Source: a virus (lineage: Duplodnaviria; Caudoviricetes). Taken from it: 53,795 bases of DNA. The position numbers and the translations under genes are program-made. The notes below the pieces were generated by a model. It did no database searches, was not told the DNA's origin, and worked only from the letters and a program-made list of their open reading frames with translations. The stretch covers positions 1 through 53,795 of the IMG/VR virus record IMGVR_UViG_3300025093_000026; one strand, written 5' to 3'. Positions 1 through 53,795 of this stretch are shown piece after piece; the stretch's first letter is position 1, and each line of letters opens with the position of its first letter.

Positions 1-2
1 TT

Positions 3-3000
3 AAATTCTCGCAAAAAATATATCCACGAAATGAAAATTCTTTCTTATCTGGAACAAGAACTAGAATTAATTACGCTGAAACGCTTGATAATACTGGCTC
101 AAACGGATTAGGACAAAGAGACTTTAGGACAATATGGCGCGATAATCCTGATAGTAGAACAAGAGCAACCATACCTGGTGCTACTTCTCCCGTGGAAGCT
201 TTAAATATTTTTGGACAGCAATTAACAAATGGCGCCACGCAGCCACCAGCAATTGCTTTGTGGGCTAATGATCCTTTGAGTGTTTGGCCGCTAGATGGTG
301 TTAATACGGCCGACTCAGACAATAAGATTAAAACAACCAACGCAGATCTAAGAGGGAGCTTACACAAAGGGCCTACTTACCGTCGAGTATATCTATCACA
401 GTCAGATGGAACCTGTGGAATTCCATTAATTAATATTAAATTAGCAGGCCCCCGCTACCATGGCACAGACGATGAAGTTGCACTAGGTTCAACACAGGGT
501 AGTTGTGAAATTAATTGGACAGCCAATACTGATCGTGGAATTAATCCGTGGTATGACAATTACGAAGAATATGCTAGTGATTTAAAATTAGCAGGCAAAA
601 ATTCAACTATTATTCCTGAATTTAACATATCAAAAGTAGTTCCGTATTATTATGTTGATAACAAAGGTGATCTTAGTGTTGATTTGCCAAAAAATTTCCT
701 TCATTTGGATGGCGCGAATATAACGTCTAGTCAAACCGAAGAAAATTATAATCAGGCATTCTTTAAGGAATATAGCTTCTCTGATTTTATGAATCATTTT
801 GATGTTGTCCTTAACGATCATAAAGAGTTTTCTGATATATCTGAAATTTCTTTGTCCTGTGAGGGATATAAAAAGCTAATTCCATATAACGGTTTTTATC
901 CTGTGAATAGAACACTACAGTTGGCATCTTTAATGTCGCAATCTTATGGAGATCATATCACAGGAGTTTCAACACAGCCAGCTGATACTTGTAGTGGTAC
1001 GTCTAGACTTGATTGGGTAGATTATGGAAACGCACAACCAGCACTACAGGGTTTAATACAACCGTTTTTTGCGCCTGGAATCTTATATAACACTATTAAA
1101 TCAGGAATTGCTGTCGATTGGCCAGTCTACACAGGAAGTAGTCCAGTAATACAGCAGGGATCTGGTGCTACAGCGACTGCATTTCTGTCTTCGTCTAGTA
1201 ATTACAGAGTACAATTTGAGTCATTATACGATATGAGCCTAATACCAACAGGCAGTAGAGTTTATACGTCTGCTAATGGACTTATTCAAGATTATTTTGT
1301 ATACGACGGAAATAAAACTCACAACCTTTATGAATTAGCAATAAACAATTATTTAGCAGAATCAGTCAACCTATTTCTAAAAGATGGAAAATTAACTGAT
1401 TTTGTATCGAAGCCTATGGCTGAAGTTTCTTTTGAGACAGGTAAAGTTTACAGAATGAAGATTGAGTTAGAAATGAAATCTGGTTCGGTGATGACACAGG
1501 GCGCCCAAGTAAATGTAATAAATGTTACTGACAATGATGTGTCAGGATCTAGAGGAAGAATTTACGGACCTGCCGTGAGATTTTCAACTTCCAGTTTATC
1601 TGGCGATTTTGCTAGCTTTAATACGTGTGATCCTGCATATGCTCCATACACACCGCCGTATTTTTATGGAAAGGCAATTCTTAATCTAGATTATAAAAAT
1701 ACTGTAGATGATACGCCGACCCCAACTTTAGATATGATTTTTAATGCCCTTACACAATCATATTCCAACACATTTGATACAAATATACCAAGCTTTTCTG
1801 CTTCTGGCATTCCTTTTGCATCGAAAATTAATCCGGATTCACCCGCTATACAAACAATGATGCCACTCACAGCGTCATTAAATATATTTGGTAAAAGAAT
1901 GTTAGAGAAAGCAATGTACGATTCTGATGGAAAACTATCTTCTTTGCAAGACAGCGAGTTTGATTCATCGAAATTTGAACAATGGGTCATATCGACCAAG
2001 TATGAATGCCCGGTATTGGAGTTTAACAGCTACACTGGCTCATACTCAGCCAGAGGTATGTGGAACAATTATGGTCATATTCCAACTGATTCTCAAGGAC
2101 TAACTCTTAAAATCTTGGGCCCATCGGATAAAGAAAAAGCCGAGGATAATGTAAAAGACCTAAAACAAATTATATTTGGCAGAGAAGATGTTTCAACGCA
2201 AAACATAAGTAAAAAAATTGGACAGTTGGCTGATGACAAGAAGCATTCTATTTCAGAAGCTATTGTTGCAATACCATTCTTAGATACAGTGCCAGACAAG
2301 AGTATTAGAAAATATTTAATTAATTCACCTCTTCGAGATGGTCGAAAATTCTTTAAGATATATAAGCGCGGTATGAATAATCCAAGTGTTGTTGATCTGA
2401 GCAATAAAATGAAGAAATACGTATTTCCACCAAAATTTGATTTTGTCAATATGGAAAACGGAGCTGTTGATCCATTTGTTATGTTTGTGTTTGAATTTGA
2501 GCACAAACTAAAAAGAGAAGAATTGCAAGATATTTGGCAAGGAATAATGCCTGAATGTAGTCGTAAAGTTGTAAAGCAGAAGTCAACTTTAACAGTACCA
2601 ACTCAAGATAATGAATTGTTGGCTGATTTCTTAAAACAATGTGCTAGCAATATTTCAAATGATGATGTAGTTACTAATACATTTGATAATTTTAAATGGA
2701 TGGTTTTCAAAGTCAAGCAGCGCGCCCGCAATAATTATTCTGGAATCACACAAGATATGAGAGATGATCAGAGGCTCGACAAAACTCAAAGAGAAGTAGG
2801 GCAAGACTTGGCATTCTCTTATAACTGGCCGTATGATTATTGCTCTTTAGTAGAATTATCAAACATAACAACAGAATTAACAATTGCAGCGGAGAGTGAA
2901 AATGGAGCCGTCCAGCAGGACCTAGAGACTGCGGAACCTACAGCGCCAGTAGCAGGTAGACTATCTGCTGGTACACCAACAATTAACAATGGGAATAATT

Positions 3001-3005
3001 ATTAA
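3..3005 (+). CDS. large virion structural protein (baseplate/tail-associated), 5'-truncated by the window edge
   Basis: Frame is open from base 3 (KFSQKIYPRNENSFL...), so the 192 start in the ORF track is internal. S/T/G-rich composition; first gene of a run of coupled structural ORFs. Confidence 0.6.
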   Translation, partial: KFSQKIYPRNENSFLSGTRTRINYAETLDNTGSNGLGQRDFRTIWRDNPDSRTRATIPGATSPVEALNIFGQQLTNGATQPPAIALWANDPLSVWPLDGVNTADSDNKIKTTNADLRGSLHKGPTYRRVYLSQSDGTCGIPLINIKLAGPRYHGTDDEVALGSTQGSCEINWTANTDRGINPWYDNYEEYASDLKLAGKNSTIIPEFNISKVVPYYYVDNKGDLSVDLPKNFLHLDGANITSSQTEENYNQAFFKEYSFSDFMNHFDVVLNDHKEFSDISEISLSCEGYKKLIPYNGFYPVNRTLQLASLMSQSYGDHITGVSTQPADTCSGTSRLDWVDYGNAQPALQGLIQPFFAPGILYNTIKSGIAVDWPVYTGSSPVIQQGSGATATAFLSSSSNYRVQFESLYDMSLIPTGSRVYTSANGLIQDYFVYDGNKTHNLYELAINNYLAESVNLFLKDGKLTDFVSKPMAEVSFETGKVYRMKIELEMKSGSVMTQGAQVNVINVTDNDVSGSRGRIYGPAVRFSTSSLSGDFASFNTCDPAYAPYTPPYFYGKAILNLDYKNTVDDTPTPTLDMIFNALTQSYSNTFDTNIPSFSASGIPFASKINPDSPAIQTMMPLTASLNIFGKRMLEKAMYDSDGKLSSLQDSEFDSSKFEQWVISTKYECPVLEFNSYTGSYSARGMWNNYGHIPTDSQGLTLKILGPSDKEKAEDNVKDLKQIIFGREDVSTQNISKKIGQLADDKKHSISEAIVAIPFLDTVPDKSIRKYLINSPLRDGRKFFKIYKRGMNNPSVVDLSNKMKKYVFPPKFDFVNMENGAVDPFVMFVFEFEHKLKREELQDIWQGIMPECSRKVVKQKSTLTVPTQDNELLADFLKQCASNISNDDVVTNTFDNFKWMVFKVKQRARNNYSGITQDMRDDQRLDKTQREVGQDLAFSYNWPYDYCSLVELSNITTELTIAAESENGAVQQDLETAEPTAPVAGRLSAGTPTINNGNNY

Positions 3006-3007
3006 AG

Positions 3008-4213
3008 ATGGCATTTTTAGATCAAAAAGAAGAAGTATTTGATATTAAACTAACTCCAACTGGCGTAAGATTACTCCAGCATGGAGCCTTTAAGCCTACT
3101 TATTATTGTTTTTATGATGATGATGTTTTATATGATAGTAGTTATGGCGGAGATAGTTCTGAATTACAGAATAATATTGAAAAAAGAATTCAAGATGTCC
3201 CGCGTCATGACGTAAGAAGAGTGGGTTACAGTGTAGAGGAAGAGATAAATAAAAGTACAAAAGAAGATTTTTACATCTCTGAACATGATCTCTTTCAAAG
3301 CATTACTCTAGGAGGCGTATTTGGATCAGGATCTAATCCTAGTTTGTTTTCTTTATATCTTGGTGCCTTAGATCCATCACAATTATTTGCAGGCCCTGAA
3401 ACATATGCAAAAGCAACATTAGAAGTCTTGGGATCATATGACGGTCTTTTCGGAGTTCCTTCCTTGAGGCAGCCCGATAATAAGAAGTTTTTCCAAATTG
3501 GACCGCTAGGAACAATGGCTCTCACGGGAAAAAATGTTTTCCCAAAATGGAATATTGATTTTTTGAACGCTCCTTTGAGTGGAACATATGAGACCAATAA
3601 TGATCTTGGTGTTGAAAATTATGTTTTACAGTGTGATCTTCAGTACAGGATTCATTTAAAGCAGACTGAAATGCCAGAAACTATTGAAGCAGATTTTAAT
3701 AATGAAGATCCTCTTGGATCAATTTCTTTTGAGCGTGTTGGCACTTCTCTTGAAGAATTGAATGTATCCCCAGTATCTCTGGATGGAAGTTATATTGAAG
3801 TCGTAGATGATTACTTATTTATAAAAGTTGCCGAAGAAGGTACTAGATTTTTGCAAGAAAATTTTGATATAGAAATGTTTATAGTCGAGAAGGATGCGTC
3901 AGGAGATAATGGTTATATTGAAAGAAAATTATATTTCGATAATGAAGATATAAATCTAAAAGACATTTTTGCTCAAGGAAATGGAGTAGATGATACGGTT
4001 AAACAATATAACAGTAATTTTATTAAACATTATTTTGATATACTAGTTGATCACGAAATTCCTGAAGAAATATATTGTAAAGCATTAAATGAAGATAAAT
4101 TAGAACAAACTTATGCAGATCAAGCACTCTTTAAGTGTAAAAAAGTAAGAGAGAGTGTTAATATGGATCCCTACAGCCTACCAGACGAAAGTAAAGATAT
4201 ATGTGAAGATTAA
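3008..4213 (+). CDS. putative baseplate/tail structural protein (paralogous N-terminus with 12380 ORF)
   Basis: N-terminus MAFLD..DIKLTPTGVRLLQHG.FKPTYYCFYDDDVLY aligns by eye with MGFLD..DAVLTTEGRRRMARG.FKITHWAPGDNEINY of the 12380 ORF. Confidence 0.5.
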   Translation: MAFLDQKEEVFDIKLTPTGVRLLQHGAFKPTYYCFYDDDVLYDSSYGGDSSELQNNIEKRIQDVPRHDVRRVGYSVEEEINKSTKEDFYISEHDLFQSITLGGVFGSGSNPSLFSLYLGALDPSQLFAGPETYAKATLEVLGSYDGLFGVPSLRQPDNKKFFQIGPLGTMALTGKNVFPKWNIDFLNAPLSGTYETNNDLGVENYVLQCDLQYRIHLKQTEMPETIEADFNNEDPLGSISFERVGTSLEELNVSPVSLDGSYIEVVDDYLFIKVAEEGTRFLQENFDIEMFIVEKDASGDNGYIERKLYFDNEDINLKDIFAQGNGVDDTVKQYNSNFIKHYFDILVDHEIPEEIYCKALNEDKLEQTYADQALFKCKKVRESVNMDPYSLPDESKDICED

Positions 4214-4227
4214 AGGAAATTTTTTAA

Positions 4228-7200
4228 ATGAATTCAAATACATCACTAGTCATAAAAGGATCAGGAAAAAACATTCTTATTCCGCAGCCGTTGATAACAA
4301 AAGTTGTTGTTGATAAGGATGCGAATGGAGGTAATTTTATTTTTACTCTTGATTTTAAGTTCCAGAGACCATTACAAAAGAAAAATACTTCTGGTATAAG
4401 TGGCATCAATGAAGCTTTGAATGATACAATAAAATTTGCAATCATTAAGTTTGAAGTTGGAAATAAATCTTCAGTAAAATTAACAAAAAATTTAATCAAA
4501 GATTTATGGGGTGCACGTTTTTTTCCTTTGGCGAGTAATTTAGTTTCTGGTATGAACATTCATGATGAATTAACCGGAGCGACAATTAAAATTATGTCGC
4601 TAAAAGAAATCAATGACACATATCATCCCGTGGTTCAAAATACTAGAGACCAAGGAAAAGGATTGAGTTTTAATGTAACAGATATCCAATTTAAATCAAT
4701 GTCTGATAATCCGGATCATGTTTCATTTTGCGTGATGCCTTATTTAGATTTGCAATCCATAGAGACAAATACTACAACAACGAAAACCAAATCTTTGCTT
4801 TTATCACAAGAAATAGGAGTCTCTAATTACAAAAAAAGATTAAACAAGCATAATAATAAAAAAGTACTTGATTTATATAAGTTTGATTATTTGATAACGC
4901 TAGATAAAGGAATAGTAATTAAAGATGGATTTTTATTTAGGCGCCGCGATAACAACAATATCTGGACAGGTGAGACTCATATAACAAAAGATGGAAATTA
5001 TAGAACTGGAAAATTTTTTAATGATCATAATTTAGCTGAAGATGAAAGAAACATTGAGCTGAAAAAGGTACCTTTACCGTGCACCAAGATTCATGATAGA
5101 AGAGTTTTATCAAAAACAGGAGGAGAACTTTCTGATACCTTCGCAGAGCTTTTTGAAGTTTATCGAAGGAAAAATCCCATTGCGGAGATACAAAAAAGAG
5201 CTGGCCTTAATCTAGATCTCATAACGTATAAGTCAGAGTTTCCAAATAACTTTATGCATGATTTTTCTTGCATTGATAAAGATTATAATTACAATACTAT
5301 TTTTACTGTTGACGTCTCGAATCTCTTACTATCAAAAACGAGGTTTCCTGGAATATTACAGAGTATTATGGAAGATGATGAAAGACTAGCTTCAAAAATA
5401 CGCAAAGATATATTGTCTTTGACTTCAATAAAGAAGTGTCAAATTTACCGTCATCCGGTAACAGATTTTAGTGTTGGTGGAACAAATCTAACACCAAATT
5501 CGGCAGTATTGGAAAATGTAAATCGTACAACTTTAAATGAAGATGTGACTATTAATAATTCACCTAAATTTCCTACTTTGGTAAAAGAATTTGATCCGGG
5601 AGTTGGTGGTGCCGGCTTTGAGATTGAAGATTTTGATTTCCAAATTAATAATGGCTTGAGAGTTTTTACATTTAAAGAAAATTTTAAAGATAAAATGGAC
5701 GCTAAATTTCAATATGAAGCAGAATTATTGGTAGATGATGGAGTTTACCATTATATAAGAAAATTAGCTTTAAAATTACGTGATTTGTGGATTATGTTTT
5801 CCGATGAAAGTACAAAAGTATTAGATAATAATAGTATTTTTTGGAATTCTAGGGCCAAACAATATAATATTTTTGCAATCGATAAAACGTATGGAGTTAA
5901 TTATACGGATAATCATCTTAAGAATGTTATTAGGCCTTTGGTTGAGACTTTAGAAAAAGTTATGAGAATAGCAGCTTGTCGACCAATTAACCATATTGCT
6001 CTAAAAGAAGCTTTCATAAAAGCAACAAATTATGTTTCTGCTGATCCCGAAAGTCTAAAAAGTGCCTATAATGCTATTGAGGATATAGTAGCTAGCTTTA
6101 TGTCGTTAGCCGGCCTAAACACAAATAAATCTGCTTTAAATATAAGTGATAATGGATTTGGTGTGCCAAGAATTGAAAATACTGCTGTATGCTATGGCGT
6201 TGGAATACTCTATCCTGATGCAACAGTAGCAGAACTTGTACCAACTAGAGAAATTAAAAATACTTTTAAACACAGAGAATCTTTCGAATCATTGCTTTAC
6301 ATAGATAAAGCGGCTGGATATGAGTACATGCTGCAGCAAGATAATATAAACTCTCAGGGGGTACAGATGGTATCCGAAGAGGATTTTAAGCGCAGATTTA
6401 CAAGTGAAATGTCAAAATATTATGACTTAACAGCCTTGCAACAGACAAACAAGAAAACAGGGCCCGCATTTAACATTGACCAAAATAAAACTAGATTCTT
6501 TACCCCATTGATGTTTGCGCTTGAAGACAAGAAAAGTGTTTTGCCACAAGAAATAAATTCAACAACAAGGCGTCAAATGAAAAGCGCACTCCTTGATATA
6601 CTTTTTTATAAACAAAATTCAAGACAAACAAATTTTAATAGTGAAAGATATATAAACTTGTTGTTAGAATTGACCGGAATAGATATAGAAGAAAATACTA
6701 TAGCGATGCAAAGCAATAATACTCAGACAAGATCGCTAACCAATGTTGATCTTTTGTCAACTCGCACAGGAGATTTTGAAGAACAAGATTGGAAAACTAG
6801 CCTAGTAGAACAAAACGTCGATTTAGACAATAACGCAAGACTTAGACAATATAAGACAACTCAAGAGCTAGCCAATAAAGATCAAATAATTACTAATTTA
6901 ATTTTGAGTAGTAAAGTTTTATCTAATAAAGTTAGCTTAGGTAACAGTTACGAAAAAACAACTAGCTTTCTTAAGAGAAAGATTGCAGATATTAATACGC
7001 CTGCACAAATAATTAATTCTCTATTAACACTAGTGGGTGACCAAGCTCTACAATCAAGTGAAAGAGGATCAGAAAGTAGCGATAGCATAATATCTTCTTT
7101 GAGAAAAACAGACTTTTCTTTGTCTTCTTTAGATGTAAAATTACTTGATGATTATGGTCTATGGTGGTTTAATTATGACAACATAGTTGAGCTTTATTAT

Positions 7201-7644
7201 TGTAAAGAATATGATTCAAAAACTGGTTTCACTTGGATGCCTTTGACTTTTGATATCTATGAAGAAAAGGTAAAAAATGGAAAAAACCTGTTGTGTAAAT
7301 TTATGCAAAAAACAGATCCTACTTTAAATCAAGTAAATAATGAATTTTTAAATTTACCAATTTTTAATGAATATTTTGTAATTAAAACAAGCACTGCGGC
7401 TAACGATACGTTTAGTCGAGCCCAAAAAGATGGAAATATTAATTTTCAAACTAGTTTATATAATCTAGTAGATATGACCAATCAATACTCGTCAGATTTT
7501 TACCAATTTGTAAAGACAGACGTAGTTTCTATTCTTGGTCGACCTGAAAGTAAAAACGTTAAAGCCTTAATAAAAAATAAAAATACTAATATAATTAATA
7601 TTATACAGCCGATAGATAGAACAAATAAAATCAATAATTTTTAA
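4228..7644 (+). CDS. hypothetical large protein (1138 aa), probably virion-associated
   Basis: Long ORF with AAGGA RBS inside the structural operon; no recognisable motif. Confidence 0.55.
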   Translation: MNSNTSLVIKGSGKNILIPQPLITKVVVDKDANGGNFIFTLDFKFQRPLQKKNTSGISGINEALNDTIKFAIIKFEVGNKSSVKLTKNLIKDLWGARFFPLASNLVSGMNIHDELTGATIKIMSLKEINDTYHPVVQNTRDQGKGLSFNVTDIQFKSMSDNPDHVSFCVMPYLDLQSIETNTTTTKTKSLLLSQEIGVSNYKKRLNKHNNKKVLDLYKFDYLITLDKGIVIKDGFLFRRRDNNNIWTGETHITKDGNYRTGKFFNDHNLAEDERNIELKKVPLPCTKIHDRRVLSKTGGELSDTFAELFEVYRRKNPIAEIQKRAGLNLDLITYKSEFPNNFMHDFSCIDKDYNYNTIFTVDVSNLLLSKTRFPGILQSIMEDDERLASKIRKDILSLTSIKKCQIYRHPVTDFSVGGTNLTPNSAVLENVNRTTLNEDVTINNSPKFPTLVKEFDPGVGGAGFEIEDFDFQINNGLRVFTFKENFKDKMDAKFQYEAELLVDDGVYHYIRKLALKLRDLWIMFSDESTKVLDNNSIFWNSRAKQYNIFAIDKTYGVNYTDNHLKNVIRPLVETLEKVMRIAACRPINHIALKEAFIKATNYVSADPESLKSAYNAIEDIVASFMSLAGLNTNKSALNISDNGFGVPRIENTAVCYGVGILYPDATVAELVPTREIKNTFKHRESFESLLYIDKAAGYEYMLQQDNINSQGVQMVSEEDFKRRFTSEMSKYYDLTALQQTNKKTGPAFNIDQNKTRFFTPLMFALEDKKSVLPQEINSTTRRQMKSALLDILFYKQNSRQTNFNSERYINLLLELTGIDIEENTIAMQSNNTQTRSLTNVDLLSTRTGDFEEQDWKTSLVEQNVDLDNNARLRQYKTTQELANKDQIITNLILSSKVLSNKVSLGNSYEKTTSFLKRKIADINTPAQIINSLLTLVGDQALQSSERGSESSDSIISSLRKTDFSLSSLDVKLLDDYGLWWFNYDNIVELYYCKEYDSKTGFTWMPLTFDIYEEKVKNGKNLLCKFMQKTDPTLNQVNNEFLNLPIFNEYFVIKTSTAANDTFSRAQKDGNINFQTSLYNLVDMTNQYSSDFYQFVKTDVVSILGRPESKNVKALIKNKNTNIINIIQPIDRTNKINNF

Positions 7645-7654
7645 AGGATAGTCG

Positions 7655-10600
7655 ATGCTCAAGGGAACCAGAATAGCTTATTTAGATACGTGGACAACAC
7701 AATATGTTCCACACTTGTTGGATGAACCCCGTGCTAGAAATTTAGGCCAGCTTGGAAATATTGACGAAATGAGCAACAAGGCTTTTGAAGGGCCTACCCC
7801 TGCAAAAAAATGGGAAACATTTATGTCAATGTTTCTTGGGTCTCAAAATTCAATTCCAAGCATATATTCTGATAACTTTATTAATGCATTTATTTCTGTA
7901 GATGGCCTGTACATTGATAATATTAATTTTGCTCCGTTTTTTTTCTTAACAGATCCATATGGTCTTGAAGCAGCTTTTCTCGTAAAGCAGTTTTTTCTTA
8001 ATGGCCCAGATCTTTTGAGATACCATTTTGGCTTTTATATGGCAGACTTCCAGAAGTGGAGAGATATAAACGCGGGAAATCCTGATCCAAGTTTTGGTCC
8101 GGACGGTGCACCATCACCAGGAACTTGGGTTAATACTAATATTAATATGACTTCTGAGGATGTTCTAGCAGAAACAGACAATATCGCACCCTTTGGATGG
8201 TTTGAATATATCGGATCAAACGAAGATGAAGTGGATACTTCAAGTTTTATTTGGGGAGACGTCCGCGAAGTTTTTGGCGATCCCGCTTTTAATGGGCCTA
8301 CCAAACTTGAAGCTTTTAAGATTAGAACAGCGGACAATTTATTAGCAAAAAGAAGTCAAACACGAGCGCCTTGGTATTATAGTCAGCTTAATCTAACTGC
8401 GCACCCTGACCTTCTAAATGCTTTTTTCTCAAGCTATTATGATACTGACCCCGGGAGCGCCACCACCACCGGCGCCGATCCAAACGAATTAAATTTTCTT
8501 CCCTTACAAGGCTTGTTTACACCGCCAAATGAGTCCTCGCTCGGGGCCCCCGATGACCCGGAAGATCCAACTGGAGAAGGAGATTTTAAACAAGCTAGTA
8601 TGTGCTGGATGTTTAATAACATAATAACAGCTCCTCCATTTACAACACAATTAATGGGATTTGATAATACTGGATGGGACTGGCAGTCCTCCCTTGGGGC
8701 CGACACCTCTATTGCCCCAGCGCAAGCAAATATATTTTTTAGGAAACAAAATAATGTAGATGATGATCCATATAATTTGTATAGCACCATCCAAGGATTT
8801 GAAGGACAAGCTTTTATTCCTCCTGGAATTGGGGATGATTGGAAAAATCTTGCAGATTTAATGCGTCGCCACGGAAATTTAAGTGGACTTAAAAAGTCTC
8901 CAGCTTATGCTTATGTATCACCTCAAAAATTATTTATAAATGGCGGCTTATATAAAGGTTTGTTCGCTCCGGTAGGAAAAGGCTTTGTTAGGCTCCCCAA
9001 GCCGGGGGGGAGCGGCGATGGGGCCATACCGGTACCGGAGGAGGACCCCGCCGCATCAGAAGTATTCAATAAAATAAACATTTTGCTTGGAGAGGAGGGT
9101 GCAAACGTAGATATCGATCCTGCTAATATTCAAGATCCTATGGATTGGGATATCGAAAATTTGCGCAAATCCGATCAAGATTTGGCAAATGTTCCTAAAA
9201 GTCCTTCAATTTATAGAACGTTTAGTACCGAAGAGACCAGTCCTTTACAATATGCTAACGATTCCGCTTGGAGGCATACTGATCATTACTTTGAGCATTA
9301 TTTGCCATTTAATGGTGCAGAAGAAGCTGCTGCAGCCAAAGAAAAGTATCTTGCTCATTTCCAACAAGACAACTCAAGTCAGGTACCTGATACTAGTTTT
9401 AAAACAAAATATTGGAAGCACAAAGCAATATATTCCTATACCTACACTCCATACGAAGAAACAATTTCTATTGTTGCTGGGTCAACTCCTTCTGGCTATG
9501 ATATAGAATTGTTTTTGCCCAACTTTCATGCTTTATTGGAAGAATCAAGAACAATTCTAAATGCGGCAGATTATAATTCTGGCGGCGAAGAACAATTAGC
9601 CAATAGAGATGCTTATATTCATTCAACTTTGAATTATCGTCTAGGTCATAATCATTTGCGACCTATTTTGCAATTAGGTGGACAGATTGATTTTGATCCG
9701 AGTAAAGCAAATATGGGTTCTTGGGATGGCGACCAATCTCTTATTCCTTCTGAATTTGGAAGTTATGGGGCCCCCGATTGGGCTGGTGACAATTTTAATA
9801 TTGGAGAGATGCCATCTTGGAAGAAAGTTCCTTATTTATTTGAATGGCAAAAAGTGTTTCGAGAGAATTATCAAAATATATTTGCAGACGAAGAAATGCT
9901 TAAGTCAACACTGGATTATAAAGAAGTTATACTTATGCCCAAAGTAATGAAAAGGTATAAAGAAATAGGCTATAGCTTCAAGCACATTATGCCACACTAT
10001 GTTCAGTTTGAATTTGGATCTTTTAATAATTCGAACACAAAAACAAAATCGATTTCTGAAAACACACCAGAAATAAGAATGTCTGATATATTAAATGAGA
10101 CTGGGTTTATGCCTTTGGTGATAGCTTTCTACAAATACTATAAAAAAACAGAAATCCAACCAGAGTACAATGAAACTTTGGCTGGGAGTTGGCGTGGACA
10201 AATACAAATGAGTTCTAGAGATCCTAAATTTAGGTGGCCCCTCGCACGCTATAACTCTATAAATGGTATCGAAGATTGGGGCAAGAAAAGAACAGCAGAA
10301 TTTCACACCATTTTTAATTTAGATAATTTTTTCAAGTTCTGGATGGGAGACCAAGGCTTTCTTCCTGTTAAAGTAGGCTCCGGAGACGCTGATGATTTAT
10401 TTGAAGCCTTAAAAGAAATGGACTTTCCCAATGATAACGGAGGAGACTTTGGTACAGAAACTATAGCTCCATTTATAGGTGATTTATATAATATGCAGAT
10501 CATCGATGTCAGACCGGAAGAAGAATGGGACACTAGTGCGATATGGAAAGAAATATTGCAGCTGTCAGAGAATGTGGGTACAGGGACAAACGAATTAATT

Positions 10601-12280
10601 ACGCATGTTTATAATTTAGTAGAAGAAAAGCTACGATCCTATAAAGAAATGATCAGCGGCCGGCCTGCTTATAGCGAATTGTTATTTTTTGAAATTGAAA
10701 AATATAGAGGCGATATCCAAGGTTTAGACGAAGACCAGATAAAACAAAATCTTGTACAAACATTTTATATTCCAAATTCTAATGAATTTGATGAAGATGG
10801 AGTTATGCACTTCATCGACTCACAAGTTGTATTTGGGCAGCCGTATACTTATGTTATAAAAGAAATCAAGTATGTTATGGGATCCCTATATCAATATGCT
10901 TCACGTATGATTACTCCTGGATTTAGTGCTGATGCTGGCACAAATCCATTTGGACAGAAAGATAATCTTGATGATGTATCTAAGTATACTCTTGGGCTTT
11001 TAGAATATGACGAAGGCAATGCTAATCCTGGCGATGTAACATTTAAACAAGAAGGAATAACTGCTATTGGTACGGCTCCCGATAATCAATCTGGATTGAC
11101 AGCAGTAAAAGTAAAGAAAAATTTGCAGGCAGAATGTTTAACAACCGTTCGAACACAGCCTAGCCACAAGATGCTGCCTCTACCTTTTGCAACAGCAAAA
11201 GCAATAATAAAAGAACTTCCTCCCACACCACCCCGTGTTGATATAATTCCTTATCAAGAAAAAGCTGATCGCCTGTACATCGCTTTTCAGGCAACGACGG
11301 ATGATTTTTATGCTGTTCCTGTTGGTCTAACAGAAGAAGAAAATAATGTTTCAACTCAAATAGCAAAATATGATGATTACGGAATTGAAGGGCCGGCAAA
11401 TTTAGAAAATCCTGATGAACTAGATGTACCAACAGATCAACTAGAACAAATCGGCGATATACCAAAAGCTGTTCATTACAAGAGCGAAGGTGATATATTT
11501 GCTTTTGAGTCTTATCGTATCTCTGAAGAAGATAGGCCTTTCGGACCAATTAGTTATTTAGATTTTGGTGATGAAACTATTTCTCAAAAAACAACTTTGA
11601 GCTTTAAAGAAAGGACAACTTTTATTGATACCTTAAAACCAAATGTAAACTATTATTATATCTTTAGAAGCATTGATACTCCTCGCAGTGGCTTGATTGG
11701 CAATATATTGAGGAGAAACTGGTCTAATCCAACTAATGTGCATAGAGTTAAATTAGTAAAAAATCGAGATACAGTTTATCTAGATATGGAAGTTCAGCCT
11801 CTAAGATATTTTATGGTGCAAGCAAAAATCAACGATAAAGTGCCTTCGAAGCCATTTAAAAAATATCTAATGCTCAAGCCCTCCTTGGAACAGAGTATAT
11901 TAAATACTGATGATCAAGCTGGAGGAATTAATTATTGGAGCAATGATATATATCCTTCCATTAAGGAGTGGGTATTTGGAGCAATTGGAGCTGATGCTGC
12001 AATGATTCCTCTAGGTACTACAAACAAAACTATTTTTGGAACAGCAAAAAATTCATCTGGAGCAGGACAAAACAAAAATGTTGGAAAATTTAAATTAAGA
12101 CTAACATCAAAGAGAACTGGTAGAAGAGTAGACATTATGATTGGCTGTCCCACGCCAAAACTTTATGATGGCTTAAACGAGGTATTAAGCAATACACAAT
12201 TTATGTTCGACACCTCCACGGAAGATATATCTGCAACAACAGCTGCAATCTTATCTGCTATAACCATAGAAGACGATTAA
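7655..12280 (+). CDS. hypothetical large protein (1541 aa), probably virion-associated
   Basis: Long ORF with AAGGA RBS; acidic; C-terminal part has FN3-like beta character (PPTPPRVDI, LKPNVNYYYIFRSID). Confidence 0.55.
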   Translation: MLKGTRIAYLDTWTTQYVPHLLDEPRARNLGQLGNIDEMSNKAFEGPTPAKKWETFMSMFLGSQNSIPSIYSDNFINAFISVDGLYIDNINFAPFFFLTDPYGLEAAFLVKQFFLNGPDLLRYHFGFYMADFQKWRDINAGNPDPSFGPDGAPSPGTWVNTNINMTSEDVLAETDNIAPFGWFEYIGSNEDEVDTSSFIWGDVREVFGDPAFNGPTKLEAFKIRTADNLLAKRSQTRAPWYYSQLNLTAHPDLLNAFFSSYYDTDPGSATTTGADPNELNFLPLQGLFTPPNESSLGAPDDPEDPTGEGDFKQASMCWMFNNIITAPPFTTQLMGFDNTGWDWQSSLGADTSIAPAQANIFFRKQNNVDDDPYNLYSTIQGFEGQAFIPPGIGDDWKNLADLMRRHGNLSGLKKSPAYAYVSPQKLFINGGLYKGLFAPVGKGFVRLPKPGGSGDGAIPVPEEDPAASEVFNKINILLGEEGANVDIDPANIQDPMDWDIENLRKSDQDLANVPKSPSIYRTFSTEETSPLQYANDSAWRHTDHYFEHYLPFNGAEEAAAAKEKYLAHFQQDNSSQVPDTSFKTKYWKHKAIYSYTYTPYEETISIVAGSTPSGYDIELFLPNFHALLEESRTILNAADYNSGGEEQLANRDAYIHSTLNYRLGHNHLRPILQLGGQIDFDPSKANMGSWDGDQSLIPSEFGSYGAPDWAGDNFNIGEMPSWKKVPYLFEWQKVFRENYQNIFADEEMLKSTLDYKEVILMPKVMKRYKEIGYSFKHIMPHYVQFEFGSFNNSNTKTKSISENTPEIRMSDILNETGFMPLVIAFYKYYKKTEIQPEYNETLAGSWRGQIQMSSRDPKFRWPLARYNSINGIEDWGKKRTAEFHTIFNLDNFFKFWMGDQGFLPVKVGSGDADDLFEALKEMDFPNDNGGDFGTETIAPFIGDLYNMQIIDVRPEEEWDTSAIWKEILQLSENVGTGTNELITHVYNLVEEKLRSYKEMISGRPAYSELLFFEIEKYRGDIQGLDEDQIKQNLVQTFYIPNSNEFDEDGVMHFIDSQVVFGQPYTYVIKEIKYVMGSLYQYASRMITPGFSADAGTNPFGQKDNLDDVSKYTLGLLEYDEGNANPGDVTFKQEGITAIGTAPDNQSGLTAVKVKKNLQAECLTTVRTQPSHKMLPLPFATAKAIIKELPPTPPRVDIIPYQEKADRLYIAFQATTDDFYAVPVGLTEEENNVSTQIAKYDDYGIEGPANLENPDELDVPTDQLEQIGDIPKAVHYKSEGDIFAFESYRISEEDRPFGPISYLDFGDETISQKTTLSFKERTTFIDTLKPNVNYYYIFRSIDTPRSGLIGNILRRNWSNPTNVHRVKLVKNRDTVYLDMEVQPLRYFMVQAKINDKVPSKPFKKYLMLKPSLEQSILNTDDQAGGINYWSNDIYPSIKEWVFGAIGADAAMIPLGTTNKTIFGTAKNSSGAGQNKNVGKFKLRLTSKRTGRRVDIMIGCPTPKLYDGLNEVLSNTQFMFDTSTEDISATTAAILSAITIEDD

Positions 12281-12339
12281 GTGTTGCTTACCTTAAAACA
12301 ATTTTTAGCAACAGTTTGATTTTATTTAAATTTTGAGTA

Positions 12340-12346
12340 CTAATTA
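12340..12346 (+). promoter_or_regulatory. CTAWWTA candidate late promoter
   Basis: CTAATTA in the intergenic gap upstream of the 12380 ORF; the motif recurs upstream of most structural genes. Confidence 0.55.
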
Positions 12347-12379
12347 TATTAAAATCTATACAAACGGAGTATATTAAAA

Positions 12380-13387
12380 ATGGGTTTCTTAGACAATTCT
12401 GGCGATATTATACTAGATGCAGTGCTTACCACTGAAGGTCGCCGCCGTATGGCAAGAGGAGATGGATCCTTTAAAATTACGCACTGGGCGCCAGGCGATA
12501 ATGAAATTAATTATGCAAACTATAATGCAAACCATCCCAGCGGTTCTGCGTATTATGACCTAGAAATTATGAAGACTCCAATTTTGGAACCCACGTCAAA
12601 CCCAGATCAATTAATCAATCGCTTAATGACAATAAGTCGAAATGATTTGTTATATCTCCCAATCATGAAACTCGTGACAGGATTAGATATTAGTTCTACT
12701 GTTAATGATGGTAAGATCAACGGAGAGAACTATGCGCTTGAACCAAACGCACAGCTTTTCTATGTCACTGTTGACTTGGCTACTTCTACTAGTCAAGGAT
12801 CCGATAATAAAGAACTTTATACAAAGAAGGGTGTTATTCGAGGTGATGGAATCGTTCGAGGCGCCGCAGCAACATCAGGAATTATGTGGGACCAAGGATT
12901 GGATACACTTGAAATTCCTCAATCACTTAGCTTAGACGCTGGCCTTGTAGAAACACAATACCAGATGATTATGGATGGTCGACTCGGCGCAATTGCTAAT
13001 CCACCGACATCTAATAACACTAGAGTCCTAAGTCCCAATTTCACGGATCAAAATAGACAAACAACATATTATGTTTCTTTGACTACCAATCCAAATATCA
13101 TTACTAGAATGCAGCCACCAAATCCAAATCTTAATCCCACCGAGCGTGTCTCTGTGATCAACGGACCACTAGGCACAAGAGGACAAATAGGCGTTAGAGC
13201 TTCTACGGAAATGCGATCATCAGACGCTCTATTTACTCGCTTGGGACAGACCATAACTAATCCAACAATTGATGGAATTACGTTTACTGGCTCATTTAGA
13301 ACAATTGACACAGTTATAAAAGTTGTTGGTATGACAACTGGTTATCAAATTAATGTGCCGATTAGATATATTAAATTAATAGGATAA
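12380..13387 (+). CDS. putative baseplate/tail structural protein
   Basis: GGAG RBS; LTxxGRxxxAxG N-terminal motif reminiscent of myophage baseplate/tail-fibre attachment domains; paralog of the 3008 N-terminus. Confidence 0.55.
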   Translation: MGFLDNSGDIILDAVLTTEGRRRMARGDGSFKITHWAPGDNEINYANYNANHPSGSAYYDLEIMKTPILEPTSNPDQLINRLMTISRNDLLYLPIMKLVTGLDISSTVNDGKINGENYALEPNAQLFYVTVDLATSTSQGSDNKELYTKKGVIRGDGIVRGAAATSGIMWDQGLDTLEIPQSLSLDAGLVETQYQMIMDGRLGAIANPPTSNNTRVLSPNFTDQNRQTTYYVSLTTNPNIITRMQPPNPNLNPTERVSVINGPLGTRGQIGVRASTEMRSSDALFTRLGQTITNPTIDGITFTGSFRTIDTVIKVVGMTTGYQINVPIRYIKLIG

Positions 13388-13391
13388 TATA

Positions 13392-14474
13392 ATGATTTCT
13401 ACAAAAACATTTTTAAATAACGATATCACAACAACTAAAACACTGATTAATCAGGCTGTTACAGTAACGGGTTCAATCTTATCTGGTACATACGCAGCAG
13501 ATTCTAACGTCAAGCCTATACCAAATGGATTAGGCTTGAAGCTCTACGATTTTCCTTACCTAAGCTCTTCAGCTAACTTTCTTTTTGACTTGACAGTTGG
13601 ATTTGCTAGAGATTCTGTTGCAGCAGGAAAAACTCCTCAACAAACAACGACCGAAGGTTTTAAAAATAGTAAAATCGCTATATACGAAAACAGTGCTCAA
13701 GTTCACGTTGGATATGATGCTAATGGCTCTATTCTTCAATTTGATAATGATGGAATCATTAACGATAACTTGAATAAAATGGACTCTTGTTTATTTTTTA
13801 ATTTCAATAAACAATTAGCTAGCGATGAATTCTCAAAAGGCTTGTTCACTATTGAATTAGGAGTGGGAAGTTATGCCGATCCATTCTCATCAGTAGTTGT
13901 TTTGCAAGACTTGTCCGGATCTAATGGATTTTTTACGAATTCTCCAGCAGGACATTACGGAACATTGTTCTTGACAAATTCAGTGGGCACTGCAACTGCC
14001 GGCGCCTCTGCGCAGCGCGCAGGAATTGTTTTCTATCAAGCTGGCGTCGCAGTAGTTACATCGTCGGTATTTACTGATCAAATGTTGTCTTCCTCGGTTG
14101 CAGATTGGATTCCGGGCGCAACTGCTCAAGATATTATTACTGCAATGACAGGTACTTCAATTACTGGAAATTGTGAGGCTCTGCGTCATAGAATTAGAAA
14201 TGTAAGTTTCGTTAATGCAACAGAAATTAATTCAACAATAATGTTCTGCCGCGGCAACTCAAATGAATTCAATTTTAGTTCTAACCCAACATACCTTTCT
14301 GGTAGTAAAATTAGAGTAAAAGGAGAAGATCCTAATACAAATCCAAGAACTTATTGGACAACAATTGGACTATATTCAGCAGACAATCGTCTTATGGCTG
14401 TTGCAAAAACTTCAGAACCTCTCTTTAAGGATCCAACAACTGAATTAACTTTAAGAATTCGTTTAGATTACTAG
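13392..14474 (+). CDS. putative baseplate/tail structural protein
   Basis: C-terminal NxSxNPTY...TTIGLYSADNRLMAVAKTSEPLFK...LRIRLDY shared with the next ORF. Confidence 0.55.
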   Translation: MISTKTFLNNDITTTKTLINQAVTVTGSILSGTYAADSNVKPIPNGLGLKLYDFPYLSSSANFLFDLTVGFARDSVAAGKTPQQTTTEGFKNSKIAIYENSAQVHVGYDANGSILQFDNDGIINDNLNKMDSCLFFNFNKQLASDEFSKGLFTIELGVGSYADPFSSVVVLQDLSGSNGFFTNSPAGHYGTLFLTNSVGTATAGASAQRAGIVFYQAGVAVVTSSVFTDQMLSSSVADWIPGATAQDIITAMTGTSITGNCEALRHRIRNVSFVNATEINSTIMFCRGNSNEFNFSSNPTYLSGSKIRVKGEDPNTNPRTYWTTIGLYSADNRLMAVAKTSEPLFKDPTTELTLRIRLDY

Positions 14475-14484
14475 GATAAACAAA

Positions 14485-15645
14485 ATGTCATTTTATAAGT
14501 TTGGTAAAAATGATTTATATACCAACGTTATAACAACTTATCCGGAAGTTAATTTTTTTATATACGGCACAAAAAGATACTTAGCAAACCAGGATAGGTC
14601 AAAAGTTAATTCCAACAATCCTTCTGGTCATGTTAATCTATACGAGTTAAATGTTAATAGAGATTCGGATAATTTGATTTATCCTTTTATGCCTAAAGAT
14701 TCTACTCTTACGACATTTAAAAAAATAACAACTGATAGCTTTGCATCTCAAAGTTATGGCACTATTGTTACCGGTTCATTTCCTTTAACTGCTAGTATTA
14801 CTACTATCCTTTATACTGCATCTGCAACGCCACTATCTGTTATGTCTAGAAAATATGTTGAAGCATGCGTCAATATTCTTAATAACAACGTTGTTAATTC
14901 TCCACATTATCAATTCTCATCTAGTTTGGGCGATAAAAGCTCGCAAGAGTTGACATTGATTGATATCCCCACGATAATTCGCGGAGATGGAATTAAGAAA
15001 GGCACTGTAACATTAGATTTTTTTGTTTCTGGCTCCTCATTGGGCAAGCTGGTCGACAAGAATAGGAATGGCGAATTAATTCAAATTGATGGTCATATAC
15101 CTTCAAACGATGAAAAGGTCGCCGGCGTTGTTCTATATGAAGAAGGTATAATTATTCTAACTGGTAGCTGGGATTTGTCTACTACACATACAGAAAGATA
15201 TAGAGGTGATACTCTAGCAGCTAGCGCTCCAAAATGGAATGCTTTTGCACGCTTAACAGAACTAACTCCGTCATCTTCATATCAGATTAAATTTAGTGGC
15301 TCACAGCAAACATCTGTTTTAACTATGATGGCTCGTGCTCCAGCGAGCGAATTAAATTTAAGTCATAATCCGACATATGTACAATATAATAATGAGTTGT
15401 CAGGAAATACGGTCTCTGTCTTAACTTCATCAACAAGTTTTTATGAGACTTCAGAAAGAGTAATTAAGAATACGGTATCTTCATCTTTTATGTGCCATAG
15501 TGAAAGTTTCAAAAGACAAACATTCATAACCAAAATTGGAATTTATGATAAAGAAAAGAATCTAATCGCTATAGCAAACATGGCACGTGCAGTTAAAAAA
15601 ACGGAAGATAGAGATCTAACTTTTAAACTTAAGTTAGATATATAG
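14485..15645 (+). CDS. putative baseplate/tail structural protein (paralog of 13392 ORF)
   Basis: C-terminal NLSHNPTY...ITKIGIYDKEKNLIAIANMARAVKK...LKLDI; also shares the G(I/V)V(F/L)YxxG motif. Confidence 0.55.
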   Translation: MSFYKFGKNDLYTNVITTYPEVNFFIYGTKRYLANQDRSKVNSNNPSGHVNLYELNVNRDSDNLIYPFMPKDSTLTTFKKITTDSFASQSYGTIVTGSFPLTASITTILYTASATPLSVMSRKYVEACVNILNNNVVNSPHYQFSSSLGDKSSQELTLIDIPTIIRGDGIKKGTVTLDFFVSGSSLGKLVDKNRNGELIQIDGHIPSNDEKVAGVVLYEEGIIILTGSWDLSTTHTERYRGDTLAASAPKWNAFARLTELTPSSSYQIKFSGSQQTSVLTMMARAPASELNLSHNPTYVQYNNELSGNTVSVLTSSTSFYETSERVIKNTVSSSFMCHSESFKRQTFITKIGIYDKEKNLIAIANMARAVKKTEDRDLTFKLKLDI

Positions 15646-15651
15646 TATAAT
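15646..15651 (+). promoter_or_regulatory. possible sigma70-type -10 box giving a leaderless RuvC transcript
   Basis: Perfect TATAAT with 6 nt before the ATG at 15658; no SD; only a weak -35 (TTTAAA). Confidence 0.35.
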
Positions 15652-15657
15652 ATCAAT

Positions 15658-16188
15658 ATGATTTTAGGTTTAGATATTAGCACTAGCATAACAGGTGCGA
15701 CCGTTATTGATGAGAATGGCAAAGTTACTTACAACGAAGCTTGGGACTTAAGAAAGTATAAAGAATTCTTTCAAAAAGCAGAAGTTGTTAAAGGTAAGAT
15801 TTGGGAACTAGAGGATACTTTTTTTATCAAAGAGATTTACATTGAACAATCACTTCAAAGCTTTAGAAGTGGCTTCTCCTCAGCGAAAACACTTTCTACA
15901 CTATCTCGCTTTAATGGCGTCGTTTCGTGGCTATGTTATGATATATTAAAACTGAAGCCTGAGTACATTGCTGCGACCTCCGCAAGAAAAAAGTGCGGCA
16001 TCAAAGTTCCAAAAGGAACCAAAGCAAAACAAGTTATAATACAATATGTACTTGACAATGTACCATCTGTTCTTATAGAATATACTAAGCACGGCAATCC
16101 AAAACCGCATTGTTTTGACAAGGCAGATAGTTGGGTTATAGCCAATGCGGGGTATGTATGTCAGACGGAAAAAAGCGCGCAATCCTAA
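15658..16188 (+). CDS. RuvC-like Holliday junction resolvase
   Basis: MILGLDISTSITG (catalytic D), IYIEQ (catalytic E) and C-terminal DKADSWVIA (DxxD): the RNase H-fold RuvC pattern. Confidence 0.85.
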   Translation: MILGLDISTSITGATVIDENGKVTYNEAWDLRKYKEFFQKAEVVKGKIWELEDTFFIKEIYIEQSLQSFRSGFSSAKTLSTLSRFNGVVSWLCYDILKLKPEYIAATSARKKCGIKVPKGTKAKQVIIQYVLDNVPSVLIEYTKHGNPKPHCFDKADSWVIANAGYVCQTEKSAQS

Positions 16189-17099
16189 GAAATGTTTTAG
16201 GTTATTATCATCAGGCTGGAAACGAGCTTCTCTTTGCTTGTCCAAAATGTAATCATCACAAAAATAAACTATCAGTTAATATTGATCGTGATGTTTTTAA
16301 ATGCTGGGTTTGTGAATATTCCGGTCGTTCAATCTATCGGCTTGTGCGCCGCTACGGAAACTACGAACAGCGAAAAGAATGGGGACAGCTAACACAACAA
16401 ATTGATGTCTCAACTTTCGCAGAAGTTTTGTTACAAGACGATAACTTTGTAGAAGAAGAACAAACACTTGATTTACCAGAGCAGTTTGTATCTCTCGCAA
16501 ACAAAAATCTTCCAAAAACTTCTCTATATGCTCTAAATTATTTGGAAAGCCGCGGCATCTTCAAGCAAGATATCGTCAAATGGAAAATCGGCTATTGTGA
16601 CGACGGTGATTTTGGATCACGGATTATTGTTCCTTCTTTTGGCTTGACCGGAAAAGCAAACTTTTTTATCGCTAGGACATATGGAGATGATTGGAGAAAG
16701 TATAAAAATCCCCAAGCAAGCAAAGATATCATTTTCAATGAACTGTATCTTGACTTTGATGAAGATATGATTTTGGTTGAGGGCGTTTTTGACGCTATAA
16801 AAGCAGGAGACAACGCTGTTCCAATTCTTGGCTCAACCCTTCGCGAACATTCCAAACTATTCCAAAAGATTGTGGAAAATGATACACCAGTCTATATTGC
16901 TTTAGATCCAGATGTGGACAGAAAAACGTTGAGAATTATAAAACTTTTGTTAGAATACGACATTGAAGTTCATAAAATTAATATTTTACCTTACAACGAT
17001 GTTGGCGAAATGTCCAGGCAACAGTTCCTAAAGAGAAAAGAAGAAGCTACATTTATCAAATCTTATGACTATTTAATTAATGAAATCTTTAATTTATAA
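16158..17099 (+). CDS. DNA primase (Zn finger + TOPRIM)
   Basis: CPKC..H..KLSVN..FKCWVC zinc-binding domain, YLESRGI, RIIVPSF, VEGVFDA and LDPD TOPRIM motifs. Likely start is the ATG at 16158. Confidence 0.88.
   Translation: MSDGKKRAILRNVLGYYHQAGNELLFACPKCNHHKNKLSVNIDRDVFKCWVCEYSGRSIYRLVRRYGNYEQRKEWGQLTQQIDVSTFAEVLLQDDNFVEEEQTLDLPEQFVSLANKNLPKTSLYALNYLESRGIFKQDIVKWKIGYCDDGDFGSRIIVPSFGLTGKANFFIARTYGDDWRKYKNPQASKDIIFNELYLDFDEDMILVEGVFDAIKAGDNAVPILGSTLREHSKLFQKIVENDTPVYIALDPDVDRKTLRIIKLLLEYDIEVHKINILPYNDVGEMSRQQFLKRKEEATFIKSYDYLINEIFNL
17069..17075 (+). promoter_or_regulatory. CTAWWTA candidate late promoter (inside primase 3' end)
   Basis: CTATTTA 43 nt upstream of the Cys-rich peptide / leader-protein cluster. 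Confidence 0.45.
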
Positions 17100-17111
17100 G
17101 GAGATTGATTA

Positions 17112-17210
17112 ATGAAAAAATTTTTACACAGATTAGCAAATTTATTTAACGACAAACATTGTTGCTGCTGCTGTGGCTGCTGTTCTTGCGCCGACTGCGG
17201 AGACTGCTAG
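17112..17210 (+). CDS. 32-aa Cys-rich, metallothionein-like peptide MKKFLHRLANLFNDKHCCCCCGCCSCADCGDC
   Basis: Not in the ORF track. Strong TAAGGAG RBS; fills the gap between primase and the next gene (TAG abuts GTG at 17211); 10 Cys in the last 16 residues. Confidence 0.75.
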   Translation: MKKFLHRLANLFNDKHCCCCCGCCSCADCGDC

Positions 17211-17711
17211 GTGAAACTTATATTTGAAAGCTGGCGAAAGTTTTTAAAAGAAGAAGCCTCTGAAGAAAAGATTGAAGACGTTGTCGTAGACATCTTAAAA
17301 GACGAAGGCGGCGCCGCAGGATTAGATCCTATTGAGAAAGCCGTTGAGGAGTTAGATTTACCAGAAGGTTTTGATTTAAAAGACTTTCTAAAAGGTCTTA
17401 GAGGTGTTGGGCAACACGAAGATGGCGACTACATCTTGGAAGACGGTGAAGAAATTCACGTAAAAGAAGGCATTGAAATTTTCTTGGAAGCGCAAGAAGA
17501 AATGCTTGACGAAAAAAGAAAAAGATCTAAAAAAAGAACAAAGAAGAAACGTAAAGCTAAAAAGAAAAAGAAAGGTAAAAAAGATGCTTGTTATCATAAA
17601 GTAAGATCAAGATATAGCGTCTGGCCTTCTGCGTATGCATCAGGTGCTCTTGTAAAGTGTCGTAAAGTCGGCGCTAAGAATTGGGGCACAGGCGGGAAGA
17701 AAAAGAAATGA
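17211..17711 (+). CDS. putative internal head protein: leader + acidic region + Lys-rich/Cys domain (DUF5872-like WPSAYASG motif)
   Basis: MKLIFESWRKFLKEE leader, acidic middle, then MLDE-KRKRSKKRTKKKRK...ACYHKVRSRYSVWPSAYASGALVKCRK. Confidence 0.65.
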   Translation: MKLIFESWRKFLKEEASEEKIEDVVVDILKDEGGAAGLDPIEKAVEELDLPEGFDLKDFLKGLRGVGQHEDGDYILEDGEEIHVKEGIEIFLEAQEEMLDEKRKRSKKRTKKKRKAKKKKKGKKDACYHKVRSRYSVWPSAYASGALVKCRKVGAKNWGTGGKKKK

Positions 17712-18064
17712 AAATCTCTGAAGAAGAATTAAACCAAATTATCAGAGAAGAAGTTCTAAAATATTTGGAAGAAAAGAAAAAAAAGAAGAAGAAAAAGAAG
17801 AAAAGAAAATTAACCGCTAAGCCAAGCTCTGAAAAAAGCCTTCGTGATTGGTTTGGAAGAAAAGGCGCAAAAGGTAAAAAAGGCGGATGGGTTGATTGTA
17901 ACACTTGCCGCAAAGATAAAAAAACAGGCCGCAAGAAATGTAAATCTTGTGGAAGATCAACCGGAGAGAAGAGAGCAAAATATCCATCTTGTCGTCCAAC
18001 ACCGGGCGCTTGTGGTAAAAAAGGAAATTACGGCAAAAAATCAAAAGCCGGGAAAAAAGGATAA
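17708..18064 (+). CDS. putative internal head protein, leader + poly-Lys + Cys-rich basic domain
   Basis: ATGA overlap with the previous gene; MKISEEELNQIIREEVLKYLEE-K10, then SLRDWF..GGWVDCNTC..CKSC..YPSCRP. Confidence 0.65.
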   Translation: MKISEEELNQIIREEVLKYLEEKKKKKKKKKKRKLTAKPSSEKSLRDWFGRKGAKGKKGGWVDCNTCRKDKKTGRKKCKSCGRSTGEKRAKYPSCRPTPGACGKKGNYGKKSKAGKKG

Positions 18065-18069
18065 CCATT

Positions 18070-18393
18070 ATGAAAATCACAAAAGAATATCTAGAACAGA
18101 TCATCAAAGAAGAAATTGAGGCAGTTTTAAATGAAGAAGAAGGACTTAACGAGGCTTCGTGGCACTGGACGGAAAGTAAAGACTTGTGTATGAGACTCTC
18201 AGAAAATTGGGCGGTGGACTGGGATTCAGGCTTACAAAAATATCGCGCAAGAAAAGGCGGAGATCAAAAACAGTGTTGTATGTGCGGTGGAGCGCCAGCG
18301 GGGACGGAGCGTAATCCAGATGGCACACTCAAGGGCGTTGATTATTTTGACCCCAAAGATCCAGCACAAAAGAAAGCCTGCTTAGGATTTTAA
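18070..18393 (+). CDS. MKITK-leader protein with Cys-containing cargo
   Basis: MKITKEYLEQIIKEEIEAVLNEEEGLNE leader followed by an unrelated domain (CCMC). Confidence 0.65.
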   Translation: MKITKEYLEQIIKEEIEAVLNEEEGLNEASWHWTESKDLCMRLSENWAVDWDSGLQKYRARKGGDQKQCCMCGGAPAGTERNPDGTLKGVDYFDPKDPAQKKACLGF

Positions 18394-18416
18394 AAATAAT
18401 ATCTGAGGAATAAACA

Positions 18417-18815
18417 ATGAAAATCACAAAAGAATATCTACAAGAAATTATTAAAGAAGAATTAGAGGCTGCTCTTAATGAAGAAGAGTTCTACGAAGTT
18501 GATGCTAAAGATATAAACGAAGAATTCTGTCCAGTTTGCGCTCCATTAGAAGAGAAGAAAAAAAAGAAGAAAAAGAAGAAAGCCTGTAAGCCATCCAAAG
18601 GCAAAAGATTTGCTAAAAGAGTTGATGGTAGATGCATCTCACACGGTCAAGCAGGAAAAGCAAAAGATGGTGGTGATAGAATACGCCCCGGTACAGCAAA
18701 AGGTGATGCTTATTGCGCAAGATCAGCAGGCATCAAAAAATGTAAAAATCCACCGTGCGCAAATACACTTTCTAGAAAGAAGTGGAAATGCCGCGGCAAA
18801 AAATCAATGAAATGA
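18417..18815 (+). CDS. MKITK-leader protein, poly-Lys + Cys-rich basic cargo
   Basis: MKITKEYLQEIIKEELEAALNEEE...PLEE-K9, then ..GDAYCARSAGIKKC..SRKKWKC. Confidence 0.65.
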   Translation: MKITKEYLQEIIKEELEAALNEEEFYEVDAKDINEEFCPVCAPLEEKKKKKKKKKACKPSKGKRFAKRVDGRCISHGQAGKAKDGGDRIRPGTAKGDAYCARSAGIKKCKNPPCANTLSRKKWKCRGKKSMK

Positions 18816-18820
18816 ATTAC

Positions 18821-19130
18821 GGGGGTGAACTGGTATCGACTGGATATTGAAAATTTAATGTGCAAGGCTGTGTGAGTGTGGCACAGTAAAAACACTCAAC
18901 AATTTAAACGCCAACGATAACGTTAGCTTTGATTACGCCCTAGCGGCTTAATTACGGGGTTGTAGTCGCCTTGTTAACCAAGACTACGAAAAAAGTTTTT
19001 GGCTTCTTTAAAGAGCCAATAGTTAGCGAAATAAGAGAAGTTTGTCAGAGTTCATAAACTGACTAACCTTGTGAACGACATTATTTTAGAAATATTTAGG
19101 ACCCGGGTTCGACTCCCGGCATCTCCACCA
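18821..19130 (+). ncRNA. ssrA: tmRNA (310 nt)
   Basis: 5' GGGGGTG pairs with 3' CATCTCC-ACCA including the G3.U70 alanine determinant; T-arm CCGGG-TTCGACT-CCCGG; pk1 (GCTGTG/CACAGT, TGAGTGT/ACACTCA); tag ORF 18910-18951 = ANDNVSFDYALAA*. Confidence 0.95.
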
Positions 19131-19139
19131 CTTAAAATT

Positions 19140-19499
19140 ATGAAAAATTTAAAACCAATTTTTATTAACAATAGCAAACTGCCTGTATGGCTATCAAAAT
19201 TAGCACCAATTGAAATATGGGCTTTATCATTTTTTATTTTTGTTTGGTGTCGTGGTGAAATTAACGAACAAACAAAGAGACACGAAACAATTCATTTCCA
19301 ACAGCAAATAGAACTTTTATTTGTTGGGCAATGGATTTTATATGGTATTTTTCATTTATATGGTCTTATAAAAGAAAAGGGCGATAGCAAAAAAGCTTAC
19401 TATCATAATCCTTTTGAATTAGAGGCATATGGGAATGATATCAAAGAAGATTATCTACCAAAAAGAAAAAGATTTTCTTGGGTTAAGTATGTAGGTTAG
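19140..19499 (+). CDS. small zincin-like protein (HExxH)
   Basis: RHETIHFQQ...NPFELEAY motif. True start is likely the ATG at 19140, since the 19071 GTG lies inside the tmRNA. Confidence 0.65.
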   Translation: MKNLKPIFINNSKLPVWLSKLAPIEIWALSFFIFVWCRGEINEQTKRHETIHFQQQIELLFVGQWILYGIFHLYGLIKEKGDSKKAYYHNPFELEAYGNDIKEDYLPKRKRFSWVKYVG

Positions 19500-19503
19500 C
19501 TAA

Positions 19504-19510
19504 CTAATTA
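19504..19510 (+). promoter_or_regulatory. CTAWWTA candidate late promoter (leaderless geometry)
   Basis: CTAATTA starting 12 nt before the ATG at 19516, with no SD in between. Confidence 0.5.
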
Positions 19511-19515
19511 ATATT

Positions 19516-19953
19516 ATGGCAGTAGATGCGAGAACAGGACAGCCAATATATGGCTATCAAAGTGTTGGTTTGAACCATGTCGGCTCTTATCAGGCATCTG
19601 CGCGCCCATTTCTCACATCTTCTTTAAATGTACCTGCCTCTTCTGGTACACCAACAGTAGTATCATTTGAGAGCGTTTCAAAGTTTGTTATCATAACAAA
19701 TACACTACCAGGAAGCGCAACCAATGTTCCTTTGCGATTTGGCTTTTCAGAGGCAGGTGTCAAAGGAACTGTTGATAATAACTACGGTATTCTCAATAAT
19801 GGCGAGAGCTTTGAAGCAGATTTTAAAGTAACCAGAGTATACTTATTGAGTGATTCAACTAATGAATGCTCGGCTTCAGTTATTGCTGGATTAACTGGAA
19901 TTGCTGCTAATCACTTAATGAGCAACTGGTCTGGTTCGGCGGGAGTAGGATAA
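19516..19953 (+). CDS. putative virion (head decoration-like) beta protein, paralog of 41211 ORF
   Basis: Shares MAVDAxTGQPIxGxxSVGLNHVGSYQxSxxPxxTxS and a C-terminal A(G/E)LTxIxAxx..N(W/Y)..SGS.GV with the 41211 ORF. Confidence 0.55.
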   Translation: MAVDARTGQPIYGYQSVGLNHVGSYQASARPFLTSSLNVPASSGTPTVVSFESVSKFVIITNTLPGSATNVPLRFGFSEAGVKGTVDNNYGILNNGESFEADFKVTRVYLLSDSTNECSASVIAGLTGIAANHLMSNWSGSAGVG

Positions 19954-21497
19954 TGGGATTTACTGATTTAAGCACTAATAGTACTTCGGACAACCGCGGC
20001 GCCATAAAGGTAAATGTTGACTCACCAACCACCGCTTTTGGAGAAATGTTGATTGCTAATCTCATCCCAAATGCTCAGGGTGATTTTGTATACAATATTA
20101 ATGCGCAAGTTTTTACAACATCCTCTTTTGCCGGCGCAACAGTAGCTCAAGCTGATGGAATGTGTGTATTAAGCAGTGGCACATCAGCCTCTGGTTCTGC
20201 GACGGTTCGGCTAAGACGAGGGTTGGAATACCGCCCCGGTCAAGGATCGGCAATGAGAGCCACAGCACTTTACGATACTCCAGATGCGGGAAATGCACAA
20301 TTCATCGGCGCCGGCACAGCAGAGTGCGGATATTTTATCGGATATTTTGGAACTAGTTTCGGTATCCTTCACTCCGTATCGGGCTCCAGAGAAATTAGAA
20401 GATTGGATATCACAACTGGTGCCGGTACTGAAGATGTGACAGTCACTTTGAATGGAAATTCGCAAGTTGTTTCAGTTGTGGGCGGCGATAGCCCAGAACA
20501 AACCGCTTATCAATTGGCTAATGGAAATGTTGATTATAGTCAGCTGGGATCGGGTGGCTGGCTCTCAGATGCTCAATCTGGTTCTGTATATTATATCTCC
20601 GCTAGATCTGCCGACAGCTTTGATGGAGCTTATAGTGTGTCCGGAACTGATATAGTCGGCTCATTCACTCAGGTTCAAGACAGTGCCGCTCAGGCAAATA
20701 CTTTTATTGCTTCCGGCTCTTTCAATATTGACAGGCTTGATGGAACTGGACCCTCGGGTATGGTATTTAATCCCCAGAAAGGAAATGTTTTTCAAATTGA
20801 ATTTCAATATTTGGGATTTGGAAATGCTATATTTTCAATAGAAGATCCTACGTCCGGAAAGTTAGTACCATTCCATCGGATTGAAAATGCGAATTCACGA
20901 ACAGATCCAGTTCTTAAAAATCCTAACGTATTTGCTTTAGCCACGTCTGCTAATATTGGAGGTACTACCAGCAGAACATTGAAAACAGTATCAATGGCTA
21001 CGTTCACAGAAGGATCTGTTCAAAAGCTTGATCCTAAATTTTCAAAAAGCTGGAGTGTCTCTGGATTAAATGAATCAACATATGTGCCTTTGGCAATGTT
21101 AAAATCAAACAGAGTATATTTAAATCAGAGCAACTTTGGCGAATTTGACCTTTTAAGATTGTCTCTATCTAACGAAACTGCCGGCGTTAGTGGAAAAACT
21201 ATTTCAATTGGGCTGTTTTTAGATGCGACAGTATCTGGTGAAGTTAATTGGCAATATGTAAATGAAAATGAAAGCATCGTGTCATATGCAACGCTAGATC
21301 CGTCCACGCAAACTATAGACAATGTAGCCTCGCTTACCCCGTTTTATGAAATTATTGCGGGACCCTCTGGAACTCAGACGGATTTCCTTGAGGAGCTAAA
21401 ATTAATTTTTCAAATTGGACGTCCAGTAATAATCGCAATAAAAACAACAGGCGCTGCTAACGGCACAATAGCCGTGAACTGGTTTGAACAGCAATAA
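19953..21497 (+). CDS. putative virion structural beta-rich protein
   Basis: TAATG coupling to the previous gene; S/T/G-rich; TAFGE and YRPGQG motifs resembling large-phage virion proteins. Confidence 0.5.
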   Translation: MGFTDLSTNSTSDNRGAIKVNVDSPTTAFGEMLIANLIPNAQGDFVYNINAQVFTTSSFAGATVAQADGMCVLSSGTSASGSATVRLRRGLEYRPGQGSAMRATALYDTPDAGNAQFIGAGTAECGYFIGYFGTSFGILHSVSGSREIRRLDITTGAGTEDVTVTLNGNSQVVSVVGGDSPEQTAYQLANGNVDYSQLGSGGWLSDAQSGSVYYISARSADSFDGAYSVSGTDIVGSFTQVQDSAAQANTFIASGSFNIDRLDGTGPSGMVFNPQKGNVFQIEFQYLGFGNAIFSIEDPTSGKLVPFHRIENANSRTDPVLKNPNVFALATSANIGGTTSRTLKTVSMATFTEGSVQKLDPKFSKSWSVSGLNESTYVPLAMLKSNRVYLNQSNFGEFDLLRLSLSNETAGVSGKTISIGLFLDATVSGEVNWQYVNENESIVSYATLDPSTQTIDNVASLTPFYEIIAGPSGTQTDFLEELKLIFQIGRPVIIAIKTTGAANGTIAVNWFEQQ

Positions 21498-21511
21498 CAA
21501 AAAACTTAAAA

Positions 21512-21518
21512 CTACTTA
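21512..21518 (+). promoter_or_regulatory. CTAWWTA-like candidate late promoter (CTACTTA)
   Basis: One-mismatch copy upstream of the 21537 RBS. Confidence 0.4.
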
Positions 21519-21536
21519 ATATTAAAGGATTATCAT

Positions 21537-21842
21537 ATGAAAATTACAAAACAACAACTAAAACAAATCATCAAAGAAGAGATTTCTAAAGTATTTGCCG
21601 AGGGAGACTACGGCAGTGTAAAGGATCGACAATCTGATAACTATTATGCAGTGCGCCTAGAGTTAATTGCTGGAATGGACATACCAAAAGAATTAGTCAC
21701 AGACGAGCTAATCATGGCAATTTTACGTGATCCTCGTTACTCAGAGGGCGATTCAATTGACGCCGAGCAAGGCACCGCTCCACGCGGCTATGGATTTACA
21801 CTCCAAGACATATATGATCTTATAGACAGCTTGAAGTCTTAA
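21537..21842 (+). CDS. MKITK-leader protein, acidic cargo
   Basis: MKITKQQLKQIIKEEISKVFAE leader. Confidence 0.65.
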   Translation: MKITKQQLKQIIKEEISKVFAEGDYGSVKDRQSDNYYAVRLELIAGMDIPKELVTDELIMAILRDPRYSEGDSIDAEQGTAPRGYGFTLQDIYDLIDSLKS

Positions 21843-21858
21843 ATAGGAATATTCTAAT

Positions 21859-22101
21859 ATGAAAATTACAAAACAAAAATTAAACAAAATCATAAACGAA
21901 GAAATTCAACGTCACCATATTCTACAAGAAGCAAATCGTGCTGTTTTAGTTGAGAACAATAATCCAGCTCTAAGAAAAGTATTGAAAGAACGCTTTGAAA
22001 AGTTAGGCGGCTATTACTTTGAAGCGCTTGAAGAAGGCGACAAAGAATTAGCAAAAACTCTTCAAGAAGAAATGACCAGAATATTTGAGGACCTAACGTA
22101 A
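21859..22101 (+). CDS. MKITK-leader protein, helical cargo
   Basis: MKITKQKLNKIINEEIQRHHILQE leader. Confidence 0.65.
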   Translation: MKITKQKLNKIINEEIQRHHILQEANRAVLVENNNPALRKVLKERFEKLGGYYFEALEEGDKELAKTLQEEMTRIFEDLT

Positions 22102-22111
22102 TGGGGTAGTA

Positions 22112-22573
22112 TTGTATTACGCATTTTTCTTTATAGCAGGCTTGTTATACACAAACTTGCTAGAATGGACATTACACAAATACGTACTACACGGCTTAGG
22201 CAAAAACAAAAAAAGCAACTGGTCTTCTCACTGGAGCGTCCATCATAAAAAATCAAGAAAGAATGATTTTTACGATGACGATTATGAGAAAAGTTGGCAC
22301 TCCCCAGGATCACGTTCAGAAATTATGGGCTTAATATTACTAGCATTATTACATTTACCACTAGCTTTCTTATCTTTGCCTTTCTATATTGGTCTCCTTT
22401 ACGGAGGTCTAGGTTATTATTTTGTCCACAAGAAAGCACATTTAGACCCTGAATGGGCAAAAAGACACGTCCCTTGGCATTACGATCATCATATGGGAAA
22501 AAATCAAGATGCTAATTGGGGAGTTACAACCGATTGGGTTGATAAATTAGCAGGAACAAGAATTAAATATTGA
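22112..22573 (+). CDS. fatty acid hydroxylase / sterol desaturase superfamily membrane di-iron enzyme
   Basis: Histidine boxes EWTLHKYVLH, HWSVHH, HKKAH, HYDHH, then NWGVTTDWVDKLAGT; hydrophobic segments; TTG start. Confidence 0.85.
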   Translation: MYYAFFFIAGLLYTNLLEWTLHKYVLHGLGKNKKSNWSSHWSVHHKKSRKNDFYDDDYEKSWHSPGSRSEIMGLILLALLHLPLAFLSLPFYIGLLYGGLGYYFVHKKAHLDPEWAKRHVPWHYDHHMGKNQDANWGVTTDWVDKLAGTRIKY

Positions 22574-22598
22574 CTTTATTATCTGTTGTTAATATAAT
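22570..22598 (+). promoter_or_regulatory. sigma70-type promoter (TTGACT-17-TATAAT)
   Basis: TTGACT at 22570-22575, 17-nt spacer, TATAAT at 22593-22598, upstream of the SbcDC fusion. Confidence 0.75.
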
Positions 22599-22621
22599 AG
22601 ACTTGAACGAATGGAGATCTT

Positions 22622-25600
22622 ATGCGTTTTGCGCACATAGCGGATACTCATATCCGAAATTTAAAATATCATAAAGAATATAGAGAAGTTTTTAGTCAAC
22701 TGTACGAAAACCTCCGAGAACAAAAACCAGACTACATAATTCATTGCGGAGATATCGCACACACGAAAACTCAGATTAGTCCTGAGTATGTTGAGATGTG
22801 TTCTGATTTCCTCAAGAATTTAGCAGACATAGCACCAACTTACGTTATTCTTGGTAATCACGATGGGAACCTACGCAACTCAAGCCGTCAGGACGCCCTT
22901 ACACCTATCGCCAACGCATTACAACACGAAAACCTATACCTACTTCGTGATGCGGGAGAAACGCCCTTAAACGACCGTTTCTCGCTAAATGTGCTGTCTG
23001 TATTTGATGAGGACAATTGGGTTGAGCCATCTGATCCAAATCGTGTAAATATTGCTTTATATCACGGATCTATTTCAAACTGCGAAACAGATCTTGGATG
23101 GAGAATGGAGAGAGGTGAAAATGATATTAGCATCTTTAATAATTTTGACTATGGTTTTCTTGGCGATATACACAAAACCAATCAAATCTTGGACAAGAAA
23201 GGCAAGATACGTTATCCTGGCTCAACGGTCCAACAGAACCACGGAGAAACCAACGACAAAGGATACTTGCTCTGGGACATTGAAGACAAAGAAAATTACA
23301 CATGTAAGCACTTTGTTTTAAAAAATCCAAAGCCTTTTATCACAATTCCTTTGACGCCCACTGGTAGGATCTCTAAAAGAGTAGAGATACAAAGTGGCGC
23401 CCGTCTACGTCTTGTATCTGAAAATCACTTGCCCCTAGATGTAATTCGCAAGGCAATTGATGTCGCGAAGACTAGGTTTAAACCCGAGGCTATTACATAT
23501 TTAAATCGTGCGCAAGGAGATCGTGTAAATCTAGAAGACATAACTAATTCTTTAGTCAAGGAAGATTTGCGAGATATTAATGTTCAGGAGGAGTTAATTG
23601 AAGAATATTTGCAGGAGTATCAGGTTGATTCCGAGACGACTAAGAAGGTTCTTGACCTTAATAGAGCTTACAAAAAAAGAGTTGAAGAGGAGGAGGAGAT
23701 CTCACGCAACGTCAACTGGCGTTTGAAAAAGGTAGAGTGGGACAACCTTTTCAACTATGGAGAAAGCAACTCTATTAACTTTGAAAACTTAAACGGCATT
23801 GTTGGTATTTTTGGTAAGAACTTTTCTGGAAAGTCCAGCATTGTTGATTCAATTCTGTATACAATGTTCAACACAACATCAAAGAATAATCGCAAAAACC
23901 TCAACATTATCAACCAGAATAGAGATTATTGTAGAGGCTACGTTGAGATCGATGTTGGCACAAAGACGTATAGAATTGAGCGCGTTAGCACAAAGTACAT
24001 CAAGAAGCTTAAAGGTAATGTAACACAAGAAGCAAAGACTGACTTAGAGTTTAGCGTTTACGATAACGCCATTCAAGAAGAGAAAAGCCTTAATGGTACA
24101 TCCAGAAATCAAACAGACAAAAACATCAAAAAGATTTTTGGTACAATGGAAGACTTTCTTTTGACTTCAATGGCTTCTCAGTTGGGATCCCTTTCCTATA
24201 TTAGCGAAGGCTCAACCCGACGTAAGGAAATCCTTGCTAAGTTCTTGGACCTTGAAGTCTTTGAACGCAAGTTCAGGATGGCGAAAGAAGAAGCAGCGGA
24301 TACAAAAGCTCTCCTACGTCGCTGGCAGAACAGAATGTTTGATGAGGAGATTGAGGAAGCAGAAGAAGTTTATAGTGAAAACAATATTAAACTTGAGCAA
24401 AAAGAGCTACACTGTAGCAATCTCAAGCAACAACTTAAAACAAAGCAAGATGAACTACAAGCCATCTCTTTAAAACTCAACGACATTCCTGAAGATGTAG
24501 TTGATATCAAGAATTTAATGTCTGATATCAGCGAGCAGAATAAATTGTTAAGAGGGTACGAAAATGAGAGGGTAAGTCTTGTAGCAGAAATCGCAGCAAA
24601 AGAAAAATACATCTTTGAAGTAGAAGAGTTCTTAGAAGAGTTTCCTGCTGACGAAGTACAAAAGCGACAAGAAGAGATTAAAGAAAGAATTGAAAGGATC
24701 AAAGATCTAGAAAATGATATTGAAAAGTTACAAGAAAAGATCAAAAGACAGAAAAAGAAAATTAAATTGCTGGACGAAGTTCCGTGCGGAGATGAGTTTC
24801 CAACTTGTAAGTTTATTGGTGACGCGCATAAATCTAAGGTTCAGCTAGGGACGACAACTGTTTCTTTGAAAGACCTTTCTTTATCCAAGGATAAAACGCA
24901 AGAAGATTTAGATGCTCTAAATCCAGAAGAAAATCAAGAGACCCTAGACAACTATGTGGTATTCCAAAATAAGTTGTCTGAGGCTAAAATTGATTTACAC
25001 GTACTGAGCGTTGAGATGGAGAGAAATAAGACCGAGGTTTTCAAAACAGAAATTTTGTTATCAGATCTTAACAAACAAAAAGATTTCTACAATGAAAACA
25101 GGGACTTGATTGAAAATTACGAACTTCTACAGGAAGAACAAAACGAACTAAACAAAGAAACAAAAACTTTAAGCAACGATCTAGAGAAGTGCCAGAAAAA
25201 TATTCTTGCGCTCTGTAAAGAAAACGGTACGTTACAAGAGCGTGTTGAAAAAGCTAAAAGGGATAAAGAAGAATTCTTGACATTAGAGAACAGTTTCTCT
25301 GCTTATGATTTGTTTATGCGCTGTATGCATTCTAACGGTATTTCTTACGATATCATTAAGAAGCGCTTGCCTCTTATCAATGCAGAGATTTCAAAAGTTA
25401 TCGCCAACATTGTTGACTTTGAAATCTTCTTTGAGAACGAAGATAAGAAACTTGATATTTTGATTAAGCATCCAGGCTATGATGCTCGTCCTATTGAGAT
25501 GGGATCTGGTGCTGAGAAAACAATTGCAGCAATGGCTATTCGTCTTGCTCTCTTAAATGTATCAACTTTGCCAAAGGGAGATATCTTTGTTTTGGATGAG

Positions 25601-25774
25601 CCAGGAACAGCTTTAGATGAAGAAAATATGGAAGGTTTTGTAAGAATCCTTGATATGATCAAAACTCAATTCAAGACTGTGCTCTTGATTTCTCATCTGG
25701 ACACATTGAAAGATACCGTGGACACTCAAATTATGATTGAGAAGAAAAATGGTTTTGCTTCAGTTAATCAATAA
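22622..25774 (+). CDS. fused SbcD/Mre11 (gp47-like) nuclease - SbcC/Rad50 (gp46-like) ATPase
   Basis: Phosphoesterase motifs ADTH, GD, GNHD, GDIH; Walker A GKNFSGKS; long coiled coil; signature GSGAEK; Walker B VLDEP; H-loop ISH. One continuous ORF. Confidence 0.92.
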   Translation: MRFAHIADTHIRNLKYHKEYREVFSQLYENLREQKPDYIIHCGDIAHTKTQISPEYVEMCSDFLKNLADIAPTYVILGNHDGNLRNSSRQDALTPIANALQHENLYLLRDAGETPLNDRFSLNVLSVFDEDNWVEPSDPNRVNIALYHGSISNCETDLGWRMERGENDISIFNNFDYGFLGDIHKTNQILDKKGKIRYPGSTVQQNHGETNDKGYLLWDIEDKENYTCKHFVLKNPKPFITIPLTPTGRISKRVEIQSGARLRLVSENHLPLDVIRKAIDVAKTRFKPEAITYLNRAQGDRVNLEDITNSLVKEDLRDINVQEELIEEYLQEYQVDSETTKKVLDLNRAYKKRVEEEEEISRNVNWRLKKVEWDNLFNYGESNSINFENLNGIVGIFGKNFSGKSSIVDSILYTMFNTTSKNNRKNLNIINQNRDYCRGYVEIDVGTKTYRIERVSTKYIKKLKGNVTQEAKTDLEFSVYDNAIQEEKSLNGTSRNQTDKNIKKIFGTMEDFLLTSMASQLGSLSYISEGSTRRKEILAKFLDLEVFERKFRMAKEEAADTKALLRRWQNRMFDEEIEEAEEVYSENNIKLEQKELHCSNLKQQLKTKQDELQAISLKLNDIPEDVVDIKNLMSDISEQNKLLRGYENERVSLVAEIAAKEKYIFEVEEFLEEFPADEVQKRQEEIKERIERIKDLENDIEKLQEKIKRQKKKIKLLDEVPCGDEFPTCKFIGDAHKSKVQLGTTTVSLKDLSLSKDKTQEDLDALNPEENQETLDNYVVFQNKLSEAKIDLHVLSVEMERNKTEVFKTEILLSDLNKQKDFYNENRDLIENYELLQEEQNELNKETKTLSNDLEKCQKNILALCKENGTLQERVEKAKRDKEEFLTLENSFSAYDLFMRCMHSNGISYDIIKKRLPLINAEISKVIANIVDFEIFFENEDKKLDILIKHPGYDARPIEMGSGAEKTIAAMAIRLALLNVSTLPKGDIFVLDEPGTALDEENMEGFVRILDMIKTQFKTVLLISHLDTLKDTVDTQIMIEKKNGFASVNQ

Positions 25775-25788
25775 GCCTCTGTAGAATA

Positions 25789-25795
25789 CTATTTA
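25789..25795 (+). promoter_or_regulatory. CTAWWTA candidate late promoter
   Basis: CTATTTA starting 12 nt before the GGAGGG RBS of the holin-like gene. Confidence 0.55.
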
Positions 25796-25810
25796 TTAGT
25801 GGAGGGCTTT

Positions 25811-26005
25811 ATGATGAAACAAGCAAAAGCATGGCTAGACAAACACGTTGAGAGATTTATATCCCGCAAGTTTTTAGCGTGGGGCACAGCTACTTATTTA
25901 GTCTTAATGGGTGGCGTAACTAGTGATGATTGGGTCGCAGTCACACTAGCTTATATTGGATCTCAAGCACTTGTTGATCTAGCTACAAAGTGGAAACACG
26001 GTTGA
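25811..26005 (+). CDS. holin-like small membrane protein
   Basis: 64 aa with two hydrophobic segments and an SRKFL motif seen in small phage holins; GGAGGG RBS before ATG ATG at 25811. Confidence 0.5.
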   Translation: MMKQAKAWLDKHVERFISRKFLAWGTATYLVLMGGVTSDDWVAVTLAYIGSQALVDLATKWKHG

Positions 26006-26012
26006 TCTTAAT

Positions 26013-26399
26013 ATGTTGATATTAAAGAAAATTTTAGTCTGGCTCAAGCATCACTGGTATATTCCTTTAGCAGTGGTGCTTGGGTTAGTCTGTCTTGCGC
26101 TTTGCCCAATGGCAGCCAAGTCTAAATATTTTCAAATGCTTTTGAACACAAGATACAATTACCGAAAAGAAATTGATATCATCAACAAAAACAATGAGTT
26201 AGAAAAACAAAAGACAATGGATGCCATTGAGCGTCATAAAGAAAGCCTAGCAAAAATTGAAGAAGATTTCAATATCAAGATGGACGAACTACCAAAGAAA
26301 GAGAAGAAAAGAGTTGAGGCTATAGTTAAAGAATACGATAATGATCCCGATAAGTTAGCAAAAGAGATTGCTGATATTTTAGGAGCAGACAATGTTTAA
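26013..26399 (+). CDS. membrane-anchored coiled-coil protein (i-spanin-like)
   Basis: N-terminal TM helix followed by a charged helical domain; follows the holin-like gene. Confidence 0.45.
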   Translation: MLILKKILVWLKHHWYIPLAVVLGLVCLALCPMAAKSKYFQMLLNTRYNYRKEIDIINKNNELEKQKTMDAIERHKESLAKIEEDFNIKMDELPKKEKKRVEAIVKEYDNDPDKLAKEIADILGADNV

Positions 26400-26856
26400 A
26401 AAAGTATTTATAATTTTTCTCGCCTTATGTTTTGTCTGCGCAACCACAAATGCCGCAGCACAAGATTTAGAAAATGAAGCTGGAAAAGTTACAGCTATTA
26501 ACGAAGGCGAACAGGCTCCTTTTTCTGGTATTTTATTGGACTCAATAGCAGGGGCAAAGTTCATAGCCAAAAGTAAGTACTGCGCCGAGGAACTTGAACT
26601 AAAAATAAAAAAAGACTTTGAGGTTGAACTAACCAACAAACAACTAGCGATTGACTTACTACAGATCCAGTACGATGCCCTAAAAGATACACACGAACAA
26701 TTGCTGGTTCAAAAAGAAAAAGAGATTGACCAACTCAACGAAATCATCAAAGATGAAATAGATGATCACTCACATTGGTGGTTTGCTGGCGGAATTGTGG
26801 CTGGTGTCCTTCTTTCAATTGGTATCTTCTACGCAGCAGTGGAGGTACAAAATTAA
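26392..26856 (+). CDS. secreted coiled-coil protein with C-terminal TM helix (spanin partner candidate)
   Basis: Signal peptide ending AAA-Q, GEQAPFSGILL motif, coiled coil, WWFAGGIVAGVLLSIGIF C-terminal TM. Confidence 0.45.
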   Translation: MFKKVFIIFLALCFVCATTNAAAQDLENEAGKVTAINEGEQAPFSGILLDSIAGAKFIAKSKYCAEELELKIKKDFEVELTNKQLAIDLLQIQYDALKDTHEQLLVQKEKEIDQLNEIIKDEIDDHSHWWFAGGIVAGVLLSIGIFYAAVEVQN

Positions 26857-27884
26857 TGAAAAGAGGACAGCTCAGAGCAGTTTCAAGTCGACCGGCATTG
26901 ATCAAGATGATCAACGAAGAAGCCGAAGAAATCATGGAGGAGTCTGTCAACGAAGTTGTACAAGCTGCCATCCAAGAAGCGCTAGCAGAGCAATTGAATT
27001 TAACAGGTAACCTAACACTTCTTGATAATAATAAAATTTATTTTGGTACAGACGGTGATGGCTCTATAGAATATGATGTCGAAGTAGGTCGTAACAACCC
27101 CGAAGGAAATGGATATCTTTTTATATCTGGATCTTCAACAGGATTGAGACTTGGAGGTTCAAAAATAATTTTAGATACCGCAACGGTTTCTAGTGGTGAA
27201 TTAGCGAATACAGGTAGTTTTCTTGGCATAGATTCAAGCGGACAGTTAGTGTTAACTTCCTCATCTCCTATGCAATATGATTCTCTTCCTATTGCCGCTG
27301 GTAACAACATTGCTTTTAATACGGATGAAAATGGAGTTGTTACAATTTCTTACTTACCCGCGCATGCTTCTGATCCGATTCCCGATGATGATTCAGAGGC
27401 AGCTTCAATAGTGACAGGTGGTGCACTTTATTGGAGAGCCGGCTCTGGCTATAGAATGTCGCTTCATAGTACAGGATATCTTGGCGTAGGTATAACTGGA
27501 AGTGCCAATGTGACACACAGAATTACGCTTCCTGATATAGATGGTCCCGCAGGTCAGATTAAAGCAAATGGATTTTTATCTTATTCTACAAAGCGTTTAA
27601 AAAAGGATATTAAACCTCTGCAAAATTCTCTGGAGGTTATTAAAAGTCTTCAAGGTGTATCTTATAATTGGAAACAAAGTGGGCGAAAAGATTATGGCTT
27701 TATCGCTGAAGAGGTAGGCAAGATTCTGCCTGGTATTGTTCAATGGGAAGACAACGGTAAGGACGCTAGTAGTATGGACTATAGCAAGATAATTTCTTTT
27801 TTGGTTGAGGCTGTAAAAGAACAACAGAGCCAAATAGAAACATTAAATCAACGACTTGACTTAGACGACAAAAATAAGTCTTAA
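26856..27884 (+). CDS. fibre protein with C-terminal peptidase S74 intramolecular chaperone
   Basis: YSTKRLKKDIKPL...GVSYNWK...YGFIAEEV...MDYSKIISFLVEAVKEQ; start at ATG 26856 (TAATG coupling, GGAGG RBS). Confidence 0.8.
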   Translation: MKRGQLRAVSSRPALIKMINEEAEEIMEESVNEVVQAAIQEALAEQLNLTGNLTLLDNNKIYFGTDGDGSIEYDVEVGRNNPEGNGYLFISGSSTGLRLGGSKIILDTATVSSGELANTGSFLGIDSSGQLVLTSSSPMQYDSLPIAAGNNIAFNTDENGVVTISYLPAHASDPIPDDDSEAASIVTGGALYWRAGSGYRMSLHSTGYLGVGITGSANVTHRITLPDIDGPAGQIKANGFLSYSTKRLKKDIKPLQNSLEVIKSLQGVSYNWKQSGRKDYGFIAEEVGKILPGIVQWEDNGKDASSMDYSKIISFLVEAVKEQQSQIETLNQRLDLDDKNKS

Positions 27885-27934
27885 AAAAATACATTTAGTC
27901 TAGCGTTTACGGGGCTCATATGAATTCTTATTGG

Positions 27935-27941
27935 CTATTTA
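27935..27941 (+). promoter_or_regulatory. CTAWWTA candidate late promoter
   Basis: CTATTTA upstream of the long fibre gene, followed 12 nt later by a hairpin. Confidence 0.55.
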
Positions 27942-27946
27942 CTGTA

Positions 27947-27989
27947 GCCGGATTGGTGTATCTGCTATAAGCAATATGCCATATTCGAC
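27947..27989 (+). other. 5'-UTR hairpin
   Basis: TGGTGTAT(27954-61)/ATATGCCA(27974-81) stem plus TGC/GCA, extendable imperfectly to 27947/27989. Confidence 0.5.
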
Positions 27990-28030
27990 TCATAACATTT
28001 TATAAATTCAAAAAAGGAGGAAATGTTATT

Positions 28031-31000
28031 ATGGGATTCAGTAAATTAGAACAAGAAGGTCTAGTAATGACCGCAACAGGCAGCATGTCTGTTCCTGCAG
28101 ACGGACAAGGCAATCAAGTCGGTTCCGTTATGTACTACCGTGGTGGCGATATGCGCTTCAAGCTTGACAACTCAGGCGAGCATACCGTTGCAAAGAAATC
28201 AGAGCTTGACGCACTTCAGGCTGACGTTGATCAGAATGAAGCAGATGCTGATGCAGCAATCGCAGCGCTTCAAGCTGATGTCGATCAGAACGAAGCTGAT
28301 GCAGATGCAGCAATCGCTGCTCTACAAGCAGATGTTGATCAGAACGAGGCAGATGCTGACGCAGCAATCGCTGCTCTACAGGCTGATGTCGACCAGAATG
28401 AAGCAGACAGCGATGCAGCAGAAGCTTCACTCACAACACGTGTTGCAGCAGAAGAAGTAGCTCGTGCAGCAGCAATTACTGCACTTCAGGCTGACGTTGA
28501 TCAGAATGAAGCTGACAGTGATGCAGCAGAGGCAAGCCTAACAACTCGCGTTGCAGCTGAGGAAGTAGCTCGTGCAGCTGCTATTACAGCACTTCAGGCT
28601 GACGTTGATCAGAATGAGGCAGATAGCGATGCAGCAGAGGCTTCACTCACAACTCGCGTTGCAGCTGAAGAGTCAGCTCGTGCAACAGCTGATGCATCTG
28701 TCATCACCCTTCTTAAGGGCGACGTCGGTGCTAGCTACGATACTCTTGGCAAACTTGAGGATATGATTCAGGTTGAAGAAGGTCGTATTGACGCAATTCT
28801 CGCATCTGCAGACGCTGACAAGGACACTTTTGTTGAGATCGTTTCCTTAATCAACGCTGTTGATCTTACAAATGATAACGCTCTTGCATCAGCTGTCACA
28901 AGCTTGTCAAACAGCATCAGCGCTGTTCAGTCTGATGTTGATCAGAACGAGTCTGATAGCGATGCAGCAGAGGCTTCACTCTCAACACGTGTTGCAGCAG
29001 AAGAAGTAGCTCGTGCAGCAGGCGACACAGCTCTAAGCAGCTCCCTCGTTTCTGAGGTTAACCGTGCTTCTGCAGCAGAAGCAGGTCTCGCAGCAGACCT
29101 CGCCGCCGAGGTTACAGGTCGCACAGCAGCTGATGCTTCACTAAGCACTCGCGTTGGCATTGAAGAAGCAGCTCGCGCAGCTGCTGACAGCTCATTAAGT
29201 ACTCGCGTTGGTGACGAAGAGTCCGCTCGTGCAGCAGCTGATACTTCACTTACAACTCGCCTTGCAGCAGAAGAGTCTGCACGTGCAGCTGCAATCACAG
29301 CTCTACAGGCAGATGTTGACCAGAATGAAGCAGACGCAGATGCAGCAATTGCCGCACTACAGGCTGACGTTGATCAGAACGAGGCAGATGCTGACGCAGC
29401 AATTGCAGCACTTCAGGCAGATGTCGACCAGAACGAGGCAGACAGTGACGCAGCTGAGGCTAGCTTGACAACTCGTGTTGCAGCAGAAGAGTCTGCACGT
29501 GCAGCAGCAATTACTGCACTACAGGCTGACGTTGACCAGAACGAGGTAGATAGCGATGCAGCAGAGGCTAGCTTGACAACTCGTGTTGCAGCAGAAGAGT
29601 CCGCTCGTGCAGCTGCAATCACCGCACTTCAGGCAGATGTTGACCAGAATGAGGCAGACGCAGACGCAGCAATCGCCGCACTCCAAGCTGATGTTGATCA
29701 GAACGAGGCAGACAGCGATGCAGCAGAAGCTTCACTCACAACAAGAGTTGCAGCTGAGGAATCAGCACGTGCAGCCGGTGACAGTGCTCTAAGCAGCTCC
29801 TTGGCTTCCGAGGTCAGCCGCGCAGCAGCAGCAGAAGCATCTATTGCAACAGACTTAGGTAACGAAGTTACCGGTCGTATTGCAGCAGATACCTCACTAA
29901 GCACTCGTATCGGTGTTGAAGAGTCCGCTCGCTCAACAGCTGATGCTTCACTCACAACTCGTATTGCAGCCGAGGAATCAGCTCGTGCAGCAGCAATCAC
30001 AGCCCTACAGGCTGACGTTGATCAGAACGAAGCTGATGCAGATGCAGCAATCGCAGCACTTCAGGCTGACGTTGATCAGAATGAGGCAGACAGTGATGCA
30101 GCAGAAGCAAGCTTAACAACAAGAGTTGCAGCTGAAGAATCAGCACGCGCAACAGCTGATGCATCTGTCATTACTCTTCTTAAGGGTGATGCAGGTGGTA
30201 GCTATGACACCCTCGGCAAACTTGAAGACATGATTCAAGTTGAGGAAGGTCGTATTGATGCAATTCTTGCATCCGCTGACGCCGACAAAGATACTTTTGT
30301 CGAGATCGTTTCATTGATTAATGCAGTTGATCTTACAAATGATAACGCTCTTGCATCAGCTGTCACAAGCTTATCAAATAGCATTAGTGCAGTTCAGTCT
30401 GACGTTGATCAGAATGAGTCTGACAGTGATGCAGCAGAGGCAAGCTTGACAACCCGCGTTGCAGCAGAAGAGGCAGCACGTGCAGCCGGTGACACTGCTC
30501 TAAGCAGCTCCTTGGTTTCTGAGGTTAACCGCGCAGCAGCAGCCGAGCTATCTCTCGCAGCAGATCTCGCTTCTGAGATTGCAGGTCGCACAGCAGCTGA
30601 TACTTCACTAAGCACTCGCATAGGTGTCGAAGAGGCAGCTCGCGCAGCAGCTGATACAAGCTTGGCATCAAGCATCTCTTCAGAGGAAGCAGCTCGTATT
30701 GCAGGCGACAACAGCTTGACAACTGCCATGGCAGCTCTTCAGGCTGACGTTGACCAGAATGAGGTTGACAGTGACGCAGCAGAAGCAAGCTTGACAACAA
30801 GACTTGCAGCAGAAGAGGCAGCTCGCGCAGCAGCAATCACTGCACTTCAGGCTGATGTTGATCAGAACGAGGCAGATGCAGACGCATCACTTGCACTCAA
30901 GGCAAATCTTGCTGGAGGTAATAACTTCACAGGTGTACAGGATTTTGCTGATGCTGTTTCTATGCACGCTAACCTCACATTAGATGATGGCTTGGTAGTT

Positions 31001-31303
31001 AAGGCTGGCGAGTTCCTCACCTATTCTGAGCGTTCATTGAAGACCAACATTGCTCCAGTTAACGATGCACTAGGCATGGTTCAGAAGATGCAGGGTGTCT
31101 CCTACGATCTTAAGTCAACTGGTAAGTCTGAGATTGGCTTCATCGCTGATGATATGGCTAATGTTGCTCCAGAGGTTTGTGGTTTCCACGCCAACGGTAA
31201 AGCAGCTGGTATCAACTACGGTCGCTTGACTTCAATTCTTGTTGAGGCTGTCAAGGCTCAGCAGGCACAGATTGAAGAACTCAAAGATCTGTTGAAAAAA
31301 TAA
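28031..31303 (+). CDS. very long repetitive coiled-coil fibre with C-terminal S74 chaperone
   Basis: 18-aa (ALQADVDQNEADADAAIA) and 36-aa repeats; YSERSLKTNI...IGFIAD...INYGRLTSILVEAVK S74 domain; AAGGAGG RBS. Confidence 0.85.
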   Translation: MGFSKLEQEGLVMTATGSMSVPADGQGNQVGSVMYYRGGDMRFKLDNSGEHTVAKKSELDALQADVDQNEADADAAIAALQADVDQNEADADAAIAALQADVDQNEADADAAIAALQADVDQNEADSDAAEASLTTRVAAEEVARAAAITALQADVDQNEADSDAAEASLTTRVAAEEVARAAAITALQADVDQNEADSDAAEASLTTRVAAEESARATADASVITLLKGDVGASYDTLGKLEDMIQVEEGRIDAILASADADKDTFVEIVSLINAVDLTNDNALASAVTSLSNSISAVQSDVDQNESDSDAAEASLSTRVAAEEVARAAGDTALSSSLVSEVNRASAAEAGLAADLAAEVTGRTAADASLSTRVGIEEAARAAADSSLSTRVGDEESARAAADTSLTTRLAAEESARAAAITALQADVDQNEADADAAIAALQADVDQNEADADAAIAALQADVDQNEADSDAAEASLTTRVAAEESARAAAITALQADVDQNEVDSDAAEASLTTRVAAEESARAAAITALQADVDQNEADADAAIAALQADVDQNEADSDAAEASLTTRVAAEESARAAGDSALSSSLASEVSRAAAAEASIATDLGNEVTGRIAADTSLSTRIGVEESARSTADASLTTRIAAEESARAAAITALQADVDQNEADADAAIAALQADVDQNEADSDAAEASLTTRVAAEESARATADASVITLLKGDAGGSYDTLGKLEDMIQVEEGRIDAILASADADKDTFVEIVSLINAVDLTNDNALASAVTSLSNSISAVQSDVDQNESDSDAAEASLTTRVAAEEAARAAGDTALSSSLVSEVNRAAAAELSLAADLASEIAGRTAADTSLSTRIGVEEAARAAADTSLASSISSEEAARIAGDNSLTTAMAALQADVDQNEVDSDAAEASLTTRLAAEEAARAAAITALQADVDQNEADADASLALKANLAGGNNFTGVQDFADAVSMHANLTLDDGLVVKAGEFLTYSERSLKTNIAPVNDALGMVQKMQGVSYDLKSTGKSEIGFIADDMANVAPEVCGFHANGKAAGINYGRLTSILVEAVKAQQAQIEELKDLLKK
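28200..30900 (+). repeat. coding tandem repeats (54/108-nt units) plus a larger block duplicated at 1467-nt offset
   Basis: Repeated GCACTTCAGGCTGACGTTGATCAGAA-type units with many synonymous differences; the ATADASVITLLKGD block starts at 28682 and again at 30149. Confidence 0.9.
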
Positions 31304-31387
31304 GCAATTTTTAATTGCTAACTCGGTTAGTTTTTATTAGTCGAGTAGGTCCCGCCTGGGTTAGCCTGGGCGGGACCTTGCTTTATT
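31303..31387 (+). terminator. three tandem hairpins ending in a GC-rich terminator-like stem
   Basis: AGCAATT/AATTGCT (31303-19), ACTCGGTTAG/TTAGTCGAGT (31321-46), AGGTCCCGCCTGGG-TTAG-CCTGGGCGGGACCT (31347-78), then TGCTTTATT. Confidence 0.7.
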
Positions 31388-31428
31388 CAAAATTATATTA
31401 GTTCAAAAACAATTAAGGAGGGTTTAAA

Positions 31429-32511
31429 GTGGCTAATTCTGATTTAACAAGATACAAAAAATACGTAGATTTTGAAGATATTTCTGCGTTACCAGCACCA
31501 ACAAATGATGGTGCCTTATATTATGCTAGCAATACATTTAGATTAAATAATAAAATATCTGTCACAGGTGCAATTTCTGGCTCTGCTCTTTCATCATCTG
31601 GTGAAGTACGTGTTGGAGGCGATATGGTTGTCCAAGATGCTATTACGACCAATGGTCAGTATGCACATATTTCTGCCCAAGGCGCGAATGGTCAAATTTA
31701 TACTATGGGTCAATATGGAAGAATCCGCACTTATGGTTCCGATGCTTATATTAGGACTACTGGTCAAAATGCTAGCATCTATACAGCAGGCTCTGATGCA
31801 AACATCTATACACAAGGCTCAAATGCCAAGATTTACACATCAGGCTCTGATGCCTGGATCGAAACTCATGGCTATGAAGCCGAGATTAGAACTAATGGTC
31901 AGTATGCACATATTTCTGCCCAAGGCGCGAATGGTCAAATTTATACTATGGGTCAATATGGAAGAATCCGCACTTATGGTTCCGATGCTTATATTAGGAC
32001 TACTGGTCAAAATGCTAGCATCTATACAGCAGGCTCTGATGCAAGCATCTATACACAAGGCTCAAATGCTTATATTTCATCATCTCACGATATCTATGCC
32101 AAAGATGATATTGAGGTCGGAGGCGCCATCTCGGTAGGCAAAAATGCTGCTCCGGATAATGGATATGCAATCGACGTTGCCACAGGAGCTGGTTCAGTTC
32201 GTGCAGATGAGTTCGTTACTTATTCTGATCGTGCACTTAAGACAAATATCCAGAAAATGAATAATTGCCTTGAGAAGGTTATGAAGCTTGAGCCAACTAC
32301 CTATGACAAAGTTGCAACAGGTAAAAGTGAGATTGGCTTCATTGCTCAGGATGTTGCGAAGATTGTTCCAGAGATCTGTGCTCTTGATACCAATGGCGAA
32401 GGTCGTGGTATTGATTATTCCAGGATGTCAACTTTGCTTGTTGGCGCACTCAAAGCTCAACAAGAACAAATTGAACAGCTCAAAGAGATTATTAATAAAT
32501 TACAAAAATAA
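31429..32511 (+). CDS. fibre protein with 16 x 9-aa IxTxGxxAx repeats and C-terminal S74 chaperone
   Basis: GTG start with AAGGAGGG RBS; YSDRALKTNI...IGFIAQDV...IDYSRMSTLLVGALK. Confidence 0.82.
   Translation: MANSDLTRYKKYVDFEDISALPAPTNDGALYYASNTFRLNNKISVTGAISGSALSSSGEVRVGGDMVVQDAITTNGQYAHISAQGANGQIYTMGQYGRIRTYGSDAYIRTTGQNASIYTAGSDANIYTQGSNAKIYTSGSDAWIETHGYEAEIRTNGQYAHISAQGANGQIYTMGQYGRIRTYGSDAYIRTTGQNASIYTAGSDASIYTQGSNAYISSSHDIYAKDDIEVGGAISVGKNAAPDNGYAIDVATGAGSVRADEFVTYSDRALKTNIQKMNNCLEKVMKLEPTTYDKVATGKSEIGFIAQDVAKIVPEICALDTNGEGRGIDYSRMSTLLVGALKAQQEQIEQLKEIINKLQK
31651..32069 (+). repeat. 176-bp direct repeat, 1 mismatch (31651-31826 vs 31894-32069)
   Basis: Direct comparison; offset 243 nt = 9 nonapeptide units; single A/G difference at 31802/32045. 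Confidence 0.92.
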
Positions 32512-32534
32512 TTTTATTTAATTAGTGCTAAAAT

Positions 32535-32570
32535 AACCCCGGCTATAGTCTAGCCGGGGTTTCTATTTAT
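32535..32570 (+). terminator. intrinsic terminator overlapping a CTATTTA motif
   Basis: AACCCCGGCTA-TAGTC-TAGCCGGGGTT then TCTATTTAT; CTATTTA at 32563-69 starts 13 nt before the next ATG. Confidence 0.8.
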
Positions 32571-32575
32571 AACGT

Positions 32576-33154
32576 ATGTCAAAGAAACGAAAATTCAGAA
32601 AACTTGCTCTCAAAACAGAAGTTGTTGCTATTGAAGCTGAAGAGGTAGAAGAGCAAGATAGTCAGTATAGTATTGAGTTTAATAAAGATTTTAGACTAGA
32701 GATGGCTTTTCTATCTGATAAAAAGTCTAAAGATGCAGAAGAAGATGAAGGAGAAGATAAGCCATTAGAAGTTTCGAATGAATTCTTAAAGAAGCTTCAT
32801 CGTGAGCTAGCAAGAATCTTACATCCAGACCTTAATCCAAATTCAGATGATGATGATTTTAAAAAAATGCAGAGTGCATATGAACAAGGCGATGGCGCCA
32901 CTTTGATTGCTATGGCTGTAAAATACGATATAGAATTTGATTTGGATGATGAGAGTTTGCAAATTATCGAGGAACAAATAGAAGAAAAACAAAAGAACCT
33001 TGAAGATAAAAAAGAAACGTGTCGCTGGGTTTGGGGATCTTCAGACAAAAATGATAATCTAAGGTCACGTATTATAGAAACTATGGGCATTGATCAAGAT
33101 GAGTTCAGTGAATGGCTGGAGAAAAATAAACTAAATGATATTAACAAAAAATAA
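32576..33154 (+). CDS. J-domain (DnaJ-like) protein
   Basis: LKKLHRELARILHPDLNP...FKKMQSAYE = J-domain helices II-III with HPD. Confidence 0.8.
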   Translation: MSKKRKFRKLALKTEVVAIEAEEVEEQDSQYSIEFNKDFRLEMAFLSDKKSKDAEEDEGEDKPLEVSNEFLKKLHRELARILHPDLNPNSDDDDFKKMQSAYEQGDGATLIAMAVKYDIEFDLDDESLQIIEEQIEEKQKNLEDKKETCRWVWGSSDKNDNLRSRIIETMGIDQDEFSEWLEKNKLNDINKK

Positions 33155-33169
33155 TCAATAGGATAAAAT

Positions 33170-33559
33170 ATGTCAATGGATAAAGACTGGGATCACATAG
33201 CAAGAATTGAGAAAGCCATCAATCAAAAATATGGCGAAGAAGCAATTGTAAATCCAAGCTCGGGATGGACCGAGGAAAAAGAAAAGGAATATCTTGAGCA
33301 ATTAAAAGATATGAACGATAAACAAGCCTCACTAGACGAGCAACAAGAGAAGGTTGAGGCTGATGGGTTTTTAATTAATAAAAAACTACTTACTAGAGAA
33401 ACTACAATTTTTAATTGTCCAGTTTGTACAAAAAGATTAAGAACAGTCAAAGATGATATATATAATAGTAAATTTGATTGTTGCCATAAATGCTACATAA
33501 AATATGTTGAAGACAGAGAAGAACGCTGGCTGAATGGCTGGAGACCAGGAGATAAATAA
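33170..33559 (+). CDS. hypothetical protein with CxxC...CxxC zinc finger
   Basis: CPVC and CCHKC motifs; two genes upstream of the large terminase. Confidence 0.6.
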   Translation: MSMDKDWDHIARIEKAINQKYGEEAIVNPSSGWTEEKEKEYLEQLKDMNDKQASLDEQQEKVEADGFLINKKLLTRETTIFNCPVCTKRLRTVKDDIYNSKFDCCHKCYIKYVEDREERWLNGWRPGDK

Positions 33560-34057
33560 ATGTCACAGAAAGATTTAGATGTTGTAAGAGGAATTATGCA
33601 GGCAGCTGCTGATTCATATGATGGTGCCCTTGATGAGAAAGGTGAGCCAGTTAAGATTGGTCTCAAAAGAGACGAAGGTCACCCTGTTCTAGATACTAGA
33701 GTTATGGATGGATTTAAGTGCCAAGTAGATGGCGCCAAACTAATCGTTAAGTACCAGTCAGATATTCTCTTGAAAGATGTTTACAGCGGTAATCTAGAAA
33801 GTGATCTCGAACAAACATTCGCAGATATCGTAAAACATCTAAAAAAGCAATATAAGAAAATTACTGGTAATGCTTTGAGATTAAAAGCAGAAGGTGAGTG
33901 TGAGGCTCTAGTTCAATCAACAAGCCGTGTTAGAGTTTTTGTTCTAGCAACCAAGGTTTATAATATTGAAAATCTAAAAGAAGTAGAAAATAGACTTCAG
34001 CCTAGTGAAGACGGCTTAGATAAGAGCTTTAAAAAATTCTTGATGCAGAAAGGCTAA
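33560..34057 (+). CDS. hypothetical protein
   Basis: Coupled ORF with GGAG RBS, directly upstream of the terminase. Confidence 0.6.
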   Translation: MSQKDLDVVRGIMQAAADSYDGALDEKGEPVKIGLKRDEGHPVLDTRVMDGFKCQVDGAKLIVKYQSDILLKDVYSGNLESDLEQTFADIVKHLKKQYKKITGNALRLKAEGECEALVQSTSRVRVFVLATKVYNIENLKEVENRLQPSEDGLDKSFKKFLMQKG

Positions 34058-34058
34058 G

Positions 34059-35633
34059 ATGTCGTTCCAACTCTCCAGGGACCAGATTTTAAAAGAAATT
34101 GTAAAGTCTGGTAAAGATCCAATTTATTTTATTAACAACTATGCAAGGATTTCTCATCCACAGCATGGTCTGATTCCCTTTAACACATATCCATTTCAGA
34201 CGGAACTACTTCAAGATTTTAACGATCACCGTTTCAATGTTATTTTAAAAGCTCGCCAGCTTGGTATCTCAACAATTACAGCAGCTTATGTTGCCTGGAT
34301 GATGCTTTTCCACAAGGAAAAGAATGTTCTTGTTATTGCCACACAGTTCAAGACTGCATCAAACTTGGTCAAAAAAGTAAAGGCAATACATAAGAATTTA
34401 CCACAATGGCTCAAGATTGCCGAGATCTCAATTGACAACAGAACTTCATTTGAGTTAACTAATGGCTCGCAGATCAAAGCAACTTCAACTTCTGCTGACG
34501 CTGGTCGTTCTGAAGCTCTTTCTCTGCTTGTGATTGACGAGGCTGCCCACATTGATGGTCTAGGAGAACTATGGACAGGTTTGTATCCAACACTATCAAC
34601 TGGTGGGCGCTGTATTGCTCTCTCAACTCCAAATGGCGTTGGTAACTGGTTTCACCAAACTTGCATTGATGCCGAGCAAGAAAACAATGACTTTTTCCTT
34701 ACAACTCTTAAATGGGATGTACATCCGGACAGAGACGAAGAATGGTTTCAGAAAGAAACCAAGAATATGTCCAGAAGACAAATCGCACAGGAGCTTGAAT
34801 GTAACTTCAATATGTCTGGCGAAACTGTCTTCCACGCAGATGATATGAAGATTATTGAAGAGGGCCTAAAAGAGCCAAAATATAAAACTGGTTTTGATCG
34901 CAATTTTTGGATTTGGGAAGAATACCAACCAGGATCAACATATCTTTTATCGGCTGACGTAGCCCGTGGTGACGGAAAAGACTATTCTACGTTTCATATT
35001 TTTAAGATTGAAACAATGGAGATTGTTGCAGAATACCAAGGAAAAGCTACACCAGATATATTTGCCAATATGCTAAATGAAACTGGAAAAGAATATGGTA
35101 ACTGTATGGTTGCTGTAGAGAATAATACAGTCGGATGGACTGTCCTAGATAAATTGCTTGATTTTGGATATCCAAATATCTATTACGCATATAAATCAAA
35201 TCATGAATATGTTGATCCTGTCTTGGGAGAACAAAAAAGCAATGCTGTTATGGGCTTCTCGATGACTTCTAAGACACGTCCACTAGTTATTGCTAAATTA
35301 GAAGAATTCATTAGAAATAAACTAGTTACGATATATTCAAGAAGAATTTTTAATGAAATGAAAACATTTGTTTGGCAGAGCGGCCGGCCCCAAGCTATGC
35401 GAGGCTATAACGATGATCTCGTTATGGCATTTGCGATCGGGTGCTGGGTTAAAGATGCTGCTTTTGAGGTAAATCAGAGAGACATAGAATATAGAAAAGC
35501 TTTCTTAAATTGTATGAAAAAAAATGATACGATTATTAATACTTCAATTCCGGGACAGCCTGGATATAAACACATTAGAAAAACAGATAAAAAAAGAGCG
35601 CATCTAAATAATATTTGGTTACTCAAGGGATAA
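34059..35633 (+). CDS. terL: terminase large subunit (T4 gp17-like)
   Basis: YPFQ Q-motif, KARQLGIST Walker A region, LLVIDEAAH Walker B, STPNG coupling motif, DVARGDGKDYS and NDDLVMA nuclease motifs. Confidence 0.93.
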   Translation: MSFQLSRDQILKEIVKSGKDPIYFINNYARISHPQHGLIPFNTYPFQTELLQDFNDHRFNVILKARQLGISTITAAYVAWMMLFHKEKNVLVIATQFKTASNLVKKVKAIHKNLPQWLKIAEISIDNRTSFELTNGSQIKATSTSADAGRSEALSLLVIDEAAHIDGLGELWTGLYPTLSTGGRCIALSTPNGVGNWFHQTCIDAEQENNDFFLTTLKWDVHPDRDEEWFQKETKNMSRRQIAQELECNFNMSGETVFHADDMKIIEEGLKEPKYKTGFDRNFWIWEEYQPGSTYLLSADVARGDGKDYSTFHIFKIETMEIVAEYQGKATPDIFANMLNETGKEYGNCMVAVENNTVGWTVLDKLLDFGYPNIYYAYKSNHEYVDPVLGEQKSNAVMGFSMTSKTRPLVIAKLEEFIRNKLVTIYSRRIFNEMKTFVWQSGRPQAMRGYNDDLVMAFAIGCWVKDAAFEVNQRDIEYRKAFLNCMKKNDTIINTSIPGQPGYKHIRKTDKKRAHLNNIWLLKG

Positions 35634-35641
35634 ATAATTAA

Positions 35642-37600
35642 ATGGCTAATAGAAATTCAAATCCAAGAAATCCACAACACGAATTATTTCGTAAATTAAC
35701 TAAATTATTATCTGGACCAATTGGAACCTCAAGGCAGCAACAGCCTCGTTCATTGCGTCGTATGCAGCTGGATAATTATTCCACAAAGTTTAAGTCAGCA
35801 AGCGGACAAGAGTTTAAAAAGTCGGCATATGGCCAGAAAGGTAATTATACCGCAAATTATATGGCTAATCAAAATCGTGCCGATCGTTATCACGATTTTG
35901 ATCAAATGGAATATACTCCCGAGATTGCATCTGCTTTAGATATTTACGCGGATGAAATTACAACTTCAACTGAAATTTCTCCTTTAATGAAAATTATTAC
36001 TCACGATGAAGAAATTAAAATTGAACTTGAGCACCTTTTCCATAAAGTTTTAAATATTGAATATAATATTTTTGGCTGGGCAAGATCCTTGTGTAAATAT
36101 GGAGATTTCTTTCTTTATTTAGATATTGATGAGGACCAAGGTGTACAATACGCGATAGGTCTCCCTTCAAATGAAGTGGAAAGATTGGAAGGAGAAGATG
36201 AAAATAATCCAAATTACATCCAGTACCAATGGAATTCTGCCGGCCTAACATTAGAAAATTGGCAGGTTGCTCATTTTCGTGTATTGGGGAATGATAAGTA
36301 TACACCATATGGAACATCTGTCCTTGAACCAGCTCGTCGTATTTGGCGTCAATTAACTTTAATGGAAGATGCCATGATGGCATATAGAATTGTGCGTTCT
36401 CCTGAAAGAAGAGTTTTCTATGTTGATGTAGGAAATATGCCTCCACAAGATATTGAACAATATGTTCAGAGAGTTATGACACAGATGAAAAGAAATCAAG
36501 TTGTTGATGCTGATAGTGGCCGCGTTGACTTACGTTATAACCCGATGTCAGTGGAAGAAGACTACTTCATTCCAGTAAGGGGAGGTCAGTCAACAAAAGT
36601 TGAAACTTTATCTGGTGGCCAATTTACAGGCGATATTGATGACATTAAATATCTTCGTGACAAACTATTCTCGGCATTGAAAATACCACAATCATATTTG
36701 ACTATGGGCGAGGGCGGAGAAGAAGATAAGACAACTTTAGCTCAGAAAGATATTCGTTTTGCAAGAACTGTGCAAAGATTGCAAAGATCTCTCACATCTG
36801 AACTTGAAAAAATAGCAGTTGTCCATTTATTTTCTAGAGGGTATAGAGGCAAAGATTTGACTTCCTTTACTCTTTCATTAAATAATCCATCAAAACTAGC
36901 ACTTATGCAAGAGTTAGAAACTTGGAGAACCAAGTTCGAAATCGCCGGTAGCGCAACCGAAGGTTACTTCAGCAAGAGATGGGTTGCTAAAAATATCTTT
37001 AATCTATCTGAGGACCAGATTTTAAGAAATGATAGAGAGCTTTTCTTCGATAAGAAACACGCCGCACTATTAGAAAAAGCTGCTGAAGAAATTACTGCTG
37101 CTGGTGAGCCAACTGATGAATTAGGTGGCGATTTGGGAGGTGGCCTCGGGGGCGACCTAGGTGGTGACTTAGGTGGTGACTTGGGCGCCGACCTAGGTGG
37201 CGATCTGGACACAGAGCCAGAGGGTGAAGAAACTCCGGGCGCAGAAACAGAAGCTCCAGAGCCAGAAGCTCCAGCTGGCGAAGAATCATCTCTCTTGGCC
37301 GCTCCCGGTAAAAGAGATATTAGAGAATATGAAAAATCGACATATAGGCCGGTTAAGCATGATAAGAGAACCAAGACAGTACCATATAGAAAAAATATAG
37401 GTTCAATGACCAAGCCAGAAGGTGGCACAAAGTCTTCTCAAAGAAGTAAATTTCCTGGATCTGAGATCTCGCGTCTAGGATATGGCGTTTCTGAAAGTAT
37501 TGAACCTAATTATAATAATGAAGAACAAAAACTTCTTGAAGCAAATATAGAAATTAAAAATCTAATTACTCTTTTGGAAACAAAATATGAGCAAACTTAA
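35642..37600 (+). CDS. portal protein (T4 gp20-like) with low-complexity C-terminal extension
   Basis: LMEDAMMAYRIVRSPERRVFYVDVGNMP, EEDYFIPVRGG, DIKYLRDKLFSALKIP motifs. Confidence 0.93.
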   Translation: MANRNSNPRNPQHELFRKLTKLLSGPIGTSRQQQPRSLRRMQLDNYSTKFKSASGQEFKKSAYGQKGNYTANYMANQNRADRYHDFDQMEYTPEIASALDIYADEITTSTEISPLMKIITHDEEIKIELEHLFHKVLNIEYNIFGWARSLCKYGDFFLYLDIDEDQGVQYAIGLPSNEVERLEGEDENNPNYIQYQWNSAGLTLENWQVAHFRVLGNDKYTPYGTSVLEPARRIWRQLTLMEDAMMAYRIVRSPERRVFYVDVGNMPPQDIEQYVQRVMTQMKRNQVVDADSGRVDLRYNPMSVEEDYFIPVRGGQSTKVETLSGGQFTGDIDDIKYLRDKLFSALKIPQSYLTMGEGGEEDKTTLAQKDIRFARTVQRLQRSLTSELEKIAVVHLFSRGYRGKDLTSFTLSLNNPSKLALMQELETWRTKFEIAGSATEGYFSKRWVAKNIFNLSEDQILRNDRELFFDKKHAALLEKAAEEITAAGEPTDELGGDLGGGLGGDLGGDLGGDLGADLGGDLDTEPEGEETPGAETEAPEPEAPAGEESSLLAAPGKRDIREYEKSTYRPVKHDKRTKTVPYRKNIGSMTKPEGGTKSSQRSKFPGSEISRLGYGVSESIEPNYNNEEQKLLEANIEIKNLITLLETKYEQT

Positions 37601-38387
37601 ACATAATAAAAAAAGAAATACTGGTATCTTATACGAAACACTTATTCGTGAATTAACACGTGCGTCCGCAAGATCTGACAAAAAGAGAAGTGATCTAGTT
37701 TTAGGCATACTTAAAGAATTCTTTAACAGAAGCACTGTGCTTGGTCAAGAATTAGAATTATATAAAACTTTAAACGAAAAAAATGGCTATCAAAAAGAAA
37801 TGGCAGAAAAAATCTTAACAGAAACAAAGAAGCGCCATTCCTCACTTGATAAAAAAAGATTATTTAAAGAGCAATCAAGCGTAATTAAGCAGATAAATTA
37901 TAAGCTTGGTAGCACAATGTTTGAGAATTATGTTCCAAATTTCAAAAATTATGCAACGATTTATCAGGTACTTAATGGTGCTCCAAATGTTCAACAACAA
38001 GTAAGACTGGAAGAATCCATCATAAGCGAGATGGCCGCGACACCCGTAGATAAGGAAAGCAAATACAAAGCAATTGATAACTTATCTTATAAGACATTTC
38101 TAAATAAATTTAATGAAAAGTATAGTGATAAATTACTCAGAGAACAAAAAGAACTTTTATCTTTGTATGCAACGAGCTTCAAAGGAAGTGATTTAGAATT
38201 AAAAATATTTTTAAATGAAGAGGTTAGTAGATTAAAAGACAGTGTTTCTAAATTACAAATTGGACAAAAAAATGAAATCCTAGAAGTATTAGAATCATTT
38301 GCAAAGAAAAAAATTGATAAAACAATTTTGGATAAAGTGCTGAAAGTACAACAGTTAGTTAGCGAGATAACAAAGCATGGCAATTAA
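37587..38387 (+). CDS. hypothetical head-region protein
   Basis: Overlaps the portal stop; helical; CTAATTA at 37562 upstream. Confidence 0.6.
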   Translation: MSKLKHNKKRNTGILYETLIRELTRASARSDKKRSDLVLGILKEFFNRSTVLGQELELYKTLNEKNGYQKEMAEKILTETKKRHSSLDKKRLFKEQSSVIKQINYKLGSTMFENYVPNFKNYATIYQVLNGAPNVQQQVRLEESIISEMAATPVDKESKYKAIDNLSYKTFLNKFNEKYSDKLLREQKELLSLYATSFKGSDLELKIFLNEEVSRLKDSVSKLQIGQKNEILEVLESFAKKKIDKTILDKVLKVQQLVSEITKHGN

Positions 38388-38943
38388 AGTTACATTAGAA
38401 AAGCCAGATAGTCTGGTTGTCACAATTAAAGACAAGAAAACAATTGAAGAAACTGTTAAGCTTAAAGCGCGCAAAAGTCTTAACGGAGATATTATGATTT
38501 TTGATCACAGCGATATTGATATTGTGATTATGCCACAAAAGAAGAAGATCTTAACCTTTGGCAAAGAATACCTAAGTGATCAAGTCTATGAAGCACAAAA
38601 TCGTCTTTTTACATTTCTAAGAAAAAGAGGCATAATCGATTATGATAGCATTGCAGGTGGCAGTGTTTTTTATTCTATGGAAGCTACGATACAAGAATCT
38701 AAATTGTACAATGAAGTACAGCATGCTCTTTTGGGAGTAGCAAGGTTTATTGATAAAGAGAGGCCATTGATGGAATTTGAGAAGGCTTTCGAGCACGAAG
38801 AAGAGAAACGTCTCAACGAGCCTCCACCGGGCGAGTTTACAGATTTCGATCCGGAAAGGCATGCCGAAACAAAAGGCTCTATCAATACAGGCTTGGCTCC
38901 ATATGGTATATCACAAGCAGCAGTATATCGTTTAGAGGAATAA
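38377..38943 (+). CDS. hypothetical head-region protein
   Basis: Coupled ORF in the head operon. Confidence 0.6.
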   Translation: MAIKVTLEKPDSLVVTIKDKKTIEETVKLKARKSLNGDIMIFDHSDIDIVIMPQKKKILTFGKEYLSDQVYEAQNRLFTFLRKRGIIDYDSIAGGSVFYSMEATIQESKLYNEVQHALLGVARFIDKERPLMEFEKAFEHEEEKRLNEPPPGEFTDFDPERHAETKGSINTGLAPYGISQAAVYRLEE

Positions 38944-39248
38944 TGGAAACTTTACATTTTATTCTCTGTGCCTATGGAATGACATTCATTTTGGTATACG
39001 GCTCAATCTTCAACAACCTTCGCCCAACTAAAGGTAAGTTAGGGGAATTATTCCATTGTCCCTTGTGCCTGGGCTTTTGGGTGGGTATATTTTTATGGGC
39101 TGTGAATGGCGCAACCGAACTATTTAGTTTTGATCACAGTTTAATCACAGCATTTTTATGCGGCTGCTTGTCTGCCGGAACTTCATACTTTCTCAGTATG
39201 TTGTTAAAAGACTTTGGACTAAATTTAAATATAAGGACAGAAAAATGA
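38943..39248 (+). CDS. small membrane protein with CxxC (DUF1360-like)
   Basis: Three hydrophobic segments; LGELFHCPLCLGFWVG. Confidence 0.6.
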   Translation: METLHFILCAYGMTFILVYGSIFNNLRPTKGKLGELFHCPLCLGFWVGIFLWAVNGATELFSFDHSLITAFLCGCLSAGTSYFLSMLLKDFGLNLNIRTEK

Positions 39249-39310
39249 GAAGACGTAATTTAGCAGAAACTAGAAGATGCTGTGCAGGCAGCATAATCGT
39301 GCGAGGGTGA
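39245..39310 (+). CDS. possible 21-aa peptide MRRRNLAETRRCCAGSIIVRG
   Basis: ATGA overlap with the upstream stop, TAAGGA RBS; its TGA lies in a GCGAGG/CCTCGC hairpin loop. Confidence 0.4.
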   Translation: MRRRNLAETRRCCAGSIIVRG

Positions 39311-39343
39311 GCCTCGCTTAACATATTTTAAAGGAGAATTAAA

Positions 39344-39466
39344 ATGGCTGAGAAAAAAAGCGATAAGAAGAATACAGGTCATGGACCTGGAAAAGTTTTG
39401 AAACCGGGCAACGTTTGTCCTTCAAGTTGGTGGAAAGGTACTGGATCTAAGAAAACTAAGAAATAA
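39344..39466 (+). CDS. 40-aa basic peptide MAEKKSDKKNTGHGPGKVLKPGNVCPSSWWKGTGSKKTKK
   Basis: Not in the ORF track; AAGGAG RBS; TAATG coupling to the protease start. Confidence 0.65.
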   Translation: MAEKKSDKKNTGHGPGKVLKPGNVCPSSWWKGTGSKKTKK

Positions 39467-40110
39467 TGTCAAAAAAACTATTACAAGAATATTTTGAACT
39501 TTGTCCTGATGGGCAATGCGCTTTTGATATCTTAACGGAATCAGAAAGAAAGCGTGTTGCCAATGATGGAGCAGTCTATCTTGTAGGAGTTTGTCAGCGC
39601 GCCGGTACAAAAAATGGAAATGGCAGAATCTATAAGAAAGAAACTCTTCAAAGAGAAGTAGAGAATTACCAAAAGGCAATCAAAGAAAGAAGATCGCTTG
39701 GAGAGCTAGACCATCCAGACGATAGCGTGATCAACCTTAAAAATGCCGCCCACCTAGTTTCAAAGATGTGGTGGGATGGTGATAATGTAATGGGAAAGAT
39801 TGAAGTTTTGGATACTCCTTCTGGCAGAATCCTAAAAGATTTAATTAAAGCCGGCGTTAAGCTTGGTATTTCTTCCCGAGGTCTTGGAACCGTAAAAGAA
39901 TCCCAAGGCTACGTAATGGTTGAAGATGATTTTCAGCTGATTTGCTTTGATATTGTATCAGAGCCTTCAACACCCGGCGCTTATTTAGCACCAAAAGCTA
40001 GTGCATCTATTTCAACTCCAAAAATGGATGCTGGAATAAGTGCTTATTTAAATGAAAATAAAGAAAAAACAAACTTGAATAATCTTATTCAAGATATTTT
40101 AAAGGATTAA
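39466..40110 (+). CDS. prohead maturation protease (T4 gp21-like)
   Basis: NGNGRIY, GELDHP (catalytic His), LGISSRGLG (catalytic Ser), FDIVSEPSTPGA. Confidence 0.93.
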   Translation: MSKKLLQEYFELCPDGQCAFDILTESERKRVANDGAVYLVGVCQRAGTKNGNGRIYKKETLQREVENYQKAIKERRSLGELDHPDDSVINLKNAAHLVSKMWWDGDNVMGKIEVLDTPSGRILKDLIKAGVKLGISSRGLGTVKESQGYVMVEDDFQLICFDIVSEPSTPGAYLAPKASASISTPKMDAGISAYLNENKEKTNLNNLIQDILKD

Positions 40111-40114
40111 TATT

Positions 40115-40522
40115 ATGAAAATTACAAAAGAACAATTGAATAAGATCATTAAAGAAGAAGTCCAGGCTGTTCTTAGCGAGGGTGGTGCTATGGGACATTA
40201 CGAGGGATTAAGTGATGCCGCGAAAGTAGAGTTTCGTGAGTTTATAGAGGCTTGGTTTAATCAAGCGGCCGCTCGATATCGCAATGATCCAACTTCTCCT
40301 TACAAAGCAGAACAGCTTGCCCGGGATCTGATGATGGGCGCCAAGGGTAAAAAACAAGATCCTTACTCAGCGAGCGTAGATTTTAATTTTATGGTAAAAA
40401 ACTTGGATCCAGCAGACCAGGACGCTGCAAGGAACCTTTTAAGTAGTATGGCTAAAGGAGTTGAAAAAAATCCGGCTTTAGCAACCTCGTCAAAAGAATT
40501 ATTATCTAACTCCGGACTATAA
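40115..40522 (+). CDS. MKITK-leader protein
   Basis: MKITKEQLNKIIKEEVQAVLSE leader; immediately downstream of the prohead protease. Confidence 0.65.
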   Translation: MKITKEQLNKIIKEEVQAVLSEGGAMGHYEGLSDAAKVEFREFIEAWFNQAAARYRNDPTSPYKAEQLARDLMMGAKGKKQDPYSASVDFNFMVKNLDPADQDAARNLLSSMAKGVEKNPALATSSKELLSNSGL

Positions 40523-40545
40523 AACAAATTATTAAAAGATTAATT

Positions 40546-40956
40546 ATGAAAAAGAATGAATTAAGAAAAATGCTTAAGCCTCTTATCAAAGAATGTATTA
40601 AAGAATGCATCTTTGAAGAAGGTGTTCTATCTGGAATTATTACAGAAGTTGCCAAAGGAATGTCCAATCAACGAATTGTTGCCGAGGGTTTAACCATTGA
40701 AAGCAAATCAAATACTCCTGATCCAAAAGAACTTGAAAGAAAAGCAGAAGCTTTAGAAGCTCAAAGGCAAGATAAAATCAAGAGATTAAACGAAACAATG
40801 TCTTTTGGTGGAGTAGATGTCTTTGAAGGCACAAAAGAAATATTACCAGAAGGTAATCAACATAGTCCTCTAGCTGGAACAGACCCTAATGATTCTGGCG
40901 TTGATATATCAGGAATTATGAAAATTGCCAACGGCAAATGGAAACACTTAATTTAA
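40546..40956 (+). CDS. head-region protein with related leader
   Basis: MKKNELRKMLKPLIKECIKECIFEE resembles the IIKEE leader. Confidence 0.6.
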   Translation: MKKNELRKMLKPLIKECIKECIFEEGVLSGIITEVAKGMSNQRIVAEGLTIESKSNTPDPKELERKAEALEAQRQDKIKRLNETMSFGGVDVFEGTKEILPEGNQHSPLAGTDPNDSGVDISGIMKIANGKWKHLI

Positions 40957-40966
40957 AGGATTAAAA

Positions 40967-41200
40967 ATGGCTGAGAAAACAGTTAACGTAGTTGTAAACA
41001 TAAAACAAACAAAAGGCGATCCTTATCGCCTAATCAAACGCTTCACCAAAAAAGTCAAAAAAGAACGCATACTTGAGGACTATTTATCTAGAAGATATTA
41101 CGAGAAGCCCTCAGCCAAAAGAAGAAGAGAAAAAGCGAAAAAGCTTCGTAACGCTCAAAAAGCCGAGGCAGCAAGAAACAAAAAACTAGACATAAGGTAG
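40967..41200 (+). CDS. rpsU: ribosomal protein bS21 homolog
   Basis: LIKRFTKKVKKERILEDYLSRRYYEKPSAKRRREK matches the bS21 core (LRRFKR...RxxYEKPSxxRK); 77 aa, basic. Confidence 0.85.
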   Translation: MAEKTVNVVVNIKQTKGDPYRLIKRFTKKVKKERILEDYLSRRYYEKPSAKRRREKAKKLRNAQKAEAARNKKLDIR

Positions 41201-41210
41201 GTAATTAAAA

Positions 41211-41753
41211 ATGGCAGTAGATGCAAAAACAGGACAACCAATATTTGGTCGCTACAGTGTTGGCCTAAATCACGTTGGTTCATATCAATCTTCTGGTACT
41301 CCTTGGATTACTGGGTCTACAATTACCGCCGACGCAGCGTCTGGCTCGGTTCATACTTTTGAGCTTCCAATGATTGCAAAAAGTATTACTGTCCAGACGG
41401 TACCCAATGATACATATACAACCCCAGCTGCAGCCGGCCCAAACCCAGCCGAAGGTGTTGCCTTTTACTTTGGCGAATCATTGGCAACAGATGGCACTCG
41501 TGTTGAAGGAAAAAATTCATTTCCATCAACTTTTGTCGGCGCCCCAGCTCAATTAGTCAATAGACATGCTTTGACAGTTAGATTCCCGAGTGGCTCACAG
41601 GAAATAGGAGTAAGAACTGATAAAATTAATATCGCTATTTTCGCCGGCGCCTCCGCGGTTTCTGCATCATATCAAATATATGCGGAATTAACAAATATTC
41701 CCGCAGCCAGAATGCCCTATAACTATATCTCTGGTTCTGGAGTAAATACTTAA
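41211..41753 (+). CDS. putative virion beta protein, paralog of 19516 ORF
   Basis: Shared ~36-aa N-terminus and C-terminal motif. Confidence 0.55.
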   Translation: MAVDAKTGQPIFGRYSVGLNHVGSYQSSGTPWITGSTITADAASGSVHTFELPMIAKSITVQTVPNDTYTTPAAAGPNPAEGVAFYFGESLATDGTRVEGKNSFPSTFVGAPAQLVNRHALTVRFPSGSQEIGVRTDKINIAIFAGASAVSASYQIYAELTNIPAARMPYNYISGSGVNT

Positions 41754-41787
41754 AAATATCACTTTTGTCATTTAGGTGTTATATAAA

Positions 41788-41794
41788 CTATTTA
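41788..41794 (+). promoter_or_regulatory. CTAWWTA candidate late promoter
   Basis: CTATTTA upstream of the scaffold-capsid operon. Confidence 0.6.
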
Positions 41795-41826
41795 TTTCTA
41801 TAAACTTAAGCTTAAGGAGTTGATAA

Positions 41827-43035
41827 ATGTCAAATTTGCTTACTGACGCACTAATTGATGCCGAAGCGCTGCGGGAAACCGCTTTGAAAAACGCAGAGGC
41901 TATTTTACTTGAAAAATTTTCTGATCAAATTAAGGATGCTGTTGAAACAATACTAACTGAGGCGCCTGAAGACGAAGAGCTGCCTATGGATGATGAAGCT
42001 GCAGCAGAAGAAATGGATGTCGAGGAAGAAGTTCCTGAGATGCCTTTGGCAAGCGCTGAAGGTGTAGAAATGTGTCCTTGCCCAGATAACGAAAAAGAAG
42101 AAATTATCGATTTCGACCAGCTTGAAGCCGAGCTTGATAAGATGGAAGCTTCCGAAGAAGATATGGAAACTTCCGAAGAAGCAGCAGAGGATATGCCTCT
42201 GGAAGAAGAATTGCTCGATATAAATGAAGAAGAATTAGAAGAGATGGCATATGCCCATTCGGAAGAAGTTGATCTTGAAGAAGAGCTACTAGAAGAGCTA
42301 GCTGACATGTTGAACGAAGAAGATGATCCGATGGGGAAAGATGCAGAAGCTCAAGAGGCCGCAGAAGAGGCTGCCGAGAAAGGTGGTGAAAGTTCTGATC
42401 TTGAGGCCACATCACAGCCGGGCGTACAGAAAGAAAACTTAAGCACTGACGATGATCAATTGTTAGAAGATTTAATTGAAGCCTTGAAGGTAGATATTGA
42501 CCCACTAAAGACAGAAAAATCTGGTTGGATGAATACACCACAAGGCACATTCCAATTGGCAGAAGAAGAGCTTCTAGCGATGCTAGAAGATTCAGAAGTT
42601 CGCGAACAACGCGATGAAATGAAGAAAGCTCTTAAAAGGCTAGAAGAAACAACAGATAAGTTAAAGAAAGAAAAGAAAGAATTACTTTCAATAACGTCTA
42701 GAATGAAGAAACAAATTAAAGAAAGCAATTTAACAAATTCCAAATTGCTTTACACAAACAAGGTATTGATGAGCGACTCCCTAAATGAGCGGCAGAAATT
42801 TAAAATTGCCGAAGCTCTATCAAATGCCGAAACTGTTGAAGAAGCAAAGACAATTTATGAGACTCTTCAAAGCGCAACGGGCAGCACAGTTGAAAAAAAG
42901 AAGCCAGAATCGTTGAGCGAAGCGGTTAACAAAACTACTTCAACATTAATTCTTTCTCATCGCAAACGCGACAAGGAAGAAAAAACTCAAAATAGTTCAT
43001 CAGAAAGATGGAAGATTTTGGCTGGCTTAAAATAA
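41827..43035 (+). CDS. prohead core / scaffolding protein (T4 gp22-like)
   Basis: Extremely acidic with many LxE sites, C-terminal coiled coil and RWKILAGL end; directly before the MCP. Confidence 0.8.
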   Translation: MSNLLTDALIDAEALRETALKNAEAILLEKFSDQIKDAVETILTEAPEDEELPMDDEAAAEEMDVEEEVPEMPLASAEGVEMCPCPDNEKEEIIDFDQLEAELDKMEASEEDMETSEEAAEDMPLEEELLDINEEELEEMAYAHSEEVDLEEELLEELADMLNEEDDPMGKDAEAQEAAEEAAEKGGESSDLEATSQPGVQKENLSTDDDQLLEDLIEALKVDIDPLKTEKSGWMNTPQGTFQLAEEELLAMLEDSEVREQRDEMKKALKRLEETTDKLKKEKKELLSITSRMKKQIKESNLTNSKLLYTNKVLMSDSLNERQKFKIAEALSNAETVEEAKTIYETLQSATGSTVEKKKPESLSEAVNKTTSTLILSHRKRDKEEKTQNSSSERWKILAGLK

Positions 43036-43060
43036 CAACAAACAATAAGGAGATATAAAA

Positions 43061-44818
43061 ATGTCAGTTTTAGAGAAATTAACAGAAGGAATCGTAGATC
43101 GTTCCCTCGCAAAGGAAGGTGCTGCCCTAGTTGAAAAGTGGGAGCGTACCGGTCTTCTTGAGGGTCTCGATACCGATCACACAAAGAATGGTATGGCTCG
43201 CTTGCTTGAGAATCAGGCAGCCCAGCTTCTTAAAGAGGCATCCTCAATGGCAGGTGGCGACGTTCAGGGTTTCGCATCTGTTGCATTCCCCCTCGTCCGC
43301 AGAGTCTTCGGCGGCCTAATTGCAAACGATCTTGTTTCAGTTCAGCCAATGAGCCTCCCCTCCGGTCTCATTTTCTTTATGGATTTTGAGTACAATGATA
43401 CCCGCTTTGGCCTCACAGAAGGTGAGTCAGTTTACGGTGGTGGCGTTGTTGGTTCAGAGCTAACTGGTGGTGTTACAGACCTCACTGAGAATGGTGGTGG
43501 TTTCTACAACCTCCAGAATGGCTACTCATCAGCTACTGGTTCTGAAACACAGTCACTTACCGCTTCCGCAACACAGGCTGCTTGGGCACCTGTTACTGCT
43601 TCAATTGCTGGTACTGCCGCTAACTGGACAGCAGCTCAGTTGTCTTCAGTTTCATACGACGTTGATCTTCTTAACAGTGATCTTCACGTCATTCAGGTTA
43701 CAGCTTCTGTACCTGGCGGAACTAGTGATGCTAATGGCCCCCTTAACCGTCTAGACTTGATTGACATTCACCCTGCAATCACAGGCGCCGACTTTGCAGG
43801 AGCTACATTGGTTCGTCGACTTACTCGCATTGTAAGTGTTGGTGGAGTTGAGAGATTGGTTATGACCCTTCAGACATCTGCATCCGACTCATTCAACGAA
43901 AATGCAAGTGGTTCTTTCGCTCTAGAGTACCCTGTTGCTGATCTATACAGCGATGCAGACGCTCTCGGCGCAGTTGTCGGTGATGTGTTCCCTCTAGAAG
44001 GCGCTAGCGATGTAGGTGGCGATTTTGATGGAGATAACAGAGGTATTATCCCGGAGATTAACATCAAGGTTGACTCAATCGCAGTCACAGCACAGACCAA
44101 GAAGCTCAAGGCAAAGTGGACCCCCGAACTCGGTCAGGACCTCAATGCTTACCACAACCTTGACGCAGAGGTTGAGCTTACTCAGATCCTCTCAGAGCAG
44201 ATCGCTCTTGAGATTGACCGTGAGATCGTCAACGACCTCATCCAGGGCGCTACAGCCGGTACTTACTACTGGTCACGCTCCCCAGGTCTCTTCGTTAACC
44301 GTACAACCGGCGCAGAGGTTGGTGCTGACACATCAGCTCCTGACTTCACCGGTACAGTTAGCGAGTGGTACGAGACTCTAGTTGAGACAATCAATGACGT
44401 TTCCGCTCAGATCCACAGAAAGACTCTCCGTGGTGGTGCTAACTTCCTAGTTACTTCACCTGAGATGGCTAACATCCTTGAGTTCACTTCTGGTTTCCGC
44501 GCTAGCATCACCGCTGATGCAGATCGTGGTACAGTTGGTGCAGTCAACGTTGGCTCAATTTCTAAGAAGTTTGATGTCTGGGTTGATCCTTACTTCCCCC
44601 GTAACCTAGTTCTTGTTGGTCGTAAGGGCGGCAGCTTCCTTGAGAGTGGCTTTGTATACGCTCCGTATGTGCCTCTCCAGGTTACCCCGACAATCTTCGG
44701 TACTGAGGATTTCGTCCCACGTAAGGGCGTAATGACTCGTTACGCGAAGAAGATGGTCCGTCCAGATATGTACGGTCTTGTCATTTGTCGCGGACTTCTT
44801 GGTGAGTCTGGCGCTTAA
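43061..44818 (+). CDS. major capsid protein (T4 gp23-like)
   Basis: LLENQ, VQPMSLPSGLIF, KLKAKWTPELGQDLNAYHNLDAEVEL, YAPYVPL, GVMTRYA motifs; probable maturation cut after LLKE59. Confidence 0.95.
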   Translation: MSVLEKLTEGIVDRSLAKEGAALVEKWERTGLLEGLDTDHTKNGMARLLENQAAQLLKEASSMAGGDVQGFASVAFPLVRRVFGGLIANDLVSVQPMSLPSGLIFFMDFEYNDTRFGLTEGESVYGGGVVGSELTGGVTDLTENGGGFYNLQNGYSSATGSETQSLTASATQAAWAPVTASIAGTAANWTAAQLSSVSYDVDLLNSDLHVIQVTASVPGGTSDANGPLNRLDLIDIHPAITGADFAGATLVRRLTRIVSVGGVERLVMTLQTSASDSFNENASGSFALEYPVADLYSDADALGAVVGDVFPLEGASDVGGDFDGDNRGIIPEINIKVDSIAVTAQTKKLKAKWTPELGQDLNAYHNLDAEVELTQILSEQIALEIDREIVNDLIQGATAGTYYWSRSPGLFVNRTTGAEVGADTSAPDFTGTVSEWYETLVETINDVSAQIHRKTLRGGANFLVTSPEMANILEFTSGFRASITADADRGTVGAVNVGSISKKFDVWVDPYFPRNLVLVGRKGGSFLESGFVYAPYVPLQVTPTIFGTEDFVPRKGVMTRYAKKMVRPDMYGLVICRGLLGESGA

Positions 44819-44841
44819 TAACAATTAGCGTAGCTTAATGT

Positions 44842-44875
44842 GCCCCGCCTTGGGAATCCTTGGCGGGGTTTTTTT
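44842..44875 (+). terminator. intrinsic terminator after MCP
   Basis: GCCCCGCC...GGCGGGGT stem followed by a T run. Confidence 0.85.
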
Positions 44876-44908
44876 ATATCCAAATTGAGATTTTTGCTTA
44901 ATATTTGA

Positions 44909-44915
44909 CTATTTA
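44909..44915 (+). promoter_or_regulatory. CTAWWTA candidate late promoter
   Basis: CTATTTA after the terminator and before the AAGGAG RBS. Confidence 0.6.
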
Positions 44916-44937
44916 TTAAGTAATAAGGAGATCTATC

Positions 44938-45225
44938 ATGGGTAGAAAGAAGAAAAGACTTAGATTATTAGCAAGACAGGCAGCTGCAGCTCCTGCACCA
45001 GCTCCTGCACCAGAGCCTGTTGTTGAGGTAACTCCTGCACCAGAGCCTGTTGTTGAGGTAGCACCCGCCCCAGAGCCCGAGCCTGTCGTCGAAACAGCTC
45101 CAGAGTGTGCTCTTGAGCACGAGCATACTGAGGATTGTTCTTCTGAAGAACAGGAGATGCCTAAAAAAGATAGATACTCAAAGCGTGGCTCAAAGAAATC
45201 AACAAAAAGAGCTAAAAAAGATTGA
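44938..45225 (+). CDS. small disordered protein, basic termini with Pro/Ala/Glu repeats
   Basis: AAGGAG RBS; PAPEPVVEV repeats encoded by 30-nt tandem repeats. Confidence 0.65.
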   Translation: MGRKKKRLRLLARQAAAAPAPAPAPEPVVEVTPAPEPVVEVAPAPEPEPVVETAPECALEHEHTEDCSSEEQEMPKKDRYSKRGSKKSTKRAKKD

Positions 45226-45240
45226 TACTCTAGTCGCAGA

Positions 45241-45247
45241 CTATTTA
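45241..45247 (+). promoter_or_regulatory. CTAWWTA candidate late promoter
   Basis: CTATTTA upstream of the neck gene. Confidence 0.6.
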
Positions 45248-45273
45248 TATAGTAAGTCGCGGAGATCAAATGA

Positions 45274-46542
45274 ATGGCATTACCAGTTTTAACACCTGTA
45301 TCGGAAACGCCGGCTACGATTTTGCCGGAAACAGGATCACTATCGATAGCAAGTGATTCCGCTAGCTATCCATATGGAGTATATGTATCCAATACAGATT
45401 TTATTTCTGGCGCCCTAGACCAAGTTAACTATACATATAGAAAACTTGGCGGTGATGTTCTAGATATTGAGCTAACTGAAAAGAATGTTTACGCTGCATA
45501 TGAAGAAGCAGTATTAGAATATTCATATTTAGTCAACATTCATCAAGCAAAAAATACTCTAGGTTCTGCCCTCGGCGCCACAACAGGTACATTTGATCAT
45601 GATGGAGAACATAAATCAGATTCTCCAATGGCTAGTATGCCAAATGTTGCCCTCAACTATCCTAAGTTTGAGTTTGGTTATGTTAAGCAGATTAGCGATA
45701 AGACAGCAACTGAAGTAGGTATTGGAGGCACAGATCCAATTTATTCTGGTTCTTTCAATACAGTACCAGGAAAGCAAGATTACGATTTACAAACCATACT
45801 TTCTGCGTCGGCAACTAATTCCAGCTCATCTTTCTATAATAAAATAGGTAATAAGAGAGTTACGATTCGTCGTGTGTTTTATAAGACACCACATTCAATG
45901 TGGCGCTTCTATGGCTATTATGGCGGAATTAATGCTATTGGTAACCTTTCAACATATGGTATGTATGCTGACGACTCGACATATGAAGTCATTCCTCCGT
46001 GGCAAAATAAACTTCAGGCTATGGCTTATGAAGACGCAATTTATACAAGAAATTCTCATTATTCTTATGAGATTAAAAATAATAATATTCGAATCTTTCC
46101 AAGACCCGGCACCTATACTCAGAGAAAGTTCTGGGTTGAGTTTACAGTAAAGTCAGATCCTTGGGAAGAGGCAGGTTCTACTGAGACTGGCACAGATGGT
46201 GTCAACAATATGAATACATTGCCGTTTGCGAATATTCCATATGAAAATATTAATTCTATTGGCAAACAATGGATCCGTCGTTTTGCTCTAGCATTAATTA
46301 AAGAAATGCTTGGACAGGTGCGTGGTAAATTTGCTACAATTCCGATTCCGGGAGATAATGTAACTTTAAATCACTCTGAGTTATTAAATCAAGCAAAAGA
46401 AGAAAAAGAAAAACTAAGAGAAGAGCTTAAGACTGTATTGGACGAGATGACTTACAGCAAGATTGAGCAGACTCAGGCAGAAATGGTCAAGGCAGCAAAT
46501 GAAATTTTAATGACAATACCTTATGGTGTATACGTGGGGTAG
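45274..46542 (+). CDS. neck protein (T4 gp13-like)
   Basis: RKLGGDVLDIELT and WIRRFALALIKEMLGQVRGKF..IPGDNVTLN..L motifs; position after MCP. Confidence 0.8.
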   Translation: MALPVLTPVSETPATILPETGSLSIASDSASYPYGVYVSNTDFISGALDQVNYTYRKLGGDVLDIELTEKNVYAAYEEAVLEYSYLVNIHQAKNTLGSALGATTGTFDHDGEHKSDSPMASMPNVALNYPKFEFGYVKQISDKTATEVGIGGTDPIYSGSFNTVPGKQDYDLQTILSASATNSSSSFYNKIGNKRVTIRRVFYKTPHSMWRFYGYYGGINAIGNLSTYGMYADDSTYEVIPPWQNKLQAMAYEDAIYTRNSHYSYEIKNNNIRIFPRPGTYTQRKFWVEFTVKSDPWEEAGSTETGTDGVNNMNTLPFANIPYENINSIGKQWIRRFALALIKEMLGQVRGKFATIPIPGDNVTLNHSELLNQAKEEKEKLREELKTVLDEMTYSKIEQTQAEMVKAANEILMTIPYGVYVG

Positions 46543-46546
46543 TATT

Positions 46547-47044
46547 ATGGCTAATGATGAAAATAAATGGTCACAGCCAGCGTCTCCTCCTCCACCTCTG
46601 TTTTTAAATCAAAAAGAGCGAGACTTAGTTAAGCAGGTCAATGATGAATTAATCGAAAGAGTTATTGGCCAAACAATTGTATATTATCCAATTGATGTTG
46701 AAAATAGTGACTTCCATCCTTTATATGGGGAAGCAATAGAAAAAACTTTTTTGCCACCAATTAGAGTTATGGCTTTGATAGAATGGGGCAATTTACCAAC
46801 AGAAACAACTCAAGTTTATGGTGTAGATAAGACAGGTAATTTAACTGCTCATTTCCACCATAGAAGACTCACAGATGATCAAGATATTTATGTTCGAGAA
46901 GGTGATTTTATTTTATACGGCGGTATCTTTTATGAAATAGTAAATGTTGACTTTCCAAAACAAATCTTTGGACAAGTTGATCACCAAATGGAAGTTTCTG
47001 CGAAATGTTTAAGAGCACGCAAGGGGTTATTCGATGCCACATGA
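46547..47044 (+). CDS. head closure / neck protein (T4 gp14-like)
   Basis: IVYYPID..LYGEA..F and VREGDFILY..FYEI motifs; synteny. Confidence 0.65.
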   Translation: MANDENKWSQPASPPPPLFLNQKERDLVKQVNDELIERVIGQTIVYYPIDVENSDFHPLYGEAIEKTFLPPIRVMALIEWGNLPTETTQVYGVDKTGNLTAHFHHRRLTDDQDIYVREGDFILYGGIFYEIVNVDFPKQIFGQVDHQMEVSAKCLRARKGLFDAT

Positions 47045-47921
47045 TAAAGATAAGCCAGATTATTCTTTTACTGATGTAGAGGATACAAGTATTATTAATG
47101 AACAAATAATACCGCCATCTACATTCGAAAATATCGACTTTGCTGTTTTTGAATTTTTTGATAATAATCTAAATATCTCCGCAACAACCAATGAGGGATT
47201 TAAGAAGGTTCCACTGTTTTGGGTTACACCAGAAAGATCTTATGCAAGAAAGTTTAGAGATCTACGCGACAACAATGGAATGGTTATCTATCCTCTGATA
47301 ACAGTTGAAAGGCAGGGCATAAACAAAGATAGGTCAAAGAGAGGCAAATACTATGCAGCTCTAGACCGTGTAAGAAGTATGAGCCAGGGTCAGCTAACTA
47401 TTTCGCGAAGAATAAATCAAGATGAAACAAACAAATTTGCAACAGCTGATGCTTATAGGAAAAGCAACCTTACTCCGCCTGATCCAAACCAAAAACGAAA
47501 AAATAAAAAAGTTGTCTATGAGACGATAACGGTTCCATATCCGATATATGTCGATATGTCTTACGAGATAACGCTATTCGCAGAGTATCAACAGCAAATG
47601 AATGAAATGGTCAATGCTATTGTGGATGGTACGAATCCAAGCAACTATTTTGTTATGGAAAGAAATAGCCACGTCTATGAAGCATTTGTCGATCCAAACT
47701 TCTCTGTTGACAATAACATCAGCGCCCTGCAAGAAAACCAAAGATTGTATAAAACAAAAATAACAACAAAGGTCTTCGCGTATACAATAGGGTCAGATAA
47801 AAACGAGAACTTGCCTAAGATAATTAAGAGACAAAACGCTGTTGAAGTTAAAATTGGAAGAGAAAGAGTTATCTTTGATTCTAAGAATCCTTTTGACGAT
47901 GATGGTTTTTACAGAGATTAA
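47034..47921 (+). CDS. tail terminator / sheath stabiliser (T4 gp15-like)
   Basis: VPLFWVTPER, YPLITVER, PYPIYVDMSYEI; lies between neck and sheath genes. Confidence 0.65.
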   Translation: MPHDKDKPDYSFTDVEDTSIINEQIIPPSTFENIDFAVFEFFDNNLNISATTNEGFKKVPLFWVTPERSYARKFRDLRDNNGMVIYPLITVERQGINKDRSKRGKYYAALDRVRSMSQGQLTISRRINQDETNKFATADAYRKSNLTPPDPNQKRKNKKVVYETITVPYPIYVDMSYEITLFAEYQQQMNEMVNAIVDGTNPSNYFVMERNSHVYEAFVDPNFSVDNNISALQENQRLYKTKITTKVFAYTIGSDKNENLPKIIKRQNAVEVKIGRERVIFDSKNPFDDDGFYRD

Positions 47922-47942
47922 TTCTTTTCGAAAATTTCTTTA

Positions 47943-47949
47943 CTATTTA
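47943..47949 (+). promoter_or_regulatory. CTAWWTA candidate late promoter
   Basis: CTATTTA upstream of the sheath gene. Confidence 0.6.
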
Positions 47950-47992
47950 CTTTATAGCAATCTACTACTACAAATTCATAGGAGATTAATAA

Positions 47993-50962
47993 ATGCCCGC
48001 AGATAAGTTTCGTTTTATTTCACCCGGTGTGTTTCTCACCGAGGTCGACCAATCACAAATTCCAAATAATGATTTGGGACAGCGTGGTCCACTAGTTATT
48101 GGACGCGCAAAAAAAGGACCAGCATTTCAACCATCACGTGTTACATCATTTGATGAGTTCACGCAATTGTTCGGTACACCAGTTCCTGGAGCAGGAGCCG
48201 GTAAAGATGCTTGGAGAAATCCTGCGAGATCAACTCCTATGTATGGCACATATGCAGCTGAGGCTTACTTAGCAAATAATCAGCCAGTAACATATATGCG
48301 CCTCTTGGGTGCCCAGCATCCTAGTGTCACTGGCGATGATGCTGGCTCAAATGGCTGGAAAGTTCCTGCAATGAATACTGCATCCGGCGGAGGCGCCTAT
48401 GGCTTGTTTATATTCCCTACAGCCTCCGGAGCTGATATTACAGTAACCGGTACTTTAGCAGCCATCTGGTATGCAAATGAAGATGTCAAGATTACGCTAT
48501 CTGGCCATCCTGCTGACGGAGCCTCCGCAGCTACAGGATCTGTTGATACAAACGCAGCGCTGCTAAAGGGCATCGGAACCAAGAAAGACTTTATTGTTAA
48601 AATTGATAATAATGGCACCGTTGAAACAAAAGCTTTCAACTTTACCAGAAATGATGTAAATTACATTAGAAACGTTTTCAACACAGATCCTACAAGATTG
48701 AATACAAATCTGTATCCTTCTAACTCTCCAATGCTGAAAGAATACGTGCTAGGTCAAACATTCGAGACAGCTGTTTCAAAACTTAGCAGTGATGGGGGAT
48801 ATCTTGGTATGATGTTGGAGTTAGCTACAGCAGATGGTACTACGGCATCAGGTGGAAATTTTGCTGGCTTAGCTGACGACGATGGTGGGCCTCAAACGGC
48901 AAAAACTGGATGGTTTTTCTCACAAGATATCGGAGAGTCAGGCAGCTTTAATCCTTTGACGAGCACAACAAATCTATTTAAGATTCATGCTCTTCAGGGT
49001 ACAGGCGAACAAACACAAGCAGAAATCAAGATTTCTATTAGAGATCTGCGTTTCCCTTCTGCGGTAGAACAAGCTTCAAATCCTTATCCGACTTTCACAC
49101 TAGAAGTTAGAAAACTTAGTGACACTGATCGCTCCAAAGTTGTTTATGAAACTTTCACTGGATTGAATCTAAATCCTGCTTCTACTAAATACATTGGTGC
49201 TGTTATTGGTGATAAGTACACAGAGTATAACGCTGTGACACTAAGAACAGAAGAGAGAGGTGATTATGATAACAAATCTAAATTTATTAGAGTTGAAGTA
49301 TCACCAGAAGTTTCTGATGGCACTGCATTACCTTCATTGATGCCGTTTGGTGTTGTTGGGCCTCCCAAGTTTAATACATTTGAAATTACTCGCCGCGGCA
49401 CACCCGTCGACGGCGCGGAGATAATCACTGGCTCAATTGATGGCTCAAATGTATTTGTTAAGCCAAATAATATGCCAAATCAGACTAACAATGCTAATTA
49501 CACAGCCAGCAATACTACTGTGGTAATGAACTTGGGTATGGGCTTGACTTCATCAATTGCAGTACTGCATTGTGAGTTCCCATCAATTCCCTTGATCGCA
49601 AGTGCATCGGATTCAACAACTGCCAATTCTCAGACAAATGCTTATTTTGGTACTGATCTGCAGTCAAGCGTTGGTGGCAAGTTAACTGCTACTGACATTG
49701 TTGATTTAAATCGTATCCTACCAACTGGATTAGATGAAACCAGCGCCCTCACAGATTATCAGTACGTGTTTACATTAGATAATGTACGCAATAGTTCTGG
49801 CGATGGCACTGGAAATTGGTCTTATGCGTCTGGCTCTAGAAATGTAGGATCTCTTACGACACGAAGCTGGACAGCTGCCAGTGGCGCTGCAAACCTAGTC
49901 AATGTTCAGGGAATTAGCAAATTCACAACCGTTCTTTACGGAGGGTTTGATGGATTAGATATTAGAGAGTTAAATCCGTTTAGAAATACTCTTCTTGGAG
50001 GTACGAACGTCGATAGTGCTAAATATACCGACGCCAGCGAAACACAAAACTACGCTGTACATTCAATTCAGCGCGCCCTCAACACTGTTAAGGATCCAGA
50101 GTATGTTGACTTTAACTTAGCTGCAATGCCTGGCATTACAAATGAGGCACTTACTGATGAGCTAGTTGATCTTTGTGAAGAAAGAGCAGATGCTCTTGCT
50201 GTTATTGATATTCAAGACGACTATCAGCCTCGTCATGAGGGATCCTCGAATAGTTACCCAGAAATGCCAGATGTTGATGCTGCATTAACTACCTGGAGAA
50301 CCCGCGACTTAAATTCAAGCTACGGAGCTGCATTCTTCCCTTGGGTACAGTCAAGAGATGCCAGATCAGGACAGCTTATTTGGCTTCCTCCTTCTGTTCC
50401 AGCATTGGGAACAATCGGCTCAAGCGCTGCAAGAAGTGAACTTTGGTTTGCCCCGGCAGGATTTAACCGAGGCGGCCTTACAAATGGCGCTGCAGGACTA
50501 TCTATTGTTAACGTTCGCAAGAAGCTTACTTCAAAAGATCGCGATCGCCTATACGATAGCAGAATTAACCCGATTGCTTCCTTCCCATCAGAAGGTATTG
50601 TAATCTTTGGTCAGAAGACACTGCAGGTAGAAGCTTCAGCGCTTGACAGAATTAATGTCAGAAGACTTCTTATTCACCTTAAGAAGAAGATTTCTATCAT
50701 TGCAAACAATATCTTGTTTGACCAGAACATTCCAGCTACCTGGGCTAGATTTAGAGGTCAAGTTGATCCGTTCCTTAACGATGTCAAGACTCGTTTTGGT
50801 CTTACGGATTACAAAGTTGTTCTCGACGAGAAGACAACTACTCCAGATCTAATTGATAGAAACATCTTGTATGCTAAGATTTACTTGAAGCCTGCAAGAG
50901 CAATTGAGTTTATTGCACTGGACTTTTTCATTACGTCCACAGGTGCTTCTTTCGAAGATTAA
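47993..50962 (+). CDS. contractile tail sheath protein (T4 gp18-like)
   Basis: SPGVFLTEVD, WFAPAGFNRG, INPI, FGQKTL, LDRINVRRL, KPARAIEFI motifs. Confidence 0.95.
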   Translation: MPADKFRFISPGVFLTEVDQSQIPNNDLGQRGPLVIGRAKKGPAFQPSRVTSFDEFTQLFGTPVPGAGAGKDAWRNPARSTPMYGTYAAEAYLANNQPVTYMRLLGAQHPSVTGDDAGSNGWKVPAMNTASGGGAYGLFIFPTASGADITVTGTLAAIWYANEDVKITLSGHPADGASAATGSVDTNAALLKGIGTKKDFIVKIDNNGTVETKAFNFTRNDVNYIRNVFNTDPTRLNTNLYPSNSPMLKEYVLGQTFETAVSKLSSDGGYLGMMLELATADGTTASGGNFAGLADDDGGPQTAKTGWFFSQDIGESGSFNPLTSTTNLFKIHALQGTGEQTQAEIKISIRDLRFPSAVEQASNPYPTFTLEVRKLSDTDRSKVVYETFTGLNLNPASTKYIGAVIGDKYTEYNAVTLRTEERGDYDNKSKFIRVEVSPEVSDGTALPSLMPFGVVGPPKFNTFEITRRGTPVDGAEIITGSIDGSNVFVKPNNMPNQTNNANYTASNTTVVMNLGMGLTSSIAVLHCEFPSIPLIASASDSTTANSQTNAYFGTDLQSSVGGKLTATDIVDLNRILPTGLDETSALTDYQYVFTLDNVRNSSGDGTGNWSYASGSRNVGSLTTRSWTAASGAANLVNVQGISKFTTVLYGGFDGLDIRELNPFRNTLLGGTNVDSAKYTDASETQNYAVHSIQRALNTVKDPEYVDFNLAAMPGITNEALTDELVDLCEERADALAVIDIQDDYQPRHEGSSNSYPEMPDVDAALTTWRTRDLNSSYGAAFFPWVQSRDARSGQLIWLPPSVPALGTIGSSAARSELWFAPAGFNRGGLTNGAAGLSIVNVRKKLTSKDRDRLYDSRINPIASFPSEGIVIFGQKTLQVEASALDRINVRRLLIHLKKKISIIANNILFDQNIPATWARFRGQVDPFLNDVKTRFGLTDYKVVLDEKTTTPDLIDRNILYAKIYLKPARAIEFIALDFFITSTGASFED

Positions 50963-50974
50963 TTTAACAAATAA

Positions 50975-50981
50975 CTATATA
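50975..50981 (+). promoter_or_regulatory. CTAWWTA candidate late promoter (CTATATA)
   Basis: Upstream of the tube gene. Confidence 0.5.
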
Positions 50982-51014
50982 TTAGTATAAACTACTACAG
51001 GAGACTAACTAAAA

Positions 51015-51662
51015 ATGCCAACACCAACTTTTTGGAATACAGCGATGACCGAGCCTAAGAGACAATTTAGGTTCTTTATTAGGTTCGGACAAATGGGCGA
51101 TGGCCCAACATTTGCGTGCAAAACTGTTTCAAAGCCGAAAGCTCAGCTTGATTCAACTCCACATAAATTTTTAAATCATACGTTTAATTATCCAAATCGT
51201 GTGATCTGGCAGCCAATTTCAGTTAGTCTTGTCGATATGGTTCAGCCTGATATGCAGGCCACATTCCTTGGAGTACTAAGACAAGCTGGCTATACATGGC
51301 CTGAAGATCTGGACTCTGCATCAACTAATATTACAAAGGCTCAAGCTACTTCTCCATTTGACAAAGTGACAATCACTCAAACCGGTCGTCCTTTGCCTGT
51401 GGGGGGAATTGGAGGCAATACCGCTGCTTTTGCAGAGGCAGATGTTATTGATGAATGGGAACTTCATAATGCATTTATGGGCGGCACCATTGACTTTGGT
51501 GGCGAGCTATCCTATGAGCAAGATGGTATGGTTGAGGTTAAATTTGATTTAATTTACGATTATGCATATATGACGAAGGCAGGTGGCCAGGCCGATGGTT
51601 GGGCTCCTGCAGCTGCAGATGGCGTATCAGCTACGTTTGCTAGCTCATTGGATGATGGATGA
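51015..51662 (+). CDS. tail tube protein (T4 gp19-like)
   Basis: EPKRQFRF, W.PISVSLVD, WELHNAF, LIYDYA; follows the sheath gene. Confidence 0.8.
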   Translation: MPTPTFWNTAMTEPKRQFRFFIRFGQMGDGPTFACKTVSKPKAQLDSTPHKFLNHTFNYPNRVIWQPISVSLVDMVQPDMQATFLGVLRQAGYTWPEDLDSASTNITKAQATSPFDKVTITQTGRPLPVGGIGGNTAAFAEADVIDEWELHNAFMGGTIDFGGELSYEQDGMVEVKFDLIYDYAYMTKAGGQADGWAPAAADGVSATFASSLDDG

Positions 51663-51677
51663 TCAATCCAAGCCAAG

Positions 51678-51684
51678 CTATATA
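51678..51684 (+). promoter_or_regulatory. CTAWWTA candidate late promoter (CTATATA)
   Basis: Upstream of the chaperone gene. Confidence 0.45.
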
Positions 51685-51708
51685 ATTAATTAAAAACAAG
51701 AGGTAAAA

Positions 51709-52569
51709 ATGGAAACCAGAAATAATAGTGCACGGCATGCTGCTCCCGCAGTAGCTGCATCCGTTGCACCCCCTGTTTCTCCTGGTGTTGAAAACACCGT
51801 TAGTGCGGAAAGTGGCGATTTACTAAACTTTATTCAGCCAACTGAATATGTAGATTTGCCTACAAAAGGTATGTTCTATCCTACAGGACATCCGCTTCAC
51901 AACAAAAGCTCAATTGAAATCAAAATGATGACAGCAAAAGAAGAGGATATTTTAACAAATCGCTCTTTAATTAAAAAAGGTGTTGCATTAGATAAAATGA
52001 TTCAAAGCTTGTTGGTTGACAAAAGAATCAATGTCAAAGATTTATTTGTTGGAGATAAGAATGCGATTGTTATCAATGCTCGTATTTCTGCATATGGTCA
52101 GGAATATAAAACAAACGTAGCTTGTCCTGAATGCGGAACAAGACAAAATTATGAGTTTGAACTAGAAGAGTTCGATGGCGAAGGAACTACTTTGCAGCTC
52201 CCAGAGGGTGTTGAGCAAAATGAACGTGGTAACTTTATAATTACATTGCCAAAGAGCGGTATTAGAGTCGAGACAAGGCTTTTGAATGGTCATGACGAAA
52301 CTCAATCAAAGAGTAAAAAAGCTCAAAACCTAACACTATTGGAAAGCTTCAATAAGTTTGTTGTTTCTCTTAATAACGTAGAGGAAAGAAGCAAAATTAA
52401 TCAATTCTTAGAAGTTATGCCTGCAAGAGATTCAAAATATTTAAGAGAAAAATATGCTGAATTGGTGCCAAATGTTGATATGAAACAATATTTTGAATGT
52501 CAAAATTGTGACTATTCTTCTGACATGGAGGTGCCGCTTTCTGCGGAGTTTTTTTGGCCTAGATCTTGA
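51709..52569 (+). CDS. tail/baseplate hub assembly chaperone (T4 gp26-like) with Zn fingers
   Basis: LPTKG.FY, MTAKEEDIL, CPEC and CQNC, ends FFWP; lies between tube and tape measure genes. Confidence 0.75.
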   Translation: METRNNSARHAAPAVAASVAPPVSPGVENTVSAESGDLLNFIQPTEYVDLPTKGMFYPTGHPLHNKSSIEIKMMTAKEEDILTNRSLIKKGVALDKMIQSLLVDKRINVKDLFVGDKNAIVINARISAYGQEYKTNVACPECGTRQNYEFELEEFDGEGTTLQLPEGVEQNERGNFIITLPKSGIRVETRLLNGHDETQSKSKKAQNLTLLESFNKFVVSLNNVEERSKINQFLEVMPARDSKYLREKYAELVPNVDMKQYFECQNCDYSSDMEVPLSAEFFWPRS

Positions 52570-52741
52570 TTATTCTGAAGCTATGTATGAACAATTATTC
52601 TCTCTTGTCTATCACGGAAAGATAAGTCTTATTGAAGCCTATAGTCTTCCGGTTGGTTTAAGGGTGTGGTTTATAAAAAGACTAAAACGCCAGTTTGATG
52701 AAGAAAAAGAGCATTATGAGAATGCTAGAAAGCGTAGATAA
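52550..52741 (+). CDS. probable frameshift-extension of the tail assembly chaperone
   Basis: +1 frame open across the T7 run (FFGLDLDY..EQLFSLVYHG..EAYSLPVGLRVWFIKRL); no SD at the internal ATG 52583. Confidence 0.6.
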   Translation, partial: FFGLDLDYSEAMYEQLFSLVYHGKISLIEAYSLPVGLRVWFIKRLKRQFDEEKEHYENARKRR

Positions 52742-52781
52742 TCCTACAATATTTAGAATAAAAGCTTTTTATCATAAAAAA

Positions 52782-52788
52782 CTAATTA
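52782..52788 (+). promoter_or_regulatory. CTAWWTA candidate late promoter
   Basis: CTAATTA upstream of the 52813 ORF and tape measure gene. Confidence 0.55.
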
Positions 52789-52812
52789 CTATACTACGTT
52801 GAGGATTAGCCG

Positions 52813-53124
52813 ATGAAAGAAATCATAATTGATTTAAACGAATACAAGACATTAAGCGAAGCAGCAACATATGCAAGTATGGGTGCACAAATAAAATATA
52901 TCTTGCAGGCTATGTTTGGAGGCTTTTCAATTCCTTTAAAAGTTAAGGGCAACAGAAGAGAGCTTGATAGTTTTATTAAAACATTATCAAATGAAAGAAA
53001 ATATATGTCTGCTTATTTAAAGTATGGCTTAGATGATCCTCGTACACAAAAGAATAAATATTTGTTGGCTAACGCTGTCAAGGGTTTTGAAAAAGAAACT
53101 GGCATAAAATGGCCATTTAAATAA
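52813..53124 (+). CDS. hypothetical protein
   Basis: GAGGA RBS; 103 aa between chaperone and tape measure gene. Confidence 0.6.
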   Translation: MKEIIIDLNEYKTLSEAATYASMGAQIKYILQAMFGGFSIPLKVKGNRRELDSFIKTLSNERKYMSAYLKYGLDDPRTQKNKYLLANAVKGFEKETGIKWPFK

Positions 53125-53138
53125 GGAAAACAATTTGA

Positions 53139-53795
53139 ATGCCAACACCAGAAGAAATTCAAAGATTAAATGATGCAATCGATAATCTAAATCAAACTAG
53201 GCAGCGAGAGCTAGATATAATTCGAGCTGTCAACGAAGCGCGAGGCGAAGAAACTAGAACCGCCCAGGCACAACTTCAACTTCTAGACCAACAAGCTGCA
53301 AGCTCTAGAGAAGCTGCAGCTCAGATGGCACAATTATTAGCTGAAACTAATAATATTACGGATGCAACAGAGAGAGCAGAGAAAGCATATAATGAAGTTG
53401 TGCGACAAATGCAAGAGTTGCAAGATCGTCAGAGCCAGGGTATTGAATTAAGCCGACAGGAGCAAGAAGAACTGGCAAGACTTACTGCTCTTCGTGACCA
53501 AGGTCGCGATTCTATAATAGATAATATGCAAGCTTTGCAAGAACACGAGCAGCGTGTTGCAGAAAATATTGAGAGACAAGCAGAATTAACGAATAGTACT
53601 ATAAGACTATCAGATGGCTTTGATGATTTATTTAGAAGCACACTTAGATTAAATGCCGAATGGAGAGATCAGGGCTTGGGAGGATCCATCGCCGCAGTTT
53701 TAACTGGAGGCGCTGATATGGGTGAACTCTTAGATGATATGGCAGATAAATTTACCGCGCTATCCAATCCAGTTGAACTTTTAGGCAACATGCTT
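53139..53795 (+). CDS. tape measure protein, N-terminal part (runs off the window)
   Basis: ATG 53139 with TAAGGA RBS, open to the end of the window (MPTPEEIQRLNDAIDNL...); A/Q/E-rich helical; canonical position after the tail chaperones. Confidence 0.7.
   Translation, partial: MPTPEEIQRLNDAIDNLNQTRQRELDIIRAVNEARGEETRTAQAQLQLLDQQAASSREAAAQMAQLLAETNNITDATERAEKAYNEVVRQMQELQDRQSQGIELSRQEQEELARLTALRDQGRDSIIDNMQALQEHEQRVAENIERQAELTNSTIRLSDGFDDLFRSTLRLNAEWRDQGLGGSIAAVLTGGADMGELLDDMADKFTALSNPVELLGNML

Follow-up and report, generated by a model that had tools for sequence, protein, structure and literature searches.

Three neighbouring genes (g1, g2 and g4) of an uncultured marine virus probably encode T4-type internal head proteins with an unusually basic cargo. 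The window, which is the whole 53,795-nucleotide stretch of DNA that was analysed, belongs on the evidence of its genes to a distant T4-like myovirus, and encodes a portal, a large terminase, a gp21-type protease, a gp23-type capsid protein and a sheath. In each of the three predicted proteins an acidic leader ends in a cut motif exactly where a poly-Lys, Cys-bearing domain starts, which makes T4-style internal head proteins the most likely interpretation. Sequence anatomy, conservation, protease homology, the sharing of a leader among unrelated genes and an association of tag type with virus lineage were all observed directly.

The leader, an amphipathic acidic helix, would act like the T4 capsid targeting sequence (CTS), docking the precursor onto the acidic prohead scaffolding core. 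The gp21-type protease (39466-40110) would cut after Glu at [LI]xE motifs, the last of which lies directly before the poly-Lys; the acidic pieces would be removed together with scaffold fragments, and the polycationic parts (poly-Lys plus module A, B or C') would be kept in the head alongside the DNA as it enters. There the lysines may bind DNA and offset phosphate charge, and the modules would probably exit with the DNA at infection, after which they might have a further role. From charge alone, we infer that the mature parts could condense or protect DNA.

Gene anatomy and the charge boundary

The first gene, g1 (17211..17711, plus strand), encodes 166 aa from a GTG start. Its leader (MKLIFESWRKFLKEE, of a second type) is followed by a conserved acidic module (VLKDEGGAAGLDPI...VGQHEDGDYI), a linker helix ending in L99-D100-E101 (17505-17513), a K/R run at residues 102-124 (17514-17582), module A (CYHKVRSRYSVWPSAYASGALVKCRK, about 17583-17687) and a KKKK tail; the acidic module recurs with other cargo in homologues. 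The 118-aa g2 (17708..18064, plus strand) begins at an ATG that overlaps the g1 stop (ATGA), and this codon at 17708, not the TTG at 17681, is the true start. It comprises a leader (MKISEEELNQIIREEVLKYLEE, 17708-17773), the run K10-RK (17774-17809) and module B (17810-18061), with six conserved Cys arranged as CxxC-10-CxxC plus C..C. In g3 (18070..18393, plus strand; 107 aa, 7 homologues) a leader like that of g2 and g4 (MKITKEYLEQIIKEEIEAVLNEEE) precedes a different, overall acidic cargo (pI 4.9) with five Cys and no poly-Lys. The last of the four, g4 (18417..18815, plus strand; 132 aa), consists of a leader (MKITKEYLQEIIKEELEAALNEEE, 18417-18482), an acidic linker containing CPVC (18483-18554) and ending in L44-E45-E46, a K9 run (18555-18581) and the folded basic module C' (18582-18812).

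In g1, g2 and g4 the minimum of the cumulative charge coincides exactly with the last [LI]xE site, and the K/R run follows directly: ...EMLDE101|KRKRSKKRTKKKRKAKKKKKGKK in g1 (basic run 17514-17582), ...KYLEE22|K10-RK in g2 (K10 at 17774-17803) and ...CAPLEE46|K9 in g4 (K9 at 18555-18581). Each pro-region holds three to five such sites, the last of which abuts the poly-Lys. The parts on either side differ sharply in computed net charge and pI, with -21 (4.19) against +29 (11.32) in g1, -4 (4.49) against +35 (10.65) in g2, and -11 (4.07) against +29 (10.71) in g4. Of the Cys residues, g1 has two, g2 six and g4 eight, six of these C-terminal of the junction. A sequence-only reading of this DNA had described a charge flip at LxE in three clustered genes; all three junctions lie where it placed them, and pI separates the N parts (4.07-4.49) from the C parts (10.65-11.32). 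Its further proposal, that the acidic pro-region neutralises the polycation, fits these values poorly, as the g2 leader sets -4 against +35 and the g2 precursor has a computed pI of 10.3. Nor do the N-termini look like custom neutralisers, given that the same leader stands on unrelated non-basic proteins and that the acidic module of g1 is found with other cargo.

The tracts are A-rich, with a longest A run of 7-8, and could in principle be non-coding DNA whose translation as lysine is accidental. We give this explanation practically no credence: AAG codons are mixed with AAA codons in frame, and the conserved homologues, which number in the thousands, keep Cys, Trp and Gly columns invariant, a conservation that refutes it.

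All four genes are positioned after RuvC and primase, outside the head block. The T4 late-promoter motif (TATAAATA) is absent before g1-g4, its five matches (4.6 expected) all lying on the minus strand, and scans for sigma-70 promoters and terminators gave hits at chance level only. Four metatranscriptome runs contain zero contigs near-identical to g1-g4, a count from which expression is not inferable; the near-identical contigs in these runs are restricted to the tmRNA body, and a few pieces of 31-41 bases, with 2-3 differences, fall within 17574-17904. A general link between tmRNA and poly-Lys genes, through ribosome stalling on A-rich Lys runs, was considered and abandoned, since a tmRNA lies near module B in just 2 of 80 related loci.

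The junction motif, the candidate protease and the shared leader

Among the best 120 of 2179 g2 homologues, [LI]xE directly precedes 122 of 142 internal basic runs, which is more than chance would give, although the counts come from related sequences and are not independent events. The 138 distinct upstream 10-mers, all from homologous junctions, have Leu (76%) or Ile (15%) at P3, together 91% against a background of 16% for these residues at P10-P4. P1 is Glu in 97% and Asp in 3%, while the two acids are about equally common at P2 (Glu 41%, Asp 36%). In a diverse subset, 58 of 69 junctions fit the motif. This logo matches what would be expected of a Glu-specific cutter with Leu or Ile at P3, and the pattern supports the view that selection acts at the [LI]xE|poly-Lys boundary as it would on a protease site, with Glu at P1 and Asp freely tolerated at P2. 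The P3 Leu may merely be the final hydrophobic position of an amphipathic helix.

The homologues are frequently polyproteins, in which every module has its own acidic helix and [LI]xE|K-run ahead of it. In L043, a relative with conserved synteny, the basic modules of g1 and g2 are joined into one protein through an acidic helix/[LI]xE linker, and the slot between g2 and g4 is filled by different cargo.

The presumed cutter is a prohead maturation protease of the T4 gp21 family (39466..40110, plus strand; phrog_207, E 3.1e-60) that is 34% identical to T4 gp21 (E 2e-28). Cleavage by a prohead protease, as the sequence-only reading had suggested, thus gains support by comparison, from the residue pattern at P1 and P2 and from the presence of this enzyme. 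The major capsid protein of T4 gp23 type (43061..44818, plus strand) carries a candidate site of the same form, L57-K58-E59|A60, just ahead of the stretch alignable with T4 gp23 residues 76-125; its counterpart in T4 gp23 is L63-T64-E65|A66.

Five otherwise unrelated genes share the leader MKITK..L..IIKEE (pattern MKI[ST]..L..II[KR]EE), and the second type, MKLIFESWRKFL, occurs in one gene, g1. The non-basic proteins under the shared leader are g3, a 101-aa protein with yet another cargo (21537..21842, plus strand; leader MKITKQQLKQIIKEEISKVFAE) and a 135-aa protein (40115..40522, plus strand; leader MKITKEQLNKIIKEEVQAVLSE) encoded directly after the protease, in the head-assembly block, for which tblastn against cultured phages gave no match. 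Slightly downstream, a scaffold-like protein (41827..43035, plus strand) of 402 aa, for which no PHROG match was found, has a net charge of -69, a pI of 4.18 and 19 [LI]xE sites, and in the prohead it may serve the leaders and poly-Lys runs as a docking partner and counter-ion.

The charge and the many cut motifs of this scaffold-like protein, together with the leader-bearing protein encoded beside the protease, would also suit a role in assembly, in which the poly-Lys binds the acidic scaffold for core building or sizing and the pieces are expelled with the scaffold after cleavage. We consider this improbable, as conserved, folded basic modules would be wasteful to discard, and leaderless modules are encoded by phages with head genes of a non-T4-like kind, in which a gp21-type protease was looked for and not found.

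The basic modules and their occurrence in other viruses

Residues 106-164 of g1 match phrog_727 with E 2.1e-22, whereas g2 reaches only E 0.0095 and g4 gives no match, so that membership in this family is limited to module A. The Pfam family related to module A, DUF5872, found nothing in g1 at E up to 10; it matches a relative from phage immuto (P0003) with 23.0 bits (E 1.3e-4), under its curated cut-off of 27.5 bits. For module C', DUF6321 gave no match to g4 itself, and matches in 2 of 57 aligned relatives (best E 0.0056); hhalign against a DUF6321-bearing cyanophage protein returned a probability of 5% over 33 columns, and an Atlas feature score of 0.90 to a DUF6321 cluster is a lead only. 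A literature search on DUF6321, DUF5872 and DUF5661 found nothing relevant.

Module B is Cys-rich and zinc-ribbon-like in pattern. In 52 sequences C64, C67, C78, C81 and C95 are invariant and C102 is present in at least 90%, with four Cys alone retained in some relatives; Pfam DZR_2 scores E 1.1, and the AlphaFold2 model of g2 is poor (pLDDT 57.6). The g4 model has a mean pLDDT of 87.4, with block means of at least 85 from residue 51 to the end, and predicts module C' to be a compact domain with confidence. Foldseek found nothing in the PDB at E 0.001 or better, and the matches in BFVD are uncharacterised viral relatives only. A wide VIA search with the g4 model found nothing at Z of at least 5, and because the matches listed lie mostly on residues 1-54, it barely probed the basic domain.

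These proteins might instead be anti-defence or takeover effectors that are packaged, cut and injected, their modules hitting host targets as the restriction-enzyme-blocking T4 IPI* does, with the poly-Lys as a DNA tether only. The T4 internal proteins are described in PMC3012670 as diverse defence proteins with the CTS as their sole common element, and the different cargo between g2 and g4 in L043 and the confident compact fold predicted for module C' point the same way. We nevertheless hold it to be unlikely: modules A, B and C' show strong conservation and are very abundant (2179 g2 matches at 50-97% identity), unlike fast-evolving counter-defence cargo, they are present across unrelated virus lineages, and none of our searches suggested a target.

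The modules also occur untagged, as free-standing basic proteins of 47-92 aa with no acidic leader, in cultured phages without a gp21-type protease; the carriers are Vibrio phage 468E53-1, Roseobacter phage CRP-7 and Vibrio phage 1.036.O. Among five cultured module-bearing records, the protease is present in two, both T4-like. In the protease-less phages the genes around the free-standing modules are early, replication or lysis-like ones, and there the modules could be ordinary intracellular DNA-binding proteins. Were this so for g1, g2 and g4 as well, they would be nucleic-acid binders that are never packaged, the acidic helix serving uncleaved in oligomerisation or self-masking, which would suit the adjoining primase and RuvC genes, the lack of a late-promoter motif and the position of the free-standing modules near replication genes. 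Against this reading, which we judge rather doubtful, the same leader is carried by a head-block protein and by unrelated acidic cargo, a preference for Glu over Asp that holds at P1 and is missing at P2 is difficult to account for unless a Glu-specific protease does the cutting, the tag type switches with the virus lineage, and a cyanophage relative is labelled 'virion protein'.

Comparison of the sequences shows that tag type is linked to virus lineage. Seven of the ten IMG/VR records that encode module B and are at least 85% complete have the protease. Two complete records of ~95 kb have neither the protease nor a T4-type capsid protein; in these, 8 and 11 genes begin with M-x-W-x-x-[IVM]-L-K, a start found 0 times in a backwards control and 0 times in two T4-like records, and module B and module C' proteins are found behind this start too. 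Three features are new here: the cargo of small, highly basic modules, frequently joined into polyproteins in which a cut motif precedes every module; the untagged modules of protease-less phages; and the presence of modules behind a different tag in a non-T4 lineage.

A bolder extension of the internal head protein reading, which we put forward tentatively, is that modules A, B and C' are lineage-crossing, protamine-like capsid mini-proteins, widespread in the ocean, with swappable lineage tags, T4-type phages often making them as polyproteins to be diced by the head protease into DNA-condensing peptides. The tags would be the cleavable [LI]xE leaders in the T4-type viruses and M-x-W-x-x-I-L-K in the ~95 kb non-T4 viruses, with untagged forms in some short-genome phages. 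If so, the modules would form a virion 'chromatin' aiding DNA packing, stabilisation or ejection. How DNA charge is neutralised in tailed-phage heads, and what enters the cell together with the DNA, has been studied in depth only for T4 and a small number of giant phages. Should the g1, g2 and g4 products be packaged, some of the most abundant marine myoviruses would carry dedicated polycationic peptides, perhaps able to bind metal, that the protease dices out of tagged precursors. This would matter for ejection, for how densely the DNA is packed and for how stable the virions are in seawater; capsid-address tags that are natural and portable would be a further gain, as would a comparative test of tag evolution across virus lineages. 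The cultured Flavobacterium phage immuto encodes a protein (gp187) with the same layout as here, in which a leader with ...ILSE|KK is followed by module A, a linker with ...LLQE| and module B, and the idea is therefore open to direct testing.

Comparison with known systems

The cyanomyovirus T4-GC119/phrog_727 protein combines module A with a stretch resembling module B and with DUF6321 at its C-terminus, all in a single protein of ~520 aa without an MKITK-type leader and without poly-Lys junctions. GenBank labels it 'virion protein' (S-SCSM1 gp29) and 'structural protein' (S-E7), and in the paper on S-SCSM1, mass spectrometry of virions is reported to have yielded a proteome of 45 proteins. 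All 15 T4-GC_119 entries in the sequence file of Sullivan 2010 are headed 'Hypothetical protein', so this file lends no proteomic support. When the literature was searched for phage internal proteins described as protamine-like or lysine-rich, neither term appeared among the matches listed.

Adenovirus pre-VII and pre-mu are basic, DNA-condensing precursors that are trimmed in the capsid by the viral maturation protease. This is a cysteine protease, unrelated and with a different motif, and the virus lineage is unrelated too. The likeness is one of analogy only, and a Pfam scan of g1, g2 and g4 (E up to 10) found no adenovirus family.

Closer are the inner-body and ejection proteins of phiKZ, 201phi2-1 and SPN3US, which are cut C-terminal to Glu by a gp21-related protease and have propeptides of >100 residues, whose cut sites are redundant and allow the fragments to be cleared (PMC5694885, PMC9026906); the long propeptides of SPN3US bear several cut sites (PMC5694885). 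In contrast to the junctions described here, the P3 preference in the giant phages is for Ala or Ser, not Leu or Ile, and the cargo consists of large proteins rather than poly-Lys mini-domains; we saw no sequence relation between these processed proteins and g1, g2 or g4.

The closest known system is that of T4 IPI, IPII and IPIII (and Alt). The sequence-only reading had known of no characterised parallel in tailed phages; one exists, as IPI-III have a CTS of 10-19 residues that gp21 cuts off after Glu (PMC9026906, section 2.6). According to the same source, residues 4 and 7 of the CTS serve targeting and residues 8 and 10 processing, which Asp at position 10 stops. Lysines of the internal proteins touch DNA phosphates (PMC3012670). 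IPII and IPIII start MKTYQEFIAE (I8-x-E10), and g4 starts MKITKEYLQE (L8-x-E10); by eye M1, K2, E6, an aromatic residue at 7, an aliphatic one at 8 and E10 agree, although over ten residues this may be chance. As in T4, a short N-terminal leader ending in [LI]xE stands on unrelated proteins, a homologous protease is encoded in the same genome, the cargo slot varies among relatives and the cargo is small and basic (pI 8.9-9.5 for the T4 proteins). Unlike in T4, the pro-regions are 22, 46 and 101 residues long (against 10-19) and contain several cut motifs, the last of which abuts a poly-Lys run, and the cargo is far more basic (pI 10.7-11.3), Cys-bearing, modular, recurring as polyproteins and widely conserved.

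Charge boundaries and shared leaders

The sequence-only reading had proposed that three of four small, clustered plus-strand genes (g1–g4) flip in charge exactly at an LxE site, and reading the DNA and computing charges placed all three junctions where it had put them. g1 (17211–17711; 166 aa) turns at ...EMLDE101|KRKRSKKRTKKKRKAKKKKKGKK; g2 (17708–18064; 118 aa), whose ATG start overlaps the g1 stop, at ...KYLEE22|K10-RK; and g4 (18417–18815; 132 aa) at ...CAPLEE46|K9. In each of these proteins the last [LI]xE site, the prohead protease motif, is the exact minimum of cumulative charge. The anticipated split in pI was likewise found (4.1–4.5 for the N-terminal parts, 10.7–11.3 for the C-terminal parts), as were cysteines in the basic domains (2, 6 and 6 in g1, g2 and g4, respectively). 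The remaining member, g3 (18070–18393, + strand), is a real but rare gene with seven homologues, in which the same N-terminus precedes an acidic, Cys-bearing cargo without poly-Lys.

A six-frame scan identified the leader MKI[ST]..L..II[KR]EE on five genes: g2, g3, g4, 21537–21842 and 40115–40522, the last lying directly after the prohead protease gene, within the head block. The leader of g1 is of a second type, MKLIFESWRKFLKEE. Predicted models render the leader as a confident helix (pLDDT 93–95 in g4, 77–86 in g2). The T4 internal proteins IPII and IPIII (NC_000866) start MKTYQEFIAE, with I8-x-E10, and IPI has I17-x-E19; g4 starts MKITKEYLQE, with L8-x-E10, a likeness over ten residues that does not prove homology. 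Judged from sequence, the leader appears to be of the same design as the T4 capsid targeting sequence (CTS).

The proposal that the acidic N-terminal part neutralises the polycation fared less well, as the g2 leader carries −4 against +35 and the same leader also precedes acidic cargo. The acidic part of g1 (101 residues) includes a conserved module, VLKDEGGAAGLDPI...VGQHEDGDYI, that is found again after either leader type and ahead of other cargo, and this recurrence also makes neutralisation a poor fit. A better candidate for a counter-ion in the prohead may be the scaffold-like protein encoded at 41827–43035 (net charge −69, 19 [LI]xE sites).

Genomic setting

Profile searches showed that the + strand of the 53.8-kb window, which is the entire 53,795-base record, encodes T4-type head and tail proteins: large terminase (34059–35633), portal (35642–37600), gp21-family prohead protease (39466–40110; phrog_207, E 3.1e-60), gp23-type major capsid protein (43061–44818), and sheath, tube and hub. 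Against T4 gp21 the protease shows 34% identity (E 2e-28); the capsid protein shares only ∼47% identity with its nearest counterpart in cultured phages (Flavobacterium phage immuto). Immediately before the block aligned to T4 gp23 residues 76–125, the capsid protein reads L57-K58-E59|A60, the counterpart of L63-T64-E65|A66 in gp23. g1–g4 are set among replication genes, with a RuvC-like resolvase and a primase before them and a tmRNA gene immediately after, and motif scans found no recognisable late promoter for them.

The full-length tmRNA gene (18821–19130, + strand; Rfam RF00023, 123 bits, E 5e-49) starts 6 bases past the g4 stop and encodes the tag peptide ANDNVSFDYALAA. Near-identical short contigs of its body (18800–19073) occur in four metatranscriptome runs from four studies, possibly through DNA carry-over. 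A conserved micro-ORF (17112–17210, + strand; 30–33 aa, MKK.LH.L..LF...HCCCCCGCC.C..., 10 Cys in the window copy) ends immediately before the GTG start of g1 and contains the GGAG ribosome site of that gene. Copies occur in three related loci (L043 at 3631, L051 at 3727, L082 at 174), in L082 directly 5′ of the tmRNA; the encoded peptide may bind metal, or may act as a Cys-sensing leader of the Cys-rich genes downstream. Two paralogous plus-strand proteins (19516–19953, 145 aa; 41211–41753, 180 aa) start MAVDA[RK]TGQPI.G..SVGLNHVGSYQ and gave no family match; one precedes a 514-aa virion structural protein (phrog_1645), the other is flanked by the protease block and the scaffold-like gene. In a single 1050-aa ORF (22622–25774, + strand), an SbcD-like (Metallophos) part is joined to an SbcC-like (AAA_23/SMC_N) part; the two are usually encoded by separate genes.

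Conservation of junction, cargo and tag

Database searches returned 2179 g2 relatives at E ≤0.001, from 2201 candidates. For g4, 261 relatives were found in a set of 50%-identity representatives, in most cases as the module at the C-terminus of a longer protein. Among the best 120 of the 2179 g2 relatives, [LI]xE directly precedes 122 of 142 internal K/R runs, the other 20 following another hydrophobic-x-E (3) or lying within basic regions (17). Among 150 g4 representatives from the matches listed, the figure is 65 of 120, the remaining runs being preceded by non-acidic residues (45), Asp (5), other Glu (3) or other hydrophobic-x-E (2). Counting back from the predicted cut (P1), a logo pooled from 138 distinct upstream 10-mers has Leu (76%) or Ile (15%) at P3, against a Leu+Ile background of 16% at P10–P4; P2 is mostly Glu (41%) or Asp (36%), with Leu+Ile at 4%, and P1 is Glu (97%) or Asp (3%). 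In a diverse subset, differing at five or more of ten positions, 58 of 69 fit, although the sequences in both sets are related and the counts thus not independent events. Since Asp and Glu interchange freely at P2 and P1 is nearly all Glu, the pattern would be expected from a Glu-specific cutter, not from helix propensity. The T4 CTS is not processed when the equivalent position carries Asp (PMC9026906).

Each basic domain is a conserved module. Module A (g1; CYHKV.SRY.VWPSAYASGALVKCRK) matches phrog_727 (E 2.1e-22), its link to Pfam DUF5872 falling below threshold. Across 52 sequences of module B (g2; LRDWFGRKGAKGKKGGWVDCNTCRK...CK.CGR..GEKR.KYP.CRPTP.AC), five Cys are invariant and a sixth is kept in at least 90%; of 80 related loci, just 2 have a tmRNA near this module. 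Module C′ (g4; YGQAGKAK.GGDRIRPGT.KGDAYCARS...LSRKKWKC), weakly linked to Pfam DUF6321, is predicted with high confidence to fold (mean pLDDT of the g4 model 87.4; 10-residue block means at least 85 from residue 51 to the end), and a search of solved structures with the whole g4 model found no relative.

Polyproteins are very common among relatives, every module having its own acidic helix and [LI]xE|K-run. The syntenic locus L043 encodes, in order, RuvC, primase, an A+B fusion with the internal linker ...KVLDE|KKRKKRRKL, a leader with different cargo, a leader with K11 and module C′, and tmRNA. A cyanomyovirus protein of ∼520 aa strings together module A, a B-like stretch, a fourth small Cys module and DUF6321; GenBank labels it ‘virion protein’ (S-SCSM1) or ‘structural protein’ (S-E7). 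In the S-SCSM1 paper, mass spectrometry is reported to detect 45 virion proteins, 13 of them without a known function. The Sullivan 2010 sequence file heads the cyanophage relative ‘Hypothetical protein’. Some metagenome proteins (P0221, P0215 and others) join module C′ at the K-run to cellular domains unrelated to it (EPSP synthase, DctQ, thioredoxin); they look less like real fusions than like chimeras produced by assembly or gene calling at A-rich tracts.

The kind of tag tracks the lineage of the virus. Modules A and C′ stand alone, as basic proteins of 47–92 aa that lack an acidic leader, in the cultured Vibrio phage 468E53-1, Roseobacter phage CRP-7 and Vibrio phage 1.036.O, and early genes lie close to these free-standing modules. 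A protease search found no gp21-type enzyme in these three; it is present in two of five cultured records, immuto and S-SCSM1. From 80 IMG/VR module B loci kept, 30 were chosen for the protease search and 28 searched; 10 of the 28 have the protease, and among the 10 records at least 85% complete, 7 have it. Of the three exceptions, one is a record 85% complete that has no capsid gene either and thus probably does not include the head block. The other two (G002 and G010, behind loci L021 and L073) are complete records of ∼95 kb, and searches of both found neither a T4-type protease nor a T4-type capsid protein. In them, M-x-W-x-x-[IVM]-L-K starts 8 and 11 genes, all on one strand, against none in a backwards control and none in two T4-like records. 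The G002 module B protein starts MTWEEVLK and passes directly into a basic stretch without [LI]xE; in the other record, the basic run of this protein lies immediately against the stretch W-E-D-I-L-H-K. Module B or module C′ is also present in proteins from the searches that share the M-x-W-x-x-[IVM]-L-K start. That the same cargo bears lineage-specific N-terminal tags is, at the level of sequence, the strongest comparative argument for a putative capsid destination.

Proposed maturation and its precedents

Sequence comparison establishes the anatomy of these proteins, their conservation, the homology of the protease, the sharing of leaders and the association of tag with lineage. Beyond this, we propose that the leader would dock onto the prohead core and that the protease would cut after Glu in [LI]xE motifs, the last cut falling at the poly-Lys; the acidic pieces would then exit with scaffold debris and the polycations remain with the DNA. 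Counting against this reading are the setting of g1–g4 among replication genes, with no recognisable late promoter, the ‘Hypothetical protein’ heading of the cyanophage relative, and the early genes close to free-standing modules. Within the range of the searches made, the literature yielded no account of phage proteins of this kind. The known precedent for this kind of system is the T4 internal proteins, whose lysines contact DNA phosphates (PMC3012670), and giant phages offer long, multiply cut propeptides (PMC5694885). What is new here is a polycationic, modular and widely conserved cargo with the cut motif exactly at the charge boundary, together with the polyprotein forms and the swap of tags across lineages.
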